A stretch of 64,000 nucleotides of DNA. It comes from Acidobacteriota bacterium (lineage in GTDB: Bacteria; Acidobacteriota; UBA6911; RPQK01; JAJDTT01). The stretch covers positions 4,697,859 through 4,761,858 of the forward strand of contig OZ246889.1 in NCBI GenBank assembly GCA_965231825.1, given 5' to 3'. Under the pieces are notes generated by a model that saw only the letters and a list, made by a program, of their open reading frames with translations, searched no databases and was not told the DNA's origin. Positions 1 through 64,000 of the stretch are shown here, piece after piece (the stretch's first letter is position 1; every line of letters starts with the position of its first letter). The translations under genes were made by a program, and so were the position numbers.

Positions 1-989
1 CACAACAGCTCGAAGATCCCTCCCAGCTCCGGACGGCCGGCCATCTCCTCGAGCCTGCCCACCAGGTGGCGAAATTCAGCGGGGTTGCGGCAGGAGAAGG
101 AGACCGAAAGCAGGTCCCCTTCGAAATAGGGAGGTACCTGCAAGCGGATCTGGGGAGGGACCTTGAGTTCGCCCTTCATCCTGCGGTATTGATCCTGATG
201 ACGGGAGAGGTGGGGTCGGCGCAAGCGATGGAGACATTCCAGGATTCGGCGAAATCGCAAGGGTCGGACCGTTCGGGCGTCTTCGTCCACTTCCCTGGCG
301 CCAGACGCGTTCCAGACGCGATCCAGCGCCCCGGACCCGCGTGGCCGCTCGCCGGACCTGAGGTCGTCCAACAGGTCGAACAGTTCCCGCTGCCGGTTCC
401 GGCCGGGTTCGTACCGTTCCAGGAGGTCGAGAAACAGCTGTCGCTCCGCAGCCGTCCAAGCCGCGAGCCTGAGCGCCGTCTCCGGGTCCAAGCGGCGATG
501 AACGGCACGCTGCAAGGCCTCGTCGAGGCGCCCAAGGCGGAGGAAGAAGCGGAGACGGTAGCGGCTGGCCGGCCTGCCCAGGAGCGGCAGATAGCGCTCG
601 ATGAGTGCCTCTTCCGGGACCTCGAATTGCTCCCGGAGCTTGACCAGAGCCCGGGCCCGTTCCAGATCGTGAAGCGGACCGGCCGCTTTCTCCGCCAGCG
701 CCCACTCGAAGAGCTGCAGGTCCGACGCCCGGTTCCAGACCAACGCCGGCGCCGCACCCAACCCGGCCGCCCGAGCCGCCCGGTAGCGGCGGAACCCCAT
801 GGCGATTCTCAGATTGCCCGCCGCCGCCGGCTGCAGGTGCAAGGGTGTCACCACTCCCACGCTCCGGATGGAGGCCGCCAATCGGTTCATCGGGAACCAG
901 TCGGGAGTGATGGCCAGGGTCTCATCCGAGCCGTCGATACGGGCCAGATCCACAACTTCCAGGGCGGAAGGAGGCTTCGGGTGAACCAT
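1..989 (-). CDS. ParB-like nuclease domain protein (ParB N-terminal/sulfiredoxin-like fold). The start codon is at 989-987 and the C-terminus runs off the window start.
   Basis: Manual reverse-strand translation from ATG at 989 gives MVHPKPPSALEVVDLARIDGSDETLAITPDW...NLRIAMGFRRYRAARAAGL... The GFRRYRAA box resembles the ParB GERRxRAA motif. The frame is open to position 1. The listed ORFs 66..1013(+), 76..705(-) and 176..757(-) are R/P/G-rich and look like off-frame shadows of this gene. Confidence 0.5.
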   Translation of the reverse strand, partial: MVHPKPPSALEVVDLARIDGSDETLAITPDWFPMNRLAASIRSVGVVTPLHLQPAAAGNLRIAMGFRRYRAARAAGLGAAPALVWNRASDLQLFEWALAEKAAGPLHDLERARALVKLREQFEVPEEALIERYLPLLGRPASRYRLRFFLRLGRLDEALQRAVHRRLDPETALRLAAWTAAERQLFLDLLERYEPGRNRQRELFDLLDDLRSGERPRGSGALDRVWNASGAREVDEDARTVRPLRFRRILECLHRLRRPHLSRHQDQYRRMKGELKVPPQIRLQVPPYFEGDLLSVSFSCRNPAEFRHLVGRLEEMAGRPELGGIFELL

Positions 990-1136
990 GGCGGGAATCA
1001 ACCTCGGAAGTGACCGGCCGGCCGGCGTTTGTTCACGGGAACGGCACCCGGACGGACCAAAAGGAAATTGAACCTGGGACGCGCCTTGTGGTAGTGTCGC
1101 TCCCACTTGCTTCGAACCTAAACCTTATTACACTGC

Positions 1137-2156
1137 ATGAGGAGGGTACAGCAATTGATGACATTCAAAGTACGCCGAAAGGGTCTGCGGGTCGGATTGG
1201 CCTTGGTCATGATGGCCTTGGTACTGAGCCCCCTGGTGGGACAACAGAAGGTCCCCTACAGCATCCAGGACTATCAGGTCTACAAGGCGGCCATCGACGA
1301 ACCGAATCTGGGTAAGCGGGAAGACGCCATCATCGGCTTCATGAAGGCCAAGTCCTCGTCGAAGCTGAGCGAGTACGCCCTGGGCAACTACGTGAAGTTG
1401 CTGCAGGAGTACCAGACCAAGGGCAACCATCGGAAAGTGGTATCGGCCGGGGAAAAGCTTCTGGCCCTGAAACCGAGCGAACCCAACGCACTGAGGATGG
1501 TGACCTACGCCGCATTCCAGAGCCGCCAACTTCAGAAGGCGGCCCAATACGGCGAAAAAGTTTACGCCAAGATGCCGTCCGCCGGACTCGCCTACATTCT
1601 GGCCCTTTCCTACGGGACCAAGAATCAGGCCAAGTACATCTCCTACGGCGAGAAGGCGGTGGCCGGACTCAAACCCGCGGAGACCTTCCAGATCGTGGCG
1701 GAGTTGACCAATATCTACGTCGCCAAGAAACAGTGGAAGAGAGCGTCCGAGTATGGCCGGAAGACCATCGCGGCCTTCTCCGCGATCAAGAAACCGCAGA
1801 GCACCTCCCAGGCAGAATGGGACAAATACGTCAAGATGCAGACGGCCGTTGCCCACGGCGCCGTGGGTCGCAACGCCGCCGAGTCCAGGAATTGGGGAGG
1901 CGCCATCTCCAGCTACAGCCGGGCCCTGCGCGCCACCTCCTCGTCGGGACTCCGGGGAGAGGCCTACTTCTATATCGGGATGGGGCGATGGCAGCAGAAT
2001 CGGATCGATGACGCCATGAAGGCTTTCGCCCGCGGTTCCGTCCAACGGAGGGCGCCTCATTCCAAGCATTGCCGCAAGCACCTGGAACAGCTCTACAAGT
2101 CCACCCATAACGACTCCCTCGCCGGAATCGAAGAGTTCGTCGAGCGGGTCAACTGA
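1137..2156 (+). CDS. hypothetical secreted protein (N-terminal signal-peptide-like hydrophobic segment; K-rich, possibly TPR-like)
   Basis: 339-aa ORF with normal amino-acid composition. The hydrophobic stretch LRVGLALVMMALVLSPLVG lies near the N-terminus. The start could be M at 1158. No family recognised. Confidence 0.55.
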   Translation: MRRVQQLMTFKVRRKGLRVGLALVMMALVLSPLVGQQKVPYSIQDYQVYKAAIDEPNLGKREDAIIGFMKAKSSSKLSEYALGNYVKLLQEYQTKGNHRKVVSAGEKLLALKPSEPNALRMVTYAAFQSRQLQKAAQYGEKVYAKMPSAGLAYILALSYGTKNQAKYISYGEKAVAGLKPAETFQIVAELTNIYVAKKQWKRASEYGRKTIAAFSAIKKPQSTSQAEWDKYVKMQTAVAHGAVGRNAAESRNWGGAISSYSRALRATSSSGLRGEAYFYIGMGRWQQNRIDDAMKAFARGSVQRRAPHSKHCRKHLEQLYKSTHNDSLAGIEEFVERVN

Positions 2157-2304
2157 ACCTTCCAGTCTGCCGCCGGCAGATTCACCTCAAGGGCCGGGAG
2201 GGCAAGCCCCTTTCCCGGCCCTTTTTTCACATCCCAGATCCTCGCGTAGTCAGGGGCCATAACCCGCCTGCTCCCACCCGCGACGCCGTATTCATCCGGG
2301 TTCC

Positions 2305-4476
2305 ATGGACGAATACCTCCAGAGCCTGAACGACCGGCAGAAGCTGGCGGTCACGACCACCGAGGGTCCCATGCTCGTGGTGGCCGGCGCCGGAAGCGGA
2401 AAGACACGGGTGATCACCTGCAAGATCGCTCACCTGATCCACCAGGGAAGATGCCGCCCCTGGGAGATCCTGGGGGTCACCTTCACCAACAAGGCGGCCG
2501 AGGAAATGCGTCTTCGGGTGGAGGGCCTGCTGGGGGGACTGGAACCGGTCCCGCGTCTGTCGACCTTTCATTCCTTCTGCGTCCGGGTTCTGCGCCGGCA
2601 TGCCGAACGCCTGGGCTACGGCCGGGACTTCGCCATCTGCGACACGGACGATCAGAACGCCATTCTCAAGAAGATTTGCGGGGACGCGCGAATCAGTTCT
2701 CCGGTGCGCAGGATCCGAAGCCTCATCAGCAAGAGGAAAAACCAGAGCCGGAGGCGAGTCTACGATTTCCACTCCGACTCAGACCCCTACGACCAGGAGG
2801 GTGTGGAACCGGTGATGGCCCGCTATCAGGCGCACCTCGAGAAGTCCAACGCCATGGACTTCGACGACCTGCTTCTGCTCACGGACAAACTGTTTCGGGA
2901 ACAGCCCGAAATCCGGGAGGCCTGGTCGGACCGATACCGATATCTCCTCATCGACGAATACCAGGACACCAACGCCAGTCAGTACGGCCTGGTCCGGCAT
3001 CTGGCATCGACCCACGGGAACGTGACTGCCGTGGGTGACGAGGATCAGTCCATCTACGCCTTTCGAGGAGCGGATGTCGGCAATATTCTCAGCTTTGAAG
3101 AGGACTTCCCCGGCGCCGTCGTGGTCAAGCTGGAGCAGAACTACCGGTCCCGCCAGAGCATCCTGGACGCCGCCATGGCGGTCGTCTCTCACAACTTGGA
3201 GAGAAAGCCCAAACGGCTCTGGACCCAGAATTCGCAGGGGGAGCCGGTCGAGGTCCATTCGGCGGAGAGTTCATACGCGGAATCCCTGTTCGTGTGCCGG
3301 CGGATCGAACGCTTCCTCCAACACGGCGAGACGGGGGTCGCCGTCCTGTATCGCATCAATTTTCAGTCCCGTCAGTTCGAGGACACTTTGAACCGCTTCG
3401 GGCTCCCTTTCCGTCTGGTAGGAGGTGTGAGTTTCTACAAGCGCAAAGAGGTACGGGATGCCCTCGCCTACCTGAGGGTCGCCCGCAATCCCAGGGACAA
3501 CCTGGCGTTGGAGCGAATTATCAACACTCCGCCAAGAGGCATCGGACCAAAGAGCCTGGCCCGACTCCGCCTGGAGGCGGCGCGAAGCGGCGACTCGCTC
3601 TGGGACGCCGTTCGCCGGGACGCCGATCAGGAGGATACTCCCCGGAGGTTGCGAAACGTCCTGATACGGTTCGTCGTCCTGGTCGGCAAGTGCCGGCAAT
3701 GGATCGACGTGGAGCAGCCCCTTCACGACGTCTTGGAGCAGATCCTCCATTCCAGCGGTTATGTCCGGGCCCTGGAAAAAGAAGAATCGGAGGAGGCCAG
3801 CAACCGGTTGTTGAACCTGCAGGAGCTCCTGGGAGTGGCTCGCGACCATTCGGATTCCGGCCGGAGCCTGCAAGAATTCCTGGACGAGACGGCGCTCCGA
3901 TCGGAAGCGGACGACTACGACGAGGCGGCCCCGGTCACGCTGATGACGCTCCACAACGCCAAGGGACTCGAGTTTCCCATCGTCTTCCTGGTGGGAATGG
4001 AGGAAAAACTGCTGCCCCACACCCGGTCGCTGGCGGAGGGCAACGTGGAAGAAGAACGGCGACTGTGCTACGTGGGCATGACCCGGGCCCAGAAACGCCT
4101 GATCCTGACCCTGGCCCGTACCCGGAGGATGTGGGGGGGAGATGTAGAGGAGCGCCGCCAGGCGAGCAGCTTCCTGTCCGAGATCCCCCGGCGCCTGGTG
4201 CGATACTCCGGACCGGAGTGGTCTCAGGTCCAGCTTTGGGGAACCGGCCACTCCCCAGGCCGATCCGGGGTCCCGAGTTCCAGGTCCGGACGGACGGCGG
4301 GCGCCTCCAAGGGCCGGAGTTTCGCCCCGGGGGTCAGAGTGGAGCACCCCGAATACGGGCTCGGCATCGTCTTGCAGGTCCAGAAGGTCCGGGACGATCT
4401 CAAATTGACCGTCTCGTTCTCCGGGCGGGGGAAAAAAATGTTCTACCAGAGATACGCCAGGGTCAAGCTCCTCTGA
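2305..4476 (+). CDS. uvrD: ATP-dependent DNA helicase, UvrD/PcrA/Rep family
   Basis: Walker A GAGSGKTRV, the motif LLIDEYQDTN and the VTLMTLHNAKGLEFPIVFL helicase motifs. 723 aa with a C-terminal tail typical of PcrA/UvrD. Confidence 0.9.
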   Translation: MDEYLQSLNDRQKLAVTTTEGPMLVVAGAGSGKTRVITCKIAHLIHQGRCRPWEILGVTFTNKAAEEMRLRVEGLLGGLEPVPRLSTFHSFCVRVLRRHAERLGYGRDFAICDTDDQNAILKKICGDARISSPVRRIRSLISKRKNQSRRRVYDFHSDSDPYDQEGVEPVMARYQAHLEKSNAMDFDDLLLLTDKLFREQPEIREAWSDRYRYLLIDEYQDTNASQYGLVRHLASTHGNVTAVGDEDQSIYAFRGADVGNILSFEEDFPGAVVVKLEQNYRSRQSILDAAMAVVSHNLERKPKRLWTQNSQGEPVEVHSAESSYAESLFVCRRIERFLQHGETGVAVLYRINFQSRQFEDTLNRFGLPFRLVGGVSFYKRKEVRDALAYLRVARNPRDNLALERIINTPPRGIGPKSLARLRLEAARSGDSLWDAVRRDADQEDTPRRLRNVLIRFVVLVGKCRQWIDVEQPLHDVLEQILHSSGYVRALEKEESEEASNRLLNLQELLGVARDHSDSGRSLQEFLDETALRSEADDYDEAAPVTLMTLHNAKGLEFPIVFLVGMEEKLLPHTRSLAEGNVEEERRLCYVGMTRAQKRLILTLARTRRMWGGDVEERRQASSFLSEIPRRLVRYSGPEWSQVQLWGTGHSPGRSGVPSSRSGRTAGASKGRSFAPGVRVEHPEYGLGIVLQVQKVRDDLKLTVSFSGRGKKMFYQRYARVKLL

Positions 4477-4614
4477 CCGGACCGGTCCGCGAGTCCGGCG
4501 CCGGGGCCGGACCATCGCCGGTAGAATGTGAACCCTGGCCGGAGACACGGCGTATAACTTTACGAAAGCACAGACAGACGATCACGATTCGAAATCGAGC
4601 GGAGGATAGAAAGC

Positions 4615-6246
4615 ATGACCTTGCGAAACAACCTGTTCCGGCGCCGGTCCGGTGTCGGCTTTCTTGCCGTCCTGGCTGCTTTGGCCTTGGGCATTGCCAT
4701 TGGAACCGTGCTCGTTCTGGACGGTGTCTCCAGCACGGAGAAAGAGCCGAACTCCCGACTGAGCACACCTGAGGGACGGGGAACACCGCTTGCCTCGGCA
4801 AACGGCGGCACCTTGACGGAAGGCTTCACCCGGGTGGCCGAGTCCGTGGAGGCGGCGGTGGTCAACATCAATACCATCTCCATCGTCAACACGGAACGGC
4901 GCCAGAGGGAGATGCGGGAGTTCTTCGGAGACAACTTCTGGAACCGTATGCCCAGGGGACCGGCCCGGCGGACCAGTCTGGGCTCGGGGGTGATCGTCGA
5001 CAGCCAGGGATACATCCTCTCCAACCATCATGTGATCGCTCCGGTCGAGGAGAACGTGGGCCGGCGGGTGGCCGACAAGATCTCTGTGACCCTCCATTCG
5101 GGGGAGACCCACCCGGCTCAGGTCGTAGGCGTCGATCACGAGTCGGACTTGGCCGTGATCAAGATCGAGGCTCCTGAGCCTCTGCCCTTCGTCCCGGTGG
5201 GCGATGCCACCGACCTCCGGATCGGCGAGTGGGTTCTGGCCATCGGCAATCCCTTCGGCGTGGGCAAGACCATCACCGCGGGGATCGTCTCGGCGACGGC
5301 GCGAGTCATCGGCGGTCCGGTCATGGCTGCGGCGTTCGGGGACTTCATACAGACCGACGCCGCCATCAATCCGGGAAACAGCGGCGGCCCGTTGGTGAAC
5401 ATGTCGGGTGAAGTGGTGGGCATCAATACTCTTATCGTCTCCGGTTCCCGGGGATCGCAGGGGGTCGGGTTCGCCATCCCTTCCACAGTCTTCGTCAACT
5501 CCTACAACCAGCTTGTGAGCAAGGGAAAGATCGAACGGGGTTGGATGGGAATCTCCATGAACGACCGGCCCTTGAACCCGGAGATGGCCGAGTATTTCGG
5601 AGTGGCAGGAGAAGATCCGGAAGGGATCAAGGACGGTGACGGCGTGCTGATCACACAATTGGTGGACGAGAGAGGCGAGCCGAACAAGACCGGGCCCGCA
5701 TATGACGCAGGAATCCGGGAAGAGGACGTCATCGTGAAGCTGGGAAACCAGGAGGTGGAAACCAACTTCGACCTGCGGGTGACCGTGGCCAACACGCCTC
5801 CCGGGGACAAGCTTCCCGTGGTCGTGGTCCGCCGGGGAGAAGTGAAGAACTTCACGGTGATGCTGGCCGAACGCACCATGGAGGCCCAGGAGCGGTCGGA
5901 GGCCGGAGGACTTTCCTTCGAAGAAGAGGAGGACCGGGAGAAACGGCGCAAAGAGATCGGACTGCGGTGGCGTACCTTGAATCCCCGAGATTCCGACCAG
6001 CTGGGCCTGGACGAGGAGGGTGGTGTATTCATCACCGAAATCTGGCCGGGCAGTCTCGGCGACGAGGCGGGGCTGAGACGTTTCGATATCATCACGCACG
6101 TGAACGGAGATCCGGTGCAGACCGACCGCGAGTTCAAGGAGACCATCGACGGAATCGAGTCCGACCAGGCCATCATCCTCCGTGTCGTGAGCATCAATCA
6201 GAACCGAAGACCCTCCGTGCGTTACGTCTCGTTCCGGAAACCATGA
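4615..6246 (+). CDS. htrA: periplasmic serine endoprotease DegP/HtrA (trypsin-like domain plus PDZ domains)
   Basis: N-terminal signal anchor. Catalytic-triad context (HH, D, GNSGGPLVN) and C-terminal PDZ-like segments. 543 aa. Confidence 0.9.
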   Translation: MTLRNNLFRRRSGVGFLAVLAALALGIAIGTVLVLDGVSSTEKEPNSRLSTPEGRGTPLASANGGTLTEGFTRVAESVEAAVVNINTISIVNTERRQREMREFFGDNFWNRMPRGPARRTSLGSGVIVDSQGYILSNHHVIAPVEENVGRRVADKISVTLHSGETHPAQVVGVDHESDLAVIKIEAPEPLPFVPVGDATDLRIGEWVLAIGNPFGVGKTITAGIVSATARVIGGPVMAAAFGDFIQTDAAINPGNSGGPLVNMSGEVVGINTLIVSGSRGSQGVGFAIPSTVFVNSYNQLVSKGKIERGWMGISMNDRPLNPEMAEYFGVAGEDPEGIKDGDGVLITQLVDERGEPNKTGPAYDAGIREEDVIVKLGNQEVETNFDLRVTVANTPPGDKLPVVVVRRGEVKNFTVMLAERTMEAQERSEAGGLSFEEEEDREKRRKEIGLRWRTLNPRDSDQLGLDEEGGVFITEIWPGSLGDEAGLRRFDIITHVNGDPVQTDREFKETIDGIESDQAIILRVVSINQNRRPSVRYVSFRKP

Positions 6247-6299
6247 GGACCATCTCTCCAAACCCCCAATGCCGGCGGCGCAGGTGAGGGCTCGGCCTA

Positions 6300-7103
6300 T
6301 TGATCGCGACTGACGCGGAGGCTCTACAAGATTGGTTCTGTGTGCTGAGCCCGCCACTGGACGGCGAGTCCAACATGCGGATCGACCGGCGGCTTCAACT
6401 CTTCGCAGAGCGAAGCCGCCGTCCCGTGACGCTGGTTCGTTTTTACGGTTGGGCGGAGCCGACCGTCTCACTGGGGTGTCATCAAAGTCCTGACCTGGCT
6501 TTCGCCAAGGACTACTGCCAGGCCCACGGCATCCCGTGGGTCCGTCGTCCCACCGGCGGTCGAGCCGTGTTCCACCACGATGAACTCACCTACATGGTGA
6601 CGTCCAACGACGGCAGCCATTTTCCGCTGCAGAGCGTCCGGAGGATCCATCGCGAGATTTCGTCGGCTTTGCAGGCCGGGTTGTCCCGGTTGGGAATCCG
6701 TCCCGTATCGGCGCCAGGAAACAGGCTCCGGGACCGGGCTCTGACACGAGCCCAAAAACCCTGTTTCGTCGCTCCTTCACGGCACGAACTCGTCCAAGGC
6801 ACGAGAAAAATGGTGGGGAGCGCTCAGAAGAAGACGAAGCGCAGCTTCCTGCAGCATGGTTCGATTCCGTTGGTGATTCACTACGATCTCATGGCCGCCG
6901 CTCTGGGAGTCGACCCGGAGTTTCTGAGATCGAAGACCGTCAGTGTATCGGAAGCCGCCGGCCGGCCGGTCTCCTTCCGCGAGTTGTCCCACGCCCTGAT
7001 TCAGGGCTTTCAGCAAGGATTCGGCATCCGCTTCCGGAAGACGATTGACGACTCCCGCGAGTGGTCTCTGGCCATTGCCTCCGGTCAAGCCGTTATGCTA
7101 TAA
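6300..7103 (+). CDS. lipoate-protein ligase/octanoyltransferase family protein (BPL/LPL catalytic domain; LplA/LipM-like)
   Basis: RRPTGGRAVFHHDELTYMV matches the lipoyl/octanoyl transferase R-R-x-x-G-G-x-A-V-x-H-D motif. The start may be the internal M at 6372. Confidence 0.65.
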   Translation: MIATDAEALQDWFCVLSPPLDGESNMRIDRRLQLFAERSRRPVTLVRFYGWAEPTVSLGCHQSPDLAFAKDYCQAHGIPWVRRPTGGRAVFHHDELTYMVTSNDGSHFPLQSVRRIHREISSALQAGLSRLGIRPVSAPGNRLRDRALTRAQKPCFVAPSRHELVQGTRKMVGSAQKKTKRSFLQHGSIPLVIHYDLMAAALGVDPEFLRSKTVSVSEAAGRPVSFRELSHALIQGFQQGFGIRFRKTIDDSREWSLAIASGQAVML

Positions 7104-7138
7104 GAACTCGGCAATTCGCAGCGATTATCTGGTCCGTG

Positions 7139-8203
7139 ATGACGAAGAGTAAGGCCTCGGCGGAACTCACTCAACGCACTTACCAAGTGCTCCACCTGCT
7201 GGTTCTCGAGTACATTCGAACCGGCATGCCCGTCGGCTCCAAGCGGTTGGCGTCACTCCATCAGGAGGGAATCAGTCCCGCGACCATCCGAGCCATCATG
7301 GCCCGGCTGGAACAGGCAGGCTTCCTGAATCAGCCCCACACATCCGCGGGAAGAGTCCCCACCGCCAAGGGCTTTCAGTTTTATATCGATGGATTGGAGA
7401 GGACTCCCGACCTGCCCAACCGGCAAGTGGCCCGGATCCGGCAGATGCTGGAGCAGGAGACGGATCCTGGCGACCTCATGGCCCAGACCTCTCAGATCCT
7501 TTCCCGGCTTTCCAACAATCTGGGGTTCGTCCTGGCGCCGCCTCAATCAGTGTCGGTTCTGAAACGGATCGAGTTCGTGAAGATCTCATCCCGCCGAATC
7601 CTGGCCATACTCGTGACTCGCGCGGGGTTGGTTCAGAGCCGTCTGATTGCGACCAGCCGCCGCCTGAGCCAGGACGATCTGGACCGGGCCGGCCGCTGTC
7701 TCCAGGACCAATTTGAGGGGAGGACCCTTTCCCATATCCGTCGAGAGCTCCGGAGGCTTCAATCCCGGACCGCGCAAGACAGCCGTCCTCGTACCGACGC
7801 CATCCGCCTGGGATCGGCCAGTCTGGTTGGACCGGGGCGAAATCCGGGAAGTGATTCCGAAGTCTATTTCGGCGGAACCTCGAGGCTGCTTCAACAACCG
7901 GAGTTGAACGATCAGGATCGGGCAGCCGGCCTGTTCAGGACCATGGAGAAGAAGAGCCGATTGGCCGAGGTGCTCACCAGGCGCCTCGATGCCGACCAAC
8001 CTGCCCCGCGGGTGACCCTGGACCTGGATCGGCACATCCCGGAGATGCGGGGTTGGGCCATGATTTCCTCACCCTATCTCTACCGTGAACGAGTGGCGGG
8101 CAGCTTGGGGATTCTCGGCCCCAGGCGGATGAAATACGACAAGGGGATCAGTTTGGTTGGATACGTGGCCCGGCTCTTCGGTCAGATCTTGAGCGCGACT
8201 TGA
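7139..8203 (+). CDS. hrcA: heat-inducible transcription repressor HrcA
   Basis: N-terminal winged-helix LTQRTYQVLHLLVLEYIRTGMPVGSKRLA. ~354 aa from the ATG at 7139. Followed by grpE. Confidence 0.85.
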   Translation: MTKSKASAELTQRTYQVLHLLVLEYIRTGMPVGSKRLASLHQEGISPATIRAIMARLEQAGFLNQPHTSAGRVPTAKGFQFYIDGLERTPDLPNRQVARIRQMLEQETDPGDLMAQTSQILSRLSNNLGFVLAPPQSVSVLKRIEFVKISSRRILAILVTRAGLVQSRLIATSRRLSQDDLDRAGRCLQDQFEGRTLSHIRRELRRLQSRTAQDSRPRTDAIRLGSASLVGPGRNPGSDSEVYFGGTSRLLQQPELNDQDRAAGLFRTMEKKSRLAEVLTRRLDADQPAPRVTLDLDRHIPEMRGWAMISSPYLYRERVAGSLGILGPRRMKYDKGISLVGYVARLFGQILSAT

Positions 8204-8336
8204 TCCGCCTGTGAACCGTCCACCTGCGCCCTGAGCGTCAGGGCCGGCTCCGGACCGCCACCAGCTCCCACTTCGAACGTGCAAGCTGATCACGCCAAGC
8301 CGTTGCGATTGGCGCAATTTCCACGACCACGAAGAG

Positions 8337-8942
8337 TTGACGACAATGGAACGACCGGAAGACATCCAGAATCAGACTGAAGACTCTCGGGACGAAGAAG
8401 ACCGGGAAATGCCGCAAGGGGACTCCGCCCCGGCCGAGACCGCCGAGTCGGTCTACGAAGAGGCGCTCGAGGACCTCGCCAAGCAACGCGACAAGTACTA
8501 CGATCTGCTGCTCCGGAAACAGGCCGAGTTCGACAACTTCCGAAAGCGGACGGAGAAGAACCGGTTCGAAGCCCGCCTGCAGGGACAGGCCGATCTGGTG
8601 TTGGACCTGCTCCCAGTACTGGATGCCTGCACCAAGGGATTGGAGGCCATGTCGGCGGCCGATCCGGATCCCGCCCTCACGCCGTATCTGGAGGGCTACC
8701 GCCTGCTCGCCGAACAGATGAAGGCGGTGTTGGAGAAGTTCCAGGTGACGACCGCTCCCGGAGTGGGCAGCCAGTTCGACCCCAGGGTTCACGAGGCGGT
8801 GCTTCGAGAGTTCACCCGGGAACATGACGAGGGTACCGTCATCGAGGAGTATCGGCCCGGTTATCTCATTCGCGACAAGCTCCTGCGGGCGGCCCAGGTC
8901 AAGGTGGCCATGCCGCCGCCGGAGGAGTCTCCGGACCAATAG
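8337..8942 (+). CDS. grpE: nucleotide exchange factor GrpE
   Basis: DKYYDLLLRKQAEFDNFRKRTEK is a GrpE signature. 201 aa. Lies immediately downstream of hrcA. Confidence 0.85.
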   Translation: MTTMERPEDIQNQTEDSRDEEDREMPQGDSAPAETAESVYEEALEDLAKQRDKYYDLLLRKQAEFDNFRKRTEKNRFEARLQGQADLVLDLLPVLDACTKGLEAMSAADPDPALTPYLEGYRLLAEQMKAVLEKFQVTTAPGVGSQFDPRVHEAVLREFTREHDEGTVIEEYRPGYLIRDKLLRAAQVKVAMPPPEESPDQ

Positions 8943-9178
8943 CGTTCCCGGCGGCACACTTCGACTTCAAAGGCAAATCCAGCGAAAAGTTCAAGTGACA
9001 GACTGTCTACGAAACTTGATCGCGACGCATGACCCTCTCTTTCGCACCGTCGAAATCCCGACTGTACAAGACGAGCCGACAAATGCTCCGCCGATCCAAA
9101 CTCGGGTTTGTCCTTCTGGGTTGGTCTCGACGGCAAACGAGTTCCTGACGATTCACAGACTGCGCCAAAGGGGGCAAC

Positions 9179-18100: not shown

Positions 18101-19624
18101 ATGAATCAAGGAGTGATTCCGAAACATCTCCACTTCCGGGACCCGACCCCGCATCTGGACTGGGACCGGCTCCCGGTACGAGTGACCTCCGACGCAACGG
18201 ATTGGCCGCATCATGCCGGGCGTCCGCCGCGTGCGGGAGTGAGTTCGTTCGGCCTGTCGGGAACCAACGCACACGTCGTGGTGGAGGCTTGCGGGATACC
18301 GGACGGCGCCTCCTCCACACTCGATGAAGCGCGAAGGCCCGTGGGATCCGCTCGATCCGTCACCGTATCTCAGCCGGCGTCCGGCCTGTCTCCGTCAACA
18401 GTCGATTTGGCTCCTCGCGCGAAACGGATCCTGCCCCTCTCCGGCAGGTCGGACCAGGCGCTCCGGGACTTGGCGCAGCGGTACCTCTCCTGGCTTGACG
18501 AGCGCGCCGGAGATCTTTCGTCCGAATCTGGTGCGCCGGATTCGGTTTTGTCGGATATGGCCTGGACGGCGGGCGTCGGAAGGAGTCATTTCGAGCATCG
18601 GTCCGGTGTCGTTTTCCAGGATGCAGGTTCTTTGCGAGACCGGTTGAACGCGCTCGCAGCGACCGGCGGCGAGACGGAACCACCCACGGCACCGAAGACG
18701 GCCTTCGCATATGCCGGAACGGGCAGCCAATGGGCCGGAATGGGACGGACGCTGTACGAGAGCGAGCCGATCGTCCGCACCGTGCTGGATCGGTGCGACT
18801 CTGCTCTCAAGGAGGCGAGAGGAGGAGACTCGTTACTGAGCGTTCTGTTCGGCCAACCGGGCGCCGGCGGTGTCCTGGACGATCCCGAATGGGCGCAACC
18901 GGCGATCTACGCGTTGGAATGCGCGCTCACCGCGCTGTGGTCCAGCGTCGGGATCCAACCGAGCGTCGTCGCCGGCCATGGTATCGGCGAGTTGGCCGCG
19001 GCCCAGACCGCTGCGGTCTTCAGCCTTGAAGCGGGCTTGCAGTTGGCGGCGGCGCGGGGGGCGGTGACGGCGGACCTCCTGCGAGTGGGGCCGGCGACGC
19101 CTACGGTGGACGGTTTGGATGCGGCAATACGAAGAATCCAGTTCGCTCCGCCGTCTCTCGTCCTGGTCAGCGGTGTGACCGGCGATATCTTGGATCCGGA
19201 TGACGCGCAAGACGGTGAATACTGGCGCCGCCAGGCACACGAAACGGCGGGTTTCGGCAGAAGCGTCCGGTCGCTGGCGAGCCTCGAAGTTGATTTGGTG
19301 GCGGAGATCGGCCCCGATGCCGTACTGGGTTCGATGCTGCCCCGGTCTTGGCCCGGACAGACCGGTGGCGCCGGGTCGACCTTCGCACCACCGGCCGTGC
19401 TTCAGAGTCTACAGCGCCCGTCCTCGAAGGAGCCGGCAGCGGATTGCGGCGGGGGTTTCGTGAATGCGGTGGCAGGAGCGTACGAAGCGGGTCTCCCGGT
19501 TTCCTTCGCCGGGCTGTTCGCTGGGGAAATCCGGCACCGGATTTCCATACCGGATTACCCGTTCCAGCGACGACGTCACTGGTTCAGAACTCCGGAACCG
19601 GCTTCATCCGGCTCAGGAATTTGA
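9179..19624 (+). CDS. type I polyketide synthase, 3481 aa. Domain order KS1-AT1-DH-cMT-psiKR-ER-KR-ACP-KS2-AT2(degenerate). No TE domain.
   Basis: KS1 ~9266-10544: DTACSSS, EAHGTGT, NLGHLE. AT1 ~10979-11850: GHSLGE, AYHS. DH ~12100-12950: HxxxGxxxxP as DHRVFGRLVVP, and DGCFQ. cMT ~13480-14230: LEVGAGTGSAT. psiKR ~14230-14880. ER ~14900-15850: LIHAGAGGVGLAAIQ. KR ~15895-16440: TGGLGGIG, but NHAAAN replaces NYAAAN. ACP ~16740-16960: LGMDSL. KS2 ~17025-18290: DVGCSSS, EAHGGGS, NIGHLE. AT2 ~18690-19560: GHGIGE, ~70 aa shorter than AT1. A ~10.4-kb continuous ORF. Confidence 0.9.
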   Translation: MMVHDGVFGSSAKPSTERGAENRADMSPGEPIAIVGMACRFPGAENLSAFWRLLEAGRHAVTEGDPGSGKGRVGQLFSDSAVQSVACRYGAYLDGLDQFDAPFFRISPVEAQLLDPQQRLMLETSWQALEDAGIDPDRLKGSRTGVYAGISNNEYRGMILDASETSEPAASLYSVTGTSFNTAIGRVAFVLGLEGPAIALDTACSSSLVAMHQAVSGLERGEADLALAGGVHAILSGRLLEMRANAGMLSPDGRCATFDAAANGYVRGEGCGIVVLKRLSEAEADGDRIWGVIRGASVNQDGASPGLTVPNEASQERVMVDALLRAGVRPVDVDYVEAHGTGTVVGDPIELRSTGAAYGEGRSADCPLLIGSVKTNLGHLEAAAGVAALIKVVLSMRHRRIPRHLHFKDPTPEVDWDRLPLRVPATAMDWPHHSGRPPRAGMSGFGWSGTNAHVVVEGYEATDGAAADSDRSRRPAGSPQLIAVSLPEQTPEPVWAEPEMTRRSTRILPLSGRSEGALRESAERYLNWLDGHALELGSGAAAGDPLLSDMAWTAAVGRSHFSHRAGVLFRDAGSLRGRLREVVESEDGLGTAPAPESVTKMAFVYTGQASQWVGMGAQLYRSEPVVRAVLDRCEDVFQEARGLSLLDAMFGRGETAGDLDDPAWTQPAIYALECALTALWSSAGVRPGVVLGHSLGELAAAQAAGVFSLEDGLRFAAARGVLMGNLPGDGAMGAIFAPASHVAAAVEEMNASSDGPGLSVAADNGAHQAVSGPATDVESILERFEGEEVRVRRLRRSPAYHSPLVDPVLDDLEAALSGVSVAPPSLTFVSTLTGRAVDPATALDGAYWRRQTREPVAFRRAVATLAELGIEAVVEIGPHAVLGPMLTLAWPESADPAQVPPVVSSLRRPGSQVSKEEAEDAFAAAVARAYEAGLPISFPGLFAGESRRRISLPGYPFQHESHWIRAPNRRRPSAGHPLLGARHESASGEISFETELFPSDPAWLNDHRVFGRLVVPGALYGAMAVAASASEDTGLQALEDMQLRNPLILPEEEAEERIGEEGRKLQVLLDPPGDDPSRRVRILSRGGGGGWTLHAEGLFSPGSRRPGSEPSLDLENLRSDLPAQDVAAFYRSKAGLGIDLGPQFRTLEAVWSGAGEALGEVAIRNPENEIRSDLHPLLLDGCFQVMSAAAGTAGNEGGVTYLPFAWERLWLTEQVPDRVVCHARMREAPPDRAAASETTEPPEVLTGDLRIYDPSGVLLGGLEGYTVKRATRAALLSAVEGLNELLYEIVWRDSTLAPGMPAADFLPSPAAVAAPPSGLFSDYLAAQGVGREDRNSLLDDLERLSWAYAIKTLDQLGWERQAGADVDSEDLRRRLRVLGDHKRLFRRLLEMLAKAGILVEAGDGFTVVVGSGDPLPEGMANPEEVAARLADLYPHGSNEIGLFRRSAGALPEVLRGGADPLTLLFSSGEPTAADLYLKAPVARAANRMLGDAVRALVASLPPERRLRVLEVGAGTGSATASVLPELPAGRFDYTYTDISAGFFAEAEGRFGEADGALEYRVLDIEKDPVAQGYESHGYDLLIASNVLHATRYLQETLKHCRDLLAPSGQLLALENLRGQGWLDLTFGQLDGWWRFADSYRPHHALASPAIWRQALGDAGFPEVAVLGVDESETAGQPDRGVIMAQGPAEVDEPAGAWILAADEDNVAAELAAELAARNQRVVLAHRQAPENGDGAEDGAGTVRTAVEMERRESWRSLVNDLPDDVPFAGVVHLAALDGHGPEATSAEMAVDARRATETALALVQGVADSDVVPEKGVWLVTRGGQVLERERHGELAGALLWGFGKVVAREAQHLQPRMIDLDPDAAGFLSPLADELLHPDTETHIAYRGGFRRAARLVRSEEGAERLTLPEGTQWLLEPDPRGALERMHVQPMPVRPLDPRDVRVAVEATGLNFWDVFRSIGFIEEGLLGGEMCGHILEVGSDVSTVAVGDRVVGLAFGTFGPEVVTREEMVAPAPAGMSVTALATLPTVFVSAALSYELAALKAGDRVLIHAGAGGVGLAAIQLAHAAGAEVYTTASAKKRAHLRSLGVKHVFDSRQTAFGQEILDATSGAGVDVVLNSLTGEGFIDASLSCLAQGGRFVELARRGILSEEEMAALRPDVDYFILELDTLKEHDPAWPGASLHGVMEQLASGEVTPLIHSRWPLSEARAAMRFMRAARHLGKIVFTTSPLTRGRLREDRTYLVTGGLGGIGCALAEWLADHGAGAIVLNGRRSPDEAAEKVIRALGNRGATVRVELADVTDAAAVEEMLGRMDQDLPPLGGVIHSVGVLSDQSLGNQSWDRFEQVLWPKVLGAWHLHRTTMHQDLDLFVLFSSVAGVLGNPGQANHAAANAFLDQLAGHRRALGLPGQTIAWGAWSGLGEAEEQRERISRQLAVSGTGWISPQQGLRAFERLVRDDATTAMVAAVDWPVYGEAVEGRPSLLEDLLSHVSETGAESPAWSDDLSSRLREAPPGLHEELLVSFLQQEVQAVLRLPSAPAPTVAFFDLGMDSLMAVELRNRLNRAFSGEYTAPNTIVFDYPDIAGLASHLAGELGGVDAEAATQAQPEPESRPSATIDDDGIAIVGMACRFPGAPNLAAFWRLLQAGADAVTEGRQDSGSWRGVAGDPESSDPGVRRGGFVEEIDRFDSRFFRIAPIEARMMDPRQRMLLETTWHAIEDAGVDPDGLKGSRTGVYVGIGNGDYRDLAMASGETHGYLGTSMSIAAGRIAFALGLTGPAVPLDVGCSSSLVAAHQAAFALRQNEVDMALVGGVNAILSPEVTRFMREAGMLSASGRCRTFDSAADGYVRGEGCGMVVLKRLSDATADGDRIWGVIRGSAVNQNGPSAGLIIPNGPAQERVIEEALTRAGIPPAGVDYLEAHGGGSNLGDPIEVLAAAAVFGRGREAEHPLLMGSVKTNIGHLECAAGIASLIKVVLAMNQGVIPKHLHFRDPTPHLDWDRLPVRVTSDATDWPHHAGRPPRAGVSSFGLSGTNAHVVVEACGIPDGASSTLDEARRPVGSARSVTVSQPASGLSPSTVDLAPRAKRILPLSGRSDQALRDLAQRYLSWLDERAGDLSSESGAPDSVLSDMAWTAGVGRSHFEHRSGVVFQDAGSLRDRLNALAATGGETEPPTAPKTAFAYAGTGSQWAGMGRTLYESEPIVRTVLDRCDSALKEARGGDSLLSVLFGQPGAGGVLDDPEWAQPAIYALECALTALWSSVGIQPSVVAGHGIGELAAAQTAAVFSLEAGLQLAAARGAVTADLLRVGPATPTVDGLDAAIRRIQFAPPSLVLVSGVTGDILDPDDAQDGEYWRRQAHETAGFGRSVRSLASLEVDLVAEIGPDAVLGSMLPRSWPGQTGGAGSTFAPPAVLQSLQRPSSKEPAADCGGGFVNAVAGAYEAGLPVSFAGLFAGEIRHRISIPDYPFQRRRHWFRTPEPASSGSGI
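16337..16339 (+). other. KR active-site position: His codon (cac) where the catalytic Tyr of the NYAAAN motif is expected
   Basis: gcg aat cac gcg gcg gcc aat encodes A-N-H-A-A-A-N. The canonical reductive KR motif is N-Y-A-A-A-N. Tyr to His needs a single T-to-C transition. Confidence 0.6.
18980..18982 (+). other. AT2 nucleophile position: Gly codon (ggt) in GHGIG where GHSxG Ser is expected
   Basis: ggc cat ggt atc ggc gag encodes G-H-G-I-G-E, versus AT1 ggc cac agc ctg gga gag encoding G-H-S-L-G-E. AT2 also lacks ~70 aa corresponding to the small subdomain that carries AYHS in AT1. Confidence 0.6.
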
Positions 19625-19923
19625 CGCGCTCTCCGAGGCGGGGGATCGCTGCAGCGACCAGGGTGGACATGTTCCCAAGCAAAGACGAACCTGTGCACTT
19701 GATTGACGTGAAGAGATGAGCTTGCTACCCTTCTTCCCGTTTCAACCCTCCAAATCTTACGAAAGGATCAGCAACCATGGCTTCGACCGAGGAGCGGATC
19801 AGAGAACTCGTTGATGAGAACCTTGAAGTGGACGGTCGTCCGTTAGGCAAACCACTGGATCTGAACACGAACCTGATCGAGGCCGGAGTTTCCTCCATGG
19901 ATGCCGTTGCGTTCATGCAGGTG
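19439..19923. repeat. tandem direct repeat copy 1 (485 bp), covering the PKS 3' end, the intergenic region and the 5' part of the ACP gene
   Basis: Base-for-base identical to 19924-20408 on manual comparison. The ORF-track peptides 19464..19706 and 19949..20191 are identical, as are 19929..20204 and the tail of 19348..19719. Confidence 0.85.
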
Positions 19924-20109
19924 GCGGATTGCGGCGGGGGTTTCGTGAATGCGGTGGCAGGAGCGTACGAAGCGGGTCTCCCGGTTTCCTTCGCCGGGCT
20001 GTTCGCTGGGGAAATCCGGCACCGGATTTCCATACCGGATTACCCGTTCCAGCGACGACGTCACTGGTTCAGAACTCCGGAACCGGCTTCATCCGGCTCA
20101 GGAATTTGA
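19777..20109 (+). pseudogene. chimeric ORF created by the tandem duplication: ACP N-terminus (49 aa) fused to the post-AT linker tail of the PKS
   Basis: MASTEERIRELV...GVSSMDAVAFMQV followed by ADCGGGFVNAVAGAYEAGLPVSFAGLFAGEIRHRISIPDYPFQRRRHWFRTPEPASSGSGI, which is identical to the PKS C-terminus. Confidence 0.5.
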
Positions 20110-20408
20110 CGCGCTCTCCGAGGCGGGGGATCGCTGCAGCGACCAGGGTGGACATGTTCCCAAGCAAAGACGAACCTGTGCACTTGATTGACGTGAAGAG
20201 ATGAGCTTGCTACCCTTCTTCCCGTTTCAACCCTCCAAATCTTACGAAAGGATCAGCAACCATGGCTTCGACCGAGGAGCGGATCAGAGAACTCGTTGAT
20301 GAGAACCTTGAAGTGGACGGTCGTCCGTTAGGCAAACCACTGGATCTGAACACGAACCTGATCGAGGCCGGAGTTTCCTCCATGGATGCCGTTGCGTTCA
20401 TGCAGGTG
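19924..20408. repeat. tandem direct repeat copy 2 (485 bp)
   Basis: Identical to 19439-19923. The junction at 19923/19924 fuses ACP codons 1-49 in frame to the PKS C-terminal tail. Confidence 0.85.
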
Positions 20409-20507
20409 GTGGCCAAGGAGTTCAACGTCACGATTCCGCCGGAAGAATGCGCGAAGATTCGATCCGTCGGGATGTTGATCGAGTATCTCGATACCCACGC
20501 CGGCTGA
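20262..20507 (+). CDS. discrete acyl carrier protein (81 aa)
   Basis: LIEAGVSSMDAVAFMQVVAKEF is a phosphopantetheine-attachment Ser motif in helix-II context. Size is typical of a stand-alone ACP. A good RBS-like aaaggatcagcaacc sits before the ATG. Confidence 0.8.
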   Translation: MASTEERIRELVDENLEVDGRPLGKPLDLNTNLIEAGVSSMDAVAFMQVVAKEFNVTIPPEECAKIRSVGMLIEYLDTHAG

Positions 20508-20855
20508 ACGTTCCTAAATCCCAAAGTGGTCTGCTGCTGAGGCAACGGCCACTGACGTTGTGTCACTCCGCGGGGACATTGCCGGTAGTTTAGCTTCCCA
20601 CTTCAGCTGGTTCGGTGAAACGGGTCCGACCTTTAATTTCCCTTTCCGTACGAAAGTGTTGGTGCCGTCCATTCAGGAAAACCTTTTGCCTTACGACGGT
20701 CCCCAGTTTCAATAGCCAGAACCGATTCCGGTGGCATACCCGGATCGTGACTTCGACCGCAGGGTCCGAAATCAAGGGCAAATGATGAACCTGATGGCTT
20801 CTCGACGGGGGCCGCATTATCCGTCCGACGGTAACATGACGGAGAAACCAGCGGC

Positions 20856-21755
20856 TTGATGAACACGTGGAAAGTCCCCGAACCGCTTTCAACCCACGAC
20901 GTCCGCGTGGATGATGACACCGTCATCACGCTGAGACGCCACGGAAATCCGGCGGGACCGCGACTCGTTCTGTGCCACGGCAACGGTCTGGCCATCGATC
21001 TTTACTACCCTTTCTGGTCGCTCCTGACCGACGAATTCGATCTGGTCGTCTACGATCTCAGAAACCACGGCTGGAATTCCTCCGGATCTCTTCGAGAGCA
21101 GAACATTCCGACGCTGATTCGTGATCATGACCGTCTTGTCGACGCGATCGATCGACGCTACGGGAAGAAGCCGAAAATAGGCGTATTTCATTCCGTCTCG
21201 GCGCTGATCACGCTGCTGTCACCGACTCTGGGAAGCGGATTCTCGGCCCGCGTCCTGTTTGATCCACCCTTGTGCAAGCCGGATGACGGCTATGCGGAAT
21301 TCGAACGGGCATCGACGCGGGTGGCCGCCATGACCCGGCGCCGTACGGACCGGTTTGAGACCAGGGAGGCGTTGGCCGGTTTTCTTCCCTATTTGCCGGC
21401 CTTCCAACGCGTTGTGCCCGGTGTTTGCGATCTCGTAGCGAGGACGACGCTTCGCGAATCTGAAGATGGCGACGGTTATGTGCTTCGATGTCCACCCGAA
21501 TGCGAAGCGCAACTCGTCGATTACGCGAGAGCATTTGCCGTCCTGGTGGACTTTGAGACGCTTCTCTGCCCGACCAAGGTTATCGGGGCCGATCCGACCC
21601 TGCCCTACTCGTATCTGCCCACGATGAACCTGAGCAATATTCTCACCGTCGACTACGATTTTGTTCCCGAAGCGACACATCTTCTTCAACTCGAACAACC
21701 GGAGGAGTGTGTCGCGGCCATGCGTGAATTCATCGATCCCATCGTCCACACTTGA
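20856..21755 (+). CDS. alpha/beta-fold hydrolase, candidate chain-release or editing thioesterase-like enzyme for the PKS
   Basis: LVLCHGNGLAIDLYYPFW (HG oxyanion region), nucleophile elbow IGVFHSVSAL (Ser retained, flanking Gly replaced), and a downstream Asp/His-containing C-terminal half. 299 aa. Confidence 0.7.
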   Translation: MMNTWKVPEPLSTHDVRVDDDTVITLRRHGNPAGPRLVLCHGNGLAIDLYYPFWSLLTDEFDLVVYDLRNHGWNSSGSLREQNIPTLIRDHDRLVDAIDRRYGKKPKIGVFHSVSALITLLSPTLGSGFSARVLFDPPLCKPDDGYAEFERASTRVAAMTRRRTDRFETREALAGFLPYLPAFQRVVPGVCDLVARTTLRESEDGDGYVLRCPPECEAQLVDYARAFAVLVDFETLLCPTKVIGADPTLPYSYLPTMNLSNILTVDYDFVPEATHLLQLEQPEECVAAMREFIDPIVHT

Positions 21756-21948
21756 TCCGAATGGCCACCCGCGAGCGGGAGCCGGAAAGTCTCAATGCGC
21801 CTTTGGAGCCTGCATACCAAGTATCTTGATGCGCGAGGAACCCGCGTCCTTGAATCGGCCGGGTAACGATCTTATGTTAGGGGCTGACGTCCACCCGTCG
21901 TGAATCGCGACCCTAGCGGGATTCCGACGGAAGAGGGAGAAAGCGGCT

Positions 21949-23067
21949 TTGTCCAAGAGAGACTATTACGAAGTTCTCGGCGTGGATCGTAAGGCCACGC
22001 AGCAGGACCTGAAGGCGGCGTACCGGAAGCTCGCCATCAAGTTCCACCCGGACAAGAATCCGGGAGACAAACAGGCCGAAGAGCGTTTCAAAGAGGCCGC
22101 CGAAGCCTACAGCGTTCTAGTCGACCCTCAAAAGCGCGCCCAATACGATCGTTTTGGCCACGCTGGGGTCAGCGGCGCCGGCGCCGGGGGTGGTGGATTC
22201 AGCGGCGATCCCTTCGCCGATTTCAGCGATGTCCTGGGCGATCTCTTCGGTTTCGGCGATCTCTTCGGAGGCGGACGCTCCGGCCGCGGGACACGGTCCC
22301 GCCGCGGCGCCGACCTGAGGTACGATTTCCGAATCTCGTTCGAAGACGCCGTCTTCGGAGCCACGACCAAGATCAAGATCCCCAGACAGGAAACTTGCGA
22401 TTCCTGCAATGGGTCCGGGGCCGATCCCGGGACCGGCCCCATCACCTGCCCCGCCTGTCAGGGTCAGGGCCAGCAGCGCTACCAGCAGGGCTTCTTTACC
22501 ATCAGCCGCACCTGTTCCCATTGCCAGGGCTCGGGACGGATCGTCAAGAACCGGTGCCGCCGGTGCCAGGGGGCGGGCCGGGTTCAGCGGGAAAAAGTCC
22601 TGGAGATCAAGATTCCGCCCGGCGTCGACCAAGGGTCGAAACTGCGCATCGTCGGCGAAGGAGAGGCCGGCCCCAACAAGGGGCCTTCGGGAGACCTCTA
22701 CGTGGTCCTTTCCGTCGAGGAACACCCCTTCTTCCGCCGTGATCAAAACGACCTTCACTGCGAGCTTCCGGTGAGTTTCGTGCAGGCCGCGCTGGGGACC
22801 GAACTGGTGGTCCCGACACTGGAGGGGACGGAAAAGTTGCGGCTGCCGGAAGGAACTCAGCCCGGTACGGTATTCCGCCTCAGAGGCCGGGGAGTCGTGA
22901 GTCCCCGGGGACACGGCCGGGGAGATCAGTTCGTCAAGGTGAAGGTCACCTTTCCCAAGCGGCTGAGCCGCGAACAACGGGAGTTGCTGCTCCAGCTGGA
23001 AACTCTTGAGGAGTCGAACCCGGACAACGAGGGCTTCTTCGGCAAGGTCAAGGAAGTATTCGGATAA
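21949..23067 (+). CDS. dnaJ: molecular chaperone DnaJ
   Basis: J-domain YYEVLGV...HPDKN, G/F-rich region and four CxxCxGxG zinc-finger repeats. 372 aa. Confidence 0.92.
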
Positions 23068-23149
23068 GGGCCCGGCGCTCATCCATCGCCTGCAAACCCA
23101 GATCAGGCATCGGTTGACTCGCCTCGGAGGCGTCCATACACTCCCTCGG

Positions 23150-24019
23150 ATGAAGCGGATCGCGATCCTGCCGGCTTTCGTCCTTCTCTCCGGATCCCTG
23201 TTGGCTCAGCAGCGTCCGCTGATCACCGAACCCGCCAGCACCGTTCCCGAAGGAATGACCCGCTTCGGTTTCGGTTTCGAGTACCTCCAAGACGCCACTT
23301 TCCGGCTCTCCGGACTGAAGGGAAACCTCACCCGCGCCGGCATCTGCGATCTGCGCTTTGGCGTCGGACCCAGAGCCGAGCTCCAGATGGGCTGGACCAT
23401 GCAGGATTTTCTCCACATATCCGAGAGGTTCCCGGCTCCCCACACGGAAAGACTCGCGTTCTCGGGCAATTCGACCAGCGACTACGGAGACCTCTTTGTC
23501 GGCTCCAAGGTCCGTTTCCTGGATGAGAAGAACGGTCGGCCGGCAATGGGCCTGCACTTCCTGGCCCAGATTCCCATCGCTTCGAACGAAACCGGCATCG
23601 GAAATGACGTCACGAACATCTTCTCTGCCCTCGTATTGGAGCGGCACTTCGGCCGTCTGAAGAGCTTCATCAATATGGGTCTGGCCCTCCTGGGAGATCC
23701 CTTGGATGCGGCCGCGCAGGATGACCTGGTTTTGTACGGGATCGGGATGGCCTACCCGGTCACTTCCAAGATAAACCTGGTCGGCGATTTCTACGGAAGG
23801 GCCGGTTCCGGCCGTCACACGGGAATCCCGGTGTCACCCGACATCATTGCCAGTCGATCAGGCATCGGGACCGAGCAACAGAAGAGGCTGCGAGTGGCCC
23901 TGCAGATTCGGGTTGGAGGGCTCTATTTGGATGTGGGGGCCTTTGCCGGGTTGCGAGACACGGACCCCTCGTCCGGCGTGGTCTTCGGACTGTCGAAAGA
24001 TTTCAAGTCCCCGTTCTAG
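23150..24019 (+). CDS. hypothetical secreted/outer-membrane protein (signal peptide MKRIAILPAFVLLSGSLLAQ)
   Basis: Start chosen at the internal ATG 23150, which precedes a signal peptide. The C-terminus ends in F (barrel-like). No family recognised. Confidence 0.5.
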   Translation: MKRIAILPAFVLLSGSLLAQQRPLITEPASTVPEGMTRFGFGFEYLQDATFRLSGLKGNLTRAGICDLRFGVGPRAELQMGWTMQDFLHISERFPAPHTERLAFSGNSTSDYGDLFVGSKVRFLDEKNGRPAMGLHFLAQIPIASNETGIGNDVTNIFSALVLERHFGRLKSFINMGLALLGDPLDAAAQDDLVLYGIGMAYPVTSKINLVGDFYGRAGSGRHTGIPVSPDIIASRSGIGTEQQKRLRVALQIRVGGLYLDVGAFAGLRDTDPSSGVVFGLSKDFKSPF

Positions 24020-24178
24020 GAGTCTGCGCCGTAGGAATGATCGTAGCGAGGAAGTGGGGAATCGAGGCCAGATTGACTCGATTTTGAGGTGCATAGTCGT
24101 TCTATTCGCCGAGAAATCGAGGAAATATGGACCGATTCACCGCTTTCGCAGTAGATCAATTTCTGTGGCGCAGGCTCC
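24019..24178. mobile_element. MITE-like 160-bp element, copy A, with ~20-bp terminal inverted repeats
   Basis: ggagtctgcgccgtaggaat...atttctgtggcgcaggctcc. ~95% identical to 40814-40973. Lies between the convergent OMP gene and nrdJ. Confidence 0.7.
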
Positions 24179-24208
24179 TGGCCCGCAAATCTCACCGCGT
24201 CGCCGAAC

Positions 24209-26914
24209 TCAACTACAGCCTGAAGTGGTCCCGCAGACGGTGCAGACATAGCAGTTTCCGTTTCGCTGCATCAGGTTCCCGCACTGGAGACAGGCGGGCG
24301 AATCCGCCTGAACGTCCTGCACCAGCTTTCCCGACGGGCTGGCCGGTTCGGCAGACCGGGAGTACTCGGAAAAACTCACTTGGACTCCATCCTGGACGCT
24401 TCCGTTGGGCCGAACCTGGTGGATGCCGAGCGTCTCCTGGATCTCGGTGTCCAGAAATCGACTCGCCAGGTAACGGACCACGTAGTCGGGAATGGAGGTC
24501 GCGAACGGAATCTGGGGATTGTCGGTGAATCCAGCCGGTTCGAAGCTCATGTGGGAGAACATTCGGACATAGTCCTCAAGAGGCACTCCTCGCTGGACCC
24601 CCATGGAAATGGCGATGGCCCAGGCCATGGCCATGCCCTGCAGCGTGGAGCCCTGCTTCGAGAAATTGACGAAGATTTCGCCCAACTCCTCGTCTTCCGG
24701 ATACATCCCCATGGTCAGGAAACCCTTGAATCCACGGATTCGGAATTCATGCTGTAGCGCCGGGTGATCCTTGGGCATGTTCCGGTGCTGAGCCGTGAGA
24801 CCCTGGCGCCCGCTGTCCTTGGTCGACAGCGGTTGGACCAGCTTGCATCCGTCCCGGTAGATGGAGACGGACTTCATTCCATGTTTCCAGCCCTGGATAT
24901 AGGCATCCTTGATCTCTTCGACCGTGGCCGAATTGGGGAGATTGACGGTCTTGGAAATCGCTCCGGAGAGAAAGGGCTGGACGGCGCCGCACATCTTGAT
25001 GTGCCCCATGGGATGAATGAAACGGCTCCCCTTGGCCGGGGTGTCCGCGCAATCGAATACGGGGAGATGGTCCCTCACCAGGTTGGGCGCACCCTCTATC
25101 GTATCCTTCCGGTTGATGTAGTCCAGAATCGCCTTCTGCTCCCCCTCGTCGTACCCCAGAGTCCGGAGAGCGCGGGGAATGGTGTGGTTGACGATCTTGA
25201 GGGTGCCTCCGCCGACCAGCTTCTTGATCTTCACCAGTGAGAAGTCCGGCTCGATGCCGGTGGTGTCGCAATCCATCATGAAGGCGATGGTTCCCGTCGG
25301 CGCCAGAAGAGTCACCTGTGCGTTCCTGAAGCCCGCCTGAGTCCCCTTCTCGATGGCTTCGTCCCAAACTTCCATGCTGGCGTGCAGCAGGTTCATGGGC
25401 ACCAGGGCCGAATCGATCTGGGAAAGGGCACTCCGGTGCTTGTGGATGACACCCATCATGGGAATACGGTTGCTTTCGAAGCCGGCGAAGGTCCCCATGC
25501 GCTCGGCGATCCGGGAACTGGTCAAGTAGGCCTGCCCCGTCATCAGCGCGGTGATGGCGGCGGCCGTGTTCCGCGCCTGGTCGCTGTCGTAGGGCAGGCC
25601 CTGCGCCATCAGGTACGCGCCCAAATTCGCGAATCCCAATCCCAACGTCCTGAAGTCGTGACTGATCTCTTCGATCTCTTCAGTGGGATAGCTGGAGTTG
25701 TCGACGATGATCTCCTGGGCCAGGATCAGGACGGATACGGCATGGCGGAAGGACTTGATGTCGAACTGCCCGTCCGGCTTCAGGAACTTCATCAGGTTCA
25801 GAGAGGCCAGGTTGCATGCCGAGTTGTCGAGGAAGACGTACTCGGAGCAAGGATTGCAGGCATTTATGGGACCGGCGTTGGGACTCGTGTGCCACTCGTT
25901 GAGAGTGGTCTTGAATTGCAGGCCGGGATCGCCGCACTGCCACGTGGCTTCGGCGACCCACTGCATCATATCGGCAGCCTTGTAGACGCGGTCGACCTTG
26001 CCGTCGGTGACCCGGCGAGTTCTCCACTCGCCGTCGGAAATCACCGCTTTCATGAATTCATCCGTCACCCCGACGCTGTTGTTGGCGTTCTGGAATTGGA
26101 CGGACCGGTAGGCCTCACCATCGATGGAGTCGTCATACCCCAATTCGATGAGCTGCTGAGCCTTCTTCTCTTCCTTGGCCTTGCACCAGATGTACTCCTC
26201 GATGTCGGGATGTTCGGCATCGAGAATGACCATCTTGGCGGCCCGGCGGGTTGCGCCGCCGCTCTTGATCGCTCCGGCGAAGCTGTCATATCCCCGCATG
26301 AAGGAGACGGGACCCGAGGCAAATCCTCCGGCGGCGAGGGGTTCCGTGGAGGCGCGGATCCTGGACAGGTTCACGCCCGAGCCGGAGCCTCCCTTGAAAA
26401 TGGTGGCTTCGGTCCGGGCCAGCTTCATGATGTGCTCCATGGAATCGTCCACGGTGTTGATGAAGCAGGCGGAACACTGGGGCTTCTGCTTGATCCCGAC
26501 GTTGAACTGAACCGGCGAATTGAACGCCGCGACCTGATGCAGAAGGAGATAACTCAGCTCGTAGTTGAAGGTCTTGGCGTCACTCTCCGAGTCGAAGTAA
26601 TCCATCTTGGAGCCCCAATCCGCGATGGTATCGACGATGCGCCCGATGAGTTGCTTGACGCTCCGCTCCCGCCCGGGGGTTCCCAGGTGGCCGCGGAAGT
26701 ACTTGCTGGAAACGATGTCGGTTGCCCGTTGGGACCAGAACTTGGGAAACTCCAGATCGTCTTGGCGGAAGCTGACCTTGCCCGTCTTCCAATCCTTGAT
26801 TTCAGCGGAACGCGTTTCCCATTCCACATCATCGAAGGGATGGATGTCGGGTCTGGAGAAATGGTGCTTCAATTGAATCCGAGATCCCGATACCTCCTGC
26901 GCCAACTTCCGCAT
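24209..26914 (-). CDS. nrdJ: class II (adenosylcobalamin-dependent) ribonucleotide reductase NrdJ with C-terminal Cys4 zinc ribbon
   Basis: 901 aa. The RNR large-subunit fold is recognisable across the protein, and the C-terminus is CLQCGNLMQRNGNCYVCTVCG. Confidence 0.88.
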   Translation of the reverse strand: MRKLAQEVSGSRIQLKHHFSRPDIHPFDDVEWETRSAEIKDWKTGKVSFRQDDLEFPKFWSQRATDIVSSKYFRGHLGTPGRERSVKQLIGRIVDTIADWGSKMDYFDSESDAKTFNYELSYLLLHQVAAFNSPVQFNVGIKQKPQCSACFINTVDDSMEHIMKLARTEATIFKGGSGSGVNLSRIRASTEPLAAGGFASGPVSFMRGYDSFAGAIKSGGATRRAAKMVILDAEHPDIEEYIWCKAKEEKKAQQLIELGYDDSIDGEAYRSVQFQNANNSVGVTDEFMKAVISDGEWRTRRVTDGKVDRVYKAADMMQWVAEATWQCGDPGLQFKTTLNEWHTSPNAGPINACNPCSEYVFLDNSACNLASLNLMKFLKPDGQFDIKSFRHAVSVLILAQEIIVDNSSYPTEEIEEISHDFRTLGLGFANLGAYLMAQGLPYDSDQARNTAAAITALMTGQAYLTSSRIAERMGTFAGFESNRIPMMGVIHKHRSALSQIDSALVPMNLLHASMEVWDEAIEKGTQAGFRNAQVTLLAPTGTIAFMMDCDTTGIEPDFSLVKIKKLVGGGTLKIVNHTIPRALRTLGYDEGEQKAILDYINRKDTIEGAPNLVRDHLPVFDCADTPAKGSRFIHPMGHIKMCGAVQPFLSGAISKTVNLPNSATVEEIKDAYIQGWKHGMKSVSIYRDGCKLVQPLSTKDSGRQGLTAQHRNMPKDHPALQHEFRIRGFKGFLTMGMYPEDEELGEIFVNFSKQGSTLQGMAMAWAIAISMGVQRGVPLEDYVRMFSHMSFEPAGFTDNPQIPFATSIPDYVVRYLASRFLDTEIQETLGIHQVRPNGSVQDGVQVSFSEYSRSAEPASPSGKLVQDVQADSPACLQCGNLMQRNGNCYVCTVCGTTSGCS

Positions 26915-27726
26915 TTTCGCCTCCCAAATCTGGTCTTACAAAAAATTACATCCCCTGAACCTCTGCTAGAATTAGGCTCGGCGGAGGGCGAGAGAGTGCT
27001 CGCAATCCCGGCCCAAGTTCAAATATTGGCTCGATAAGAAAACGGTCGGGGAAACAACTCAAACAAACCCTCGCGCGCTTCGCGGCGCAATTTAACCGGA
27101 CGAGTAGGCGTCTTCGTAGTTGCCAAGATTGTCTTGAGAACACAGGGCCCAAAATGCGGGACACAAAACGTTGGCCAATAGCGAGACAGCTCGCTCCTGA
27201 GGCACCCAGCATTTGGCTCGCGATTATTCGGAAACTCCTGCGAGCCACGGCAAACCGATGGGTGACGTGGCGACGTCACGCAAAAATCGCTGTTGCTTCC
27301 TACACACGCCGAGGGGTCACCAACTACTCGCGTCAGGCTTACGTTCGAAATGCGCACTCAGTACCCCTCGAAGAACCTGTCTCCAGCTACTACACTCCGT
27401 ACTCGGCACACAGACCAGTAAACTGCGCTAAGAGCCCGAAATCTAGCAGTCGAGTACGACATTTCTCCGATTCTGAAACTAAACCTTTTGTTTACAATAG
27501 TTTGTGAATTTACGAGAAACGCACACAGTCGTGGCACGCTAGTTCGTTCTCATCCGGAAAGTCCGGTCTTGGAGAATTGTATAGGGCGAGGGACGGTGTA
27601 GGAACTGCAAAAGCAGGCTCAATTTGACGCCGGGAGCACGAGTGTACGCTCAGTTGAGGGCCAATTCTGGATTTTGAAGACACGGGTCCCTGAAGGAAGC
27701 CGTCGGGACGGGATTCAATGGTGCTC

Positions 27727-29052
27727 CTAAAACAGCAGGCGAGCCAAAACCAACAAGTTGAAGCTGGTGATCGAGAGATACACGTACTGCTGAAAGTGAG
27801 GCCAGCCCTTCCAGGTGCAGCGTCCGACTCCGAAGACTCGCTTGAGCCACGAGATGCAACCTTCGATGCCGGCCCGGAATCTTCGCAGTTGCCGGTAGAC
27901 CCAACTGGAGCGCACCATCTCAGGGACCTTCAGTCCGCGTTTCTTGGCAAAAGCAACGTCTTGGATCCCCTGCTCCTTGGCCCAGTCCAGATTGGAGCGG
28001 CTGGCAAAACAGCCGTCGCAACTGACCTGTCGAGGCCAACGGCCGTACAGATCATGCTGGCGCCGCAGCCAGGGCTGGAACTGAGCGGCATCGTTGGGAT
28101 TCCCCCGCACGATCTCACCATCCAGCATCAGGCCGGAGGCGCCTCCGGTCAGAAACAGCTTGTGCCCAAAGACCGTTTCCCGGCGCTTCTTTTTGATGAT
28201 GTTGGTGTGCTCCTCAAACAGGGAGAGGACTTTCTCATCGGCCGGAACCTTCTCCCCCCGCAGGACCCGACGCTCGGTCTGAGCGATGATCTTGGCCGTC
28301 AAGTCCAAGTAATGGCGTAACTTTCCCGCAATGACCTGACTCGGAAGGTCCGTCCACGGGTCCGCTTGCCGCAGGGCCATCGTGGCGTAATGAGCCGTCT
28401 TGCGAGCGACCTTCAGCAGATCTCGATAGGTCTGCTGCCGACGCTTTCCTCGACGGTTCTTGATCTCCAGACACCGCCGCTTGGCCCGGCGCCGGTGATC
28501 GTGCAAGACGATCTTGTGATGACGGGCCAACCAGCGAAGCAGCCGGGTGAGGACTCGAACCGAGTCGCACAACAACTGGGAATCGGTCGGATAGGGGATG
28601 GGACTTTCCACGGCCGTGGCATCGACTCGAATCTTACGACCCCGTTCCAGCCCCTGGCGGTGGGCCCATTGCACCAGGAGCCGGTTGATCTGCTGCCAGG
28701 TGCCGGCTTGGATACGGCTGATGTTCTCCTGAAGGCAGGAGGCACTGGGGGCCCAGCAAAAGGAAAAACGAGCGAAGCGGCGAAAGCTCTGGGAGTCACT
28801 CAAGAGGAACGCCAACTTGGCGTAGGACAGTTGATGCCACTGCTGGAGGATGGCCGCGCGCAGGACCTGCTCGGCGGAGAGGCCTGGAGCCCCCTGACCG
28901 GAGCTGGCGATGTCACCCAGATCGTGTAGAACCAGATCCAGGATCGAGGGGTTGTCATCCAAGATCTTGGAAACGGCTCTCAGCTCCCGGGCGAGTCGGT
29001 GATCGGGCCAGAGCCCGGAAAGCGGAAGTTGGTTTTCCCGTTTTCGACGCAT
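27727..29052 (-). CDS. DDE transposase, IS4/IS5/IS1182-superfamily-like (441 aa)
   Basis: N-terminal DUF772-like region (LSAEQVLRAAILQQWHQLSYAKLAFLLSDSQSFRRFARF) and a C-terminal DDE-type catalytic region. An imperfect inverted repeat pair lies directly upstream of the start at 29053-29153. Confidence 0.7.
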   Translation of the reverse strand: MRRKRENQLPLSGLWPDHRLARELRAVSKILDDNPSILDLVLHDLGDIASSGQGAPGLSAEQVLRAAILQQWHQLSYAKLAFLLSDSQSFRRFARFSFCWAPSASCLQENISRIQAGTWQQINRLLVQWAHRQGLERGRKIRVDATAVESPIPYPTDSQLLCDSVRVLTRLLRWLARHHKIVLHDHRRRAKRRCLEIKNRRGKRRQQTYRDLLKVARKTAHYATMALRQADPWTDLPSQVIAGKLRHYLDLTAKIIAQTERRVLRGEKVPADEKVLSLFEEHTNIIKKKRRETVFGHKLFLTGGASGLMLDGEIVRGNPNDAAQFQPWLRRQHDLYGRWPRQVSCDGCFASRSNLDWAKEQGIQDVAFAKKRGLKVPEMVRSSWVYRQLRRFRAGIEGCISWLKRVFGVGRCTWKGWPHFQQYVYLSITSFNLLVLARLLF

Positions 29053-29213
29053 GTTTCAAGCCCTCGGTTTTGTGTAAGTCGTTTGTTTGTTTTTGTTTAG
29101 CACCGATAGACTACCAAACGACTATGACAAAACCGGGGCTTGAAAATGCCATCTAACTCCCCATTTTCCAATTACTTACGGGTTTCCGGATGAGAACTAG
29201 TACCCCATAACAC

Positions 29214-29900
29214 TTAAAGCTGTGGATACAGGCTCTTTAGCTTGATCCGTGCATCCTCCGTCTTGAACTGCCAGTCGATCTCGGTTTGCCGTTGGTTCCG
29301 ATCCGCAACCCAAGCCCCGATCTCCCGTTGCATCCCGGCCAGGCTTGGAATCCGCCGGTCCAGGCATTGTCCGCACAGCGCGCTCAATTCGATTTCTGCA
29401 ATGTTGAGCCAACTGCCGTGCTTCGGCGTGTGGTGGATTTCCAGTCGTTGTGCCAGTTGGCGAGCGTGTCGAGGCTCGTAGGTCGCGTACAGCGATTCGA
29501 TTCCGTGCGGGTTCAGGTTGTCCATGACCAGGACCACCCGCTCGGCCTCCGGGTATCGCCTCTCCAGCATGCCCTCGATCCACCGGGCCCAATCCTGTCG
29601 CGTGCGCCGCTCGGCCGCCGCCACATGGCAGCGGCCGGTCAGTGGCTCCACCTCCAGGAAGATCTGCGCGACTCCGTTACGCACGTACTCATGCTCGACC
29701 CGCTGCGGCCGGCCGGGCGCGACCGGCAACGGCTCCCGCACTTCTCCGATCAACTGCTTGTTGGTCTCGTCCATGCAGACCACCGGTCGACGGGGGTCGT
29801 AGGGACGGGCATAGACTTCTAAAACGTCCTCCATGCAGGCTACGAATGCGGCGCTGCCCCGGGGCGGGATCCGCCAGTACTTCTTTCGATGAGGCTGCAA
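29214..29900 (-). CDS. IS630 transposase OrfB (DDE catalytic domain)
   Basis: QPHRKKYWRIPPRGS...VCMDETNKQL...VLVMDNLNPHGIESL...EIHHTPKHGSWLNIAEIELSAL. The Tc1/IS630-type DD(E/D) context is present. Confidence 0.75.
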   Translation of the reverse strand: MQPHRKKYWRIPPRGSAAFVACMEDVLEVYARPYDPRRPVVCMDETNKQLIGEVREPLPVAPGRPQRVEHEYVRNGVAQIFLEVEPLTGRCHVAAAERRTRQDWARWIEGMLERRYPEAERVVLVMDNLNPHGIESLYATYEPRHARQLAQRLEIHHTPKHGSWLNIAEIELSALCGQCLDRRIPSLAGMQREIGAWVADRNQRQTEIDWQFKTEDARIKLKSLYPQL

Positions 29901-30348
29901 TTGGTTTTTTTAACGTCCGCTGCACCGTCATCACCGACACCCGCTCGACCCAGCCCAGTTCCACCACTTTCTCCGCCAACAGGCGCAGCGTCCAGCGCTG
30001 CCGTCCCGGCGGGGCCGGGGAGCAGGCCAAGGCGACCAGGCGGGCCTCGAACGCGCCGTCGAAGATCACTTTCCGCGGCGGCCGCACCCGCCGCTTGCGC
30101 TCCAAGGCGAACTCCAACCCCTGCTCCACAAACCGCCGTTTCAAGTGCTCGATCGTGCGCGCCGAGACGCCCAGCGCCTCGGCCACCCGGGCCACCGTCC
30201 ATCCCGGCCCTTCCGGCCCGCGGTCGCACAACAACAGCGCCCGCGCGTACAGGAACCGCTTGCCGGTGGTCTTGGTCGCGGCCCGGGTCAAGGCCTTCAA
30301 TTCTGTGCGCTCTTCCACAGTGAGCGTGACTCGATAGCGTGGTGCCAT
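29689..30348 (-). CDS. IS630 transposase OrfA (HTH/DNA-binding part); the upstream frame for a programmed frameshift
   Basis: MAPRYRVTLTVEERTELKALTRAA...VARVAEALGVSARTIEHLKRRF...TVQRTLKK ends at the A7 run (T7 on the plus strand at ~29906-29912). Confidence 0.7.
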   Translation of the reverse strand: MAPRYRVTLTVEERTELKALTRAATKTTGKRFLYARALLLCDRGPEGPGWTVARVAEALGVSARTIEHLKRRFVEQGLEFALERKRRVRPPRKVIFDGAFEARLVALACSPAPPGRQRWTLRLLAEKVVELGWVERVSVMTVQRTLKKPIAASSKEVLADPAPGQRRIRSLHGGRFRSLCPSLRPPSTGGLHGRDQQAVDRRSAGAVAGRARPAAAGRA

Positions 30349-30535
30349 GAGAACTCCTCCTTCCGAGTCCTCCAGCCTCTCACCGTAGTATACGAACAAC
30401 TACATGTTATTGGGTACTAGTCTAGTTTCCGAATCCAACCTGAGGGGAAGCGATTCAACGACCGTCTCCAAAAAAATTATTTTGGAAATTGAACGCAGTC
30501 CCAGCCTGAAGACAACAACGTCTCAAAATCGCCAT

Positions 30536-31225
30536 TTAGGAAGGCCGTTTCCCGAACAGCTTCGACCCGATCCTGAGCAGAGTGGCTCCTTCCTCAATGG
30601 CCACTCGATAGTCGTGGCTCATTCCCATGGAAAGCCCGGTTACCGGTTCCGGTCGGGATCGGCTGACTTCCCGGGCCAATCGGGCCAACTGGCGAAAATA
30701 GGGCCTCGATGCTTCCGGGTCCGCGGCATAGGGTGGAATGGCCATCAGACCCCGGAGGACCAACGCCGGCGACCGGTCCACCAGCCGTACGAGTTGGCCG
30801 ACCGCTCCGGGGTCGGCGCCATGTTTTTGCGTCTCCCGGCCCAGATTGACTTGGATATAGACGGAGAGGACCTTTTCCCTCTCCCGGGCGTAGCGGGCAA
30901 CCCTGGAGATAAGCTTCTCGCTGCCCAGGGTCTGGATCACGTCGAAGAGCTGGACCGCTCGTCGTACCTTGTTGGATTGGAGATGGCCGATCAGATGCCA
31001 CTCCAGTGCGGGACCGCCCACGGCAGGAATCTTGGCCGCGGCCTCCTGAACCCGATTCTCGCCGAACCGGGTCTGGCCGGCCGCGACGGCGCCTGAAACG
31101 ACCGTGGCGGGAAACACCTTGGTCACAGCCAGGAGCTGAATGTCGCGGCGGTCTCGACCACAGGACCGGGCCGTCCGGTCGATTTCATCCAGCAGACTCT
31201 CCAAACGGGATCTGAAATCGTGCAT
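30536..31225 (-). CDS. yggS: YggS-family pyridoxal 5'-phosphate homeostasis protein (alanine racemase N-terminal-like fold)
   Basis: LLAVTKVFPA, GENRVQE, WHLIGHLQSNK and a YggS-like C-terminus. The ATG at 31225 is chosen over the extended ORF start at 31357. Confidence 0.8.
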   Translation of the reverse strand: MHDFRSRLESLLDEIDRTARSCGRDRRDIQLLAVTKVFPATVVSGAVAAGQTRFGENRVQEAAAKIPAVGGPALEWHLIGHLQSNKVRRAVQLFDVIQTLGSEKLISRVARYAREREKVLSVYIQVNLGRETQKHGADPGAVGQLVRLVDRSPALVLRGLMAIPPYAADPEASRPYFRQLARLAREVSRSRPEPVTGLSMGMSHDYRVAIEEGATLLRIGSKLFGKRPS

Positions 31226-31565
31226 TATCAGCCAGTATATCCGAAGGCGAATCGGTGAACGCTCATGGACTCTCCCCATTCTTGCGGGAGTTCGGGAGAA
31301 CCGGGGAAACCGATCGGCCCGAGGAGGGCACCCCTTGTGGGTGCCCAAACCGACCATGATCTCGTATCCGTCGGTGAGGTTCCAACCGTCGCCCGGAGGG
31401 CAACCACAAGGGTTGCCCCTACGATTGGTGAAGCAGCACGGCGCGGCGGAAACTGTCGGGGCGCCCCTTTGTCGCCGCTACGCCCACCAAAGCCTATGGT
31501 ACTATGACCAACCTTTGTTTCAGGATGAAGCGGAGGGCTTGCTTCTCGACATCGGCGGAGGCCCT

Positions 31566-32204
31566 GTGGGCCGATTCATTGCACTCGAAGGGATCGAGGG
31601 TTCGGGCAAGACTCTGCAGCTGAAGCTGCTGTCGGAGGAGTTCAAGCGACGCAATATCCCGACCGTCGTGACCCGGGAGCCGGGCGGGACTCCCTTCGGA
31701 TCCCGACTGCGCCGCATCCTTCTGGAATCCGAAGGACCCGGCCGGGAGGCCGAGGCCGAACTTCTGTTGTACCTGGCGGACCGGTTCCAACATCTGGCGG
31801 AGGTGATCGAACCGGCGCTCCAGCAGGGGCGAACGGTCCTCTGCGATCGCTACCACGCCGCGACGCTGGCCTATCAGGGGTACGCCCGCGGCATTGGGTT
31901 CTCCCTGGTCGATGAGCTCGCCCGCCCGCTCCGGATTCGCATGCCCGACCTGACACTGATCCTGGATCTTGGGGTGGAATCCGGATTGGCGCGCGCCCGC
32001 AAGAGGAATGCCGACGAGGGCAATCAGGCTTGGGGCCGATTCGAAGCCGAAACCATGCGGTTCCACCGGCGGGTCCGGGAGGGCTATCGACGGCTGGCAG
32101 AACGGGATCCGGACCGGATCTCACTGGTCGACGCTTCCGGGAATCCACAAGAGACTCTGCAGAAACTCCTGGCCGAACTGGAGGAAAAAGCACTGATCGG
32201 CTAG
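31566..32204 (+). CDS. tmk: thymidylate kinase
   Basis: P-loop FIALEGIEGSGKTLQ near the N-terminus. The likely start is the GTG at 31566, preceded by GGCGGAGG. The longer listed ORF 31140..32204 would overlap yggS. Confidence 0.8.
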   Translation: MGRFIALEGIEGSGKTLQLKLLSEEFKRRNIPTVVTREPGGTPFGSRLRRILLESEGPGREAEAELLLYLADRFQHLAEVIEPALQQGRTVLCDRYHAATLAYQGYARGIGFSLVDELARPLRIRMPDLTLILDLGVESGLARARKRNADEGNQAWGRFEAETMRFHRRVREGYRRLAERDPDRISLVDASGNPQETLQKLLAELEEKALIG

Positions 32205-32250
32205 CCCACACTGCTCGCCAGGAAGGGCCGCCGGCAAGAAGAAAGAAGAG

Positions 32251-33309
32251 ATGGCCGCCAAACGCCGCGCCGCCAAGCGCAGTCCGTCCGATGGTTCCGG
32301 TTCCGGCGAATCGTCAGGCTACAGCTTGGTCCGTCTGCAGGATTTCATCGGGAACCAGGAACTCGTCAGCCGGGTGAAACGAGCTTCCCTACCCCAATCC
32401 GCCCTCTTTGCCGGCCCCGATGGAGTCGGCAAGAAGACCCTGGCACTGGGCCTGGCCGCCCGGACCGACTGCAGAAACCGGTCCGGAGAGGACTTCTGCG
32501 GAAACTGCGATTCGTGCTCGAAAGTGGCCGGAGGCAACCATCCGGACATCCGCCTCTTCCAGGCCACCGGGACTTCCATCGGGATCGAGACGATCCGGCA
32601 GTTGAATCGAGAGGCCCGTTTCCGGCCCTTTCAGGGAGCCTACCGTGTCTTCATCGTGGACCAGGCGGAAAAGATGACCCGGGAAGCCGCCAACTCCATC
32701 CTCAAGACGCTGGAAGAGCCGGCCGGGACCAGCCGGATCATATTGACGACCGCCTTCCCCAACCAGCTCCTCCCAACCATTCGATCCAGATGTCAACTCT
32801 TTGTTTTCAGGTCCCTGACACGCAACCAGCTCAAAAGCTATCTCGAGATCCGATATGGAGCGGAAGAGGCGGAGCAACGGGCGGCATTCGCCGGAGGAAG
32901 CATCGGCCGAGCCCTGCGGTTGGACCTGGAACAAACGCTGCAGGACCGGGATCGGGTTCTCACCGTGCTCCAACAGTGGCTTACGAACGCCTCCTTCGCT
33001 CAACTCTTCGAGGCTTGTGAGGAAGAACCCTTGCGCCGGGACCTCAAAAACCGGGACCGAGTTCGAGAGCATCTGGAAACATTGAGGCATCTGGGTGAAG
33101 ACCTCTATTTCCTTCGAACCGGGACCGAGTCCAGAATGGTGAACCTGGATCGCCGGGAGCGGTTGCTGGAACTGGCGGAAAGGGTCGATCTGGACGGGAT
33201 TCGGGATCTCCTATACCATCTCCGGACGGCACGCGAGGATCTGGACAGGAACGTTCAGCCTCTCTTCTGCTTCGAAACCCTCTGGTTGAAATTGGCCGGA
33301 AGGGCATGA
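32251..33309 (+). CDS. holB: DNA polymerase III subunit delta' (HolB)
   Basis: AAA+ LFAGPDGVGKKTLA and a Zn module (C-x-x-C...C-x-x-C). Adjacent to tmk, which is conserved synteny. Confidence 0.8.
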   Translation: MAAKRRAAKRSPSDGSGSGESSGYSLVRLQDFIGNQELVSRVKRASLPQSALFAGPDGVGKKTLALGLAARTDCRNRSGEDFCGNCDSCSKVAGGNHPDIRLFQATGTSIGIETIRQLNREARFRPFQGAYRVFIVDQAEKMTREAANSILKTLEEPAGTSRIILTTAFPNQLLPTIRSRCQLFVFRSLTRNQLKSYLEIRYGAEEAEQRAAFAGGSIGRALRLDLEQTLQDRDRVLTVLQQWLTNASFAQLFEACEEEPLRRDLKNRDRVREHLETLRHLGEDLYFLRTGTESRMVNLDRRERLLELAERVDLDGIRDLLYHLRTAREDLDRNVQPLFCFETLWLKLAGRA

Positions 33310-33310
33310 A

Positions 33311-34009
33311 ATGTACGAATTGCTCACCTTGAGATTCGGACTCCGGAAGACAATCGGCAGATTCCTGGCGACGAACATGAGCTTTCGGATTGGAGACCGC
33401 TGTGTGGTCTCCACCGAGCGGGGCGTGGAACTGGGGATGGTTCTCGACAGCCACCAACTCGACACCGACGGGACGAAGGAAACGACCCTGGGCAAGGCTC
33501 TGAGACGGGCGACGGAACGGGATCTGTATCTGTACGAGAAAAAGAAGGACTGGGAGAATACGGCGTACCGTCTTTGCCGCAAACAGATCAAGGCATACAA
33601 GCTTCCCATGAAGCTGTCCGAAGTCGAGTACATCTTCGACGGAAGCCGCGCCATCATCTACTTCACCGCTAATCGCCGAGTCGACTTTCGACGCCTGGTC
33701 AAACAGTTGGCGCGCCGCCTGAGGACCAGAATCGAAATGCGCCAGGTGGGGGCTCGTGACGAGGCCAAACTTATTGGCGGATTGGGTTGCTGTGGTCTGG
33801 GGCAGAACTGCTCGGCTCTTTTCCTGAAGGAACTGAAGTCGGTGAGCGTACGGACGGTCAAGCGTCAGGACTTGAGAATGAGCATGAATCGGCTCTCCGG
33901 GATGTGCGGCCGACTCAAATGCTGTCTGAACTACGAGGTCGACACCACTCGCCGAAAATGCACTCAACGCAAGCGCAGGCGACGGGGCAAACGGCCGAGA
34001 ACGAACTGA
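33311..34009 (+). CDS. PSP1 C-terminal domain protein (YaaT/RicT-like)
   Basis: Follows holB as in the tmk-holB-yaaT arrangement. PSP1-like core with a Cys-rich C-terminus (CCGLGQNC...CGRLKCC). Confidence 0.65.
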   Translation: MYELLTLRFGLRKTIGRFLATNMSFRIGDRCVVSTERGVELGMVLDSHQLDTDGTKETTLGKALRRATERDLYLYEKKKDWENTAYRLCRKQIKAYKLPMKLSEVEYIFDGSRAIIYFTANRRVDFRRLVKQLARRLRTRIEMRQVGARDEAKLIGGLGCCGLGQNCSALFLKELKSVSVRTVKRQDLRMSMNRLSGMCGRLKCCLNYEVDTTRRKCTQRKRRRRGKRPRTN

Positions 34010-34151
34010 CCGTTGGCTATCTCACTTTCGCCGGCGCCTCTCCTGCCCCATTGTGACCTGGGGAGTTTGGGGCTTGACCACCCCGCTCCCATTTTGACGG
34101 CTGGGGGCAGCGTTCCGGATTCGCCGCCCGGTGGAGATGCGTCCCTCTTCT

Positions 34152-34574
34152 TCAGTCGGGCCCGCCGCCCAGCTTCTTTTCCAGGAGCTTCGCCCGGCGC
34201 TCGAATTCGGGAGCCTTTTTGGAGTCGGGCACGGCTTCGAGGAAATCTCGGCAAGTCTCGAGCGCCGGGCCGTATTGGGCCGTGGTCTCCAGGGTCTTGA
34301 CCAGTTTCTCATACCCTTCGTGCCAGTCGGGTCCGTAGAGAATCGCTTCCCGATACCGGATTTCGGCCGCCTTGTAATTCTCCCGCTTGAAGTAGAAGTT
34401 TCCGATTTCGACAGCTTTGCGGGCTTTATCCGGATCGGGCTCCGGCGGGACCTCCTCCTGCTCCTGCGCGGAAGCGTCGTCGGCTCGAATCAGGACTGGC
34501 TTGCGCCCCGATCTCCGATCCTGGAAGGGGAGTGTCAGGACAAGAAGCAAAAGGGGGTAGGAAAGGAACCTCAT
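34152..34574 (-). CDS. small secreted TPR-like protein
   Basis: Signal peptide MRFLSYPLLLLVLTLPF and a TPR-like helix pair (EIGNFYFKRENYKAAEIRYREAI). Confidence 0.5.
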   Translation of the reverse strand: MRFLSYPLLLLVLTLPFQDRRSGRKPVLIRADDASAQEQEEVPPEPDPDKARKAVEIGNFYFKRENYKAAEIRYREAILYGPDWHEGYEKLVKTLETTAQYGPALETCRDFLEAVPDSKKAPEFERRAKLLEKKLGGGPD

Positions 34575-34735
34575 ACTGCCGACACCCAGTCTATTTGCGG
34601 CGTTGCCGCTTGTCAAAAACAGGTCTTTGTGCTAGGCTAGCTGAGAACACGGTTTTTGGAGATTCTACTCTCCCCTTAATTCTTTTCTTTTCAACCTCAA
34701 TACGAGAGTAAGACTCAGCTTAGGATGAGGTCACC

Positions 34736-35068
34736 ATGGTTAACCGAAAACTGATACGGCCCTCACTTTCGGGACTGCGGGATCAGAGTTCCGCCAAGCA
34801 CGCTGATGGTCCGAAGCGGCGAGTTCCCCCCGAACAGACCAACGCGGAGCAGTACTACTATCTGAAGCAGATGACGGGGAAGACCCCCATGGTGGTGCGA
34901 CTCATCGACGGTGAGGAGATTCGGGGAGTCATCGAATGGTACGATAGAAACTGCATCAAGGTGAACCGGGAAACCGAGCCGAATCTCCTGATCCCGAAAA
35001 ACGTGATCAAATATATCTTCAAGCAGTATGAAGACAAACCGGGGCTGGGACCCAGACGCCGCGTCTGA
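34736..35068 (+). CDS. Sm-like/Hfq-family RNA-binding protein with N-terminal extension
   Basis: The core KTPMVVRLIDGEEIRGVIEWYDRNCIKVNRETEPNLLIPKNVIKYIF resembles the Hfq Sm1/Sm2 segment. A putative sigma70-like promoter (ttgtca-N17-taggct) is at ~34607-34635. Confidence 0.5.
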   Translation: MVNRKLIRPSLSGLRDQSSAKHADGPKRRVPPEQTNAEQYYYLKQMTGKTPMVVRLIDGEEIRGVIEWYDRNCIKVNRETEPNLLIPKNVIKYIFKQYEDKPGLGPRRRV

Positions 35069-35069
35069 G

Positions 35070-35714
35070 TCAAGAGTCCTCCAGTCCCAGATTATACGCC
35101 CGCCCCAGGGCCCGCAGGTTCAGACTCACCAGATCTTCCGTCCTGAATTCCAGACCCGCCTGCAACGCCCGGTCGAACTCGGCGGCGTCCACAGACCTGT
35201 AGGCCGGCAGGAGATAGCCCTGCGCCAGCAAAAACCAGTGGGCGAGCAATGAGACCGCAACCTCCGTTCCTTCCCGGAACGGATAGATCTCGTGGAGTCG
35301 GATCTGGGTCACCGTGACCTGCTGCACCACATGCATCTCGGCAAAGCCCGGACTGCGGCTCCACTCGAAGTACCGGTCCAGGGCCGGTCCCACCGCCCCC
35401 GGTTCGAGCGGCGCATGAGCAGGACTCAGGGGCTCGGCGGGAACCAGGCGCAGTCCAGCCTTCGTCCCGGGAATGACGGCGTCTCGCAGGGCAATCAGGC
35501 CCTCGCGGTCGGGACGCCTCCCGCCGCACGCCAACTGCAACAGAAATCGAAATCCGCCCGCGACGACGGACTCCGCCAATCCGCCCCGAAACCCCTCGAA
35601 CTGCGCCAATCCGGGTAGTATCCGCCGCCGGAGAAATTCGTTGGAGTCGTGATTTCCGGCTTCGAAGAGCTGCTTCTTGCGTGCCAGGGCCGCGAACCGG
35701 AGGGCGGTCCTCAC
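35070..35714 (-). CDS. Fic/Doc-like domain protein with non-canonical motif; start uncertain (GTG at 35714 assumed)
   Basis: RLHEIYPFREGTEVAVSLLAHWFLL occupies the position of the Fic motif HPFx[DE]GNGRxxR. H-PF-xEG is kept and NGR is replaced by TEV. An ATG start at 35870 would overlap pepA. Confidence 0.4.
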   Translation of the reverse strand: MRTALRFAALARKKQLFEAGNHDSNEFLRRRILPGLAQFEGFRGGLAESVVAGGFRFLLQLACGGRRPDREGLIALRDAVIPGTKAGLRLVPAEPLSPAHAPLEPGAVGPALDRYFEWSRSPGFAEMHVVQQVTVTQIRLHEIYPFREGTEVAVSLLAHWFLLAQGYLLPAYRSVDAAEFDRALQAGLEFRTEDLVSLNLRALGRAYNLGLEDS

Positions 35715-35772
35715 CGGCGTCCCCGGACTCCGGCAGATGCTGCGAGATCGCGAAACACCAATACCTGACGAT

Positions 35773-37260
35773 TCATGAATCCGGATAAAGCGACGCCAGC
35801 TCAACCATGGTTCGCACACCGAAGCCGGTGGGCCCCTTGTTGGCGCCTCCCTCCTGAAACATGTCCACACCGGCCATGTCGATGTGACACCACGGCGTAT
35901 CGCCGACGAATTCCTGGAGAAACTTGGCCGCCGTGACGGCGCCTGCCGCCCGCTTGCCCACGTTTTTCATGTCGGCGATATGGCTGTCCAGAAGAATCCG
36001 GTATTCGTCGTCCAAGGGAAGCCGCCAGAACTTTTCGCCGGCCCTTTCCGAGGCCTTGAAGAAACTCTCCGCCAGCCGGTCATCATTGGAGAAGAGCCCG
36101 GCCCGGACATGTCCCAACGCGACCACGCAGGCGCCCGTGAGCGTGGCGATGTCCACCATGCAGGCCGGATTCAAACGTCGGGCAAAGTGCATGGCATCGG
36201 CCAGAATCAACCGGCCCTCCGCGTCCGTGTTGAGGACCTCGATGGTCTTGCCCGACATGGAGCGAACCACGTCGCCGGGACGCTGAGCCCGGCCGCTGGG
36301 CATGTTTTCGACTGCCGGAAGAATGCCCACCACATTCTTGCGCAACCGCAGTTGGGAAACGGCCTTCATGGCGGCCAGAACGGCGCAGGCTCCGGCCTTG
36401 TCCGCTTTCATCTCCTCCATGCCCTGGGAGGTCTTCAGGGAGAGCCCCCCACTGTCGAACGTCACCCCCTTGCCGATCAGCACCACCGGCGGGGCGCTGT
36501 CATCCCCGGCTCCGAAGTGCTTCAAGACAATCATCCTGGCCGGCTCGTCACTCCCCCGCGCCACGGCCAAAAGGGCCCCCATGCCCTCGTCCTCCATGGC
36601 CGGCTCATCCAGGATCTCGATCTGGAGGCCCGACTTCTCCGCAATGGAACGGGCCTCTTCGGCCAGCCTTGAGGGATTGACCCTGTTCCCGGGCTGATTG
36701 ACCAGGGACCGGGCCAGATTGGTGGCCTCCCCCAGAATCTGCCCGCGATTCAAGGCCTCCTGCAACTCGACCGCTCGCGCCGGGTCTGCCGAGCAAAACA
36801 GCGCCTGGCCCATTTCGGTCCGGCTCCGATCCCGGGTCTTGTATTCGTCCGGTTCATGGCACCCGATGACCAAGCCCTCGGCACACGCCTGGATCGAGAG
36901 GGCGGAATCCAATGCATCCCAACCTTCGACGGCGATGCTTGCGACGTCGGAGCCTCGAAAATGTCGCACCACCTGAACCATTCGATCGCGAAGACGGACG
37001 CCGTCGCAATCGCCGCGGCGTCCCGCGCCCAGTAGGACCAGACGCCGGGCCGTGATGTCCGCGGGCCTGTGGATCACCAGGATGTCTCCATTGCCCCCCG
37101 TCCATTCTCCGCTGGCGGTCAACTCCTCCAGCAGGCCGTCCAGGCGTTCGTCCGCCGACCGCTTCAACTGGCCGGACTCCTCCTGATTGAGAATCAGCAC
37201 TGCGGCATCGCAGTCCAGGCGATGCCAATTCGAATCGACCACACCAAGTTCCATGCTCAT
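35773..37260 (-). CDS. pepA: leucyl aminopeptidase (M17 family)
   Basis: The NTDAEGRL signature and M17 metal-binding context. The start is chosen at ATG 37260 (MSMELGVV), which has a GGAG 11 nt upstream, rather than the R/P-rich extended ORF start. Confidence 0.85.
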   Translation of the reverse strand: MSMELGVVDSNWHRLDCDAAVLILNQEESGQLKRSADERLDGLLEELTASGEWTGGNGDILVIHRPADITARRLVLLGAGRRGDCDGVRLRDRMVQVVRHFRGSDVASIAVEGWDALDSALSIQACAEGLVIGCHEPDEYKTRDRSRTEMGQALFCSADPARAVELQEALNRGQILGEATNLARSLVNQPGNRVNPSRLAEEARSIAEKSGLQIEILDEPAMEDEGMGALLAVARGSDEPARMIVLKHFGAGDDSAPPVVLIGKGVTFDSGGLSLKTSQGMEEMKADKAGACAVLAAMKAVSQLRLRKNVVGILPAVENMPSGRAQRPGDVVRSMSGKTIEVLNTDAEGRLILADAMHFARRLNPACMVDIATLTGACVVALGHVRAGLFSNDDRLAESFFKASERAGEKFWRLPLDDEYRILLDSHIADMKNVGKRAAGAVTAAKFLQEFVGDTPWCHIDMAGVDMFQEGGANKGPTGFGVRTMVELASLYPDS

Positions 37261-37718
37261 CGACGTTTCAACTCCTGTGCAATGTCCCGGTCCACGGCGC
37301 GGCGCCGGGCCGCCTCCCTCTTGTCGTAGAGGCGTTTTCCCCGAGCGACTCCCAGCTCGACCTTGGCCCGCCCCCGCTCGAAATAGAGAGCCAGAGGGAC
37401 CAGGGTCAACCCCTTGTGGGCCACGGCACCCGTCAACCGGCTGATCTCTCTGCGGTGCAGCAACAGCTTCCGGGGTCTCAACGGTTCGTGGTTGGCCAAA
37501 TTGCCATGACGGTAGGGTCCGATGTGGCAATTTTCCAACCACACCTCGCCATTCCTGACCCTGGCGTAGCTGTCGGCAAGGCTGACCTGACGGTCGCGGA
37601 TCGCCTTGACCTCGGTCCCCAGCAAAACCAGTCCGGCCTGGTACCTCTCCCGGATCTCATAGTTGTGGAAGGCCTTCTTGTTTCTGGCCACCGCACTGTT
37701 CGTCACCGATTCCTCCAA
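37257..37718 (-). CDS. smpB: SsrA-binding protein SmpB
   Basis: KKAFHNYEI...GTEVKAIR...VWLENCHIGPY. 153 aa. Confidence 0.85.
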   Translation of the reverse strand: MEESVTNSAVARNKKAFHNYEIRERYQAGLVLLGTEVKAIRDRQVSLADSYARVRNGEVWLENCHIGPYRHGNLANHEPLRPRKLLLHRREISRLTGAVAHKGLTLVPLALYFERGRAKVELGVARGKRLYDKREAARRRAVDRDIAQELKRR

Positions 37719-37728
37719 TAGCGCGAAA

Positions 37729-38754
37729 CTAAAGTTCGGACAGCGTCCGGTCCCGATCTCCGTAGACCTTGCGGTAATAGAGCCGGTAGTCTCCGCTGCG
37801 AACCCCGTTCACCCATCGGGGATGATCCCGGTACCACCGCACCGTCTCGTCCAAACCAATGTCGAAGGGAATCCGGGGAGACCATCCCAACTCCTGCCGC
37901 AGGCGGCTGTTGTCGACGGCGTATCTCCGATCGTGGGCCGGCCGGTCGGCCACGAAGGAGATCAGGTCTTCAGTCTTTCCCAGGATACCAAGGATACGGC
38001 GCGCCACTTCCAGATTGGTGCGTTCTCCCTCAGCTCCGATATTGTAGACAGCCCCGTCCCGGCCCTCGAGCAATATCGCCTCCAGGGCCCGGCAATGGTC
38101 CAGGACATGAATCCAGTCCCGGGTATACAGACCGTCTCCGTACAAGGGGAGGGGTTCATCGTCCAGCGCGTTGGAAGCCATCAGGGGAATCAGTTTCTCC
38201 GGAAACTGATAGGGACCGTAATTGTTCCCGCAACGCGTCGTAACGACGCCAAGACCATAGGTGCGATGGTACGCCCTGGCCAAGAGGTCGGCAGCCGCCT
38301 TGCTGGCGGCGTAGGGGCTGTTGGGGGCCAGCAGAGAATCCTCCGTGAACTTTCCGCCGCCTGGTAGCGACCCGTAAACCTCATCGGTGGAAACGTGGAT
38401 GAAGCGAGGAATCCCCTCGCGCCGGGCCGCCTCCAACAGATTCTGGGTTCCCAGAACGTTGGTCCGGACAAATGCGGAAGCATCCAGAATGCTCCGGTCT
38501 ACATGACTTTCGGCGGCAAAGTGGACAACGGCGTCGATTCCGGGATCCAGGACCCCGGCCACCTGTTCCCTGGAGGCAACGTCGCCCCGGATGAAGCGGT
38601 AGTTGCCGCCGGCCTCCAGGCCGGCCAGGTTCTGCAGATTCCCGGCGTAGGTGAGGAGATCGAAGTTGACCACCTGAAAGCCGCCGCGACTCAGAATGTG
38701 GCGGATGAAATTCGAGCCGATGAAGCCTGCGCCACCGGTGACCAACAATTTCAT
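37729..38754 (-). CDS. rfbB: dTDP-glucose 4,6-dehydratase
   Basis: MKLLVTGGAGFIGSNF Rossmann motif and YxxxK SDR context. 341 aa. Confidence 0.88.
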   Translation of the reverse strand: MKLLVTGGAGFIGSNFIRHILSRGGFQVVNFDLLTYAGNLQNLAGLEAGGNYRFIRGDVASREQVAGVLDPGIDAVVHFAAESHVDRSILDASAFVRTNVLGTQNLLEAARREGIPRFIHVSTDEVYGSLPGGGKFTEDSLLAPNSPYAASKAAADLLARAYHRTYGLGVVTTRCGNNYGPYQFPEKLIPLMASNALDDEPLPLYGDGLYTRDWIHVLDHCRALEAILLEGRDGAVYNIGAEGERTNLEVARRILGILGKTEDLISFVADRPAHDRRYAVDNSRLRQELGWSPRIPFDIGLDETVRWYRDHPRWVNGVRSGDYRLYYRKVYGDRDRTLSEL

Positions 38755-38852
38755 CTGAAGTCACCCTAGGGCGCCGGATCCCGATTGCGATTCCGGGCTC
38801 GCTGCCGGCCCGCATTGATCAGCGGATCACACGGAGGCTTCTGCACGGAATG

Positions 38853-39611
38853 TCAAGGATTGGCGAGCATCCCGACTTCGAGGTGCGCGAGGTCTCCAGC
38901 ACCCTCCGCCACCAGATTCGCGGCCCGCATCAGAGACTCGATGGTTCCCGCGTCCGTCCACCAGCCATCGATGACATTGTACGTCAACTCATTCGACTCG
39001 ATGTACCGGTTGTTGACGTCCGTGATCTCCAGCTCCCCCCTGGCGGAAGGAGAGAGGGTATCGATGATGTCGAAGACCCGGCTGTCGTACATGTACACTC
39101 CCGTAACGGCATACGGAGAACTGGGCCTGGACGGCTTCTCGGTGATGCGTACGACTCGGTCGCCGGTCAACTCCGGCACACCGAAACGTTGGGGGTCGGG
39201 CACTTTCTTCAAGAGGATCTTGGCGCCCTGCCCCTGGCGGAGAAAGCTCCGAACGAACGGCGCGATGGATTCTTCAAGAATGTTGTCGCCCAGCACGACA
39301 CAGATCAGGTCGTCTCCGGCGAAATGCCGAGCCAGAGAAAGAGCGTCCGCGATTCCCCCCTCTCCCTCCTGATAACCGAAGTGGATCTGCCTGAGGCCGA
39401 ACTCCTGGCCGCTGCCCAGGAGGCGGAGAAAGTCACCCGCGTTGTTGCCCCCCGTCACCAGCATGATCTCGTCGATGCCGGCTTCGACCAACATTTCCAA
39501 CGGATAATAGATCATGGGCTTGTTGTAGACCGGCAACAGGTGCTTGTTGGTCACTTTGGTGAGGGGCCACAATCTGGTGCCGAGCCCGCCTGCGAGAATG
39601 ACTCCCTTCAT
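38853..39611 (-). CDS. rmlA: glucose-1-phosphate thymidylyltransferase (short RmlA-type)
   Basis: MKGVILAGGLGTRLWPLTKVTNKHLLPVYNKPMIYYPL closely matches the RmlA N-terminus. Confidence 0.8.
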   Translation of the reverse strand: MKGVILAGGLGTRLWPLTKVTNKHLLPVYNKPMIYYPLEMLVEAGIDEIMLVTGGNNAGDFLRLLGSGQEFGLRQIHFGYQEGEGGIADALSLARHFAGDDLICVVLGDNILEESIAPFVRSFLRQGQGAKILLKKVPDPQRFGVPELTGDRVVRITEKPSRPSSPYAVTGVYMYDSRVFDIIDTLSPSARGELEITDVNNRYIESNELTYNVIDGWWTDAGTIESLMRAANLVAEGAGDLAHLEVGMLANP

Positions 39612-39667
39612 GGTCTTCCAAATCCCGGCTCATCTTAACAGTCCGTGGCCAAAGTCGTCACGGACGG

Positions 39668-40786
39668 TCAGCTCAGGCGTTTCGGCCGCCGCATTTTCGC
39701 CAGTTTCAGATAGAGCTGTTCGGTTTCGTCCAGCTTGCGGTCCAGAGTGAAATTCTCGGCGACCCGCTTGCGCCCGGCTTCCCTCATTCGGCGTCTCAAT
39801 GAGGAGGAAGAGAGCACCTTGGCCAGCGCTTCGGACAACTTGTCCGGCCTTCCGGCGGGGACCAACAGACCCGTACTCCCATCCAACACCAACTCCGGAA
39901 TCCCGCCGACACGCGTGGCCACAACGGGTAGCGGCCGCGCCATTGCAGCGAGAATGGCGGAACTGAGCCCCTCCGACAGCGAGGCCAGACAGAAGACGTC
40001 GAATTCCCGCATCATGGCGTCGCTGTCTTTCCGAAATCCGGTGAACAGGACTCGATCCGCCACCTTCAGGGCGCGAGCCCGCTCCTCCAGCATCTGCCTG
40101 CGCTCCCCGCCTCCGACAAAGACATAGGTCACGTCGGGAAACCTCTCCCGCAACCGGGCCGCGGCCTTCAGCACCGTCACGTGCCCCTTCTCAGGGCTCA
40201 GATGGGCGACGACACCCACGACAAGTCCCGGTCGCACCGGTAGAACCGACGTGAAAGGGTCCCCGTCGACGGACCGCAGGTCCACCCCTTCATAGATCAC
40301 CGAGACCCGCTCCGGCCGCACGCCGTCCTGAACCAGCGTCCTCTGGATACTTTCGGAGACGGTGACGACCCGGTCGAGGAGCCGGTTGTACTTGACGCGG
40401 CTCAACCTGGAGCGCAACGGGAAATTGACTCGCCGGGAAGCGACCAGAATGGGAACTCCGCAGATCCAAGCCGCCATTTTGCCTGCCAGGATCGGGCGGG
40501 GCGTATTGTAGTGGAGTACGTCCACTCTCCCGGGCCCCATAATTCGTGCCAGGCCCCATACCGCCGGAACACTCAGTTCACACCGCTGGGAGAAGCTATG
40601 GGTGGAGATTCCCACAGCTCGAGATCTGTGTGCCAGCGGGCTCCCGGCCGGCGCCGCCAATTCCACGCCGTAGCCCCGTTTTCGGATTCCCACCATCAGA
40701 CTGAAGAGCTGCTCCTGGCCTCCCCGCCAGACGCTCTCCGTATCCACATAGAGGATCCGCAAGGGACGCTTCATGCTATCGATCAC
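39668..40786 (-). CDS. glycosyltransferase family 4 (GT-B, group 1)
   Basis: C-terminal EGLSSAILAAMARPLPVVATRVGGIPELV E-x7-E-like motif. Confidence 0.8.
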   Translation of the reverse strand: MIDSMKRPLRILYVDTESVWRGGQEQLFSLMVGIRKRGYGVELAAPAGSPLAHRSRAVGISTHSFSQRCELSVPAVWGLARIMGPGRVDVLHYNTPRPILAGKMAAWICGVPILVASRRVNFPLRSRLSRVKYNRLLDRVVTVSESIQRTLVQDGVRPERVSVIYEGVDLRSVDGDPFTSVLPVRPGLVVGVVAHLSPEKGHVTVLKAAARLRERFPDVTYVFVGGGERRQMLEERARALKVADRVLFTGFRKDSDAMMREFDVFCLASLSEGLSSAILAAMARPLPVVATRVGGIPELVLDGSTGLLVPAGRPDKLSEALAKVLSSSSLRRRMREAGRKRVAENFTLDRKLDETEQLYLKLAKMRRPKRLS

Positions 40787-40813
40787 CGGCCCGTTTCGGA
40801 TCTGCGGAGGCTA

Positions 40814-40973
40814 GGAGCCTGCGCCGCAGAAATGATCGTAGCGAGAAAGTGGGGAATCGAGGCCAGATTTTCTCGATTTTGAGGTGCATAGTCGTTCTAT
40901 TCGCCGAGAAATCGAGGAAATATGGACCGATTCACCGCTTTCGCAGTAGATTGATTTCTGCGGCGCAGGCTCC
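40814..40973. mobile_element. MITE-like 160-bp element, copy B, with perfect 20-bp TIRs and TA flanks
   Basis: ggagcctgcgccgcagaaat...atttctgcggcgcaggctcc, with TA on both sides (40812-13 and 40974-75). Intergenic between the GT4 and GT2 genes. Confidence 0.75.
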
Positions 40974-41714
40974 TAGCTCCCACAGCTTGAGATATTTGAA
41001 GAATGTGGACACGGCAGAGAGGGCCGAAACGGCCAGCCCGGGAACGCCGTCCTGAAAACCCCGGTGAAGGACGTAATTGCGCAGGAATACCAGCGGGGGA
41101 TAAATCAACAGTTTCACCGGTCCGGCTCGGGCGCCCGAATCGAAATAGTCGGCCGCCGCCAGGTTGGTGAACCGCTCCAACTGCTGCAGATACTCACTCA
41201 GGGAAGCGTAAGTGTAATGGTGCAGATCCCCCGGGAGACGGCCGGTGGACCCGTTGACTCGGAAGGACTCGTGGACTCGCCCCCCCTCCCACCGTCCCGC
41301 GGACCGGAGAAAGAGCCTCATCTGCCAATCGGGATACCAGGTCGTGTGCTCGATCCATCTCCCCAGAAAGAAGGTCTTGCGGCACAGGTAGTATCCGTCG
41401 ATTCCTTCATCCTTCCCCGATTTCCAGCGGCGCACCTCCGCCTGCAGCTCCGGACTCAGAACTTCGTCCGCGTCCAGGCTCAGGACCCAGTCGAAGGAGG
41501 CTTGATCCGTCGCAAACTGCTTCTGGTCGCGGTAGCCGGACCACCTGCGTTGGAGAAATCGATCCGTATAACGACGGCAGATGGCTTCGGTCCCGTCTGA
41601 GCTGAAGGAGTCCACGACCACGATCTCGTCGCTCACGGCGTGGAGGCTGCTCAGGGCAGCATCGATCTTTTCCTCCTCGTTGTAGCAGATGACGACGCCG
41701 GAGAGCTTTCTCAA
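40932..41714 (-). CDS. glycosyltransferase family 2
   Basis: GVVICYNEEEKI...VVVDSFSSDGT GT-A DxD context. The 3' end overlaps MITE copy B by ~40 bp, so the C-terminus and stop may be MITE-derived. Confidence 0.75.
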   Translation of the reverse strand: MRKLSGVVICYNEEEKIDAALSSLHAVSDEIVVVDSFSSDGTEAICRRYTDRFLQRRWSGYRDQKQFATDQASFDWVLSLDADEVLSPELQAEVRRWKSGKDEGIDGYYLCRKTFFLGRWIEHTTWYPDWQMRLFLRSAGRWEGGRVHESFRVNGSTGRLPGDLHHYTYASLSEYLQQLERFTNLAAADYFDSGARAGPVKLLIYPPLVFLRNYVLHRGFQDGVPGLAVSALSAVSTFFKYLKLWELGACAAEINLLRKR

Positions 41715-41765
41715 GTGACTCGCCCCAACCAGATCACTAACGCCGCTGACATGGAGTTCAGATCC

Positions 41766-42860
41766 TCAGATCATACAACCGAACCGGCCGGAACGAGAGG
41801 AGTCGGCCTCGACGGCGGGAGCTTTTTCCAGACCCGGATGCTCTGCTCGGACCTGGCCGCTGCTCCGGTACACTCGAATCGGGGCGGTCCGATAGAAGGA
41901 GCTCAGTATTCTGGAGATCTCCGTATCGGAGCGCCGCGCCCGGTCCCGCTCCCGTCGCCGCATCCGCCTCACTTTGGATATCCGGGAGAGAGCCCCCGCG
42001 AAGGAACGGTAGAAGGTTCCGTCGAGCACCATGAACCGCGTCAGGAGCAGGCCTGCGAGTCCCACCAGGTGGCGAATCCAGTAGCCGGTGGAGTGGAGGT
42101 TGATCCAGTGGAAGAGGAGCCGATTGCGCACCGCTACGGTCTCGACCTTTCGAGCCCGGAAGCGGCTTCCGATGGTGGCGCTGATCCGGTGGTAGGCGAC
42201 GCTGTTGGGTTCGTAGTGAATCTTCCACCCACGCTTCCACCCGCGGTAGGAAAGGTCGATGTCCTCCCAATGGAAGGGGGCGAGGAGGGTGTTGAAACCT
42301 CCCAACTCCCGGAGTTTCCGGCGGTCGTAGGTGGCGAAACCGCCGACCGCGTAGGCCGATAGCCACCGGCGGTTCTGGATTTCGGCTCCGGCGCTGTTCG
42401 GGTCCACGTCATAATTCAGATAGACACTCCAGAACCCTCGCCGGAAATGGCCGAACCGCCCTCCCGCCGTGAACTCATCTCCGTCCCAGGAAAAGACCCG
42501 AGCCGTGACCGCCAGCACATCCGGGTCCTGAAAATGCGGGGCCTGGTACAACAGGTAATCGGGCTCCACTTTCACATCGTTGTTCAAGAGAGCCACCAGC
42601 GGAAAACCAGCGTGCTCGAATCCGAGATTGCAGGTCGGCGCGAATCCTCGATTCGAGGGGGACTCGATCAGCCGGACCCGGGGAAACTCGGCCGCCAGGA
42701 CTTCCCGGGTGTCGTCTTCACTGCCGTCATCAACGACCAGGATCTCGGTCCGGCAATGGCTCTCGCGACGGTAGAATTCGGCCGCCTCGCACACTGAGGG
42801 CAGAGTCTCCCGCAACAGGGCGATTCCGTTCCAGGTGGGAATGACGATGCTCACGTCCAT
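41766..42860 (-). CDS. glycosyltransferase family 2
   Basis: VSIVIPTWNG...ILVVDDGSEDDT...NRGFA. Confidence 0.8.
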   Translation of the reverse strand: MDVSIVIPTWNGIALLRETLPSVCEAAEFYRRESHCRTEILVVDDGSEDDTREVLAAEFPRVRLIESPSNRGFAPTCNLGFEHAGFPLVALLNNDVKVEPDYLLYQAPHFQDPDVLAVTARVFSWDGDEFTAGGRFGHFRRGFWSVYLNYDVDPNSAGAEIQNRRWLSAYAVGGFATYDRRKLRELGGFNTLLAPFHWEDIDLSYRGWKRGWKIHYEPNSVAYHRISATIGSRFRARKVETVAVRNRLLFHWINLHSTGYWIRHLVGLAGLLLTRFMVLDGTFYRSFAGALSRISKVRRMRRRERDRARRSDTEISRILSSFYRTAPIRVYRSSGQVRAEHPGLEKAPAVEADSSRSGRFGCMI

Positions 42861-42867
42861 GGGCTGG

Positions 42868-44403
42868 CTAGGTCAACAGGGATCCGCCGGTCATTTCTTC
42901 CGGCTGCGGCAATTCCAGATATTGCAGCAGCGTGGGAGCCACATCCTCCAGAGCCCCCCCCGGCCTCAGTGCCGGCCGATTTTGAGGATCGACCAGAATG
43001 AACGGCACCGGGTGACTGGTGTGGGCGGTGTGAGGCTGACCCGTCTTTGCGTCCACCATCAACTCGGCATTTCCATGGTCTGCCGTGACCGCCATGATGC
43101 CCCCGGTCTTCCGGACCTTTCGGTAGATTCGGCCAAGGCAGGAGTCCACAGCCTCCACCGCCCGGACGGTGGCCGCCATGTCTCCCGTGTGTCCCACCAT
43201 GTCCGCGTTGGCAAAATTGACCACCATGACCGGAAAGACGCCGCAGTCCAACTCGTAGAGCAACCGATCCGTGATCTCGGCAGCACTCATCCAGGGTTGG
43301 AGGTCGTACGTGGCCACCTTCGGAGACGGGATCAGAATCCTGGTCTCGCTTTCCGGAGGGTCCTCGACTCCCCCATTGAAGAAATAGGTGACGTGGGCGT
43401 ACTTTTCCGTCTCCGCCAGGCGCAGATTCGCAACGCCATGGGCGTTCAAAAGCTTGGCCAGCGTGTGCCGGACGGGAACGTAAGGGAAGGCCGCCGGCAG
43501 CGCCCAGTCGAGGCGATACTGGGTCATGGTGAGAAAGTGAGTCATGGCCCCCCGGTTCCGGGGAAAGGCCCGGAAATCGACTCCCGTCAGCGAATGTGTG
43601 AGTTGGCGGGCCCGGTCGGCACGGAAGTTGAAGAAAATGGCTGCATGATCGGAATCGATCGGCCCCACTGGACGGCCGAGTGAATCCACAACCGGAAATG
43701 GGTCCACGAACTCATCGTAGACCCTCTTTCGGTACGACTCCTCGACGCCCTGAATCGGATTCCGCCAGCCTTGTCCTCCTCGACCCTCGACCATACATCG
43801 GTACGCCTTCTGCACCCGGTCCCAACGGTTGTCGCGATCCATGGCGTAATAGCGGCCGCCGACCGAAGCCAATCGCCCCGTTCCCAGTTTCCTGGTTTCG
43901 TCCTGCAGCTGCTCAAGGTATTGCACTCCGGCGGTGGGACTTGCATCCCTCCCATCCAGGATTGCATGGATCCACACCTTCTCGACATGCTCGTTCTTGG
44001 CCAGCCGCAGCAACGCCAGCAGGTGGCGGAGGTGGCTGTGCACCCCACCGTCGGAAACCAGCCCGATCAGGTGAAGCGCCGTTTGGCGACCTCTTTCCAT
44101 GACGGGTCGCAGACTCGAGTTGCCGTCGAACCGTCCTGTTTCTATGGCTCGATCGATTCGGGTCAGATCCTGCAGCACAACCCGTCCGGCCCCCAGATTC
44201 AAGTGGCCGACCTCGCTGTTGCCCATCTGGCCCCGGGGCAGGCCGACACGTCCGCCACTGGCCGCCAAGCGGGTCCAGGCGTAGCGCGAGTAGAGATGTT
44301 CCATGGTGGGCAGTCGGGCCTGGGCGATGGCATTCCCTTCCCGACCGTCTCGCAATCCCCAACCATCCAGGACGGCCAGCAGGACCACGGGGAGTGTCGA
44401 CAT
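42868..44403 (-). CDS. gpmI: 2,3-bisphosphoglycerate-independent phosphoglycerate mutase
   Basis: 511 aa. iPGM metalloenzyme signatures: MGNSEVGHLNLGAGR and the catalytic Ser region. Confidence 0.9.
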   Translation of the reverse strand: MSTLPVVLLAVLDGWGLRDGREGNAIAQARLPTMEHLYSRYAWTRLAASGGRVGLPRGQMGNSEVGHLNLGAGRVVLQDLTRIDRAIETGRFDGNSSLRPVMERGRQTALHLIGLVSDGGVHSHLRHLLALLRLAKNEHVEKVWIHAILDGRDASPTAGVQYLEQLQDETRKLGTGRLASVGGRYYAMDRDNRWDRVQKAYRCMVEGRGGQGWRNPIQGVEESYRKRVYDEFVDPFPVVDSLGRPVGPIDSDHAAIFFNFRADRARQLTHSLTGVDFRAFPRNRGAMTHFLTMTQYRLDWALPAAFPYVPVRHTLAKLLNAHGVANLRLAETEKYAHVTYFFNGGVEDPPESETRILIPSPKVATYDLQPWMSAAEITDRLLYELDCGVFPVMVVNFANADMVGHTGDMAATVRAVEAVDSCLGRIYRKVRKTGGIMAVTADHGNAELMVDAKTGQPHTAHTSHPVPFILVDPQNRPALRPGGALEDVAPTLLQYLELPQPEEMTGGSLLT

Positions 44404-44464
44404 GATTCAGCGCGGCAAAAACAGGATCAAACGGCTTTCCCTGTCAGGCAAAACCCTGCACTGG

Positions 44465-45751
44465 TCAAGGGGCGTCTTGCGTGAGCTCCGTGCTGGAGTA
44501 TTGGGCTCGGTCGCCCAGTTCCTCCTCGATCCTCAAGAGCTGATTGTATTTGGCCACCCGGTCGGACCTGCAGGCCGATCCCGCCTTGATCTGAACCGCG
44601 TTGGTCGCCACGGACAGATCGGAAATGAAAACGTCCTCCGTTTCGCCCGAACGATGCGAAACAATCCAACTGTAACCATTTTCTCGAGCCAGATCGATGG
44701 TTTCGAGGGTCTCGGTCAGGGTCCCAATCTGATTCAGCTTGATGAGAATCGAGTTGGCTACCCCGGAATCGATGCCCCGTTGCAACCGGCCCGGGCGGGT
44801 GACGAACAGATCGTCGCCCACCAGTTGGACCCGGCGACCCAACTCGCGGGACATCCGAGCCCATCCGTCCCAGTCATCTTCGGCCAGCCCGTCCTCGATG
44901 GAACAGATGGGATAGAGATCCAGCCAATTGGAGTACATTTCGATGAGTTCCTCGGAACTCATGTAATTGAGCCCCCGCAGAACATAGTGGCCATCCCGGT
45001 AAAGCTCGCTGGCAGCCACATCGAGAGCCAGGTAGAAGTCCTCGCCGGGACGGTATCCGGCCCACTCGATAGCTTTCAGGACCAGTTTCACCGCCTCCGC
45101 GTTGGACTCCATATTGGGGGCGAATCCACCCTCGTCCCCGACAGTCGTGGGCCTCCCCTCCTGCTCCAGGACACGCCCCAGGTGATGGAAAACCTCAGCG
45201 CCCATCTGCAGTGCCCGTGAGAAGGAGGCGGCGGATACCGGAACCACCATGAACTCTTGAAAATCGACGTTCCTGTGACCGTGCACACCGCCGTTGAGAA
45301 TGTTCATGAGGGGAACCGGCATGCGGCGGGCCTCGGGACCACCCAGAGAACGGAAAAGGGAGCACCCCCGGCTCTGGGCGGCGGCTCGGGCACAGGCCAG
45401 GGAAACCGCCAGGATGGCGTTGGCCCCCAGTTTTTCCTTGGACTCGGTTCCGTCCAAGTCGATCATGCGGCCGTCCACCCGGGCCTGGTCCAGGACCGAG
45501 AGGCCCTTGACACCGGGCCCGATGACGCGCCGGATATTCTCGACGGCTCGGCGGACTCCTCTCCCCAGGAACCGGGCAGGATCTGCGTCCCGGAGCTCTC
45601 TGACCTCGTGAAGACCGGTGGAGGCCCCGGAGGGTACGGCAGCCCTCCCCAGGTGGCCGCCACGGGTCACGACATCCGCTTCGACGGTGGGGTTTCCTCT
45701 GGAGTCAAGAACCTCTCGGGCCCGAACTTCTTCGATGGTCGTCATGAGCAA
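44465..45751 (-). CDS. eno: enolase
   Basis: 428 aa. The enolase signature [12 protein letters not shown] plus SHRSGETED. Confidence 0.95.
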
Positions 45752-45777
45752 AAATCACACGAAACGGGCGGGGGAGG

Positions 45778-46788
45778 CTATCTTCGTTCCTTCTGCCTTC
45801 GGATTCGTTCCTGGACCCGCTCGATGCTCGCCTGGATCTCGCCTTCCTGGCTGAGGCCGTGCGCTTGCTTGTAGTGTTCCAGAGCCTCCGAGTACTGGTC
45901 GTTCATTTCGTAGATGTAACCGAGCCGGTTGTATGTCTGCCAGTGCTCCGGGGCGATTTCCTTGCTCTTCAAAAAGGCTTCCTGCGCCGCCAAATGGTGT
46001 TCGGAGAAGAGATGTGCGATCCCCAGATTGAACCAGGCATCGCCGTCTTCCGGTTGTTCCTGCAGGTATTCGCCCAATATGTTGACCGCGTCCGAATAGT
46101 TCCCCTGTTCAAGGGACGCAACGCCTCGATAATAGACGATACGCGAGAGGTGGTTCCGCGCTTCGGCGGAGTTTGGATTGAGCCCGACGGCCTGTTTCAA
46201 GAATCCCTCGGCCAACGCGTAGCTCTTCTTTCTGTAATGGGCCAATCCGAGTTGGAGCACATCGTCAAACTGGCCCCTGCGAATCGAAACGGCCCTCTCC
46301 AGATCCGAGATGGCCCGGTCATACATGGCAAGATTGAAATAGGCGCTCCCTCGCGTGTGGTGCAGTTGGTAGCGATCCGCAGGCGACTTGGCGTACGCCT
46401 CCGCTTTTTCGAGCGCCGTTACGGCGTCCTGAAACTGACCCATGTTGTAGTGGGCGATCCCCAGACCCTGATGTGAGGCATAGACGTCGTCCTTGAGTTC
46501 CAACGCCTTCTTGAAGGACTCGACGGCCTTTTCCGCCTGATCGGTCTTCAGGTAGGAGATCCCGAGAATCCGGTGGCCACTCTCATAGTCGGAGTGTTCC
46601 TCGACGATCGCCTCGAACTCTGCGATGGCCTTGTCGTACTGCCCCTGCTTGTAGAAGGAGACCCCCTTCCCGAAGTCTCCCTGCCCCCAGAGCAGATGGG
46701 CGCCGAGCAACAGTGCCAGCACTCCGAATCGGCTATGGAGACGTCCGGGCGGCATGGTCAACCGTTCATCGGCCTCACTCGAATACAC
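45778..46788 (-). CDS. secreted tetratricopeptide-repeat protein
   Basis: Signal peptide and multiple 34-aa TPR units (AxxxYxxG pattern). Lies downstream of exbD. Confidence 0.7.
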   Translation of the reverse strand: MYSSEADERLTMPPGRLHSRFGVLALLLGAHLLWGQGDFGKGVSFYKQGQYDKAIAEFEAIVEEHSDYESGHRILGISYLKTDQAEKAVESFKKALELKDDVYASHQGLGIAHYNMGQFQDAVTALEKAEAYAKSPADRYQLHHTRGSAYFNLAMYDRAISDLERAVSIRRGQFDDVLQLGLAHYRKKSYALAEGFLKQAVGLNPNSAEARNHLSRIVYYRGVASLEQGNYSDAVNILGEYLQEQPEDGDAWFNLGIAHLFSEHHLAAQEAFLKSKEIAPEHWQTYNRLGYIYEMNDQYSEALEHYKQAHGLSQEGEIQASIERVQERIRRQKERR

Positions 46789-47212
46789 CGAACGCCTTCC
46801 AGCGCTCGACTTCCGACTCCGTAGGAACCGAGATGTTCTTGACCTCCATCTGCCTCAAGAGGTCGAAAACTTCGATCATGACCCGATAAGGGACATTTCC
46901 CTGCGTCTGAATGATCACGGGTTTGCTGGGATTCTGGCCCATCTTCACTTCCACATAGCTGGCCAACGCACCCAGTGACATGGGCGTCTTGTCCACCAGG
47001 TATTGCTGCTCACCCGTGATCTTGATGTGGACGGCTTCCTCCGGCTGGACATCCAACCTGGTCGGATCCTCTTTGGGAAATGCGAACTGAAGTCCCCGGT
47101 TGGAAGTAAAGACCGCCGTCAGCATGAAGAAGATGATCAACAGAAAGGCGATGTCGGCCATGGAGGAGGTGGGGACCTCGGGGCTCCGCCGGAGGCGGCT
47201 TCGCAACTTCAT
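46775..47212 (-). CDS. exbD: biopolymer transport protein ExbD/TolR
   Basis: Single N-terminal TM (ADIAFLLIIFFMLT) and ExbD-fold length of 145 aa. Confidence 0.8.
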   Translation of the reverse strand: MKLRSRLRRSPEVPTSSMADIAFLLIIFFMLTAVFTSNRGLQFAFPKEDPTRLDVQPEEAVHIKITGEQQYLVDKTPMSLGALASYVEVKMGQNPSKPVIIQTQGNVPYRVMIEVFDLLRQMEVKNISVPTESEVERWKAFGVFE

Positions 47213-47647
47213 TCAACCCGATTCCTTTGGCTTTCGATCCGTGAGAAGGCCGATCCGGCGCGCGCCATTGGACCGCAATTGCTCCAGGACGCCGTCCACC
47301 AATTGATATTGGACATCCCGGTCCGCCTTGATCAGAAACTCCTTCCCCGGAATAGCGGTGACCAGCGTCTTCACGTATTGACCCAACTCGGCCATACTCG
47401 CCAGCGTGAACGCCGGTGCCTCGCCATCGGTGAAGCTGACCTCGCCCTGAGATGAGATCGCAACGATGGCTGCATCCTTGGACACTTCCGTCCGAATCTC
47501 CGACTTCGGCAAGGTCACCGAGGTCCGTTCCGGAGAAAAGGAAGTCGTCAACATGAAGAAAATAATGAGCAGAAAGGCGATATCCGCCATGGATGCCGTC
47601 GGAATCCGGGGAACTACGGATATGGATGCTGCCCGCCTCACTTTCAT
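47213..47647 (-). CDS. exbD: biopolymer transport protein ExbD/TolR (second paralogue)
   Basis: MADIAFLLIIFFMLT, 144 aa. Confidence 0.8.
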   Translation of the reverse strand: MKVRRAASISVVPRIPTASMADIAFLLIIFFMLTTSFSPERTSVTLPKSEIRTEVSKDAAIVAISSQGEVSFTDGEAPAFTLASMAELGQYVKTLVTAIPGKEFLIKADRDVQYQLVDGVLEQLRSNGARRIGLLTDRKPKESG

Positions 47648-48327
47648 CAGGAATCACTCGGGGCCGCTTCCGTCAGCTGGTCTCCGCCGGCATGCCTCTC
47701 CCCCAGTTCGTTGAACGTCTCCAGCAGCATGGACGAACTGGTTTCCATGTCCAGACTCAGGATTGAGACCCGGTTGCTGAAGTAATTGTACGCGGCCTGG
47801 ACCGGAAGGGCGACGATGAGTCCCGTCGCCGTGGTCACCAGAGCCTCGGCGATGCCTCCTGCCACCGCCTGCGGGTTTCCAAGGCCAACCTCCGCCAATG
47901 CCTCAAACGACGCGATCATACCGGTGACGGTTCCCAGGAATCCGAACAAAGGGGCAATGTTGGCCACCGTTCCCAGGATCCAGAGCCCCTTTTCCAGGTT
48001 CGAAACTTCATGAAGAGCCACGCTCTCCATTGCCTTCTCGATCTCGTAGTGCGGTTTCCCGTACCGGAGCAGACCCGACTTCAGAGTGCTGGCGACGGGG
48101 TGGGTATAGGACTCGCAAACCTCCAGGGAGTGGCGAAGATCCCCGTCGAGCAATGCCTGGCGAACTGAGGAGAAGATGTCCGCCGTGGTTCCTTGTACCC
48201 GGTAGTACGTGATCATCCGTTCGATGATGAAAATCAACGCGACTATGGAACAGAGAAGGAGGGCGTACATCATGGGACCGCCCTGCTGGAAATAACTCAA
48301 CAGGGTCCCCCCGATTGCTACTACCAC
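47647..48327 (-). CDS. exbB: MotA/TolQ/ExbB proton-channel protein
   Basis: Three TM segments. The C-terminal ALVTTATGLIVALP motif is typical of ExbB/TolQ. Confidence 0.85.
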   Translation of the reverse strand: MVVAIGGTLLSYFQQGGPMMYALLLCSIVALIFIIERMITYYRVQGTTADIFSSVRQALLDGDLRHSLEVCESYTHPVASTLKSGLLRYGKPHYEIEKAMESVALHEVSNLEKGLWILGTVANIAPLFGFLGTVTGMIASFEALAEVGLGNPQAVAGGIAEALVTTATGLIVALPVQAAYNYFSNRVSILSLDMETSSSMLLETFNELGERHAGGDQLTEAAPSDS

Positions 48328-48537
48328 TGTCCTGTCCTCCTATTTTTCGACCAACAAACCAATGTGCTGAGTAATTTAGACTGCAAAAGTCGGTGGAAGT
48401 ATCAATCCCGTCCAAAGAGTCCGGTGTACGACCCCGTGGCACTCGTAAGGAAGAGTCATGATAGTCCCGCTTCGCCGCGCAAGTCAAACCAGCGAAGTGC
48501 CTTCAATCACTTGGGATGCGGTGCGGACCCGAAGAGT

Positions 48538-49926
48538 TCAGGAAGGGATTCTGACCTGCAGGCGTTTCAATTTGGCATTGAGCGTGGTCGGCTTGACCTT
48601 GAGAAGACTGGCGGCCTTCCTCTGGTTCCAATTGGCCCGCTCCAGCGCCAGCAGAATCAGATTTCGCTCAAATTCGAGCACCAGTTCCCGGAGGGAACCG
48701 TTCTGGGATTGCGCCGAGACCCCATCCAGCCGGCCGGAGGTAGAATCCAGGATTTCCGGGGGAAGCAAATCTGGTCGGACGCTTCCGCTGGTCCCGGAAA
48801 GCACCACCGCACGTTCGATGGCGTTCTCCAGTTCCCTGACGTTTCCGGGCCAGTCGTAGTTCATCAAGACCCTGAGCGCCTCCTGGTCGATGGAATTCAA
48901 CGTCTTTCCGTTCTCACGGCTGAAGCGGGTCAGAAAATGGTGGGCCAACAGAGGAATGTCATCCTTCCGGTCGCGCAACGGCGCCACGTCCAGGGTGATG
49001 ACCTTGAGACGGTAGTAGAGGTCCTCTCGGAATCGGCCATCCGTGACCGCCTGCTTCAGGTCCGCGTTGGTGGCGGCGACGATTCTCACGTCGACCTTGA
49101 TGCTCCGTATGCCACCCACGGGACGGAATTCCCTCTCCTGTAGAACCCGCAACAGCTTGGCCTGGGTCTGCATCGGGACGGTACCGATCTCATCCAGGAA
49201 AAGAGTGCCCCCGTGAGCGATTTCGAACAGTCCCTTCTTGGTGGCCGTGGCCCCGGTAAATGCTCCCCTCACGTGCCCGAAGAGTTCACTTTCCAAGAGC
49301 TCGGAAGGAATCGAGCCGCTGTTGACCGGGACGAAAGACCGGTCGCGCCGGGGACTCAGGTTGTGAATGGCCTTGGCGACCAATTCCTTTCCGGTACCAC
49401 TCTCTCCCGCGATCAAGACCGTACTGCGGCCCGGTCCCACCTGGGTAATGAGATCCGTGACCCGACGGATGGGCTCGCTCTTCCCGACGATGTTCTGGAA
49501 ATGACCCTGGCGGTGGCGAAGACTGGATTTGAGTTGGCGATTCTCCAACTCGAGGCGGCGCTGGCGGATGCCGTTCTTGATGACCAGCAGCAACTCTTCG
49601 TTGCGAAACGGTTTGGTCACGAAGTCGAACGCTCCCAGCCGGGTCGCCTGGACTGCGTTTTCGATGGACGCATATGCCGTAACCATGATGACGGCCAGGT
49701 CAGGATCCAGGTCGAGGATCTTCTCCAACGTCTCGAGACCGCCGATGCCAGGCAGCATCAGATCCAGGAGCACCAGGTCCACCGGCTCCCGTTGAATCAA
49801 CTCGAGCCCTTCCTCTCCCGAGGAAGCGAGAAGAACCCGGTGGCCGCCGCCGGCGACGACTCGCGAGAAGACCTCTCGCATAATCTCTTCGTCGTCGATG
49901 ATCAGAACCGAAGCCCGGGATGTCAT
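48538..49926 (-). CDS. sigma-54-dependent response regulator (NtrC family)
   Basis: REC domain (IIDDEE...DLMLPG), AAA+ GESGTGKE and GAFTGA, and a C-terminal HTH. Confidence 0.85.
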   Translation of the reverse strand: MTSRASVLIIDDEEIMREVFSRVVAGGGHRVLLASSGEEGLELIQREPVDLVLLDLMLPGIGGLETLEKILDLDPDLAVIMVTAYASIENAVQATRLGAFDFVTKPFRNEELLLVIKNGIRQRRLELENRQLKSSLRHRQGHFQNIVGKSEPIRRVTDLITQVGPGRSTVLIAGESGTGKELVAKAIHNLSPRRDRSFVPVNSGSIPSELLESELFGHVRGAFTGATATKKGLFEIAHGGTLFLDEIGTVPMQTQAKLLRVLQEREFRPVGGIRSIKVDVRIVAATNADLKQAVTDGRFREDLYYRLKVITLDVAPLRDRKDDIPLLAHHFLTRFSRENGKTLNSIDQEALRVLMNYDWPGNVRELENAIERAVVLSGTSGSVRPDLLPPEILDSTSGRLDGVSAQSQNGSLRELVLEFERNLILLALERANWNQRKAASLLKVKPTTLNAKLKRLQVRIPS

Positions 49927-52790
49927 TGAACCCTTTTCACGGGCAGACGGACTGTGAAAATGCTCCCCTCCCCCACTTGGCTTCGCGCCTGGATTCGGCC
50001 CTCGTGCTCCTGAACGATTCCGTAACAGACCGAGAGCCCCAGGCCAGTCCCCTTCCCGACATCCTTGGTGGTGAAGAAGGGATCGTAGATCCGGTGGAGA
50101 ACGTCGCCGGGAATGCCTTTTCCACGGTCTTCCACCTCCACCATCAAGCCTGAATTCCTATGGGAGGTACGGACAGTGACGCTCCCTCCGTCCGGCATGG
50201 CGTCCTTGGCATTCATCAGCAAGTTGACGAAAACCTGCTGCAGCTTGCCCTCATGGCCCCGGGTGCGGGGCAGAGCGGGATCGAGATGGAGACTGACCTC
50301 CACTCCTTGGGTCCGGAGTTGATGCTCCAAGAGTGACACCGTCTCCAACATCAGGGAATTGACGTTGACTTCACGGAATTCGCCGTCCCGGACACGGGCA
50401 AAGTTGACCAGGTTGTTGACGATCCGCGAGGCCCGAAAACTCTGCCTTTCGATCTTCTCCAACAGGTCGCGCCGAGAATCGGATGCAGGAGTCGAATCCA
50501 GCAACAACTGCGCGTAGCTTGAGATCCCCGCCAGAGGCGTATTGACCTCATGCGCCACACCCGCCGCCAGGAGGCCGATGGACGTGAGCTTCTCCGCCTG
50601 CACCAGTTGGTCCTCCAACTGCGCCTTCTCCGTCACGTCGTCGAAGAGCAGAAGAGTTCCGGTCAGTACGTCATTCTGGGCCACGAAGGGGGAGAGGTGG
50701 ATATTCACGAGGCGATCCTCACCCGACGCGGACCTGAGACGCGTCTTGTCCAGGCGTGTCACCCCTGGAATCCGCCAGCGAGAGCCGCCCAGAGCTTCCT
50801 TCACGGATTGGAGCAGGTCCGGGGGAAAGACGTCGTCGATACTACGACCGACCGCACGGCTCACCTCCATGCCATAGAAAGACTCCATGAACGAGTTCCA
50901 GACCCGGACGGCGCCTTCCGAATCGACCACCACGACTCCCGCCGTAATGCTTTGGATCACGCTTTCGTTGTAGCTCTTGAGCCTCTGCAGCTCGCCCGCC
51001 TTGGTCTCCAACGAACGGTAGAGCACCGCGTTGTCCATGGCAGTTGCCACATAGCCGGCAAGCGCGGCAAGCAACTTCATATCCTCGCTGTTCAAGACGT
51101 CGCCGTTGACCCGATCCCCCAGACCCAGCAGGCCGATGACGCGGCCATGAGTCTCCAAGGGTTGAAGATTCCGAATTCCCAAGTCCGACAGTCGGGTCTG
51201 GTGACGCGTCTCCTCATCCCAGCCACCAAAGCCCGGCGCCAACCGCTCCGCTCGACGGCCACCGCGGTCCCATGGTGGAGCCGGCACCAGAATCGGATTT
51301 TCCTTATCAAGCCAGCCGTCCACACCGAGAGCGTGGTAAAGAAAGAATTGACCAAGCCGCTCCGGAGAGCGGAGAAAGACGGCCACGGGACGGACAGTGA
51401 AGGTCTGCTCGACCCGGGCGCAAACTCGTTCCGCCAAACGCGGCAAACTGATTTCCGAGTTCAGGCTCCTTCCGAAATCCGCAAAAGACTGACGGTAGTC
51501 GTAGGTCTCCGGATAGTAGTATCGATCCAGTCGCTGCTGAATCTTGTTCTTCACCGGTGCGAACAGGAAGGCCGCCACCAAGGCCGCAACGGCGAACACT
51601 GAGAAGTCGGAATGGGGAGAGAGACCGAATAGCGTTCCGCCGACCAGTAGCACCACCCCCACGTAAAAAACCAGCAGAACCCAACTGGCCAGGACGTAGG
51701 CTGCGCTTTCGCGGAAGATCAACTCCACGTCCATCAATCGATACCGGATGATCGCGTATCCGATACACAAGGGAAGGAGCGCCAGACTCAAGATCGACAT
51801 CTCCATGACGGGATGGATGGGAATTCCCAGGAAGTAGGGTCCGGCATACAGAATCAGGAACGGAGCCAGGGCGATGAGGGTCCCATGGGACACCCACTTC
51901 ATCTGCCGGCGGTGCAGGGGTGTCCGGGCCTGCCGGCCGGATTGGATGAGCAGACCGGCTCCCAGACAGAAGAAGATCCCCAAATGGGACAGGTGGATCT
52001 TGTCAAAGAAGTGGGCGATCCCCGGACTACGCGCCAACCCCAGCGGCTGCAGAGACCCCAGGAACCAAGCCACGTGGATCGCCAGTAGCGTGACCGCCGG
52101 CAGATAGAAGGCAGTTCCCAGTTTTCCCCGCGGATCCAGCCATCGTTGGGCCTCGGGAAAAGTCGCGCAGAAATGGAGAAACAAGGGAGGAAGAACCAGC
52201 AGGGACACCGCTCCGATCCAATAGATCAGGAGATCGAAGGGATCGCCGCGACCGGAGTACCGGTACAGATACAGGCAGAACGAAACCAGGCACAGCAGGA
52301 AAAAGTGGAGTGCACCCCGTGACTGGTGCTTTCGCAGGAAGACGAACAATCCGATGGAGAGATGGAGCAGGGCTACAAGCACTAGAAGGACATCGGTCCG
52401 GTCGAGCCCCGACTCGATCTCCAGCCGAACTTCGTGTTGGCTCCGATCGCCTCCCGGTGTCTTCTGGATCAGATACGTCGCCGGCATGCCATGGGGAACG
52501 GCCCCGGCCAAGACTTCCATCACCTCGACGTAGTCGTCGAGAGTCCGGATCTCGACACCCGCCAGTTCCACCAGCCGGTCTCCCGTCTCGATTCCGGCAC
52601 GCGGGCCACCGCCCGCCGGATCCCGGATCCCATGGGCAACCACGTTCCCGATGTCGCCTTCGGTCCAGACGATCCCGTCTGAGACCTCGCCCCAAGCCGA
52701 CCGATCCAGAAGATTCAGGACGCCGAGATAGACGACGGCGGCGGAGGCCAGGACGACCAGGATAGCCTTCAGTTGGAAGCCACGAAGCAT
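49923..52790 (-). CDS. multi-domain sensor histidine kinase (periplasmic PDZ-like segment, polytopic membrane domain, PAS, HisKA, HATPase)
   Basis: 955 aa. H-box HEVNTPL. N/G1/G2 boxes: NLLMNAKDA, DRGKGI, GTGLGL. The 4-bp overlap with the downstream response-regulator gene suggests an operon. Confidence 0.8.
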   Translation of the reverse strand: MLRGFQLKAILVVLASAAVVYLGVLNLLDRSAWGEVSDGIVWTEGDIGNVVAHGIRDPAGGGPRAGIETGDRLVELAGVEIRTLDDYVEVMEVLAGAVPHGMPATYLIQKTPGGDRSQHEVRLEIESGLDRTDVLLVLVALLHLSIGLFVFLRKHQSRGALHFFLLCLVSFCLYLYRYSGRGDPFDLLIYWIGAVSLLVLPPLFLHFCATFPEAQRWLDPRGKLGTAFYLPAVTLLAIHVAWFLGSLQPLGLARSPGIAHFFDKIHLSHLGIFFCLGAGLLIQSGRQARTPLHRRQMKWVSHGTLIALAPFLILYAGPYFLGIPIHPVMEMSILSLALLPLCIGYAIIRYRLMDVELIFRESAAYVLASWVLLVFYVGVVLLVGGTLFGLSPHSDFSVFAVAALVAAFLFAPVKNKIQQRLDRYYYPETYDYRQSFADFGRSLNSEISLPRLAERVCARVEQTFTVRPVAVFLRSPERLGQFFLYHALGVDGWLDKENPILVPAPPWDRGGRRAERLAPGFGGWDEETRHQTRLSDLGIRNLQPLETHGRVIGLLGLGDRVNGDVLNSEDMKLLAALAGYVATAMDNAVLYRSLETKAGELQRLKSYNESVIQSITAGVVVVDSEGAVRVWNSFMESFYGMEVSRAVGRSIDDVFPPDLLQSVKEALGGSRWRIPGVTRLDKTRLRSASGEDRLVNIHLSPFVAQNDVLTGTLLLFDDVTEKAQLEDQLVQAEKLTSIGLLAAGVAHEVNTPLAGISSYAQLLLDSTPASDSRRDLLEKIERQSFRASRIVNNLVNFARVRDGEFREVNVNSLMLETVSLLEHQLRTQGVEVSLHLDPALPRTRGHEGKLQQVFVNLLMNAKDAMPDGGSVTVRTSHRNSGLMVEVEDRGKGIPGDVLHRIYDPFFTTKDVGKGTGLGLSVCYGIVQEHEGRIQARSQVGEGSIFTVRLPVKRVQ

Positions 52791-53094
52791 GAACGGCTCC
52801 CCTCAATAAGGCCCGGCAACGGAAATGGCGCGCACGTCAGCCACACTTTTCATGACCCTTCCAATAACCCACCATTGACTCGCAAGATCGGTGCCATCTA
52901 CCGGTCGACCCACGAAATCTCCCTAGAATGAAGAGGGATTCTCGTCGATGCGAGGAAGCCGGTGCATCCCCGATGTAGGATTCGATCCAATCTCTCGTAC
53001 GAGATCCAATAATTTGAATTGCTGACATGCGTCCCCCGGACCGGAGCGTTACCGGGAGTCCTGCTTCCGGAACAGCAGGAACAGCGGTGGGAAA

Positions 53095-54879
53095 TCAGAA
53101 CCGGACCGTGACTCCTCCCCGAACAGACATTGGGTTCTGGGCCAGAACGACGCTTCCACCCGGACCGTTCGAGACCATGCCAAGGTCCTCATTGGTGAGA
53201 TTGCGGATATCCAGAAGCGCTTCGATCCGGCGCCCGTTGAGGAAGTCCAGACCGAGGAAACTCAAGACACTGTCGGGAATGGGGATGATTTGACGAATAA
53301 AAAGATTCAGGCCCTTGTTGCCGGTCTCGTAGGCATCCGAGAGCGCGTCCAAGGGGGTCACGGGGTCGCCGTCAGTCACGAACTTGACCACGGCCGTCAA
53401 CTCGGTCCGAGTCGTCGGAATGATCACACCCAACTCGGTGTCGACGGCGCCGTAGCCCGTTCTCTTCAACAGGCTGCCGATATCCGCCGTTTCCACCACC
53501 AGGGTATACCCGGTGGGAACCACACTGACGGCCGAGCCGCGGATGTAGGAAACGCCGGCACGAACATTCCGGGTGATCCCCTGCCGCAACGTCAACCGAT
53601 TGCCCCAGGTCCGGGCCTGATCGTCCGTGAGCCGGACCAGATCCGGGTCCGGGGAACTCGTGAAGAAAGCCATGAAGGGTACGGTTCCGCCGAAGAACTG
53701 GTCCTGAAAGCGGGCCAACTCCAACTCGGTGTTTTCCCAGAGCTGGTAAGCCAGACTTCCCCGATAGTGGCGCGTGGTGCCGAACTCCAATCGATTGTCG
53801 ACCCACGAGATCTTGACGGCATCCGAGAGACCCACGGTACGGCCGTCCTCCAAGGTCACGGAATTCTGGTAGAGGGTTGGCCGCTTCGACGCCATGGTCA
53901 CCCGCAAACGAGCACGGGGAACAGGCCGCAGGGTCATTTCGGCGCTCGGACTCAGGGTCGAATAGTTGTAGGTCGATCGAACCCTGTTCAACTCGAGGCC
54001 CCAAGTCAGGGCCAGAGTGTCTCCCCACGAGAATCTGTCTTCGAAACCCACGCTGAGGATGTTGGTGGTGCCGGCGGCATTGGTGAAATCAACGTCACGG
54101 CCGAGGGCCCCGGGATTCCCCAACAGGGCCATTCTGGGCTGATGGACACCAATCCGGCCATGACCCAGAAACACCCTCACCGAATGGCGATCACTCAGCG
54201 ACTGGTCCATGAACGCCTTGATTCGCCAGAGCGAATCTTCGCCCGAATTCAACTGGCCTGCGAAGATGTAGTCGCGGCCGCCGGGAAGCCTTTGCACCAT
54301 CCCGAAATTCGCTGTGGTCGCTCCGGCTGAGTCGTCGGGAAGGCGGAGATAGTCTCCACCATGGCCGGCGCTGGAATAGACCTGGAAAACCGCGCTCTCA
54401 AACCAAGGGTTGGTTCGTCCCTCCCGCAACTCGGGAATATGGCGGAAAATGAGCCTCGGGTCGGCATTGCGAAGCAGCGCCTTGAAGCTGACGTTGCGCC
54501 CTCCCAACCCTTCGACGTCCAGCAACTCCTGTAACACCAGGGTCATCACGGCCGTCTGTCCGGGAAGAATCTCCACCGGACCGGCCTTTCGCACCGCGTA
54601 CTGACTGCTCTTGACCAGGACCCTGTAGGAACCCGCCCTCATATTCTTGAAGAACAGCCGGCCCGAATCGTCGCTACGGGTCAGAACCGGCAAGCCCTCG
54701 TCGGAGGAGCTTTCCGTCAGCGTCACCAGAATATCGGAGACCGGGAGCCCGGATTCGTCCTGCACCAGACCGAGGAGTTGTCCCCGGGCGGACGCATGAG
54801 CCGGCACTCCGGACAGAGCCAGGAGAACACCGAGAACAAACAGGCGTACTGGCAGGCGACCTATTGAAGGACAGGTCAT
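53095..54879 (-). CDS. outer-membrane beta-barrel protein, TonB-dependent-receptor-like with carboxypeptidase-regulatory-like N-terminal domain
   Basis: Signal peptide. N-terminal segment ...VTLTESS...GSYRVLVK. C-terminal ...GVTVRF with a terminal aromatic residue. 594 aa is short for a canonical TBDR and no clear plug domain was identified. Confidence 0.5.
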   Translation of the reverse strand: MTCPSIGRLPVRLFVLGVLLALSGVPAHASARGQLLGLVQDESGLPVSDILVTLTESSSDEGLPVLTRSDDSGRLFFKNMRAGSYRVLVKSSQYAVRKAGPVEILPGQTAVMTLVLQELLDVEGLGGRNVSFKALLRNADPRLIFRHIPELREGRTNPWFESAVFQVYSSAGHGGDYLRLPDDSAGATTANFGMVQRLPGGRDYIFAGQLNSGEDSLWRIKAFMDQSLSDRHSVRVFLGHGRIGVHQPRMALLGNPGALGRDVDFTNAAGTTNILSVGFEDRFSWGDTLALTWGLELNRVRSTYNYSTLSPSAEMTLRPVPRARLRVTMASKRPTLYQNSVTLEDGRTVGLSDAVKISWVDNRLEFGTTRHYRGSLAYQLWENTELELARFQDQFFGGTVPFMAFFTSSPDPDLVRLTDDQARTWGNRLTLRQGITRNVRAGVSYIRGSAVSVVPTGYTLVVETADIGSLLKRTGYGAVDTELGVIIPTTRTELTAVVKFVTDGDPVTPLDALSDAYETGNKGLNLFIRQIIPIPDSVLSFLGLDFLNGRRIEALLDIRNLTNEDLGMVSNGPGGSVVLAQNPMSVRGGVTVRF

Positions 54880-55060
54880 AAGTTTTCTTTCAATTCCACA
54901 TTCTAGGCATCATCACGAATTTAGTCAATTCGCCGTCCCATTTTGAATCCAAGGGTCTTCCCCCATTCGCCTCAGTCACTCTTCGCGCCATCCCGTTTCG
55001 CTATTGATTGCGAGTGTATACTCCGGTCATGATTCCCGTCCTCATTCCAACTCTGGTTCC

Positions 55061-55819
55061 ATGATCGTCCATGGGATCCATGCCGTCCGGGAGGCATTGG
55101 CTGCGGAGAATCCCAAGGTCGAGAAGATTCTGATCCGGAGACGGAGACTGAATCCAAGACTGCAGGAAATCGTCGAGGCAGCTCGCCACCGCGGAATTCC
55201 GATCCAATTCGAGGCCGCGCCCCGGGCTTCGGCCGCCAAAGGGCGACAGCGTCACTCAGAGGTCTCTGCCCGGGTTTCCGGCGCCTCTCCGGTCCCTCTC
55301 GATCGGATCCTGAGTCAGCAGCCAGGACTGTTGCTCGCCGTTGACGGCGTCCAGGACCCAAACAATCTCGGCGCCCTCCTGAGAACGGCGGAGGCGGTCG
55401 GCGTCGACGGAGTCCTGATCCCGCGGCGCCGTTCCTGTTCCATCACTTCCAGCGTGGTCACCTCCAGCGCCGGAGCCGCCCTTCATCTGAAGATCTGCCG
55501 CGTTTCCAACTTGTCTCGCACGCTGGACCAACTCAAGCAGGCGGGATTCTGGATCGTGGGTTTGGACCCGAAAGGATCGACCAGCCTGAACCAGATCGAC
55601 GCCACCCTGCGCCTGATCGTGGTCGTGGGCGGTGAACACCAGGGTCTGCGCCGGCTCGTGCGCCGGAAGTGCGACTTCCTCGCAGCCCTGCCCATGCAGG
55701 GACGGGTCGCATCCCTGAACCTGTCGGTGGCGGCGGGAGTCCTGCTCTACCACCTGTCTCTTCGCCGGACTAGCCAGGCTCCAGAATCAGGTTCCTCCAC
55801 CGATCCACGCGACCCCTGA
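55061..55819 (+). CDS. rlmB: 23S rRNA (guanosine-2'-O)-methyltransferase RlmB (SpoU/TrmH family)
   Basis: MIVHGIHAVREAL... (N-terminal substrate-binding domain) and LLLAVDGVQDPNNLGALLRTAEAVG (SPOUT motif). Confidence 0.8.
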   Translation: MIVHGIHAVREALAAENPKVEKILIRRRRLNPRLQEIVEAARHRGIPIQFEAAPRASAAKGRQRHSEVSARVSGASPVPLDRILSQQPGLLLAVDGVQDPNNLGALLRTAEAVGVDGVLIPRRRSCSITSSVVTSSAGAALHLKICRVSNLSRTLDQLKQAGFWIVGLDPKGSTSLNQIDATLRLIVVVGGEHQGLRRLVRRKCDFLAALPMQGRVASLNLSVAAGVLLYHLSLRRTSQAPESGSSTDPRDP

Positions 55820-57788
55820 ATCCGGGAGGAATCAAAGTGGTGCCGCTGTATTCGCTGATCACGGCGGGCGACCTGAGCCGAGTCCCGGGCTTTAGCCGGT
55901 CGCGATCGTAGAAGCGGGTCATGCGGCGCCTCCCCCCGAAGAGGACCTTTCTTTTCTCTTCGGCGGCGGCCCGGGGCGGCTTCTTCGGGATGTTGGCAGC
56001 TTCCGGAAGCGGCAGTTCGGCGTGGTTGCCCGCGGCCCGAACCCGCAAAGTCACCACTTCCACCGTGAGATCAGGATTGGAATATCCGTAGAGCCTCTCA
56101 TGCTTCTTGTGAAAAGCTCGCAGCAGGTTCCGCGAGTAGGGAACGTTGATTTCGTAACCCTGCCCCAGGTACCGGAGGTCCACGCTCCGCTGGATCTCGA
56201 TCCGCTCCTCCGGGAACCCATCCTGAGCCAACTGGCGGCGCGCCTGATCCATCAGGGGCGCCATCCTCTTCTGGAGGCGACGTGACACGTTGGCATTGCG
56301 GAAAGCCAGGCGGACCGTACGCGAGAGATCCCGGACGACCTGCGAGTCCATCATTCCCCAGGCGGAGACCAGACCCGGGCTGGGAGGGATCATGATCCGC
56401 GGAATCATCAGAGATCGAGCCAGCTCGCAGGCATGGAGCCCGCCCGCGCCGCCGTAGCTCACCAGGGTGAAGTCCCGGGTGTCGTGGCCCTTTTCCAGAG
56501 AGATCATCCGCAAGGCCGTCTCCATTTGGGTGTTTGCGATCTTGATGATTCCCTCAGCAAGTTCCTCGGGTGACCAGGCATGCTCCTGGAGCTGGCTTGC
56601 AAGCTGTTTCATGTACCTGGGCAGCCGTCCTGCATCGAGTTTCATCTCTCCGCCCAGAAAGCGTTCGGAGTCGATTCTGCCCAAATAGAGGTTGGCGTCG
56701 GTCACGGTGAGGTTCCGTCCCCGTCCGTAGCAGACGGGACCTGGACTGGACCCGGCGCTCCTGGGGCCCACCCGCAGCAGCCCCCCGGGATCGACCCAGG
56801 CGATGGAGCCGCCGCCCGCGCCGACGGACCGGATGGGGATCATCTGCACGGGCAGAGGAAACCGGTCCACCTCGGCCTCGCGGGTGCTGGGAACACGCTG
56901 GTCACAGAGGCAGACGTCGGTGGAAGTCCCCCCCATGTCCAGAGTGATGATCCGGTCGTAGCCCGCCTGCCGGGCCAGCTTGAAGGCTCCTGCGACTCCT
57001 CCTGCCGGCCCCGAAAAAAGAGTTCGCACCGGATCGACAGAAGTCGAGGAAAGGGGTGCGGTCCCACCATTGGATTGCATGATGGTGAGACGGCCCTGCC
57101 CCAGCACCGGACTCGAGTTCAAAGCTTCCAGGTAGCGGTTGACCACCGGAGTCAGGTAGGCGTTGATGACGGTCGCCGACGTTCGTTCGTATTCGCGGAA
57201 CTCGGGCAGGACGCGGCTGGAGAGACTGACCGGTATTCCCGTGTCACGCAGCGCCTTGCCGACGAGTTCCTCGTGACGTGGATTGACATAGCTGTGCAGC
57301 AGGACGACGGCGATGGCCTGGGGCGACTGGCGCCGCACCCTTTCCAGGAGCCGGTCCAGAGCCTCCCGTTTCAGCGGTTCCAGACGAGTTCCGTCGTGAA
57401 GCGTCCGTTCCTCGAGACCGAAGCGCCGGCTGCGGGGAACCAGCGGCGTGATCCGGGGCGCGGTCAGACTGTACAGGTGGGCCCGGTTCTGGCGCCCGAT
57501 CTCCAGAACGTCCTGGAAACCCTGGGTCGTCACCAGAAGAATCTTGGCCCCCTTGCGCTCCAGCAACGCATTGGTGCCGACGGTGAAGCCGTGTTGAACC
57601 AGGGCGGGCGCGTCCCCGAGAACCCGGGCCAACCCCTCCAGAACTGCTTGTTCCGGCGTCGCCGGTGTCGAGGGCAGCTTCAGGAATTCGATCCGGCCCT
57701 CACGGCAGACCACGAAATCGGTGAAGGTGCCGCCGGTGTCGATCCCGACCCGCAGCAAAGACCCAGGATCGCCCAGACTCTCCATCAC
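55770..57788 (-). CDS. hydantoinase/oxoprolinase family protein (HyuA-type, N-methylhydantoinase A-like)
   Basis: VGIDTGGTFTDFV N-terminal ATPase motif. 672 aa. No adjacent HyuB-type partner in the window. Confidence 0.8.
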   Translation of the reverse strand: MMESLGDPGSLLRVGIDTGGTFTDFVVCREGRIEFLKLPSTPATPEQAVLEGLARVLGDAPALVQHGFTVGTNALLERKGAKILLVTTQGFQDVLEIGRQNRAHLYSLTAPRITPLVPRSRRFGLEERTLHDGTRLEPLKREALDRLLERVRRQSPQAIAVVLLHSYVNPRHEELVGKALRDTGIPVSLSSRVLPEFREYERTSATVINAYLTPVVNRYLEALNSSPVLGQGRLTIMQSNGGTAPLSSTSVDPVRTLFSGPAGGVAGAFKLARQAGYDRIITLDMGGTSTDVCLCDQRVPSTREAEVDRFPLPVQMIPIRSVGAGGGSIAWVDPGGLLRVGPRSAGSSPGPVCYGRGRNLTVTDANLYLGRIDSERFLGGEMKLDAGRLPRYMKQLASQLQEHAWSPEELAEGIIKIANTQMETALRMISLEKGHDTRDFTLVSYGGAGGLHACELARSLMIPRIMIPPSPGLVSAWGMMDSQVVRDLSRTVRLAFRNANVSRRLQKRMAPLMDQARRQLAQDGFPEERIEIQRSVDLRYLGQGYEINVPYSRNLLRAFHKKHERLYGYSNPDLTVEVVTLRVRAAGNHAELPLPEAANIPKKPPRAAAEEKRKVLFGGRRRMTRFYDRDRLKPGTRLRSPAVISEYSGTTLIPPGFRGRVDRWRNLILEPG

Positions 57789-57951
57789 GTGCTGTCCCGA
57801 GTTTGCCCTTTCTATCGAATTCCGGCGCCGCGGCAGGATACCCGTCCTTTCCCTGTCATCCGGTTCAGGCCGGAGAAGGTGCTACAATACCGAAGATTCG
57901 GGAAACCTGACAAGCGTGCCCCGGGGCGCTATCCGACCCTCAGCCGGCATC

Positions 57952-60159
57952 ATGAAGCGGCTCGAACGACTCCGGAGAATCTACTGGACGGGAGCGCTTC
58001 TCGCCGTCTCCGCGCTCTTGGTCATCGTCGCCATTCTCTTTCTGAACCCGACCTCCGTCGGCAACCCCCGGTTCGTCTCGAATCTGACTCTCTGGTCCGC
58101 GGTCTGGGCCATCTACTTCATTGTCGCTCTGACCCTTCTGTTCATCTTCGCCCGGAACCTCATCAAGCTGCTCTTCGAGCATCGATCCAGCCGGGGGCGC
58201 ACTCGTCTGAAGCAGAAGCTGGTGCTGACCCTGACCATCATTTCCCTCTTTCCGGCGCTGATACTCTTTTTCGTGGCGTCCGGTCTCATCAACACAAATC
58301 TCGATTTTTGGTTCAGTTCCCCCACCGAAGACCTTCTGAAATCGGCTGAAACCATTGCCTCCAACTATTACGAAGAGAAGAAGACCGGGAGCCTGATTGC
58401 GGCGCGCGTTCTTGCCGCGGAGATCGATTGGAGCCGCTTCACGCCAGACTCAGCACCGCCCGGACGCTTGGCGGAACTGGGGTTCGACGGCCTGATTCTG
58501 GTGGATCGGAACCGGACGATCCGATTCCGGCAGGGTGATTGGGCGGAGGCATCGTGGGACCCTGCCCTGGATCAGATCCTGGAAGGCAGGGAGTACTTCG
58601 CGGTCTCCAAACGGGCCGACCGGAACCGGGGCCGATTCGTCGACCGAGGATTGGTAGCGGCTCCGGCCCGAGGTTCCGATGGCGCGGTACTGGGGGGCTT
58701 GGTGGCCGGTTTCGTCCTGCCCGACAGCGTCACATTCCACACTACGGAAGTGCAGACTGCGGTGGAGAGGCACCGCCAGTTGATGAGCAGCCGGCAAGAG
58801 TTCGAAAACAACTATTTCTTGATCATGGCGGTCACCACCCTCGTCGTGGTGGTCGTTTTCGTCTGGCTGGGCACCTATATGGCCCGGAGAATCACGGTGC
58901 CGCTGGAGGCCCTGGCCAAGGGCGCGCGGGAGCTTGCCGAAGGGAACCTGGACCACCGGGTGGAGCAGAAGGCGGTGGACGAGTTGGGGATCCTGGTGGA
59001 CTCCTTCAACCGGATGGCCGACGAGATCCATCATAGCCGCCACCGTTTGGAGCAGGCCAACGCCGAGCTGCAGGAAACCAACGAGCGTCTTGATGAACGC
59101 CGCAGCTATATCGAGACGATTCTCGAAAACATCGCCGCCGGGGTGGTGAGCGTGGACCGAAACGACGTGATTCGCACCGCCAACAAGGCCGCCATGGAAA
59201 TGTTCGGAGCGGGACCGGAGCAGATCCTGAACCGGCCCTTGACCCGCGTTCTGGAGCCGGACGTCCATGCCGATTTTCAGGACATGAAGAACCGCGTGAG
59301 CCTGTTCAGCAAGGACCGGCGGCGGGTCAACTTCAAGCGGGGTCCGGGGCAACTGCCGCTCACCGTCACCGCGACCACCACGAACCTGCCGTTCAAGAAT
59401 GGCGTCGAGCACGTGGTCGTCCTGGACGACCTCACGGAACTGATCCGGGCTGAGAAATTCGCCGCCTGGCAGGAGGTCGCAAGACGGCTGGCTCACGAGA
59501 TCAAGAACCCGCTGACCCCGATTCAGCTCTCGGCCGACCGCATCCGGAACCGCTTCCACAGGATCGAGAAAACCCTCCCCAAGACTCGAGAAACCCGCGC
59601 CTTTGGAGAGGCGTTGACAGAAGCGACCACACTGATCGCCGCAGAGGCGGCTACACTCAAGACCCTGGTCGAGGAATTCTCCCGTTTCGCACGGCTTCCC
59701 AGCTGCCATCCCGTGGAGGTCGATCCGGCCAAACTCGTGGAACAGATCCTCGCCCGCTACGACGGGGCCTTGAAGAGCGTCGGGGTGAGCACCCGTTTCG
59801 ACCCCAGAATCAAGACCGTGCGCTGGGACCCGGTCCAGATCCAGCGGGTCTTCGTCAACCTGATCGACAACTCCCTTGACGCCCTGGTCGAGGTCAAGGG
59901 GCGCCGCCAAATCGGAATTTGCAGCCGCTACAATCACGCTCGAGGTTCGGTGATGGTGGAATTCGAAGACAACGGAACCGGGATCGCCGCGGAAGACTAT
60001 GAGAATCTCTTCCTCCCCTACTTCTCCACCAAGAAGAGGGGCACAGGCCTGGGGTTGGCCATCGTGAGACAGATCGTCTCCGAACACAACGGTTTCATCC
60101 GGGCGGAACGGAACGAGCCCCGCGGCACCCGCTTCATCATGGAGTTTCCGTACGTATGA
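57952..60159 (+). CDS. NtrY-like sensor histidine kinase (TM domain, HAMP, PAS, HisKA, HATPase)
   Basis: H-box LAHEIKNPL. N/G boxes: NLIDNSLDA, DNGTGI, GTGLGL. The start is chosen at ATG 57952 (MKRLERL...). Confidence 0.8.
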   Translation: MKRLERLRRIYWTGALLAVSALLVIVAILFLNPTSVGNPRFVSNLTLWSAVWAIYFIVALTLLFIFARNLIKLLFEHRSSRGRTRLKQKLVLTLTIISLFPALILFFVASGLINTNLDFWFSSPTEDLLKSAETIASNYYEEKKTGSLIAARVLAAEIDWSRFTPDSAPPGRLAELGFDGLILVDRNRTIRFRQGDWAEASWDPALDQILEGREYFAVSKRADRNRGRFVDRGLVAAPARGSDGAVLGGLVAGFVLPDSVTFHTTEVQTAVERHRQLMSSRQEFENNYFLIMAVTTLVVVVVFVWLGTYMARRITVPLEALAKGARELAEGNLDHRVEQKAVDELGILVDSFNRMADEIHHSRHRLEQANAELQETNERLDERRSYIETILENIAAGVVSVDRNDVIRTANKAAMEMFGAGPEQILNRPLTRVLEPDVHADFQDMKNRVSLFSKDRRRVNFKRGPGQLPLTVTATTTNLPFKNGVEHVVVLDDLTELIRAEKFAAWQEVARRLAHEIKNPLTPIQLSADRIRNRFHRIEKTLPKTRETRAFGEALTEATTLIAAEAATLKTLVEEFSRFARLPSCHPVEVDPAKLVEQILARYDGALKSVGVSTRFDPRIKTVRWDPVQIQRVFVNLIDNSLDALVEVKGRRQIGICSRYNHARGSVMVEFEDNGTGIAAEDYENLFLPYFSTKKRGTGLGLAIVRQIVSEHNGFIRAERNEPRGTRFIMEFPYV

Positions 60160-61628
60160 TCGACACTGTCGGCAAGACGCTGGGGCTCGATCCGATCAGG
60201 ACCGGACGCCACCCCGGAATCCGACTGTTGATCGTAGACGACAACCGGAGCGTGCTCCGTTCGCTGGACGGCGTCCTGAGAGACGAGGGCTACCTGGTGG
60301 ACACGGCGGCCAGCGCCGAGGAAGGGCTGCGGCTCGTGGACAGGACCACTTACGACGCCATCTTCCTGGACGTCTGGTTGCCCGGCATGGACGGGATCGA
60401 TGCGCTCAAGCGGATTCGATCCCGGCGCCCGCGGCAGTACGTCATCATGATCTCCGGCCACGGCACCATCGAGACTGCGGTCCGGGCCACCAAGCTGGGG
60501 GCGTACGACTTCATCGAGAAACCGCTGGCCCGCGACAAGGTCCTGCTGGTGCTGGGCCATGCCCTGAAGCAGAAACGCCTGGAGACGGAAAACCGGAGTC
60601 TGAAGGACCTGATCCGGCAGGATACGGTGATGATCGGCACTTCGGTGCCGATGCAGGCGCTGCGGCAACAGATCGATTTCGCCGCCCCCACGGAGGGACG
60701 GGTGGTCATTTACGGCGAGAACGGCACCGGCAAAGAACTGGTGGCGCGGCTGCTCCACCTCAACAGCGCGCGGCGGGAGGGCCCGTTCGTCGAAGTCAAC
60801 TGTGCGGCCATACCGGACGACCTGATCGAGAGCGAGCTGTTCGGCAGCGTCAAGGGCGGGTTCACCGGATCAACTGAGAACCGGAAGGGGCGTTTCGAGC
60901 TGGCCGACGGCGGAACGCTCTTTCTGGACGAAGTGGCGGACATGAGTCTCAAGACCCAGGCCCGGGTTCTGAGGGTACTGGAGGATCAACGGTTTTATGC
61001 GGTGGGCAGCCAGCGGCCCACCGAGGTGAATACGCGCGTCCTGGCGGCAACCAACAAGGACCTGGAGAAGGAGATCGATACCGGCCTGTTCCGGGAGGAT
61101 CTCTATTTCCGGCTCAACGTCATCCCCTTCGAAGTCCCGCCGCTACGAGAGCGCAGGGAGGACATCCCTCAGCTTCTGGACTATTTCATGGAGGTGCTCA
61201 GCCCCCATCACGGGAAACCGGGAAAGGTCATTCCGCCAGAAGTCCGGGAACGGCTTCTCCATTACCATTGGCCGGGCAACGTCCGAGAGCTGCGCAACAT
61301 GGTCGAGCGTTGGATTATCATGGTTCCAGGTGGCCGGGTGGAGCTTTCGGACCTACCCCGGTCGATCCTGGACGGATCCGGCGCCTCCCGGCTGGAGTCC
61401 CGGAGCTGGCAGGAGGCCCGCGCGGCGTTCGAGTCCGATTTCCTGACCCGAAGGCTGCGGGAAAATGGCGGCAACATTTCCCGGACCGCTGCCGAGATCG
61501 GGATGGAACGCAGTCATCTGCACCGGAAACTCAAGACCTACGGGATCAGCGTCGGCGCCTCCCGCGGAAAGCGCGGGGGCCGCCAGGCTGCCAGGAGGCT
61601 CCGGATGCCGCCCGGGGACGGAGTGTGA
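60156..61628 (+). CDS. NtrX-like sigma-54-dependent response regulator
   Basis: REC domain, GENGTGKE Walker A and GGFTGS. Overlaps the kinase gene by 4 bp. Confidence 0.85.
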
Positions 61629-61656
61629 GCCGCTGACCGATTCGAGCTCGAGAAAC

Positions 61657-62562
61657 ATGCACGCATTGATGGAATCCTTCATCGCCCATTTGAGATTCGA
61701 GAAGAACTACTCTCCCCACACCGTGGAGAGCTACTCCCGCGACCTCAAACAATTCCTCAGCCACCTGACTGCCGGCCGAACCGACAGAAAGATCAAGCCC
61801 TCCGATCTGGATCACATCACCATCCGGGAGTTTCTGAGCCGGTTGAGCCAGGCGGGGAACCAGAAAGTGACCATCGCTCGAAAACTGTCGGTATTGCGGT
61901 CCTTCTTCCGCTACCTCTACCGGGAGGGGCATCTGGATCAGAACCCGGCCAAGTTGGTTCGGACTCCCCGCCAGCCACTCAAAACGCCCCGTTTTCTCTC
62001 TATTGCGGAGATCGAATCCATTCTGGCTCTGCCCCCGGCAGCGACTTCGAAGGGACTTCGGGACCGCGCCATCCTCGAACTCCTCTATGCCAGCGGCCTG
62101 CGCGTGGGAGAGCTGGTGGGCCTGAACCTGATCGATCTCTCCATGACCCGCCAACTGGTACGCGTCCGGGGAAAGGGCAACAAGGAGCGCGTCGTCCCCT
62201 TTGGAGAGCCTTCCCGGGCGAGTCTGGCCGCCTACCTGGAGGCCCGGCGGCGCATCCTGGCCAGTCGCAAGGACAGTCCCGAAACCCCGGCCCTGTTCCT
62301 GAACCTTCGCGGCGGCCGTCTCAGCGCTCGCTCGGTCCAGAGGAACCTGGGAACGTACATTGGGCAAGCTGCCTTGCTACTGGACGTCCATCCTCACCTG
62401 CTGCGCCATTCTTTCGCCACGCATCTGCTCAACAACGGCGCCGACCTTCGCTCGATTCAGGAACTCCTGGGACACGAGAGCCTCTCCACCACTCAGCGCT
62501 ACACCCATGTCTCCATCGAGCATCTGCAGAAGGTCTACCGAGCCGCCCACCCCAAGGCCTGA
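61657..62562 (+). CDS. xerC: tyrosine recombinase XerC/XerD family
   Basis: ...LLRHSFATHLL...LLGHESLSTTQRYTHV. The catalytic R-H-R-Y context is present. The start is at ATG 61657. Confidence 0.85.
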   Translation: MHALMESFIAHLRFEKNYSPHTVESYSRDLKQFLSHLTAGRTDRKIKPSDLDHITIREFLSRLSQAGNQKVTIARKLSVLRSFFRYLYREGHLDQNPAKLVRTPRQPLKTPRFLSIAEIESILALPPAATSKGLRDRAILELLYASGLRVGELVGLNLIDLSMTRQLVRVRGKGNKERVVPFGEPSRASLAAYLEARRRILASRKDSPETPALFLNLRGGRLSARSVQRNLGTYIGQAALLLDVHPHLLRHSFATHLLNNGADLRSIQELLGHESLSTTQRYTHVSIEHLQKVYRAAHPKA

Positions 62563-62738
62563 CCTGCGGCGGCGTAGCCCGCTTCGTTCCATACCGGAGC
62601 AAGACCCGGACAACAAAAGATTCGGCGGCCGGCAAACTACCGTTGAGGCGAAGAATTTTTAGTTCCGGCCAAGGCGGGTTTACGAATGAGAAGTGAGAGT
62701 AGAGGATCTCGCCAACCGGTCCCTTCCCCCGCGTCAGG

Positions 62739-62768
62739 TTGCCAGACGGCACTCTTCTCTGCTAGATT
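62739..62768 (+). promoter_or_regulatory. candidate sigma70-type promoter for rpsO (TTGCCA-N18-TAGATT)
   Basis: ttgcca at 62739-44 and tagatt at 62763-68, ~23 nt upstream of the rpsO ATG. Found by sequence pattern only. Confidence 0.3.
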
Positions 62769-62790
62769 GGCGCGCGAACGAAGAAGAAAG

Positions 62791-63057
62791 ATGTTGACGA
62801 AGGAACAGAAAGAAGAGCTCATCAGAGGCTACCAGCTGCACGGCACCGATACCGGCTCGCCCGAAGTCCAGGTCGCCATTCTGAGCCACCGAATCGGCTA
62901 CCTCACTGAACACTTCAAGTCCCACAAAAAAGACCATCATTCCCGGCGGGGACTCCTGAAACTCGTCGGCCAGAGGCGGCGGCTTCTGGACTATCTGAAA
63001 CGGATGGACTTCGTCCGCTACAAGGAGTTGATCGGTCGTCTGGGAATTCGTAAGTGA
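62791..63057 (+). CDS. rpsO: 30S ribosomal protein S15
   Basis: [69 protein letters not shown] is a near-canonical S15. Confidence 0.92.
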
Positions 63058-63231
63058 ACAGGGGTACACCCGACCACAGAGGTTCGAATTCTTGACCGCG
63101 GCGACCCTCCGGCAACCGGCTTCCGAGCCGGACGGGAATCGGCTCCCTCACTCCCGGTGAGAATCTGCTCTCCCGATAGCCGCAGTGGTTTCGATCGCTT
63201 TCACACACCCTAATAGTTCTAAGGAGAAATA

Positions 63232-64000: not shown

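Follow-up and report, generated by a model that had tools for sequence, protein, structure and literature searches.

The closest described systems are the Sup (sponge symbiont ubiquitous) polyketide synthase (PKS) clusters supA-supE, said to have been described by Fieseler et al. in AEM in 2007 and by Hochmuth et al. in ChemBioChem in 2010, and SupA is reportedly drawn as KS-AT-DH-MT-ER-KR-ACP-KS-AT. The Sup PKSs are small and monomodular and have been proposed to make mid-chain-branched fatty acids (PMC4245539), SupE is annotated as a permease (PMC3908369), and the Sup type predominates among the PKS genes recovered in surveys of sponge microbiomes, with both product and producers unsettled (PMC4245539, PMC3908369). 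An ending in a ketosynthase followed by a degenerate acyltransferase (KS-AT0) is the standard architecture of a large family that has been described before. Here we analyzed such an ending in a 64-kb stretch of Acidobacteriota DNA (hereafter the window), in which the PKS cluster lies between grpE and dnaJ, and which contains no rRNA and no other Rfam family. The cluster appears to fit the Sup type best, as judged by its domain architecture, its genes and the distribution of its homologues and not by comparison with SupA itself. The Sup name was found neither among homologues of KS2-AT0, the hydrolase or the KS1 amplicon region nor among the cluster members, and none of the secondary literature mentions that we found gives the C-terminal architecture of SupA.

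The type I PKS (3481 aa) is encoded on the forward strand, as are all features described below, by an ORF at 9179-19624, which is probably translated from the ATG at 9182 or from the Met at residue 26. Translation and Pfam matches gave the domain order KS1-AT1-DH-cMT-ER-KR-ACP1-KS2-AT2, in which AT2 is the AT0 domain. KS1 (9272-10552) has its active-site Cys at position 204 and carries the DPQQR and HGTGT primer motifs; no loading domain precedes it in the translated PKS, so that some starter carrier is needed. AT1 (10985-11911) is intact, with Ser694 in GHSLG, His801 in AYHS and a GQ motif, and is probably malonyl-type, judging by its motifs. Together with the reducing and methylating loop DH-cMT-ER-KR (12104-16429) and ACP1 (16742-16942; Ser2550 in GMDSL), these domains form the only complete module of the PKS, KS-AT-DH-MT-ER-KR-ACP, with a C-methyltransferase and a full reducing loop according to Pfam. 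In the KR, His2387 occupies the position of the catalytic Tyr. The module is followed by KS2 (17036-18289), a CurL-like/RhiE-like KS-AT linker domain (18290-18694; PF22621 and PF22336 on residues 3084-3161), AT0 (18695-19504), and a post-AT linker, FAGLFAGEIRHRISIPDYPFQRRRHW, with a 13-aa tail running up to the stop codon (19505-19621). The PKS stops 13 aa past the YPFQRRRHW post-AT motif, as anticipated by a sequence-only reading of this DNA, which had placed the end of the ORF just past the post-AT linker with no ACP or TE after AT2; translation and Pfam found neither domain there within the ORF, and no frameshifts or stops were seen in the KS2-AT0 didomain.

That reading had also considered the Cys/His/His triad of KS2 to be complete, which was borne out by translation and motif mapping: Cys2783 lies in DVGCSSS (nt 17525-17527), His2918 in EAHGGGS and His2958 in NIGHLE, and Lys2953 lies in GSVKTN, giving KS2 the full triad and Lys expected of an elongating ketosynthase. 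KS2 shares 61% identity with KS1 and about 69% with the KS2 of its relatives, among which the Cys/His/Lys/His set is retained in 48-50 of 50. Of 51 loci surveyed, 47 have the full set, and in a few Sup-type members Asn or Gln takes the place of the first His. On unsaturated sequence pairs, to which the computation was limited, dN/dS was 0.07-0.12 for KS2, 0.15-0.16 for AT1 and 0.25-0.38 for AT0, making KS2 the lowest of the three domains tested.

AT2, on the other hand, lacks every residue of a competent cis-AT, namely the GHSxG Ser, the catalytic His and the GQ Gln. The nucleophile position is held by Gly3268 in GHGIG (aa 3266-3270, nt 18974-18988), where AT1 has GHSLG with an AGC codon, and Thr3181 in AGTGSQ, the AT2 counterpart of the GQxSQ motif, replaces the GQ-motif Gln, which in active ATs is an oxyanion-hole residue. 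The spacing between the AAARG and DxLxAA anchors, 95 residues in AT1 and 22 in AT2, reveals a 73-aa deletion at aa 3294-3310 that removes the small subdomain and the AYHS motif (His801 in AT1), in line with the roughly 70 residues, AYHS segment included, that had been reported missing. The possibility of a GHSxG hidden elsewhere in AT2, the counterevidence to look for, was ruled out by a motif scan, which found no G.S.G or GHS motif in aa 3100-3481. The absence of the Ser had been noted together with the remark that ggt is one transition from agt; the codon is indeed GGT, but the recent Ser-to-Gly mutation that this implies is ruled out, since the Gly is family-wide (invariant in alignment A1 and found in 37 of 53 loci). 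What remains of the domain keeps a recognizable fold. The NCBIfam FabD profile (TIGR00128) covers AT2 at profile positions 2-121 of 290 only, and the AF2 model (pLDDT 75), which has no ferredoxin-like subdomain, matches the AT of the CurL KS-AT didomain 4mz0 (E 8e-19, TMq 0.70) as well as the KS-AT didomains 2qo3 and 2hg4. All the elements of a cis-AT KS-AT didomain are present, i.e., KS, linker, AT and post-AT linker (YPFxxxxxW). Alignment A1 shows no variation in the GxGxG of AT0 or in the post-AT linker, and the most conserved stretch of the region is the post-AT linker itself (invariant columns F293-W318). The conserved KS2 residues and the dN/dS values of the domains identify KS2 as a working condensing enzyme and AT0 as a structural scaffold under selection, not a decaying domain, which agrees with the earlier view of AT2 as a structural remnant beside a real KS2 enzyme.

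The search for other PKSs ending in a KS and a degenerate AT, suggested in the sequence-only reading, examined the 120 best homologues in the database, of which 78 have this ending at the C terminus. The PKS stop lies at most 25 codons from the YPFQRRRHW motif in 43 of the 53 genomic loci. The homologues come from metagenome-assembled genomes (MAGs) of more than 10 phyla, and many of the loci belong to MAG bins of sponge symbionts (APA_, RHO, COS, SB06xx and Ca. Palauibacter irciniicola). For a Sup cluster, symbionts of high-microbial-abundance sponges would be the expected carriers; the closest relatives of the window itself are metagenome scaffolds. Since the same ending recurs in so many homologues and loci, it does not reflect local decay, and KS-AT0 is a conserved feature by which small PKS clusters of symbionts form a widespread family.

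As proposed from the sequence, Pfam identified downstream of the PKS a discrete ACP (20262-20507; 81 aa, with the motif GVSSMD) and an alpha/beta hydrolase (20856-21755; 299 aa). The ACP is distinct from the housekeeping AcpP, for which it scores 35 bits where the cutoff is 70, and at least 98% of 40 homologues share its Ser. Exact protein matching found neither the ACP nor P0121 recorded as a gene. The hydrolase displays an HG oxyanion motif, an FHSVS nucleophile elbow, a DPP motif and a C-terminal His; these Ser/Asp/His motifs are conserved, and identity stays at or above 67% throughout the 120 best clusters. Searching the PDB by sequence and by profile yielded marginal matches and no close solved structure, no curated family was found, and the AF2 model (pLDDT 55) is too poor for fold comparison. 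As no relative is characterized, thioesterase activity is an assumption. Near the PKS we found the ACP in 35, the hydrolase in 36 and an NCS2 permease in 21 of 53 loci, and an Sfp-type phosphopantetheinyl transferase (PPTase) in 18 loci. In about one-third of the loci, the flanking sequence retrieved contains neither ACP nor hydrolase. The ACP most often directly follows the stop codon of the PKS (+71 to +229 nt in 12 loci), and one locus displays the canonical order PKS-ACP-PPTase-hydrolase-permease. The window contains neither PPTase nor permease, and no free-standing AT gene is present among its ORFs scanned. At the junction between the PKS and the ACP, sequence comparison revealed a perfect 485-bp tandem duplication (19439-19923 and 19924-20408), whose unit runs from the final 61 codons of the PKS through the spacer between the genes to codon 49 of the ACP, and which generates a chimeric ORF (19777-20109). 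In an independent assembly that is 95-98% identical (L080), the unit is present once.

The analysis shows the state of each domain, its conservation across the family, the purifying selection on it and the linkage of the genes; from these we infer how the discrete ACP might be loaded, which way the chain might flow and what the product could be. We consider it moderately probable that the window holds a reduced Sup-type cluster, consisting of PKS, discrete ACP and hydrolase, in which KS2 extends the chain onto the discrete ACP. In this model, the KS1-to-ACP1 module would extend a fatty-acyl starter by one C2 unit derived from malonate, then methylate and fully reduce this unit, leaving an alpha-methyl-acyl chain on ACP1. 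KS2 would accept this chain from ACP1 and condense it with malonyl on the discrete ACP. Since AT0 cannot load this ACP, the malonyl would come from AT1 or from the cellular FabD. AT0 would persist solely to supply the linker, AT large subdomain and post-AT linker that a KS of the cis-AT type requires as a scaffold, with the post-AT linker folding back onto KS2. The resulting 3-oxo-4-methyl-acyl-ACP could either be elongated further, giving a mid-chain methyl-branched fatty acid, or be released or transferred by the conserved hydrolase. Whether the discrete ACP is acceptor or starter carrier, and what the hydrolase acts on, we infer from gene order only. A trans ACP with an external hydrolase appears to be the best-supported reading, because these genes lie near the PKS in about two-thirds of the loci and because the gene set fits Sup. 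The sequence-only reading had gone further in stating that KS2 must use them: the conservation of both neighbors and their active sites speaks for their involvement, but the "must" goes beyond these data, as ACP1, just upstream of KS2, could act as both donor and acceptor.

This last point is the core of the main alternative, which we regard as unlikely, and according to which KS1 and KS2 share one reducing loop: KS2 would re-extend the chain on ACP1 after reloading by AT1, the discrete ACP would serve otherwise, for instance in bringing the starter to KS1, and the hydrolase-fold protein would be an acyltransferase or the final thioesterase acting on ACP1. ACP1 is tethered between KR and KS2 with both KSs in reach, a starter carrier is needed in front of KS1, AT0 is unable to load any ACP, and the discrete ACP is not seen nearby in one-third of the loci, all of which are consistent with a shared loop. 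However, a KS that follows an ACP as a rule takes the chain from ACPn to KSn+1 and then to a downstream ACP, the discrete ACP usually sits right behind the KS-AT0 stop, and going through the module twice would introduce two methyl branches unless the methyltransferase is selective.

A rather improbable alternative is that KS2-AT0 hands the chain over without elongating it, from the KS2 Cys to the discrete ACP or the hydrolase and with no condensation, comparable to the terminal or gatekeeping KS0 of trans-AT PKSs. It draws on one multimodular relative (L032) ending in KS-AT0 whose terminal KS kept the Cys and lost both His (EASAGGS, PNVSNL), which indicates that such an ending does not in every case involve condensation; this relative keeps a hydrolase homologue (47% identity), and no discrete ACP is detectable at its locus. 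The Sup-type members with Asn or Gln at the first His point the same way. On the other hand, both His and the Lys, needless for mere transacylation, are retained in the window and in nearly all loci surveyed, and KS2 is strongly constrained. The correlation between a discrete ACP and an intact KS2 His pair was uninformative, nearly all KS2 being intact.

The view of KS2-AT0 as a vestigial second module, a functionless remnant of a bimodular PKS, had been offered in the sequence-only reading as an alternative. The loss of all catalytic residues and of 73 aa from AT2 would agree with it, as would the existence of multimodular relatives with intact internal ATs (L032, L035 and L036), but it is rejected as very improbable, since the same degenerate form is kept over more than 10 phyla under purifying selection, with dN/dS of AT0 well below 1 and that of KS2 below that of AT1, with active-site residues preserved in KS2 and with no frameshifts or stops. 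That the PKS end is an assembly or frameshift artefact masking a downstream ACP-TE is hardly credible: the perfect duplication does span the PKS stop and the ACP start and is absent from the independent assembly, but it leaves the PKS frame and stop intact, the PKS terminates at the same position in L080 and in 43 of the 53 other loci, and all of these encode the ACP separately, starting from an ATG of its own.

Overall, the terminal KS shows the strongest constraint among the three domains tested and its fused AT is a selected scaffold, with a free ACP and an orphan hydrolase as regular partners of the KS-AT0 PKS in many phyla. An odd PKS ending thereby becomes a defined four-component system (PKS, ACP, PPTase and hydrolase) that is open to reconstitution, and it offers a natural case of the extent to which an AT can be cut back with the neighboring KS still functional, which is relevant to PKS engineering. 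More tentatively, KS2-AT0, the discrete ACP and the orphan hydrolase might form a portable cassette of an uncharacterized kind for chain hand-over or off-loading, in which the dead AT, stripped of its small subdomain, would have been re-purposed so that the free ACP or the hydrolase can dock onto it; such a cassette would link a single methyl-branching type I module to further elongation or lipid incorporation, and would also have been recruited by multimodular PKSs with a His-less KS.

Several known systems share parts of this arrangement. In the AT-less modules of trans-AT PKSs, the KS is followed by a vestigial linker or "AT-docking" remnant and the extender is loaded from elsewhere. As in these modules, KS2 keeps the structural surroundings of an inactive AT, but the window retains most of the AT large subdomain (about 270 aa), with the small subdomain alone deleted, it has no free-standing trans-AT gene, and AT1 in the same protein is intact. 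KS2-AT0 is therefore not a trans-AT module as defined by the lack of AT homology and the presence of a free-standing AT gene. Terminal KS0 domains likewise stand at the end of an assembly line, and L032 provides a His-less terminal KS fused to AT0, whereas KS2 in the window keeps the full Cys-His-His-Lys set. The pseudo-methyltransferase and pseudo-ketoreductase of mammalian FAS are degenerate catalytic domains selected as scaffolds, which AT0 resembles in its dN/dS and invariant noncatalytic residues, while differing in domain type and in its C-terminal position. A second mono-modular PKS/FAS family that is widespread in sponge symbionts is Swf, in which SwfA is organized as KS-AT-DH-ER-KR-ACP (PMC3908369). 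SwfA differs from the PKS of the window in having no MT and no second KS-AT and in a KS without the DPQQ of KS1, and it is accompanied by a reductase/sulfotransferase and a radical SAM enzyme. Compared with Sup, the window cluster is without PPTase and permease. Its PKS shares with the Sup enzymes the small single-module design with C-methyltransferase and full reducing loop as well as the proposed product, a mid-chain methyl-branched fatty acid, homologues of this PKS are abundant in sponge-symbiont genomes, and the five genes of its relatives (PKS, ACP, PPTase, hydrolase and NCS2 permease), with the permease last, match the annotation of SupE as a permease.

The PKS ORF (9179-19624, + strand; 10.4 kb, 3481 aa), taken from the ORF list and its translation, shows by Pfam the domain order KS-AT-DH-methyltransferase-ER-KR-ACP, with a further KS and a further AT after the ACP. 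We thus find in the window one complete module, methylating and fully reducing, and a second intact KS without a working AT or an ACP of its own. Alignment of KS1-AT1 with KS2-AT2 gave 53% identity over 944 columns, with nearly all gaps in one block within AT2. The complete catalytic triad ascribed to KS2 (aa 2620-3037) by the earlier sequence-only reading was located by motif mapping at Cys2783 (DVGCSSS), His2918 (EAHGGGS) and His2958 (NIGHLE), together with Lys2953 (GSVKTN). AT2 (aa 3173-3442) differs from a functional AT at four points. The nucleophile motif is GHSLG in AT1 and GHGIG in AT2, with a GGT codon for Gly3268, as that reading had it, and the GQ-motif site is TGQASQ in AT1 and AGTGSQ in AT2. 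The stretch bounded by the anchors AAARG and DxLxAA, which both ATs have, measures 95 residues in AT1 and 22 in AT2, so that the shortening put earlier at about 70 aa measures 73 aa; this deletion takes away the AYHS motif, including its His. A scan of aa 3100-3481 found no G.S.G motif, excluding an intact GHSxG elsewhere in AT2, and the NCBIfam FabD profile aligned over its first 121 of 290 positions only. AT2, hereafter AT0, therefore lacks the Ser, the His and the GQ-motif Gln that define a catalytically competent cis-AT. The AlphaFold model computed for aa 3151-3481 from 14 family sequences (pLDDT 75, pTM 0.77) resembles the AT of solved KS-AT didomains, CurL (4mz0) being the top match (E 8e-19, TM 0.70 on the query), and at the site of the small subdomain it has just a short low-confidence helix and a loop, without the ferredoxin-like fold. 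The protein stops 13 residues past the post-AT motif YPFQRRRHW, with no ACP or TE following, again as first read; every detail of the earlier observation thus holds.

Searching the database with KS2-AT2 gave thousands of relatives. In 78 of the 120 best matches the short AT form reaches to a few residues from the protein's own C-terminus, and nearly all of these 78 carry GxGxG (GQGVG, GHGLG, GEGVG and others) for GHSxG and lack the His-bearing segment. Invariant in an alignment of 14 sequences are the two outer Gly, the Gly at the Ser position and nearly all of the post-AT linker (FxGLFAGExRxR...PxYPFxR..W). Scanning one genome per species, we obtained 53 loci with the short AT, 43 of which have their stop at most 25 codons from the linker motif. 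The PKSs ending in a KS and a degenerate AT for which the sequence-only reading had proposed a search thus exist in number, and the KS-AT0 ending is a family trait and no local accident; since the Gly is family-wide, the earlier remark that GGT lies one transition from AGT, a hint of recent mutation, loses its relevance. The host MAGs belong to Latescibacterota, Chloroflexota/Dehalococcoidia, Gemmatimonadota, Acidobacteriota, Nitrospirota, Alpha- and Gammaproteobacteria, Binatia, Dadabacteria, Acidimicrobiia, Rhodothermaceae and others, and many bin names indicate a sponge origin (APA_, RHO, COS, SB06xx, Candidatus Palauibacter irciniicola). At one locus (L001, 2584-12844) two genes encode the PKS, one for a 2457-aa protein running from KS to KR and one for a 947-aa protein with the order ACP-KS-AT0. 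Certain pairs of loci are near in KS2 and AT0 and far in AT1 (L001 and L063, 83% and 82% versus 57%), a mismatch that suggests either recombination between the halves or paralogues.

Downstream of the PKS lie a discrete ACP (20262-20507; 81 aa, GVSSMD) and an alpha/beta hydrolase (20856-21755; 299 aa). Homologues of the ACP were found in 35 and of the hydrolase in 36 of the 53 loci, mostly 0.1-3.5 kb from the KS-AT0 stop codon and with the ACP often as the immediate next gene; both are genetically linked to the KS-AT0 ending. Of these loci, 21 have an NCS2-family permease and 18 an Sfp-type PPTase, neither of which is present in the window. The fullest set, at locus L002, comprises the PKS (3396 aa), ACP, PPTase and hydrolase, with the permease on the opposite strand, and a partner set of four to five genes recurs across many phyla. 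Among 40 homologues of the ACP, at least 98% retain its Ser. Hydrolase identity across phyla is 67-100% (120 best clusters, P0121-P0240), unusually high and far above that of the PKS domains (about 45-58% for AT0, about 60-70% for KS2). Its HG, xHSxS, DPP and C-terminal His motifs are conserved, the nucleophile elbow being an unusual F-H-S-V-S rather than G-x-S-x-G; profile searches placed it in no curated family above threshold, and PDB searches matched no solved structure closely.

Based on this arrangement, we lean towards a model in which KS2 would take the alpha-methyl-acyl chain from ACP1, the carrier domain preceding it, as for any KS after an ACP, and condense it with malonyl carried by the free ACP, which AT1 or FabD would have to load. 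The product may then be released or transferred by the hydrolase, or the 3-oxoacyl-ACP elongated further, which would put the methyl branch in the middle of the chain, the position proposed for the products of Sup (sponge symbiont ubiquitous) PKSs. The trans-acting ACP and external hydrolase of the sequence-only reading are thus plausible from synteny. It is rather unlikely that KS2 instead re-uses ACP1, the free ACP carrying the starter, and somewhat less likely again that KS2 is a hand-over station without elongation. The latter draws some support from a multimodular PKS of a Bryobacterales MAG (L032, 1-17768; 5412 aa), whose version of the ending lacks the KS His residues. This protein has the same C-terminal KS-AT0 and post-AT linker, and a homologue of the hydrolase (47% identity) comes after it. 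In its terminal KS the Cys is kept and both His are replaced by Ser (EASAGGS, PNVSNL), the AT shows AGKGAG, and no homologue of the discrete ACP was detected nearby.

The terminal KS of 50 family members has invariant Cys and Lys, with the two His in 48 and 49; 47 of 51 genomic loci read Cys-His-Lys-His. Nei-Gojobori dN/dS, restricted to locus pairs with unsaturated synonymous divergence (dS 0.2-0.5), was 0.07-0.12 for KS2, 0.15-0.16 for AT1 and 0.25-0.38 for AT0. KS2 is therefore the most constrained of the three domains tested, and AT0 is two- to three-fold relaxed relative to a working AT, with purifying selection still clear. Terminal KSs share a mean identity of 68% among themselves and 59% with N-terminal KSs, with overlapping ranges (minimum 59% within, maximum 65% between), and on balance the internal KS-AT duplication appears older than the family's spread. 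These patterns indicate that KS2 is a functional, essential domain and AT0 a selected scaffold, in keeping with the real KS and structural AT remnant first described. Taken together, the dN/dS values, the kept KS2 residues and the conservation of the ending across phyla exclude the vestigial second module offered earlier as an alternative, to which we assign a very low probability.

Still less probable is that the PKS end is an assembly artefact. A 485-bp unit is present twice in perfect tandem (19439-19923 and 19924-20408), with the 7-nt microhomology GCGGATT at the junction. The unit covers the last 61 PKS codons, stop codon, spacer and first 49 ACP codons, and its duplication creates a chimeric ORF (19777-20109) of ACP N-terminus and PKS tail. 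Because an independent assembly (L080, 95-98% identical) carries the unit once, the duplication is specific to the strain or else an artefact of assembly. The PKS-ACP-hydrolase island (9179-21755) lies within a row of heat-shock genes (7061-23067), with hrcA (7061-8203) and grpE (8337-8942) upstream and dnaJ (21949-23067) downstream; in a related metagenome scaffold (L081) the hydrolase is likewise followed by dnaJ. G+C is 64-68% in the PKS, 61-63% in the flanks and 57% in the ACP-hydrolase stretch. A class II ribonucleotide reductase gene (24209-26914) separates the island from two minus-strand transposase genes some 6 kb downstream, DDE_Tnp_1/DUF772 (27727-29052) and DDE_3 (29214-29900).

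Within the complete module, the KR has His2387 (16337-16339) at the catalytic Tyr position (GQANHAAANAFLD), as do 44 of 44 KR-containing family hits; a review notes that this Tyr is "sometimes replaced by histidine" (PMC7327777). Across all loci, 54 of 58 His-type KR modules contain a C-methyltransferase and 13 of 14 Tyr-type modules do not, an association that we did not find in the literature searched.

KS2-AT0 is not a trans-AT module, since the AT large subdomain is kept and the window ORFs scanned include no discrete AT gene; AT0 is best compared with the vestigial AT surroundings at trans-AT KS domains and with the pseudo-domains in animal FAS. Sup enzymes (clusters supA-supE) are described as unusual, small, monomodular PKSs, dominant in high-microbial-abundance sponges, with the producer unresolved and mid-chain-branched fatty acids as the proposed product (PMC4245539), and SupE carries a permease annotation (PMC3908369). 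The Sup name was absent among homologues of KS2-AT0, the hydrolase, the KS1 amplicon region and the cluster members. SupA is reportedly drawn with a C-terminal KS-AT, which provides a lead. Judged by the published descriptions of Sup, the PKS cluster fits the Sup type in its architecture, in the five-gene set of its relatives and in its distribution among sponge MAGs.

Follow-up and report, generated by a model that had tools for sequence, protein, structure and literature searches.

Organization of the PKS-ACP locus

The 64-kb window, by which we mean the whole stretch of DNA analysed, contains a gene for a large type I polyketide synthase (PKS), followed by genes for a discrete acyl carrier protein (ACP) and an alpha/beta-hydrolase (Table 1). 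Pfam assigns the domain order KS-AT-DH-cMT-ER-KR-ACP-KS-AT-like to the PKS, and its orthologue in L001, a closed Acidobacteriota MAG chromosome sharing ~93% nucleotide identity with the window, has the same length and the same C-terminus. The ACP is 95% identical to its L001 counterpart and differs by one amino acid from the ACP of four contigs (L030-L033) that share 97-98% nucleotide identity with the window. In related loci the hydrolase gene accompanies the PKS and ACP genes as a conserved partner, with a tblastn match in 12 of the 14 we compared.

Table 1. Coordinates of genes and repeat features in the duplicated region
Feature	Position	Strand	Description
Type I PKS gene, 3481 aa	9179..19624	+	Translation and Pfam; intact; final 61 codons and stop lie inside repeat copy 1
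Repeat copy 1	19439..19923	+	PKS codons 3421-3481 and stop (19439-19624), 152-bp intergenic region (19625-19776), ACP codons 1-49 (19777-19923)
Chimeric ORF, 110 aa	19777..20109	+	In-frame fusion of ACP residues 1-49 with the C-terminal 61 residues of the PKS; no internal stop
Novel junction	19918..19929	+	CAGGTG and GCGGAT side by side (break at 19923/19924); ACP codon 49 joined to PKS codon 3421
Repeat copy 2	19924..20408	+	Orphan PKS-tail coding segment (19924-20109), second intergenic copy (20110-20261), first 49 codons of the intact ACP (20262-20408); same sequence as copy 1 (100% identity)
Discrete ACP, 81 aa	20262..20507	+	Intact; PF00550 (PP-binding) at 1.8e-10
Alpha/beta-hydrolase gene, 298-299 aa	20856..21755	+	Pfam Abhydrolase_6; outside the duplication

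A perfect tandem repeat joins the ACP to the PKS tail

The boundary between the PKS and ACP genes is present twice. The original prediction had placed an exact 485-bp tandem duplication here, spanning the PKS stop, the intergenic region and the first 49 ACP codons. Direct string comparison finds 0 mismatches between the two 485-bp copies at the predicted position, and TRF agrees, reporting an array at 19439-20409 with a period of 485, 2.0 copies, 100% matches, 0 indels and a score of 1942. Translation confirms the span: the unit begins in frame with the PKS at codon 3421 and closes after 49 whole ACP codons. The PKS and the second ACP copy, which had been described as intact, are so by length, and the ACP retains its PP-binding match. 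The duplication disrupts the function of neither gene and leaves one intact copy of each. This outcome is uninformative: whenever a tandem duplication breaks two neighbouring genes once each, an intact copy of both is restored.

The copies lie exactly head to tail with no spacer, and a single novel junction (19923|19924) separates them, with neither filler nor deletion. The period-485 match run is 486 nt long, the G at 20409 being equal to the first base of the unit, and the junction microhomology of the repeat amounts to this 1 nt (G). The 8-mers flanking the junction agree at 5 of 8 positions, which is chance level. A junction homology of 1 nt is likewise at chance level and is compatible both with illegitimate recombination and with an artefact. 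That 485 bases should be identical by chance is not credible. According to TRF, the repeat is the sole tandem array within the 64-kb window; no third copy of the unit is found there, each 30-mer sampled from the unit occurring exactly twice. The unit yields no Rfam match at gathering score and no tRNA, and a search of 19300-20900 revealed no sigma-70-like promoter and no intrinsic terminator.

The junction also creates an open reading frame. The original prediction of an in-frame chimera containing the GVSSMD motif holds, but the PKS tail, put at 63 amino acids, is 61 residues long (62 codons with the stop). The ACP part comprises helix I, the loop, the GVSSMD serine motif and the start of helix II; the PKS part is the C-terminal post-AT linker with its YPFQRRRHW motif, and the junction peptide contains AFMQVADCGGGF. 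In a search of 5.8 billion protein clusters the chimera was found once, as P0001, a cluster with 1 member encoded on one 5,167,274-bp contig, which we infer to be the window's own genome. No homologue with the architecture of the chimera was detected, all other matches covering the ACP half or the PKS-tail half only. P0010 (163 amino acids, 80% query coverage) was considered as a second chimera and rejected, since it proved to be a normal fragment of a PKS C-terminus and lacks the ACP half.

If the duplication is real, the chimera could in principle be a functional new gene, expressed as a 110-residue protein that couples the serine-bearing half of an ACP to a KS-binding (KS-docking) post-AT linker. 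In a lipid or polyketide pathway of a symbiont, such a protein might serve as a decoy or regulator, modulating the PKS or competing for phosphopantetheinyl transferase. The fusion is in frame, inherits the upstream region of the real ACP gene together with its AAAGGA ribosome-binding site, and keeps the GVSSMD motif. However, an in-frame fusion is expected in 1 of 3 cases by chance, and the absence of homologues of the same architecture speaks against function. Only 49 of the 81 ACP residues are left, the chimera has no Pfam match, the PP-binding match being lost, and it lacks the complete four-helix PP-binding domain by which a functional ACP is recognized. Zero divergence between the copies, moreover, leaves no time for selection. 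We therefore regard a functional chimera as very improbable, although it would, if true, amount to the birth of a new gene caught in the act.

Homologous loci carry a single copy

The original prediction had proposed to look among relatives for a single-copy arrangement, and this is what the related genomes contain, the closed chromosome included. None of the 14 related loci contains a direct repeat with a length of 60 nt or more and an identity of 90% or more; all of them have a single PKS tail, and those in which an ACP was detected have a single ACP. L001 and all four of the closer contigs (L030-L033) are single copy, and the 19923|19924 junction is not present in any related locus. By sequence comparison, the single copy is thus the ancestral state and the duplication is derived.

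Over the unit, ~14 of 486 positions (~2.9%) distinguish the window from its nearest relatives, whereas none distinguishes the two copies. Had the duplication occurred as early as the split from these relatives, the probability of observing 0 differences would be ~8e-7, and the 95% upper bound on divergence between the copies is ~0.6%. The event is therefore either far younger than that split or never took place in a cell. The window is 98-99% identical to L030-L032 before 19438, 96-98% inside the unit and 98% across 20409-20507, with no step at either boundary. With flat divergence from the relatives over both breakpoints and identical copies, we reject a change of strain or a concatenation of haplotypes there.

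Exact-protein look-ups with the ACP, the chimera (as the window's own, P0001 and P0002), the hydrolase and DnaJ returned no independent assembly of the strain. A 32-mer that the window shares with L001, located immediately to the left of the junction, was scanned against JGI metagenomes and gave 0 matches.

Origin of the duplication

A very recent duplication or an assembly artefact had been offered as the two explanations of the repeat, and this either/or fits our findings, with single-copy relatives, no differences between the copies and a chimera confined to one assembly. The duplication is an assembler error or a very young and harmless duplication, and in either case ordinary.

To a false duplication by the assembler we would give about an even chance, slightly favouring it over a cellular origin. 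On this view the assembler would have made a single join between ACP codon 49 and PKS codon 3421, where almost no homology exists. It may have duplicated the segment falsely, left an overlap between reads or contigs untrimmed or measured it wrongly, or promoted a variant that only one or a few reads contained. The true locus would then be 485 bp shorter and consist of PKS, 152-bp spacer and ACP, as in every relative, and the 110-residue ORF would be spurious. A metagenome-assembled genome at chromosome scale (one contig of 5.17 Mb) seems to be the source, probably built with a long-read platform and assembler. In favour of an assembly-level origin, the copies are identical (0/485), the repeat is confined to one assembly and missing from all 14 related loci, an overlap error at an arbitrary place would leave just such a 1-nt microhomology, and a MAG submitted as a complete chromosome is the nearest relative at species level. 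Long-read metagenome assemblers are reported to produce direct-repeat duplications that have no read support, as well as variants found in single reads (bioRxiv 10.1101/2025.04.22.649783).

Several observations count against an assembler error. No second tandem repeat occurs in the 64 kb and nothing points to a systematically bad assembly, so that we rejected a systematic problem in the window. Identity to the relatives of ~98% on both sides of the breakpoints excludes the haplotype-concatenation subtype of artefact. If the reads were HiFi, many-kb reads would span the whole 970 bp, a situation that assemblers usually get right. A junction homology of 0-1 nt is, finally, nothing unusual for RecA-independent duplications either.

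A real, very young tandem duplication of the chromosome is, in our estimate, somewhat short of an even chance. It would have arisen by RecA-independent joining, or by sister-strand template switching, at sites sharing 1 nt, and would be neutral and not yet lost by recombination. Neutrality would follow from the restoration of a complete PKS gene and of a complete ACP gene that has its own ribosome-binding site, and the duplication may be polymorphic in the population. The exact head-to-tail geometry with its clean single junction is consistent with such an event, as are the ancestral single copy in the relatives, the colinear flanks with uniform divergence over both breakpoints, a window free of any other anomaly, and the preservation of every essential function. 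Against it stand its occurrence in one assembly only and the existence of documented, similar-looking false duplications from long-read metagenome assemblers. The lack of divergence, too, demands a very recent event (at most ~0.6% between the copies compared with ~2.9% to the nearest relatives). A perfect 485-bp direct repeat is recombinationally unstable and readily lost by homologous recombination; real perfect repeats thus do not persist for long, and a fixed one is a priori less likely to be met.

The repeat resembles known cases of both kinds. Well-studied RecA-independent duplications usually measure kilobases to hundreds of kilobases and are recovered under gene-dosage selection. Like these short-junction bacterial duplications, the window's repeat is a two-copy head-to-tail array with one novel junction of zero to few nt homology and a single-copy ancestor, in which each gene cut by a breakpoint is rebuilt once and a fusion ORF forms at the join; unlike them, it is 485 bp long, brings no dosage gain of any complete gene and is known from assembled sequence. 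With the false duplications described by Trigodet et al. (bioRxiv 10.1101/2025.04.22.649783) it shares a long perfect direct repeat in an otherwise normal metagenome-derived contig, a spurious ORF and restriction to one assembly, but those cases are defined by read clipping or missing read support, whereas ours is defined by the assembled sequence.

The importance of the repeat is mainly practical, and neither outcome raises an issue that specialists would regard as unsettled. If it is an artefact, the public record holds a spurious 485 bp and a spurious 110-residue hypothetical protein, the latter already in protein databases as a singleton cluster, and a correction is due. If it is real, it is a neutral, short-lived structural variant, which illustrates how tandem duplication creates fusion ORFs and adds nothing new on PKS biology.

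Relation to Sup-type PKS clusters

The products proposed for Sup-type (sponge symbiont ubiquitous) PKS clusters are mid-chain methyl-branched fatty acids (PMC4245539, PMC3908369). As in these clusters, the window's locus combines a single complete reducing module that includes a C-methyltransferase (KS-AT-DH-MT-ER-KR-ACP) with a discrete ACP and a hydrolase; its PKS carries an additional C-terminal KS and AT-like didomain beyond the reducing module. By its domain order and gene company, the locus may belong to the Sup type. The 485-bp duplication is not a feature of this family. The homologous loci come from MAG bins of the RHO1_bin_ and SB06xx_bin_ series and from MAGs deposited as chromosomes; many of the homologues, across several phyla, are from bins with names that suggest sponge metagenomes.

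A tandem repeat at the PKS–ACP junction

The two copies of the repeat unit are identical over 485 nt each by direct string comparison, and Tandem Repeats Finder reports an array at 19439–20409 (period 485, 2.0 copies, 100% matches, 0 indels, score 1942), in line with the position and identity given for this duplication in the original prediction. No other tandem array is present in the 64-kb window, and a third copy is ruled out, since all 30-mers sampled from the unit were found there exactly two times. Matching at period 485 extends over 486 nt because the unit begins with G and the next base after copy 2 (20409) is also G, which gives the junction 1 nt of microhomology. This is chance level, and the octamers at the two parental breakpoints (GGCAGCGG and GGTGGTGG) are alike at 5/8 positions. 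The microhomology is compatible with RecA-independent illegitimate joining and equally with an arbitrary overlap error.

The unit starts in frame at PKS codon 3421 and contains the last 61 PKS codons and the stop, a 152-bp intergenic region with the ribosome-binding site AAAGGA, and 49 codons of the discrete ACP. Because the unit holds the PKS 3' end as far as its stop, the PKS reading frame is complete, and so is the second ACP copy; both had been expected to be intact. The chimeric ORF at the repeat join was likewise located correctly, in frame and with its GVSSMD motif, but its PKS tail measures 61 aa and not 63 aa, a small miscount. We found no Pfam match in the 110-aa chimera. The tail contains a YPFQRRRHW motif, which recurs after the first AT domain of the same PKS and aligns weakly with the linker after KS/AT units in solved PKS structures.

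Features of the PKS–ACP locus and a two-copy intergenic element (window positions)
Feature	Position	Description
hrcA	7061–8203	Flanks the PKS–ACP locus, PKS side
Type I PKS	9179–19624	3481 aa; Pfam order KS-AT-DH-methyltransferase-ER-KR-ACP-KS-AT-like
Repeat unit, copy 1	19439–19923	485 nt
Chimeric ORF	19777–20109	110 aa; ACP residues 1–49 incl. GVSSMD, 61-aa PKS tail
Repeat unit, copy 2	19924–20408	485 nt
Discrete ACP	20262–20507	Complete, 81 aa; PP-binding match 1.8e-10
Alpha/beta hydrolase	20856–21755	Flanks the PKS–ACP locus, ACP side
dnaJ	21949–23067	Next after the hydrolase
Candidate palindromic element, first copy	24016–24192	Intergenic
Candidate palindromic element, second copy	40811–40987	Intergenic

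Whenever the two breakpoints of a tandem duplication fall in neighboring genes, one in each, a single intact copy of both genes remains and the join carries a fusion of the 5' part of the downstream gene with the 3' part of the upstream gene. Because any such duplication rebuilds the intact copies, intact flanking genes are no evidence of selection or authenticity. An in-frame fusion has a chance expectation of one in three.

Related loci carry a single copy

When the 350 C-terminal PKS residues were searched against GTDB, with each species represented by one genome, 29 loci were recovered; the best (L001) is from an Acidobacteriota MAG that was submitted as a 5.5-Mb chromosome (OY764083.1, 93% amino-acid identity). 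Window segments 18500–19927 and 19917–20678 map to one L001 stretch with an overlap of ∼497 bp (blastn and alignment), and L001 is therefore single copy, with the order PKS stop, 153-bp spacer, and 81-aa ACP. The ACP cluster in the protein collection includes a variant with one amino-acid difference (P0121), found on four ENA metagenome contigs (L030–L033). At the 3' end of the PKS these contigs share 97–98% identity with the window, and 4/4 are single copy. The original prediction had pointed to related strains as a comparison, and none of 14 related loci shows a direct self-repeat (≥60 nt, ≥90% identity); all have a single PKS tail, and the ACP, detected in 11 of the 14, is single in 11/11. 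Short-read contigs are weak evidence here, since short-read assemblers collapse perfect tandem repeats, and the closed chromosome L001 is the stronger case.

The chimera has exactly one full-length match (P0001, 100% identity) among 5.8 billion protein clusters. P0001 is a singleton from a single contig of 5,167,274 bp (NCBI and ENA), and the exact ACP (P0002) is recorded solely on that contig, which we infer to be the window's own genome. Each remaining match is confined to one half of the chimera, ACP or PKS tail; P0010, an apparent second chimera at 80% query coverage, proved to be a plain PKS C-terminal fragment. The contig size suggests that the source is a chromosome-scale MAG, as for L001, and so probably from long reads. 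No second assembly of this strain, which might have broken at the repeat boundaries or run through the locus in single copy, turned up in our searches. P0003, a close ACP homolog of 123 aa that comes from another assembly, of a related organism (ENA contig, 38,932 bp), follows the ACP to about residue 54 and then continues in another frame (…VVSKEFDTSRFLRKS…), which suggests a frameshift from an indel error or a pseudogene.

Age and origin of the repeat

When the window with its second copy removed was aligned with L030–L032, ∼14/486 unit positions differed (PKS tail, 4–5; spacer, 6; 5' part of the ACP, 4), compared with 0 between copies 1 and 2. Were the duplication as old as the split from L030–L032, the probability of 0 differences would be ∼exp(-14) = 8e-7; the 95% upper bound on inter-copy divergence is ∼0.6%. 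The event is thus very recent, or the copies are being homogenized, or the repeat was never in a cell. Identity to relatives is flat over both breakpoints (∼98–99% to the left, 96–98% in the unit, and 98% in 20409–20507). With no step in divergence at either breakpoint, we rejected the reading that haplotypes of two strains were concatenated here.

Together with the single-copy relatives, the identity of the copies supports, with minor corrections, the earlier either/or reading of a very recent duplication or an assembly artefact. Perfect 485-bp direct repeats are readily lost through homologous recombination, so that fixed real repeats are short-lived; we rate a genuine young duplication at a little under even, and a functional chimera, which is a subset of that case, as highly improbable. 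We give even odds to an origin at the assembly level, a category that takes in the promotion of a variant rare among the reads. Long-read metagenome assemblers have yielded direct-repeat duplications present in the assembly alone, with zero read support, and contigs with a variant backed by a single read, and spurious ORFs result from such errors (bioRxiv 10.1101/2025.04.22.649783). The repeat resembles a spontaneous short-junction tandem duplication and also an assembler false duplication, both ordinary categories that reads alone can tell apart. It is itself ordinary, found in one assembly, with no new mechanism and no functional consequence, and its practical value is that of a curation flag on the source record.

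Neighboring genes and other sequence features

In this genome the PKS, ACP, and hydrolase form a block with a heat-shock gene on either side, hrcA and dnaJ (window 7061–23067), and dnaJ lies downstream of the block in L001 too. In more distant homologs (L002–L009; MAGs labeled Gemmatimonadota, Longimicrobiales, and Gammaproteobacteria) the hydrolase, and likewise the ACP where detected, is found downstream and on the opposite strand. The neighboring genes appear reminiscent of Sup-type sponge-symbiont PKS clusters (PMC4245539, PMC3908369) in their single complete reducing module with C-methyltransferase and in the discrete ACP and hydrolase that partner the PKS, and many homologous loci come from bins with names suggestive of sponge metagenomes. 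This likeness is irrelevant to the duplication.

In the AT-like domain at the PKS C terminus, GHGIGE stands where the catalytic GHSxG serine would be expected (window 18974–18991, aa 3266–3271); the first AT reads GHSLGE. The serine is absent in 9/9 homologous loci that reach the site (L001–L009; GHG[IV]GE, GEGVGE, and GSGPGA), and as these MAGs carry differing phylum labels, the domain appears to be a conserved AT fold that is catalytically inactive, which may perhaps serve the discrete ACP for docking or as a scaffold.

The intergenic region between ACP and hydrolase (20508–20855) shares ∼85% identity with L030–L033, compared with 97–99% in its flanks, and contains indels; L001 has ∼224 additional bases at the counterpart (7619–7843). 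An intergenic element of ∼170 nt occurs twice in the window in the same orientation (92% identical), both copies being bounded by terminal inverted repeats of ∼20 nt (GGAGYCTGCGCCGYAGRAAT; 4 matches versus 0 expected). It has no Rfam match and resembles palindromic elements of the MITE or REP kind; the first copy, the only one folded (24014–24190), forms one long hairpin (-93.6 kcal/mol, z = -9.2).

Follow-up and report, generated by a model that had tools for sequence, protein, structure and literature searches.

The Correia/NEMIS elements of Neisseria, the ERIC elements and the RUP-type MITEs are about 100-160 bp long, carry terminal inverted repeats (TIRs), use a TA-containing target and form long hairpins. 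They are found at gene ends and inside operons, where they are co-transcribed, and Correia elements additionally carry internal promoters. For the IS1182 family, the literature already contains 160-bp MITEs that duplicate 4 bp: those of Methanosarcina acetivorans, whose partner is the IS1182-family element ISMac2, are present in 14 copies and have inverted repeats of 26 bp and direct repeats of 4 bp (PMC3852290). In the 64-kb stretch of Acidobacteriota DNA analyzed here (the window), a 160-bp repeat occurs twice, and both repeats are very probably copies of a MITE whose ends are recognized by DDE transposases of the IS1182-family clade that includes ISKpn6. Compared by description only, the repeat agrees with the Methanosarcina elements in kind, in its 160-bp size and in the family of the partner, whereas the latter have an archaeal host and are described with neither conservation of the fold nor spread across phyla (PMC3852290). 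Three aspects exceed a routine case: the connection with the ISKpn6 clade, the distribution of related subfamilies over several phyla, and a fold that is conserved and strand-biased. Approximate size, TIRs, a TA-containing target, a long hairpin, and sites at gene ends and in operons are also common to the repeat and the Correia/NEMIS, ERIC and RUP-type elements; in contrast, there is no sequence similarity to them and no match to Rfam or any other family, the internal promoters of Correia elements were not found at copies A and B, and the family of the autonomous partner is identified here. A REP/BIME-type class, raised as a competing assignment in the initial annotation, does not describe the repeat: REP/BIME sequences are imperfect, often clustered palindromes of 20-40 bp associated with a RAYT transposase, whereas this is a 160-bp single-site unit with 20-bp TIRs, CTAG flanks and a DDE partner.

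The two copies (Table 1) align over their full length with 94.4% identity, and the likeness ends at the element boundaries, in agreement with the initial annotation, which had described two 160-bp copies about 95% identical with 20-bp TIRs. The 20-mer GGAGCCTGCGCCGCAGAAAT has four matches in the window at up to 3 mismatches, inverted at both ends of each copy, against 0 expected; the terminus consensus of the element reads GGAG(C/T)CTGCGC(C/G)G(C/T)AG. As had also been recorded, the TIRs of copy B are perfect with TA on either side, and the right flank of copy A is TG. Written out with their neighboring bases, the flanks are cTA-element-TAg for copy B and cTA-element-TGg for copy A, and the palindrome reaches the flanking CTAG. 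The 160-bp element has no coding capacity of its own, the only open reading frames being host frames that run into it, and the nhmmer profile found no third copy in the 64-kb window.

Table 1. Features of the two MITE copies, their neighbors and the elements compared with them; coordinates are those of the window unless a locus is named.
Feature	Coordinates	Strand	Remarks
MITE copy A	24019-24178	+	A-type subfamily, 160 bp; nhmmer profile 116.9 bits
Copy A left TIR, GGAGTCTGCGCCGTAGGAAT	24019-24038	+	3 mismatches against the copy B TIR
Copy A right TIR	24159-24178	-	1 mismatch
Left flank CTAG of copy A (target or duplication)	24016-24019		contains stop codon TAG 24017-24019
Right counterpart of the copy A CTAG	24178-24181		decayed to CTGG
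Gene upstream of copy A	23150-24019	+	289 aa; signal-peptide-like N-terminus; terminates in the TAG that flanks copy A
MITE copy B	40814-40973	+	A-type subfamily, 160 bp
Copy B TIRs	40814-40833 and 40954-40973		perfect, 20 bp
Left flank CTAG of copy B	40811-40814		
Right flank CTAG of copy B	40973-40976		
GT2 glycosyltransferase gene	40932-41714	-	last 13 codons and stop (40932-40973) encoded by the MITE
GT4 glycosyltransferase gene	39668-40774	-	start 157 nt downstream of the new GT2 stop
IS630-family copy	29197-30421		TIR TAGTACCCCATAACA; flanked by CTAG; overlapping ORFs 29214-29900 and 29689-30399
ISNCY-family transposase gene	27727-29052		441 aa; NF033593, 421 bits (cut-off 325)
ISKpn6 (Klebsiella plasmid pKPC_Kp02)	L240 470-2017		MITE terminal sequence; CTAG on both sides
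Halomonas plasmid IS	L241 530-2115		MITE terminal sequence; CTAG on both sides

An IS with matching TIRs, which the initial annotation had envisaged as a parent, exists in more than 20 full-length copies that combine the MITE ends with CTAG flanks (3, 15 and 2 named ones), all of them ISKpn6-like members of the IS1182 family. The first three are elements of 1.55-1.64 kb from a member of the Longimicrobiales (L105), a member of the Terriglobia (L053) and Ca. Foliamicus (L041), each with the MITE termini and CTA/TAG flanks. Their proteins, of 439-455 aa and 67-70% identical to that of L105, carry the Pfam domains DDE_Tnp_1 and DUF772 and score 361-388 bits against NCBIfam NF033551 (IS1182 family; cut-off 270), and the L105-type transposase has thousands of relatives. 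For two transposase relatives, every locus encoding the identical protein was fetched and the copies with both ends readable were scored; all of the 15 further copies of these two IS species, located at unrelated sites, read cTA-GGAGCCTGCGCCGTAG...CTCC-TAg. The nearest named relative in the plasmid collection is ISKpn6 of Tn4401, the blaKPC transposon, with 54% amino-acid identity between the transposases, while the IS of a Halomonas plasmid shows 62%. The ends of ISKpn6, GGAGCCTGCGCGGCAGA and GGAGTCTGCGCGGCAGA, match the A-type MITE consensus GGAGTCTGCGCGGTAGA, and CTAG stands on each side as it does in the MITE; unlike ISKpn6, the MITE is 160 bp long and noncoding, and it has no sequence in common with any recovered IS past the terminal 17-21 bp. 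Since the three elements, the 15 further copies, ISKpn6 and the Halomonas IS all have these ends, the MITE termini are a trait of an ISKpn6-like clade of the IS1182 family. The ends and CTAG target of an IS known mainly from the blaKPC transposon thus characterize a large environmental clade, from which numerous MITEs have arisen in Acidobacteriota, Gammaproteobacteria and further phyla.

The likeness between MITE and IS is confined to these terminal 17-21 bp, where the sequences are identical, and both MITE ends resemble the transposase-proximal (left) end of the IS. None of the recovered IS resembles the A-type interior, so descent from one particular IS is unsupported. A resemblance between the MITE center and the ribosome-binding region of the Terriglobia element L053 was judged coincidental, as other IS copies are without it. 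No ISKpn6-like IS was found in the 64-kb window or in the 8-kb blocks that surround A-type copies. Elsewhere, one IS copy has a C5 DNA methylase gene on one side and a vsr gene on the other (L124 337-3548).

The initial annotation was right in recognizing a MITE with TIRs, and its affiliation with IS630/Tc1 is not supported, the termini being those of the IS1182 family. On an IS630/Tc1-mariner reading, an IS630-family transposase would insert at CTAG and duplicate the central TA. The flanks C-TA-element-TA-G follow such a pattern of TA duplication within CTAG, as do the CTAG target and TA flanks of IS630-derived MITEs; flanks that vary in the outer base (ATAG...CTAG, CTAG...CTAT) are compatible with it, and even fit it slightly better than a 4-bp duplication; the IS630 copy in the window is itself flanked by CTAG, and another IS630 copy, in L032, directly adjoins a MITE end. 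However, the IS630 termini are unrelated to those of the MITE, as the initial annotation had also observed for the window copy, and the latter is split across two overlapping reading frames. Moreover, every transposase gene located between matching termini is of the IS1182 family, and no IS630-family element bounded by GGAGCCTGCGCCG... ends is present among the elements found. The IS630 reading is thereby largely refuted, and we regard it as very improbable. As a separate observation, IS630 copies related to that of the window occur in the Acidobacteriota MAG OZ253580 (L098, 91%; L032, 96%), and in L032 the IS630 end abuts the MITE end, an arrangement that would result if either element had used the CTAG created by the other as its target.

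Among the flanks of the element ends in loci L001-L120, one tetranucleotide predominates: CTAG was read at 84 of 145 ends, CCAG at 25, CTGG at 12 and ATAG at 6. The commonest decayed flank, CCAG, corresponds to a step from CTAGG to CCAGG, the change expected of very-short-patch repair. CTAG itself is strongly depleted in the window: base composition predicts 223 sites and a Markov estimate 52, but there are 21, and six of these 21 sites lie at the ends of mobile elements, three at the MITE copies and three at or beside IS630 ends. TTAA and TATA are likewise very rare in the window. The junction CTAGGAG...CTCCTAG can be parsed either as a 4-bp CTAG duplication around GAG...CTC or as a TA duplication within CTAG around GGAG...CTCC; duplications of 2 bp and 4 bp yield the same string, and the empty site is CTAG either way. 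Among published members of the IS1182 family, for which 4-bp duplications are described, ISPse1 was captured experimentally with a direct repeat of 4 bp (PMC3281130), and ISPsy36 uses the palindromic target GGCC (PMC8027508). The simplest reading of the TA flank is as the middle of a CTAG target, and in view of the published members we lean towards a duplication of 4 bp over one of 2 bp, in which case the element proper would span 24020-24177 in copy A and 40815-40972 in copy B.

Taken together, these features point strongly to a non-autonomous element made up of two TIRs of about 20 bp and an imperfectly palindromic interior. In the proposed mechanism, an ISKpn6-like IS, resident or transient, provides the transposase in trans; this enzyme would bind both ends, excise or copy the element and place it into a CTAG, a very rare tetranucleotide, so that CTAG is then found on either side. 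Copy A would have landed on a stop codon, which the flank keeps intact, and copy B would have landed 12 codons before the end of the GT2 gene, supplying a new tail and stop and pushing the GT4 start away.

The further copies anticipated in the initial annotation turned out to be numerous in other genomes. A scan of one genome per prokaryotic species with the degenerate TIR pattern GGAGYCTGCGCCRYAGRAAT returned at least 120 loci, and the counts derived from it are lower bounds: these loci hold at least 79 short TIR-bounded elements, of which at least 64 are 160-161 bp long. Two groups predominate. The A-type group, with at least 29 copies including both window copies, was found in Acidobacteriota MAGs at 91-99% identity to copy B, while the G-type group, with at least 36 copies, occurs in MAGs of Pseudohongiella and other Pseudomonadales, in one Binatia MAG and in a few other Gammaproteobacteria; the two are alike in termini and length, and their arms cannot be aligned by BLAST. 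A metagenome scan with the same TIR pattern added about 25 elements of 160-162 bp belonging to further subfamilies, whereas a metagenome scan with the A-type central 20-mer gave no match, and neither did a search of the plasmid collection with the element. In all DNA fetched, the profile search recovered at least 117 full-length elements (160-162 bp) with unrelated flanks, originating from marine metagenomes as well as from MAGs of Acidobacteriota, Gammaproteobacteria and Binatia. Clustering at 86% identity resulted in 13 clusters, i.e., at least 13 subfamilies that share termini, length and a central motif.

In the genome OZ253580 alone, 17 A-type copies are present, and their mean pairwise identity of 97.4% suggests a fairly recent amplification. 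Mobility is also visible as insertion polymorphism, since an element present in L099 is missing from the orthologous position in L075. The repeat is noncoding and shorter than about 500 bp, has TIRs, dispersed copies, flank repeats and insertion polymorphism, and shares its ends with an autonomous element, which together are the features by which bacterial MITEs are recognized. Derivatives of 40-66 bp that are devoid of the interior were encountered repeatedly in both the genome and the metagenome scans; they may be in-situ deletions between short repeats. Several other candidates were rejected. TIR pairs 1.1-2.4 kb apart (L048, L120 and L029), considered as possible parents, proved to be separate elements around ordinary genes (nadA-like, Fic-like). 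L117, from a related Pseudohongiella MAG, was likewise rejected as an empty site for the element of L088 (1336-1496), as a TIR remnant is located at 3380-3400 of L117; about 15 bp there resemble the right terminus, and this may be a deletion derivative or possibly an excision footprint.

Copy B provides the clearest view of an insertion. On another contig (L236), an ortholog of the GT2 gene with 92% identity is free of the element, and its stop codon lies 1 nt before the GT4 start; aligned to it, the window has 162 extra nucleotides at copy B. The insertion point is inside the GT2 coding sequence, 12 codons ahead of the native stop, so the initial annotation, which had placed copy B in the intergenic region of the GT4/GT2 operon, correctly sensed a disturbed junction and located it slightly off, the element lying in the 3' coding end of GT2. 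The overrun of the GT2 frame into the element, which it had put at about 40 bp, measures 42 nt. The ortholog in L236 ends with ELAAVDPKRTGDR before its stop, and the window protein ends with the element-encoded ELGACAAEINLLRKR; the native tail, ELASADPKRAGDR followed by a stop, is still readable downstream in the window, as is a remnant of the former GT2/GT4 junction, TAGCATG, at 40772-40779. The GT4 start is now positioned behind the hairpin of copy B. Comparison of the two sequences shows that the insertion of copy B replaced the GT2 C-terminus and parted a tightly joined GT2/GT4 junction; three further assemblies carry this insertion allele. The L236 site reads TTGG where the window reads CTAG, so the duplication is unreadable from this pair. 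On the minus strand of 40814-40976, one frame is open through the entire element and ends at the flanking TAG, and the GT2 frame is closed by a stop codon once 13 codons of MITE sequence have been read. At other elements, 13 called flanking genes extend 15-41 nt into an element.

At copy A, the stop codon of the upstream gene is part of the flanking CTAG, in line with the initial annotation, which had the element begin exactly at that stop; the codon survives the insertion because the first base of the element restores CTAG. No empty site for copy A was found, and the proteins flanking it are without a match on record. The repeat thus accounts for two oddities of the window, a gene that ends precisely at a repeat and a GT2 glycosyltransferase with a foreign 13-residue tail that is parted from its partner.

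Copy A lies between convergent genes, directly past a stop codon, and the initial annotation had accordingly proposed that it might act as a terminator hairpin. More generally, the hairpins could serve mainly as transcription terminators or attenuators for neighboring genes, as they are very stable on either strand, and 12 element flanks adjoin a called gene exactly at its TAG stop (GC3-based gene caller, with a spike at distance 0). However, a terminator scan returned 0 sites at either locus, and no T-run follows the stem on either strand of either copy; copy B moreover lies within an operon, upstream of a gene that presumably still needs to be expressed. The CTAG target itself accounts for the stop-codon placement: in genomes as GC-rich as these, most CTAG sites are TAG stops or lie between genes, so copies come to lie at gene ends. 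When open-frame length ahead of the flanking TAG was compared between the three reading frames, the figures were 29/22/11, which do not stand out clearly from the spurious ORFs that GC-rich DNA produces. A primary role in termination therefore seems quite improbable to us, although either copy might affect the expression of its neighbors. Recognizing the repeat as an IS1182-type MITE guards against its annotation as a terminator or regulatory RNA.

The interior of the element forms one long imperfect hairpin in each copy, instead of the internal sub-palindromes that the initial annotation had reported. The fold is very stable on either strand; for copy B it reaches -102 kcal/mol (z = -11.8) on the plus strand and -83 kcal/mol (z = -10.4) on the minus strand. 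From an alignment of 30 elements drawn from the 13 clusters, RNAalifold derived a consensus of 48 pairs. In these, 96.2% of cells are paired, compared with 80.9% in column shuffles and 33-44% with slid partners, changes on both sides are seen in 28 of the 48 pairs, and none of 500 shuffles matches any of these measures; it follows that the arms have diverged between subfamilies while remaining complementary, through compensatory changes. Full-length elements of all 13 clusters keep to 160-162 bp. Every element can be oriented by asymmetric motifs that are conserved in the alignment: GCGA towards the left end, TTGAGGnGAATA...ACGAAA in the center and GCAG towards the right end. Each of the 30 elements is more stable when folded on the strand that these motifs define (for copies A and B, the plus strand of the window), the mean difference being 18 kcal/mol. 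Counted as cells, G:U exceeds A:C by 122 to 28; the corresponding figures are 75 to 22 for pair-by-cluster combinations and 31 to 13 for pair columns.

Such conservation raises the possibility that the fold is selected for a function in single-stranded form, either as a structured RNA, serving as a small RNA or as a signal for processing or stability, or as a strand-specific DNA hairpin that aids propagation. The covariation across 13 subfamilies, the fixed length with its asymmetric motifs, the consistent strand preference and the excess of G:U all point in this direction, and with regard to the structured RNA suggested by the initial annotation, the fold is strongly conserved by covariation and strand-asymmetric. 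Other observations speak against it: no sigma-70-like consensus promoter was found at the copy A or copy B loci, no Rfam model reached its gathering threshold anywhere in the window (the best sub-threshold model being MIR859 with 22.7 bits against 130), and orientation relative to flanking co-directional genes is 11:11 in a larger set restricted to co-directional contexts. An apparent orientation bias of 60:38, obtained with double counting, was dropped as evidence in view of this figure. Copy B, if transcribed at all, would be transcribed on the weaker strand of its operon, and the recurrence of the short derivatives implies that the interior may be dispensable for persistence. In addition, the arms could have stayed complementary in the absence of selection if quasi-palindromes are corrected by template switching, and the subfamilies share ancestry, which makes the covariation and strand counts non-independent. 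Selection for a single-stranded role is accordingly a tentative idea that we consider unlikely. The narrower version, in which the 160-nt fold is selected on one strand across subfamilies that cross phyla and the element acts as an RNA or as a DNA hairpin promoting DDE mobilization, is to our minds marginally more doubtful still; to our knowledge, neither an element-made RNA nor a strand-specific mobilizing hairpin is known for IS1182/IS5-type elements. If true, strand-specific conservation of the fold would provide a testable case of a MITE whose interior, beyond its ends, is under selection.

Two further features of the window were recorded. Near the ISNCY-family transposase gene, whose ends are unrelated to those of the MITE, a 29-nt inverted repeat is present at 29062-29138 (region 27727-29145). 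Between positions 10000 and 18000, the window has a higher G+C content (0.66-0.68, compared with about 0.61 elsewhere) and a positive GC skew.
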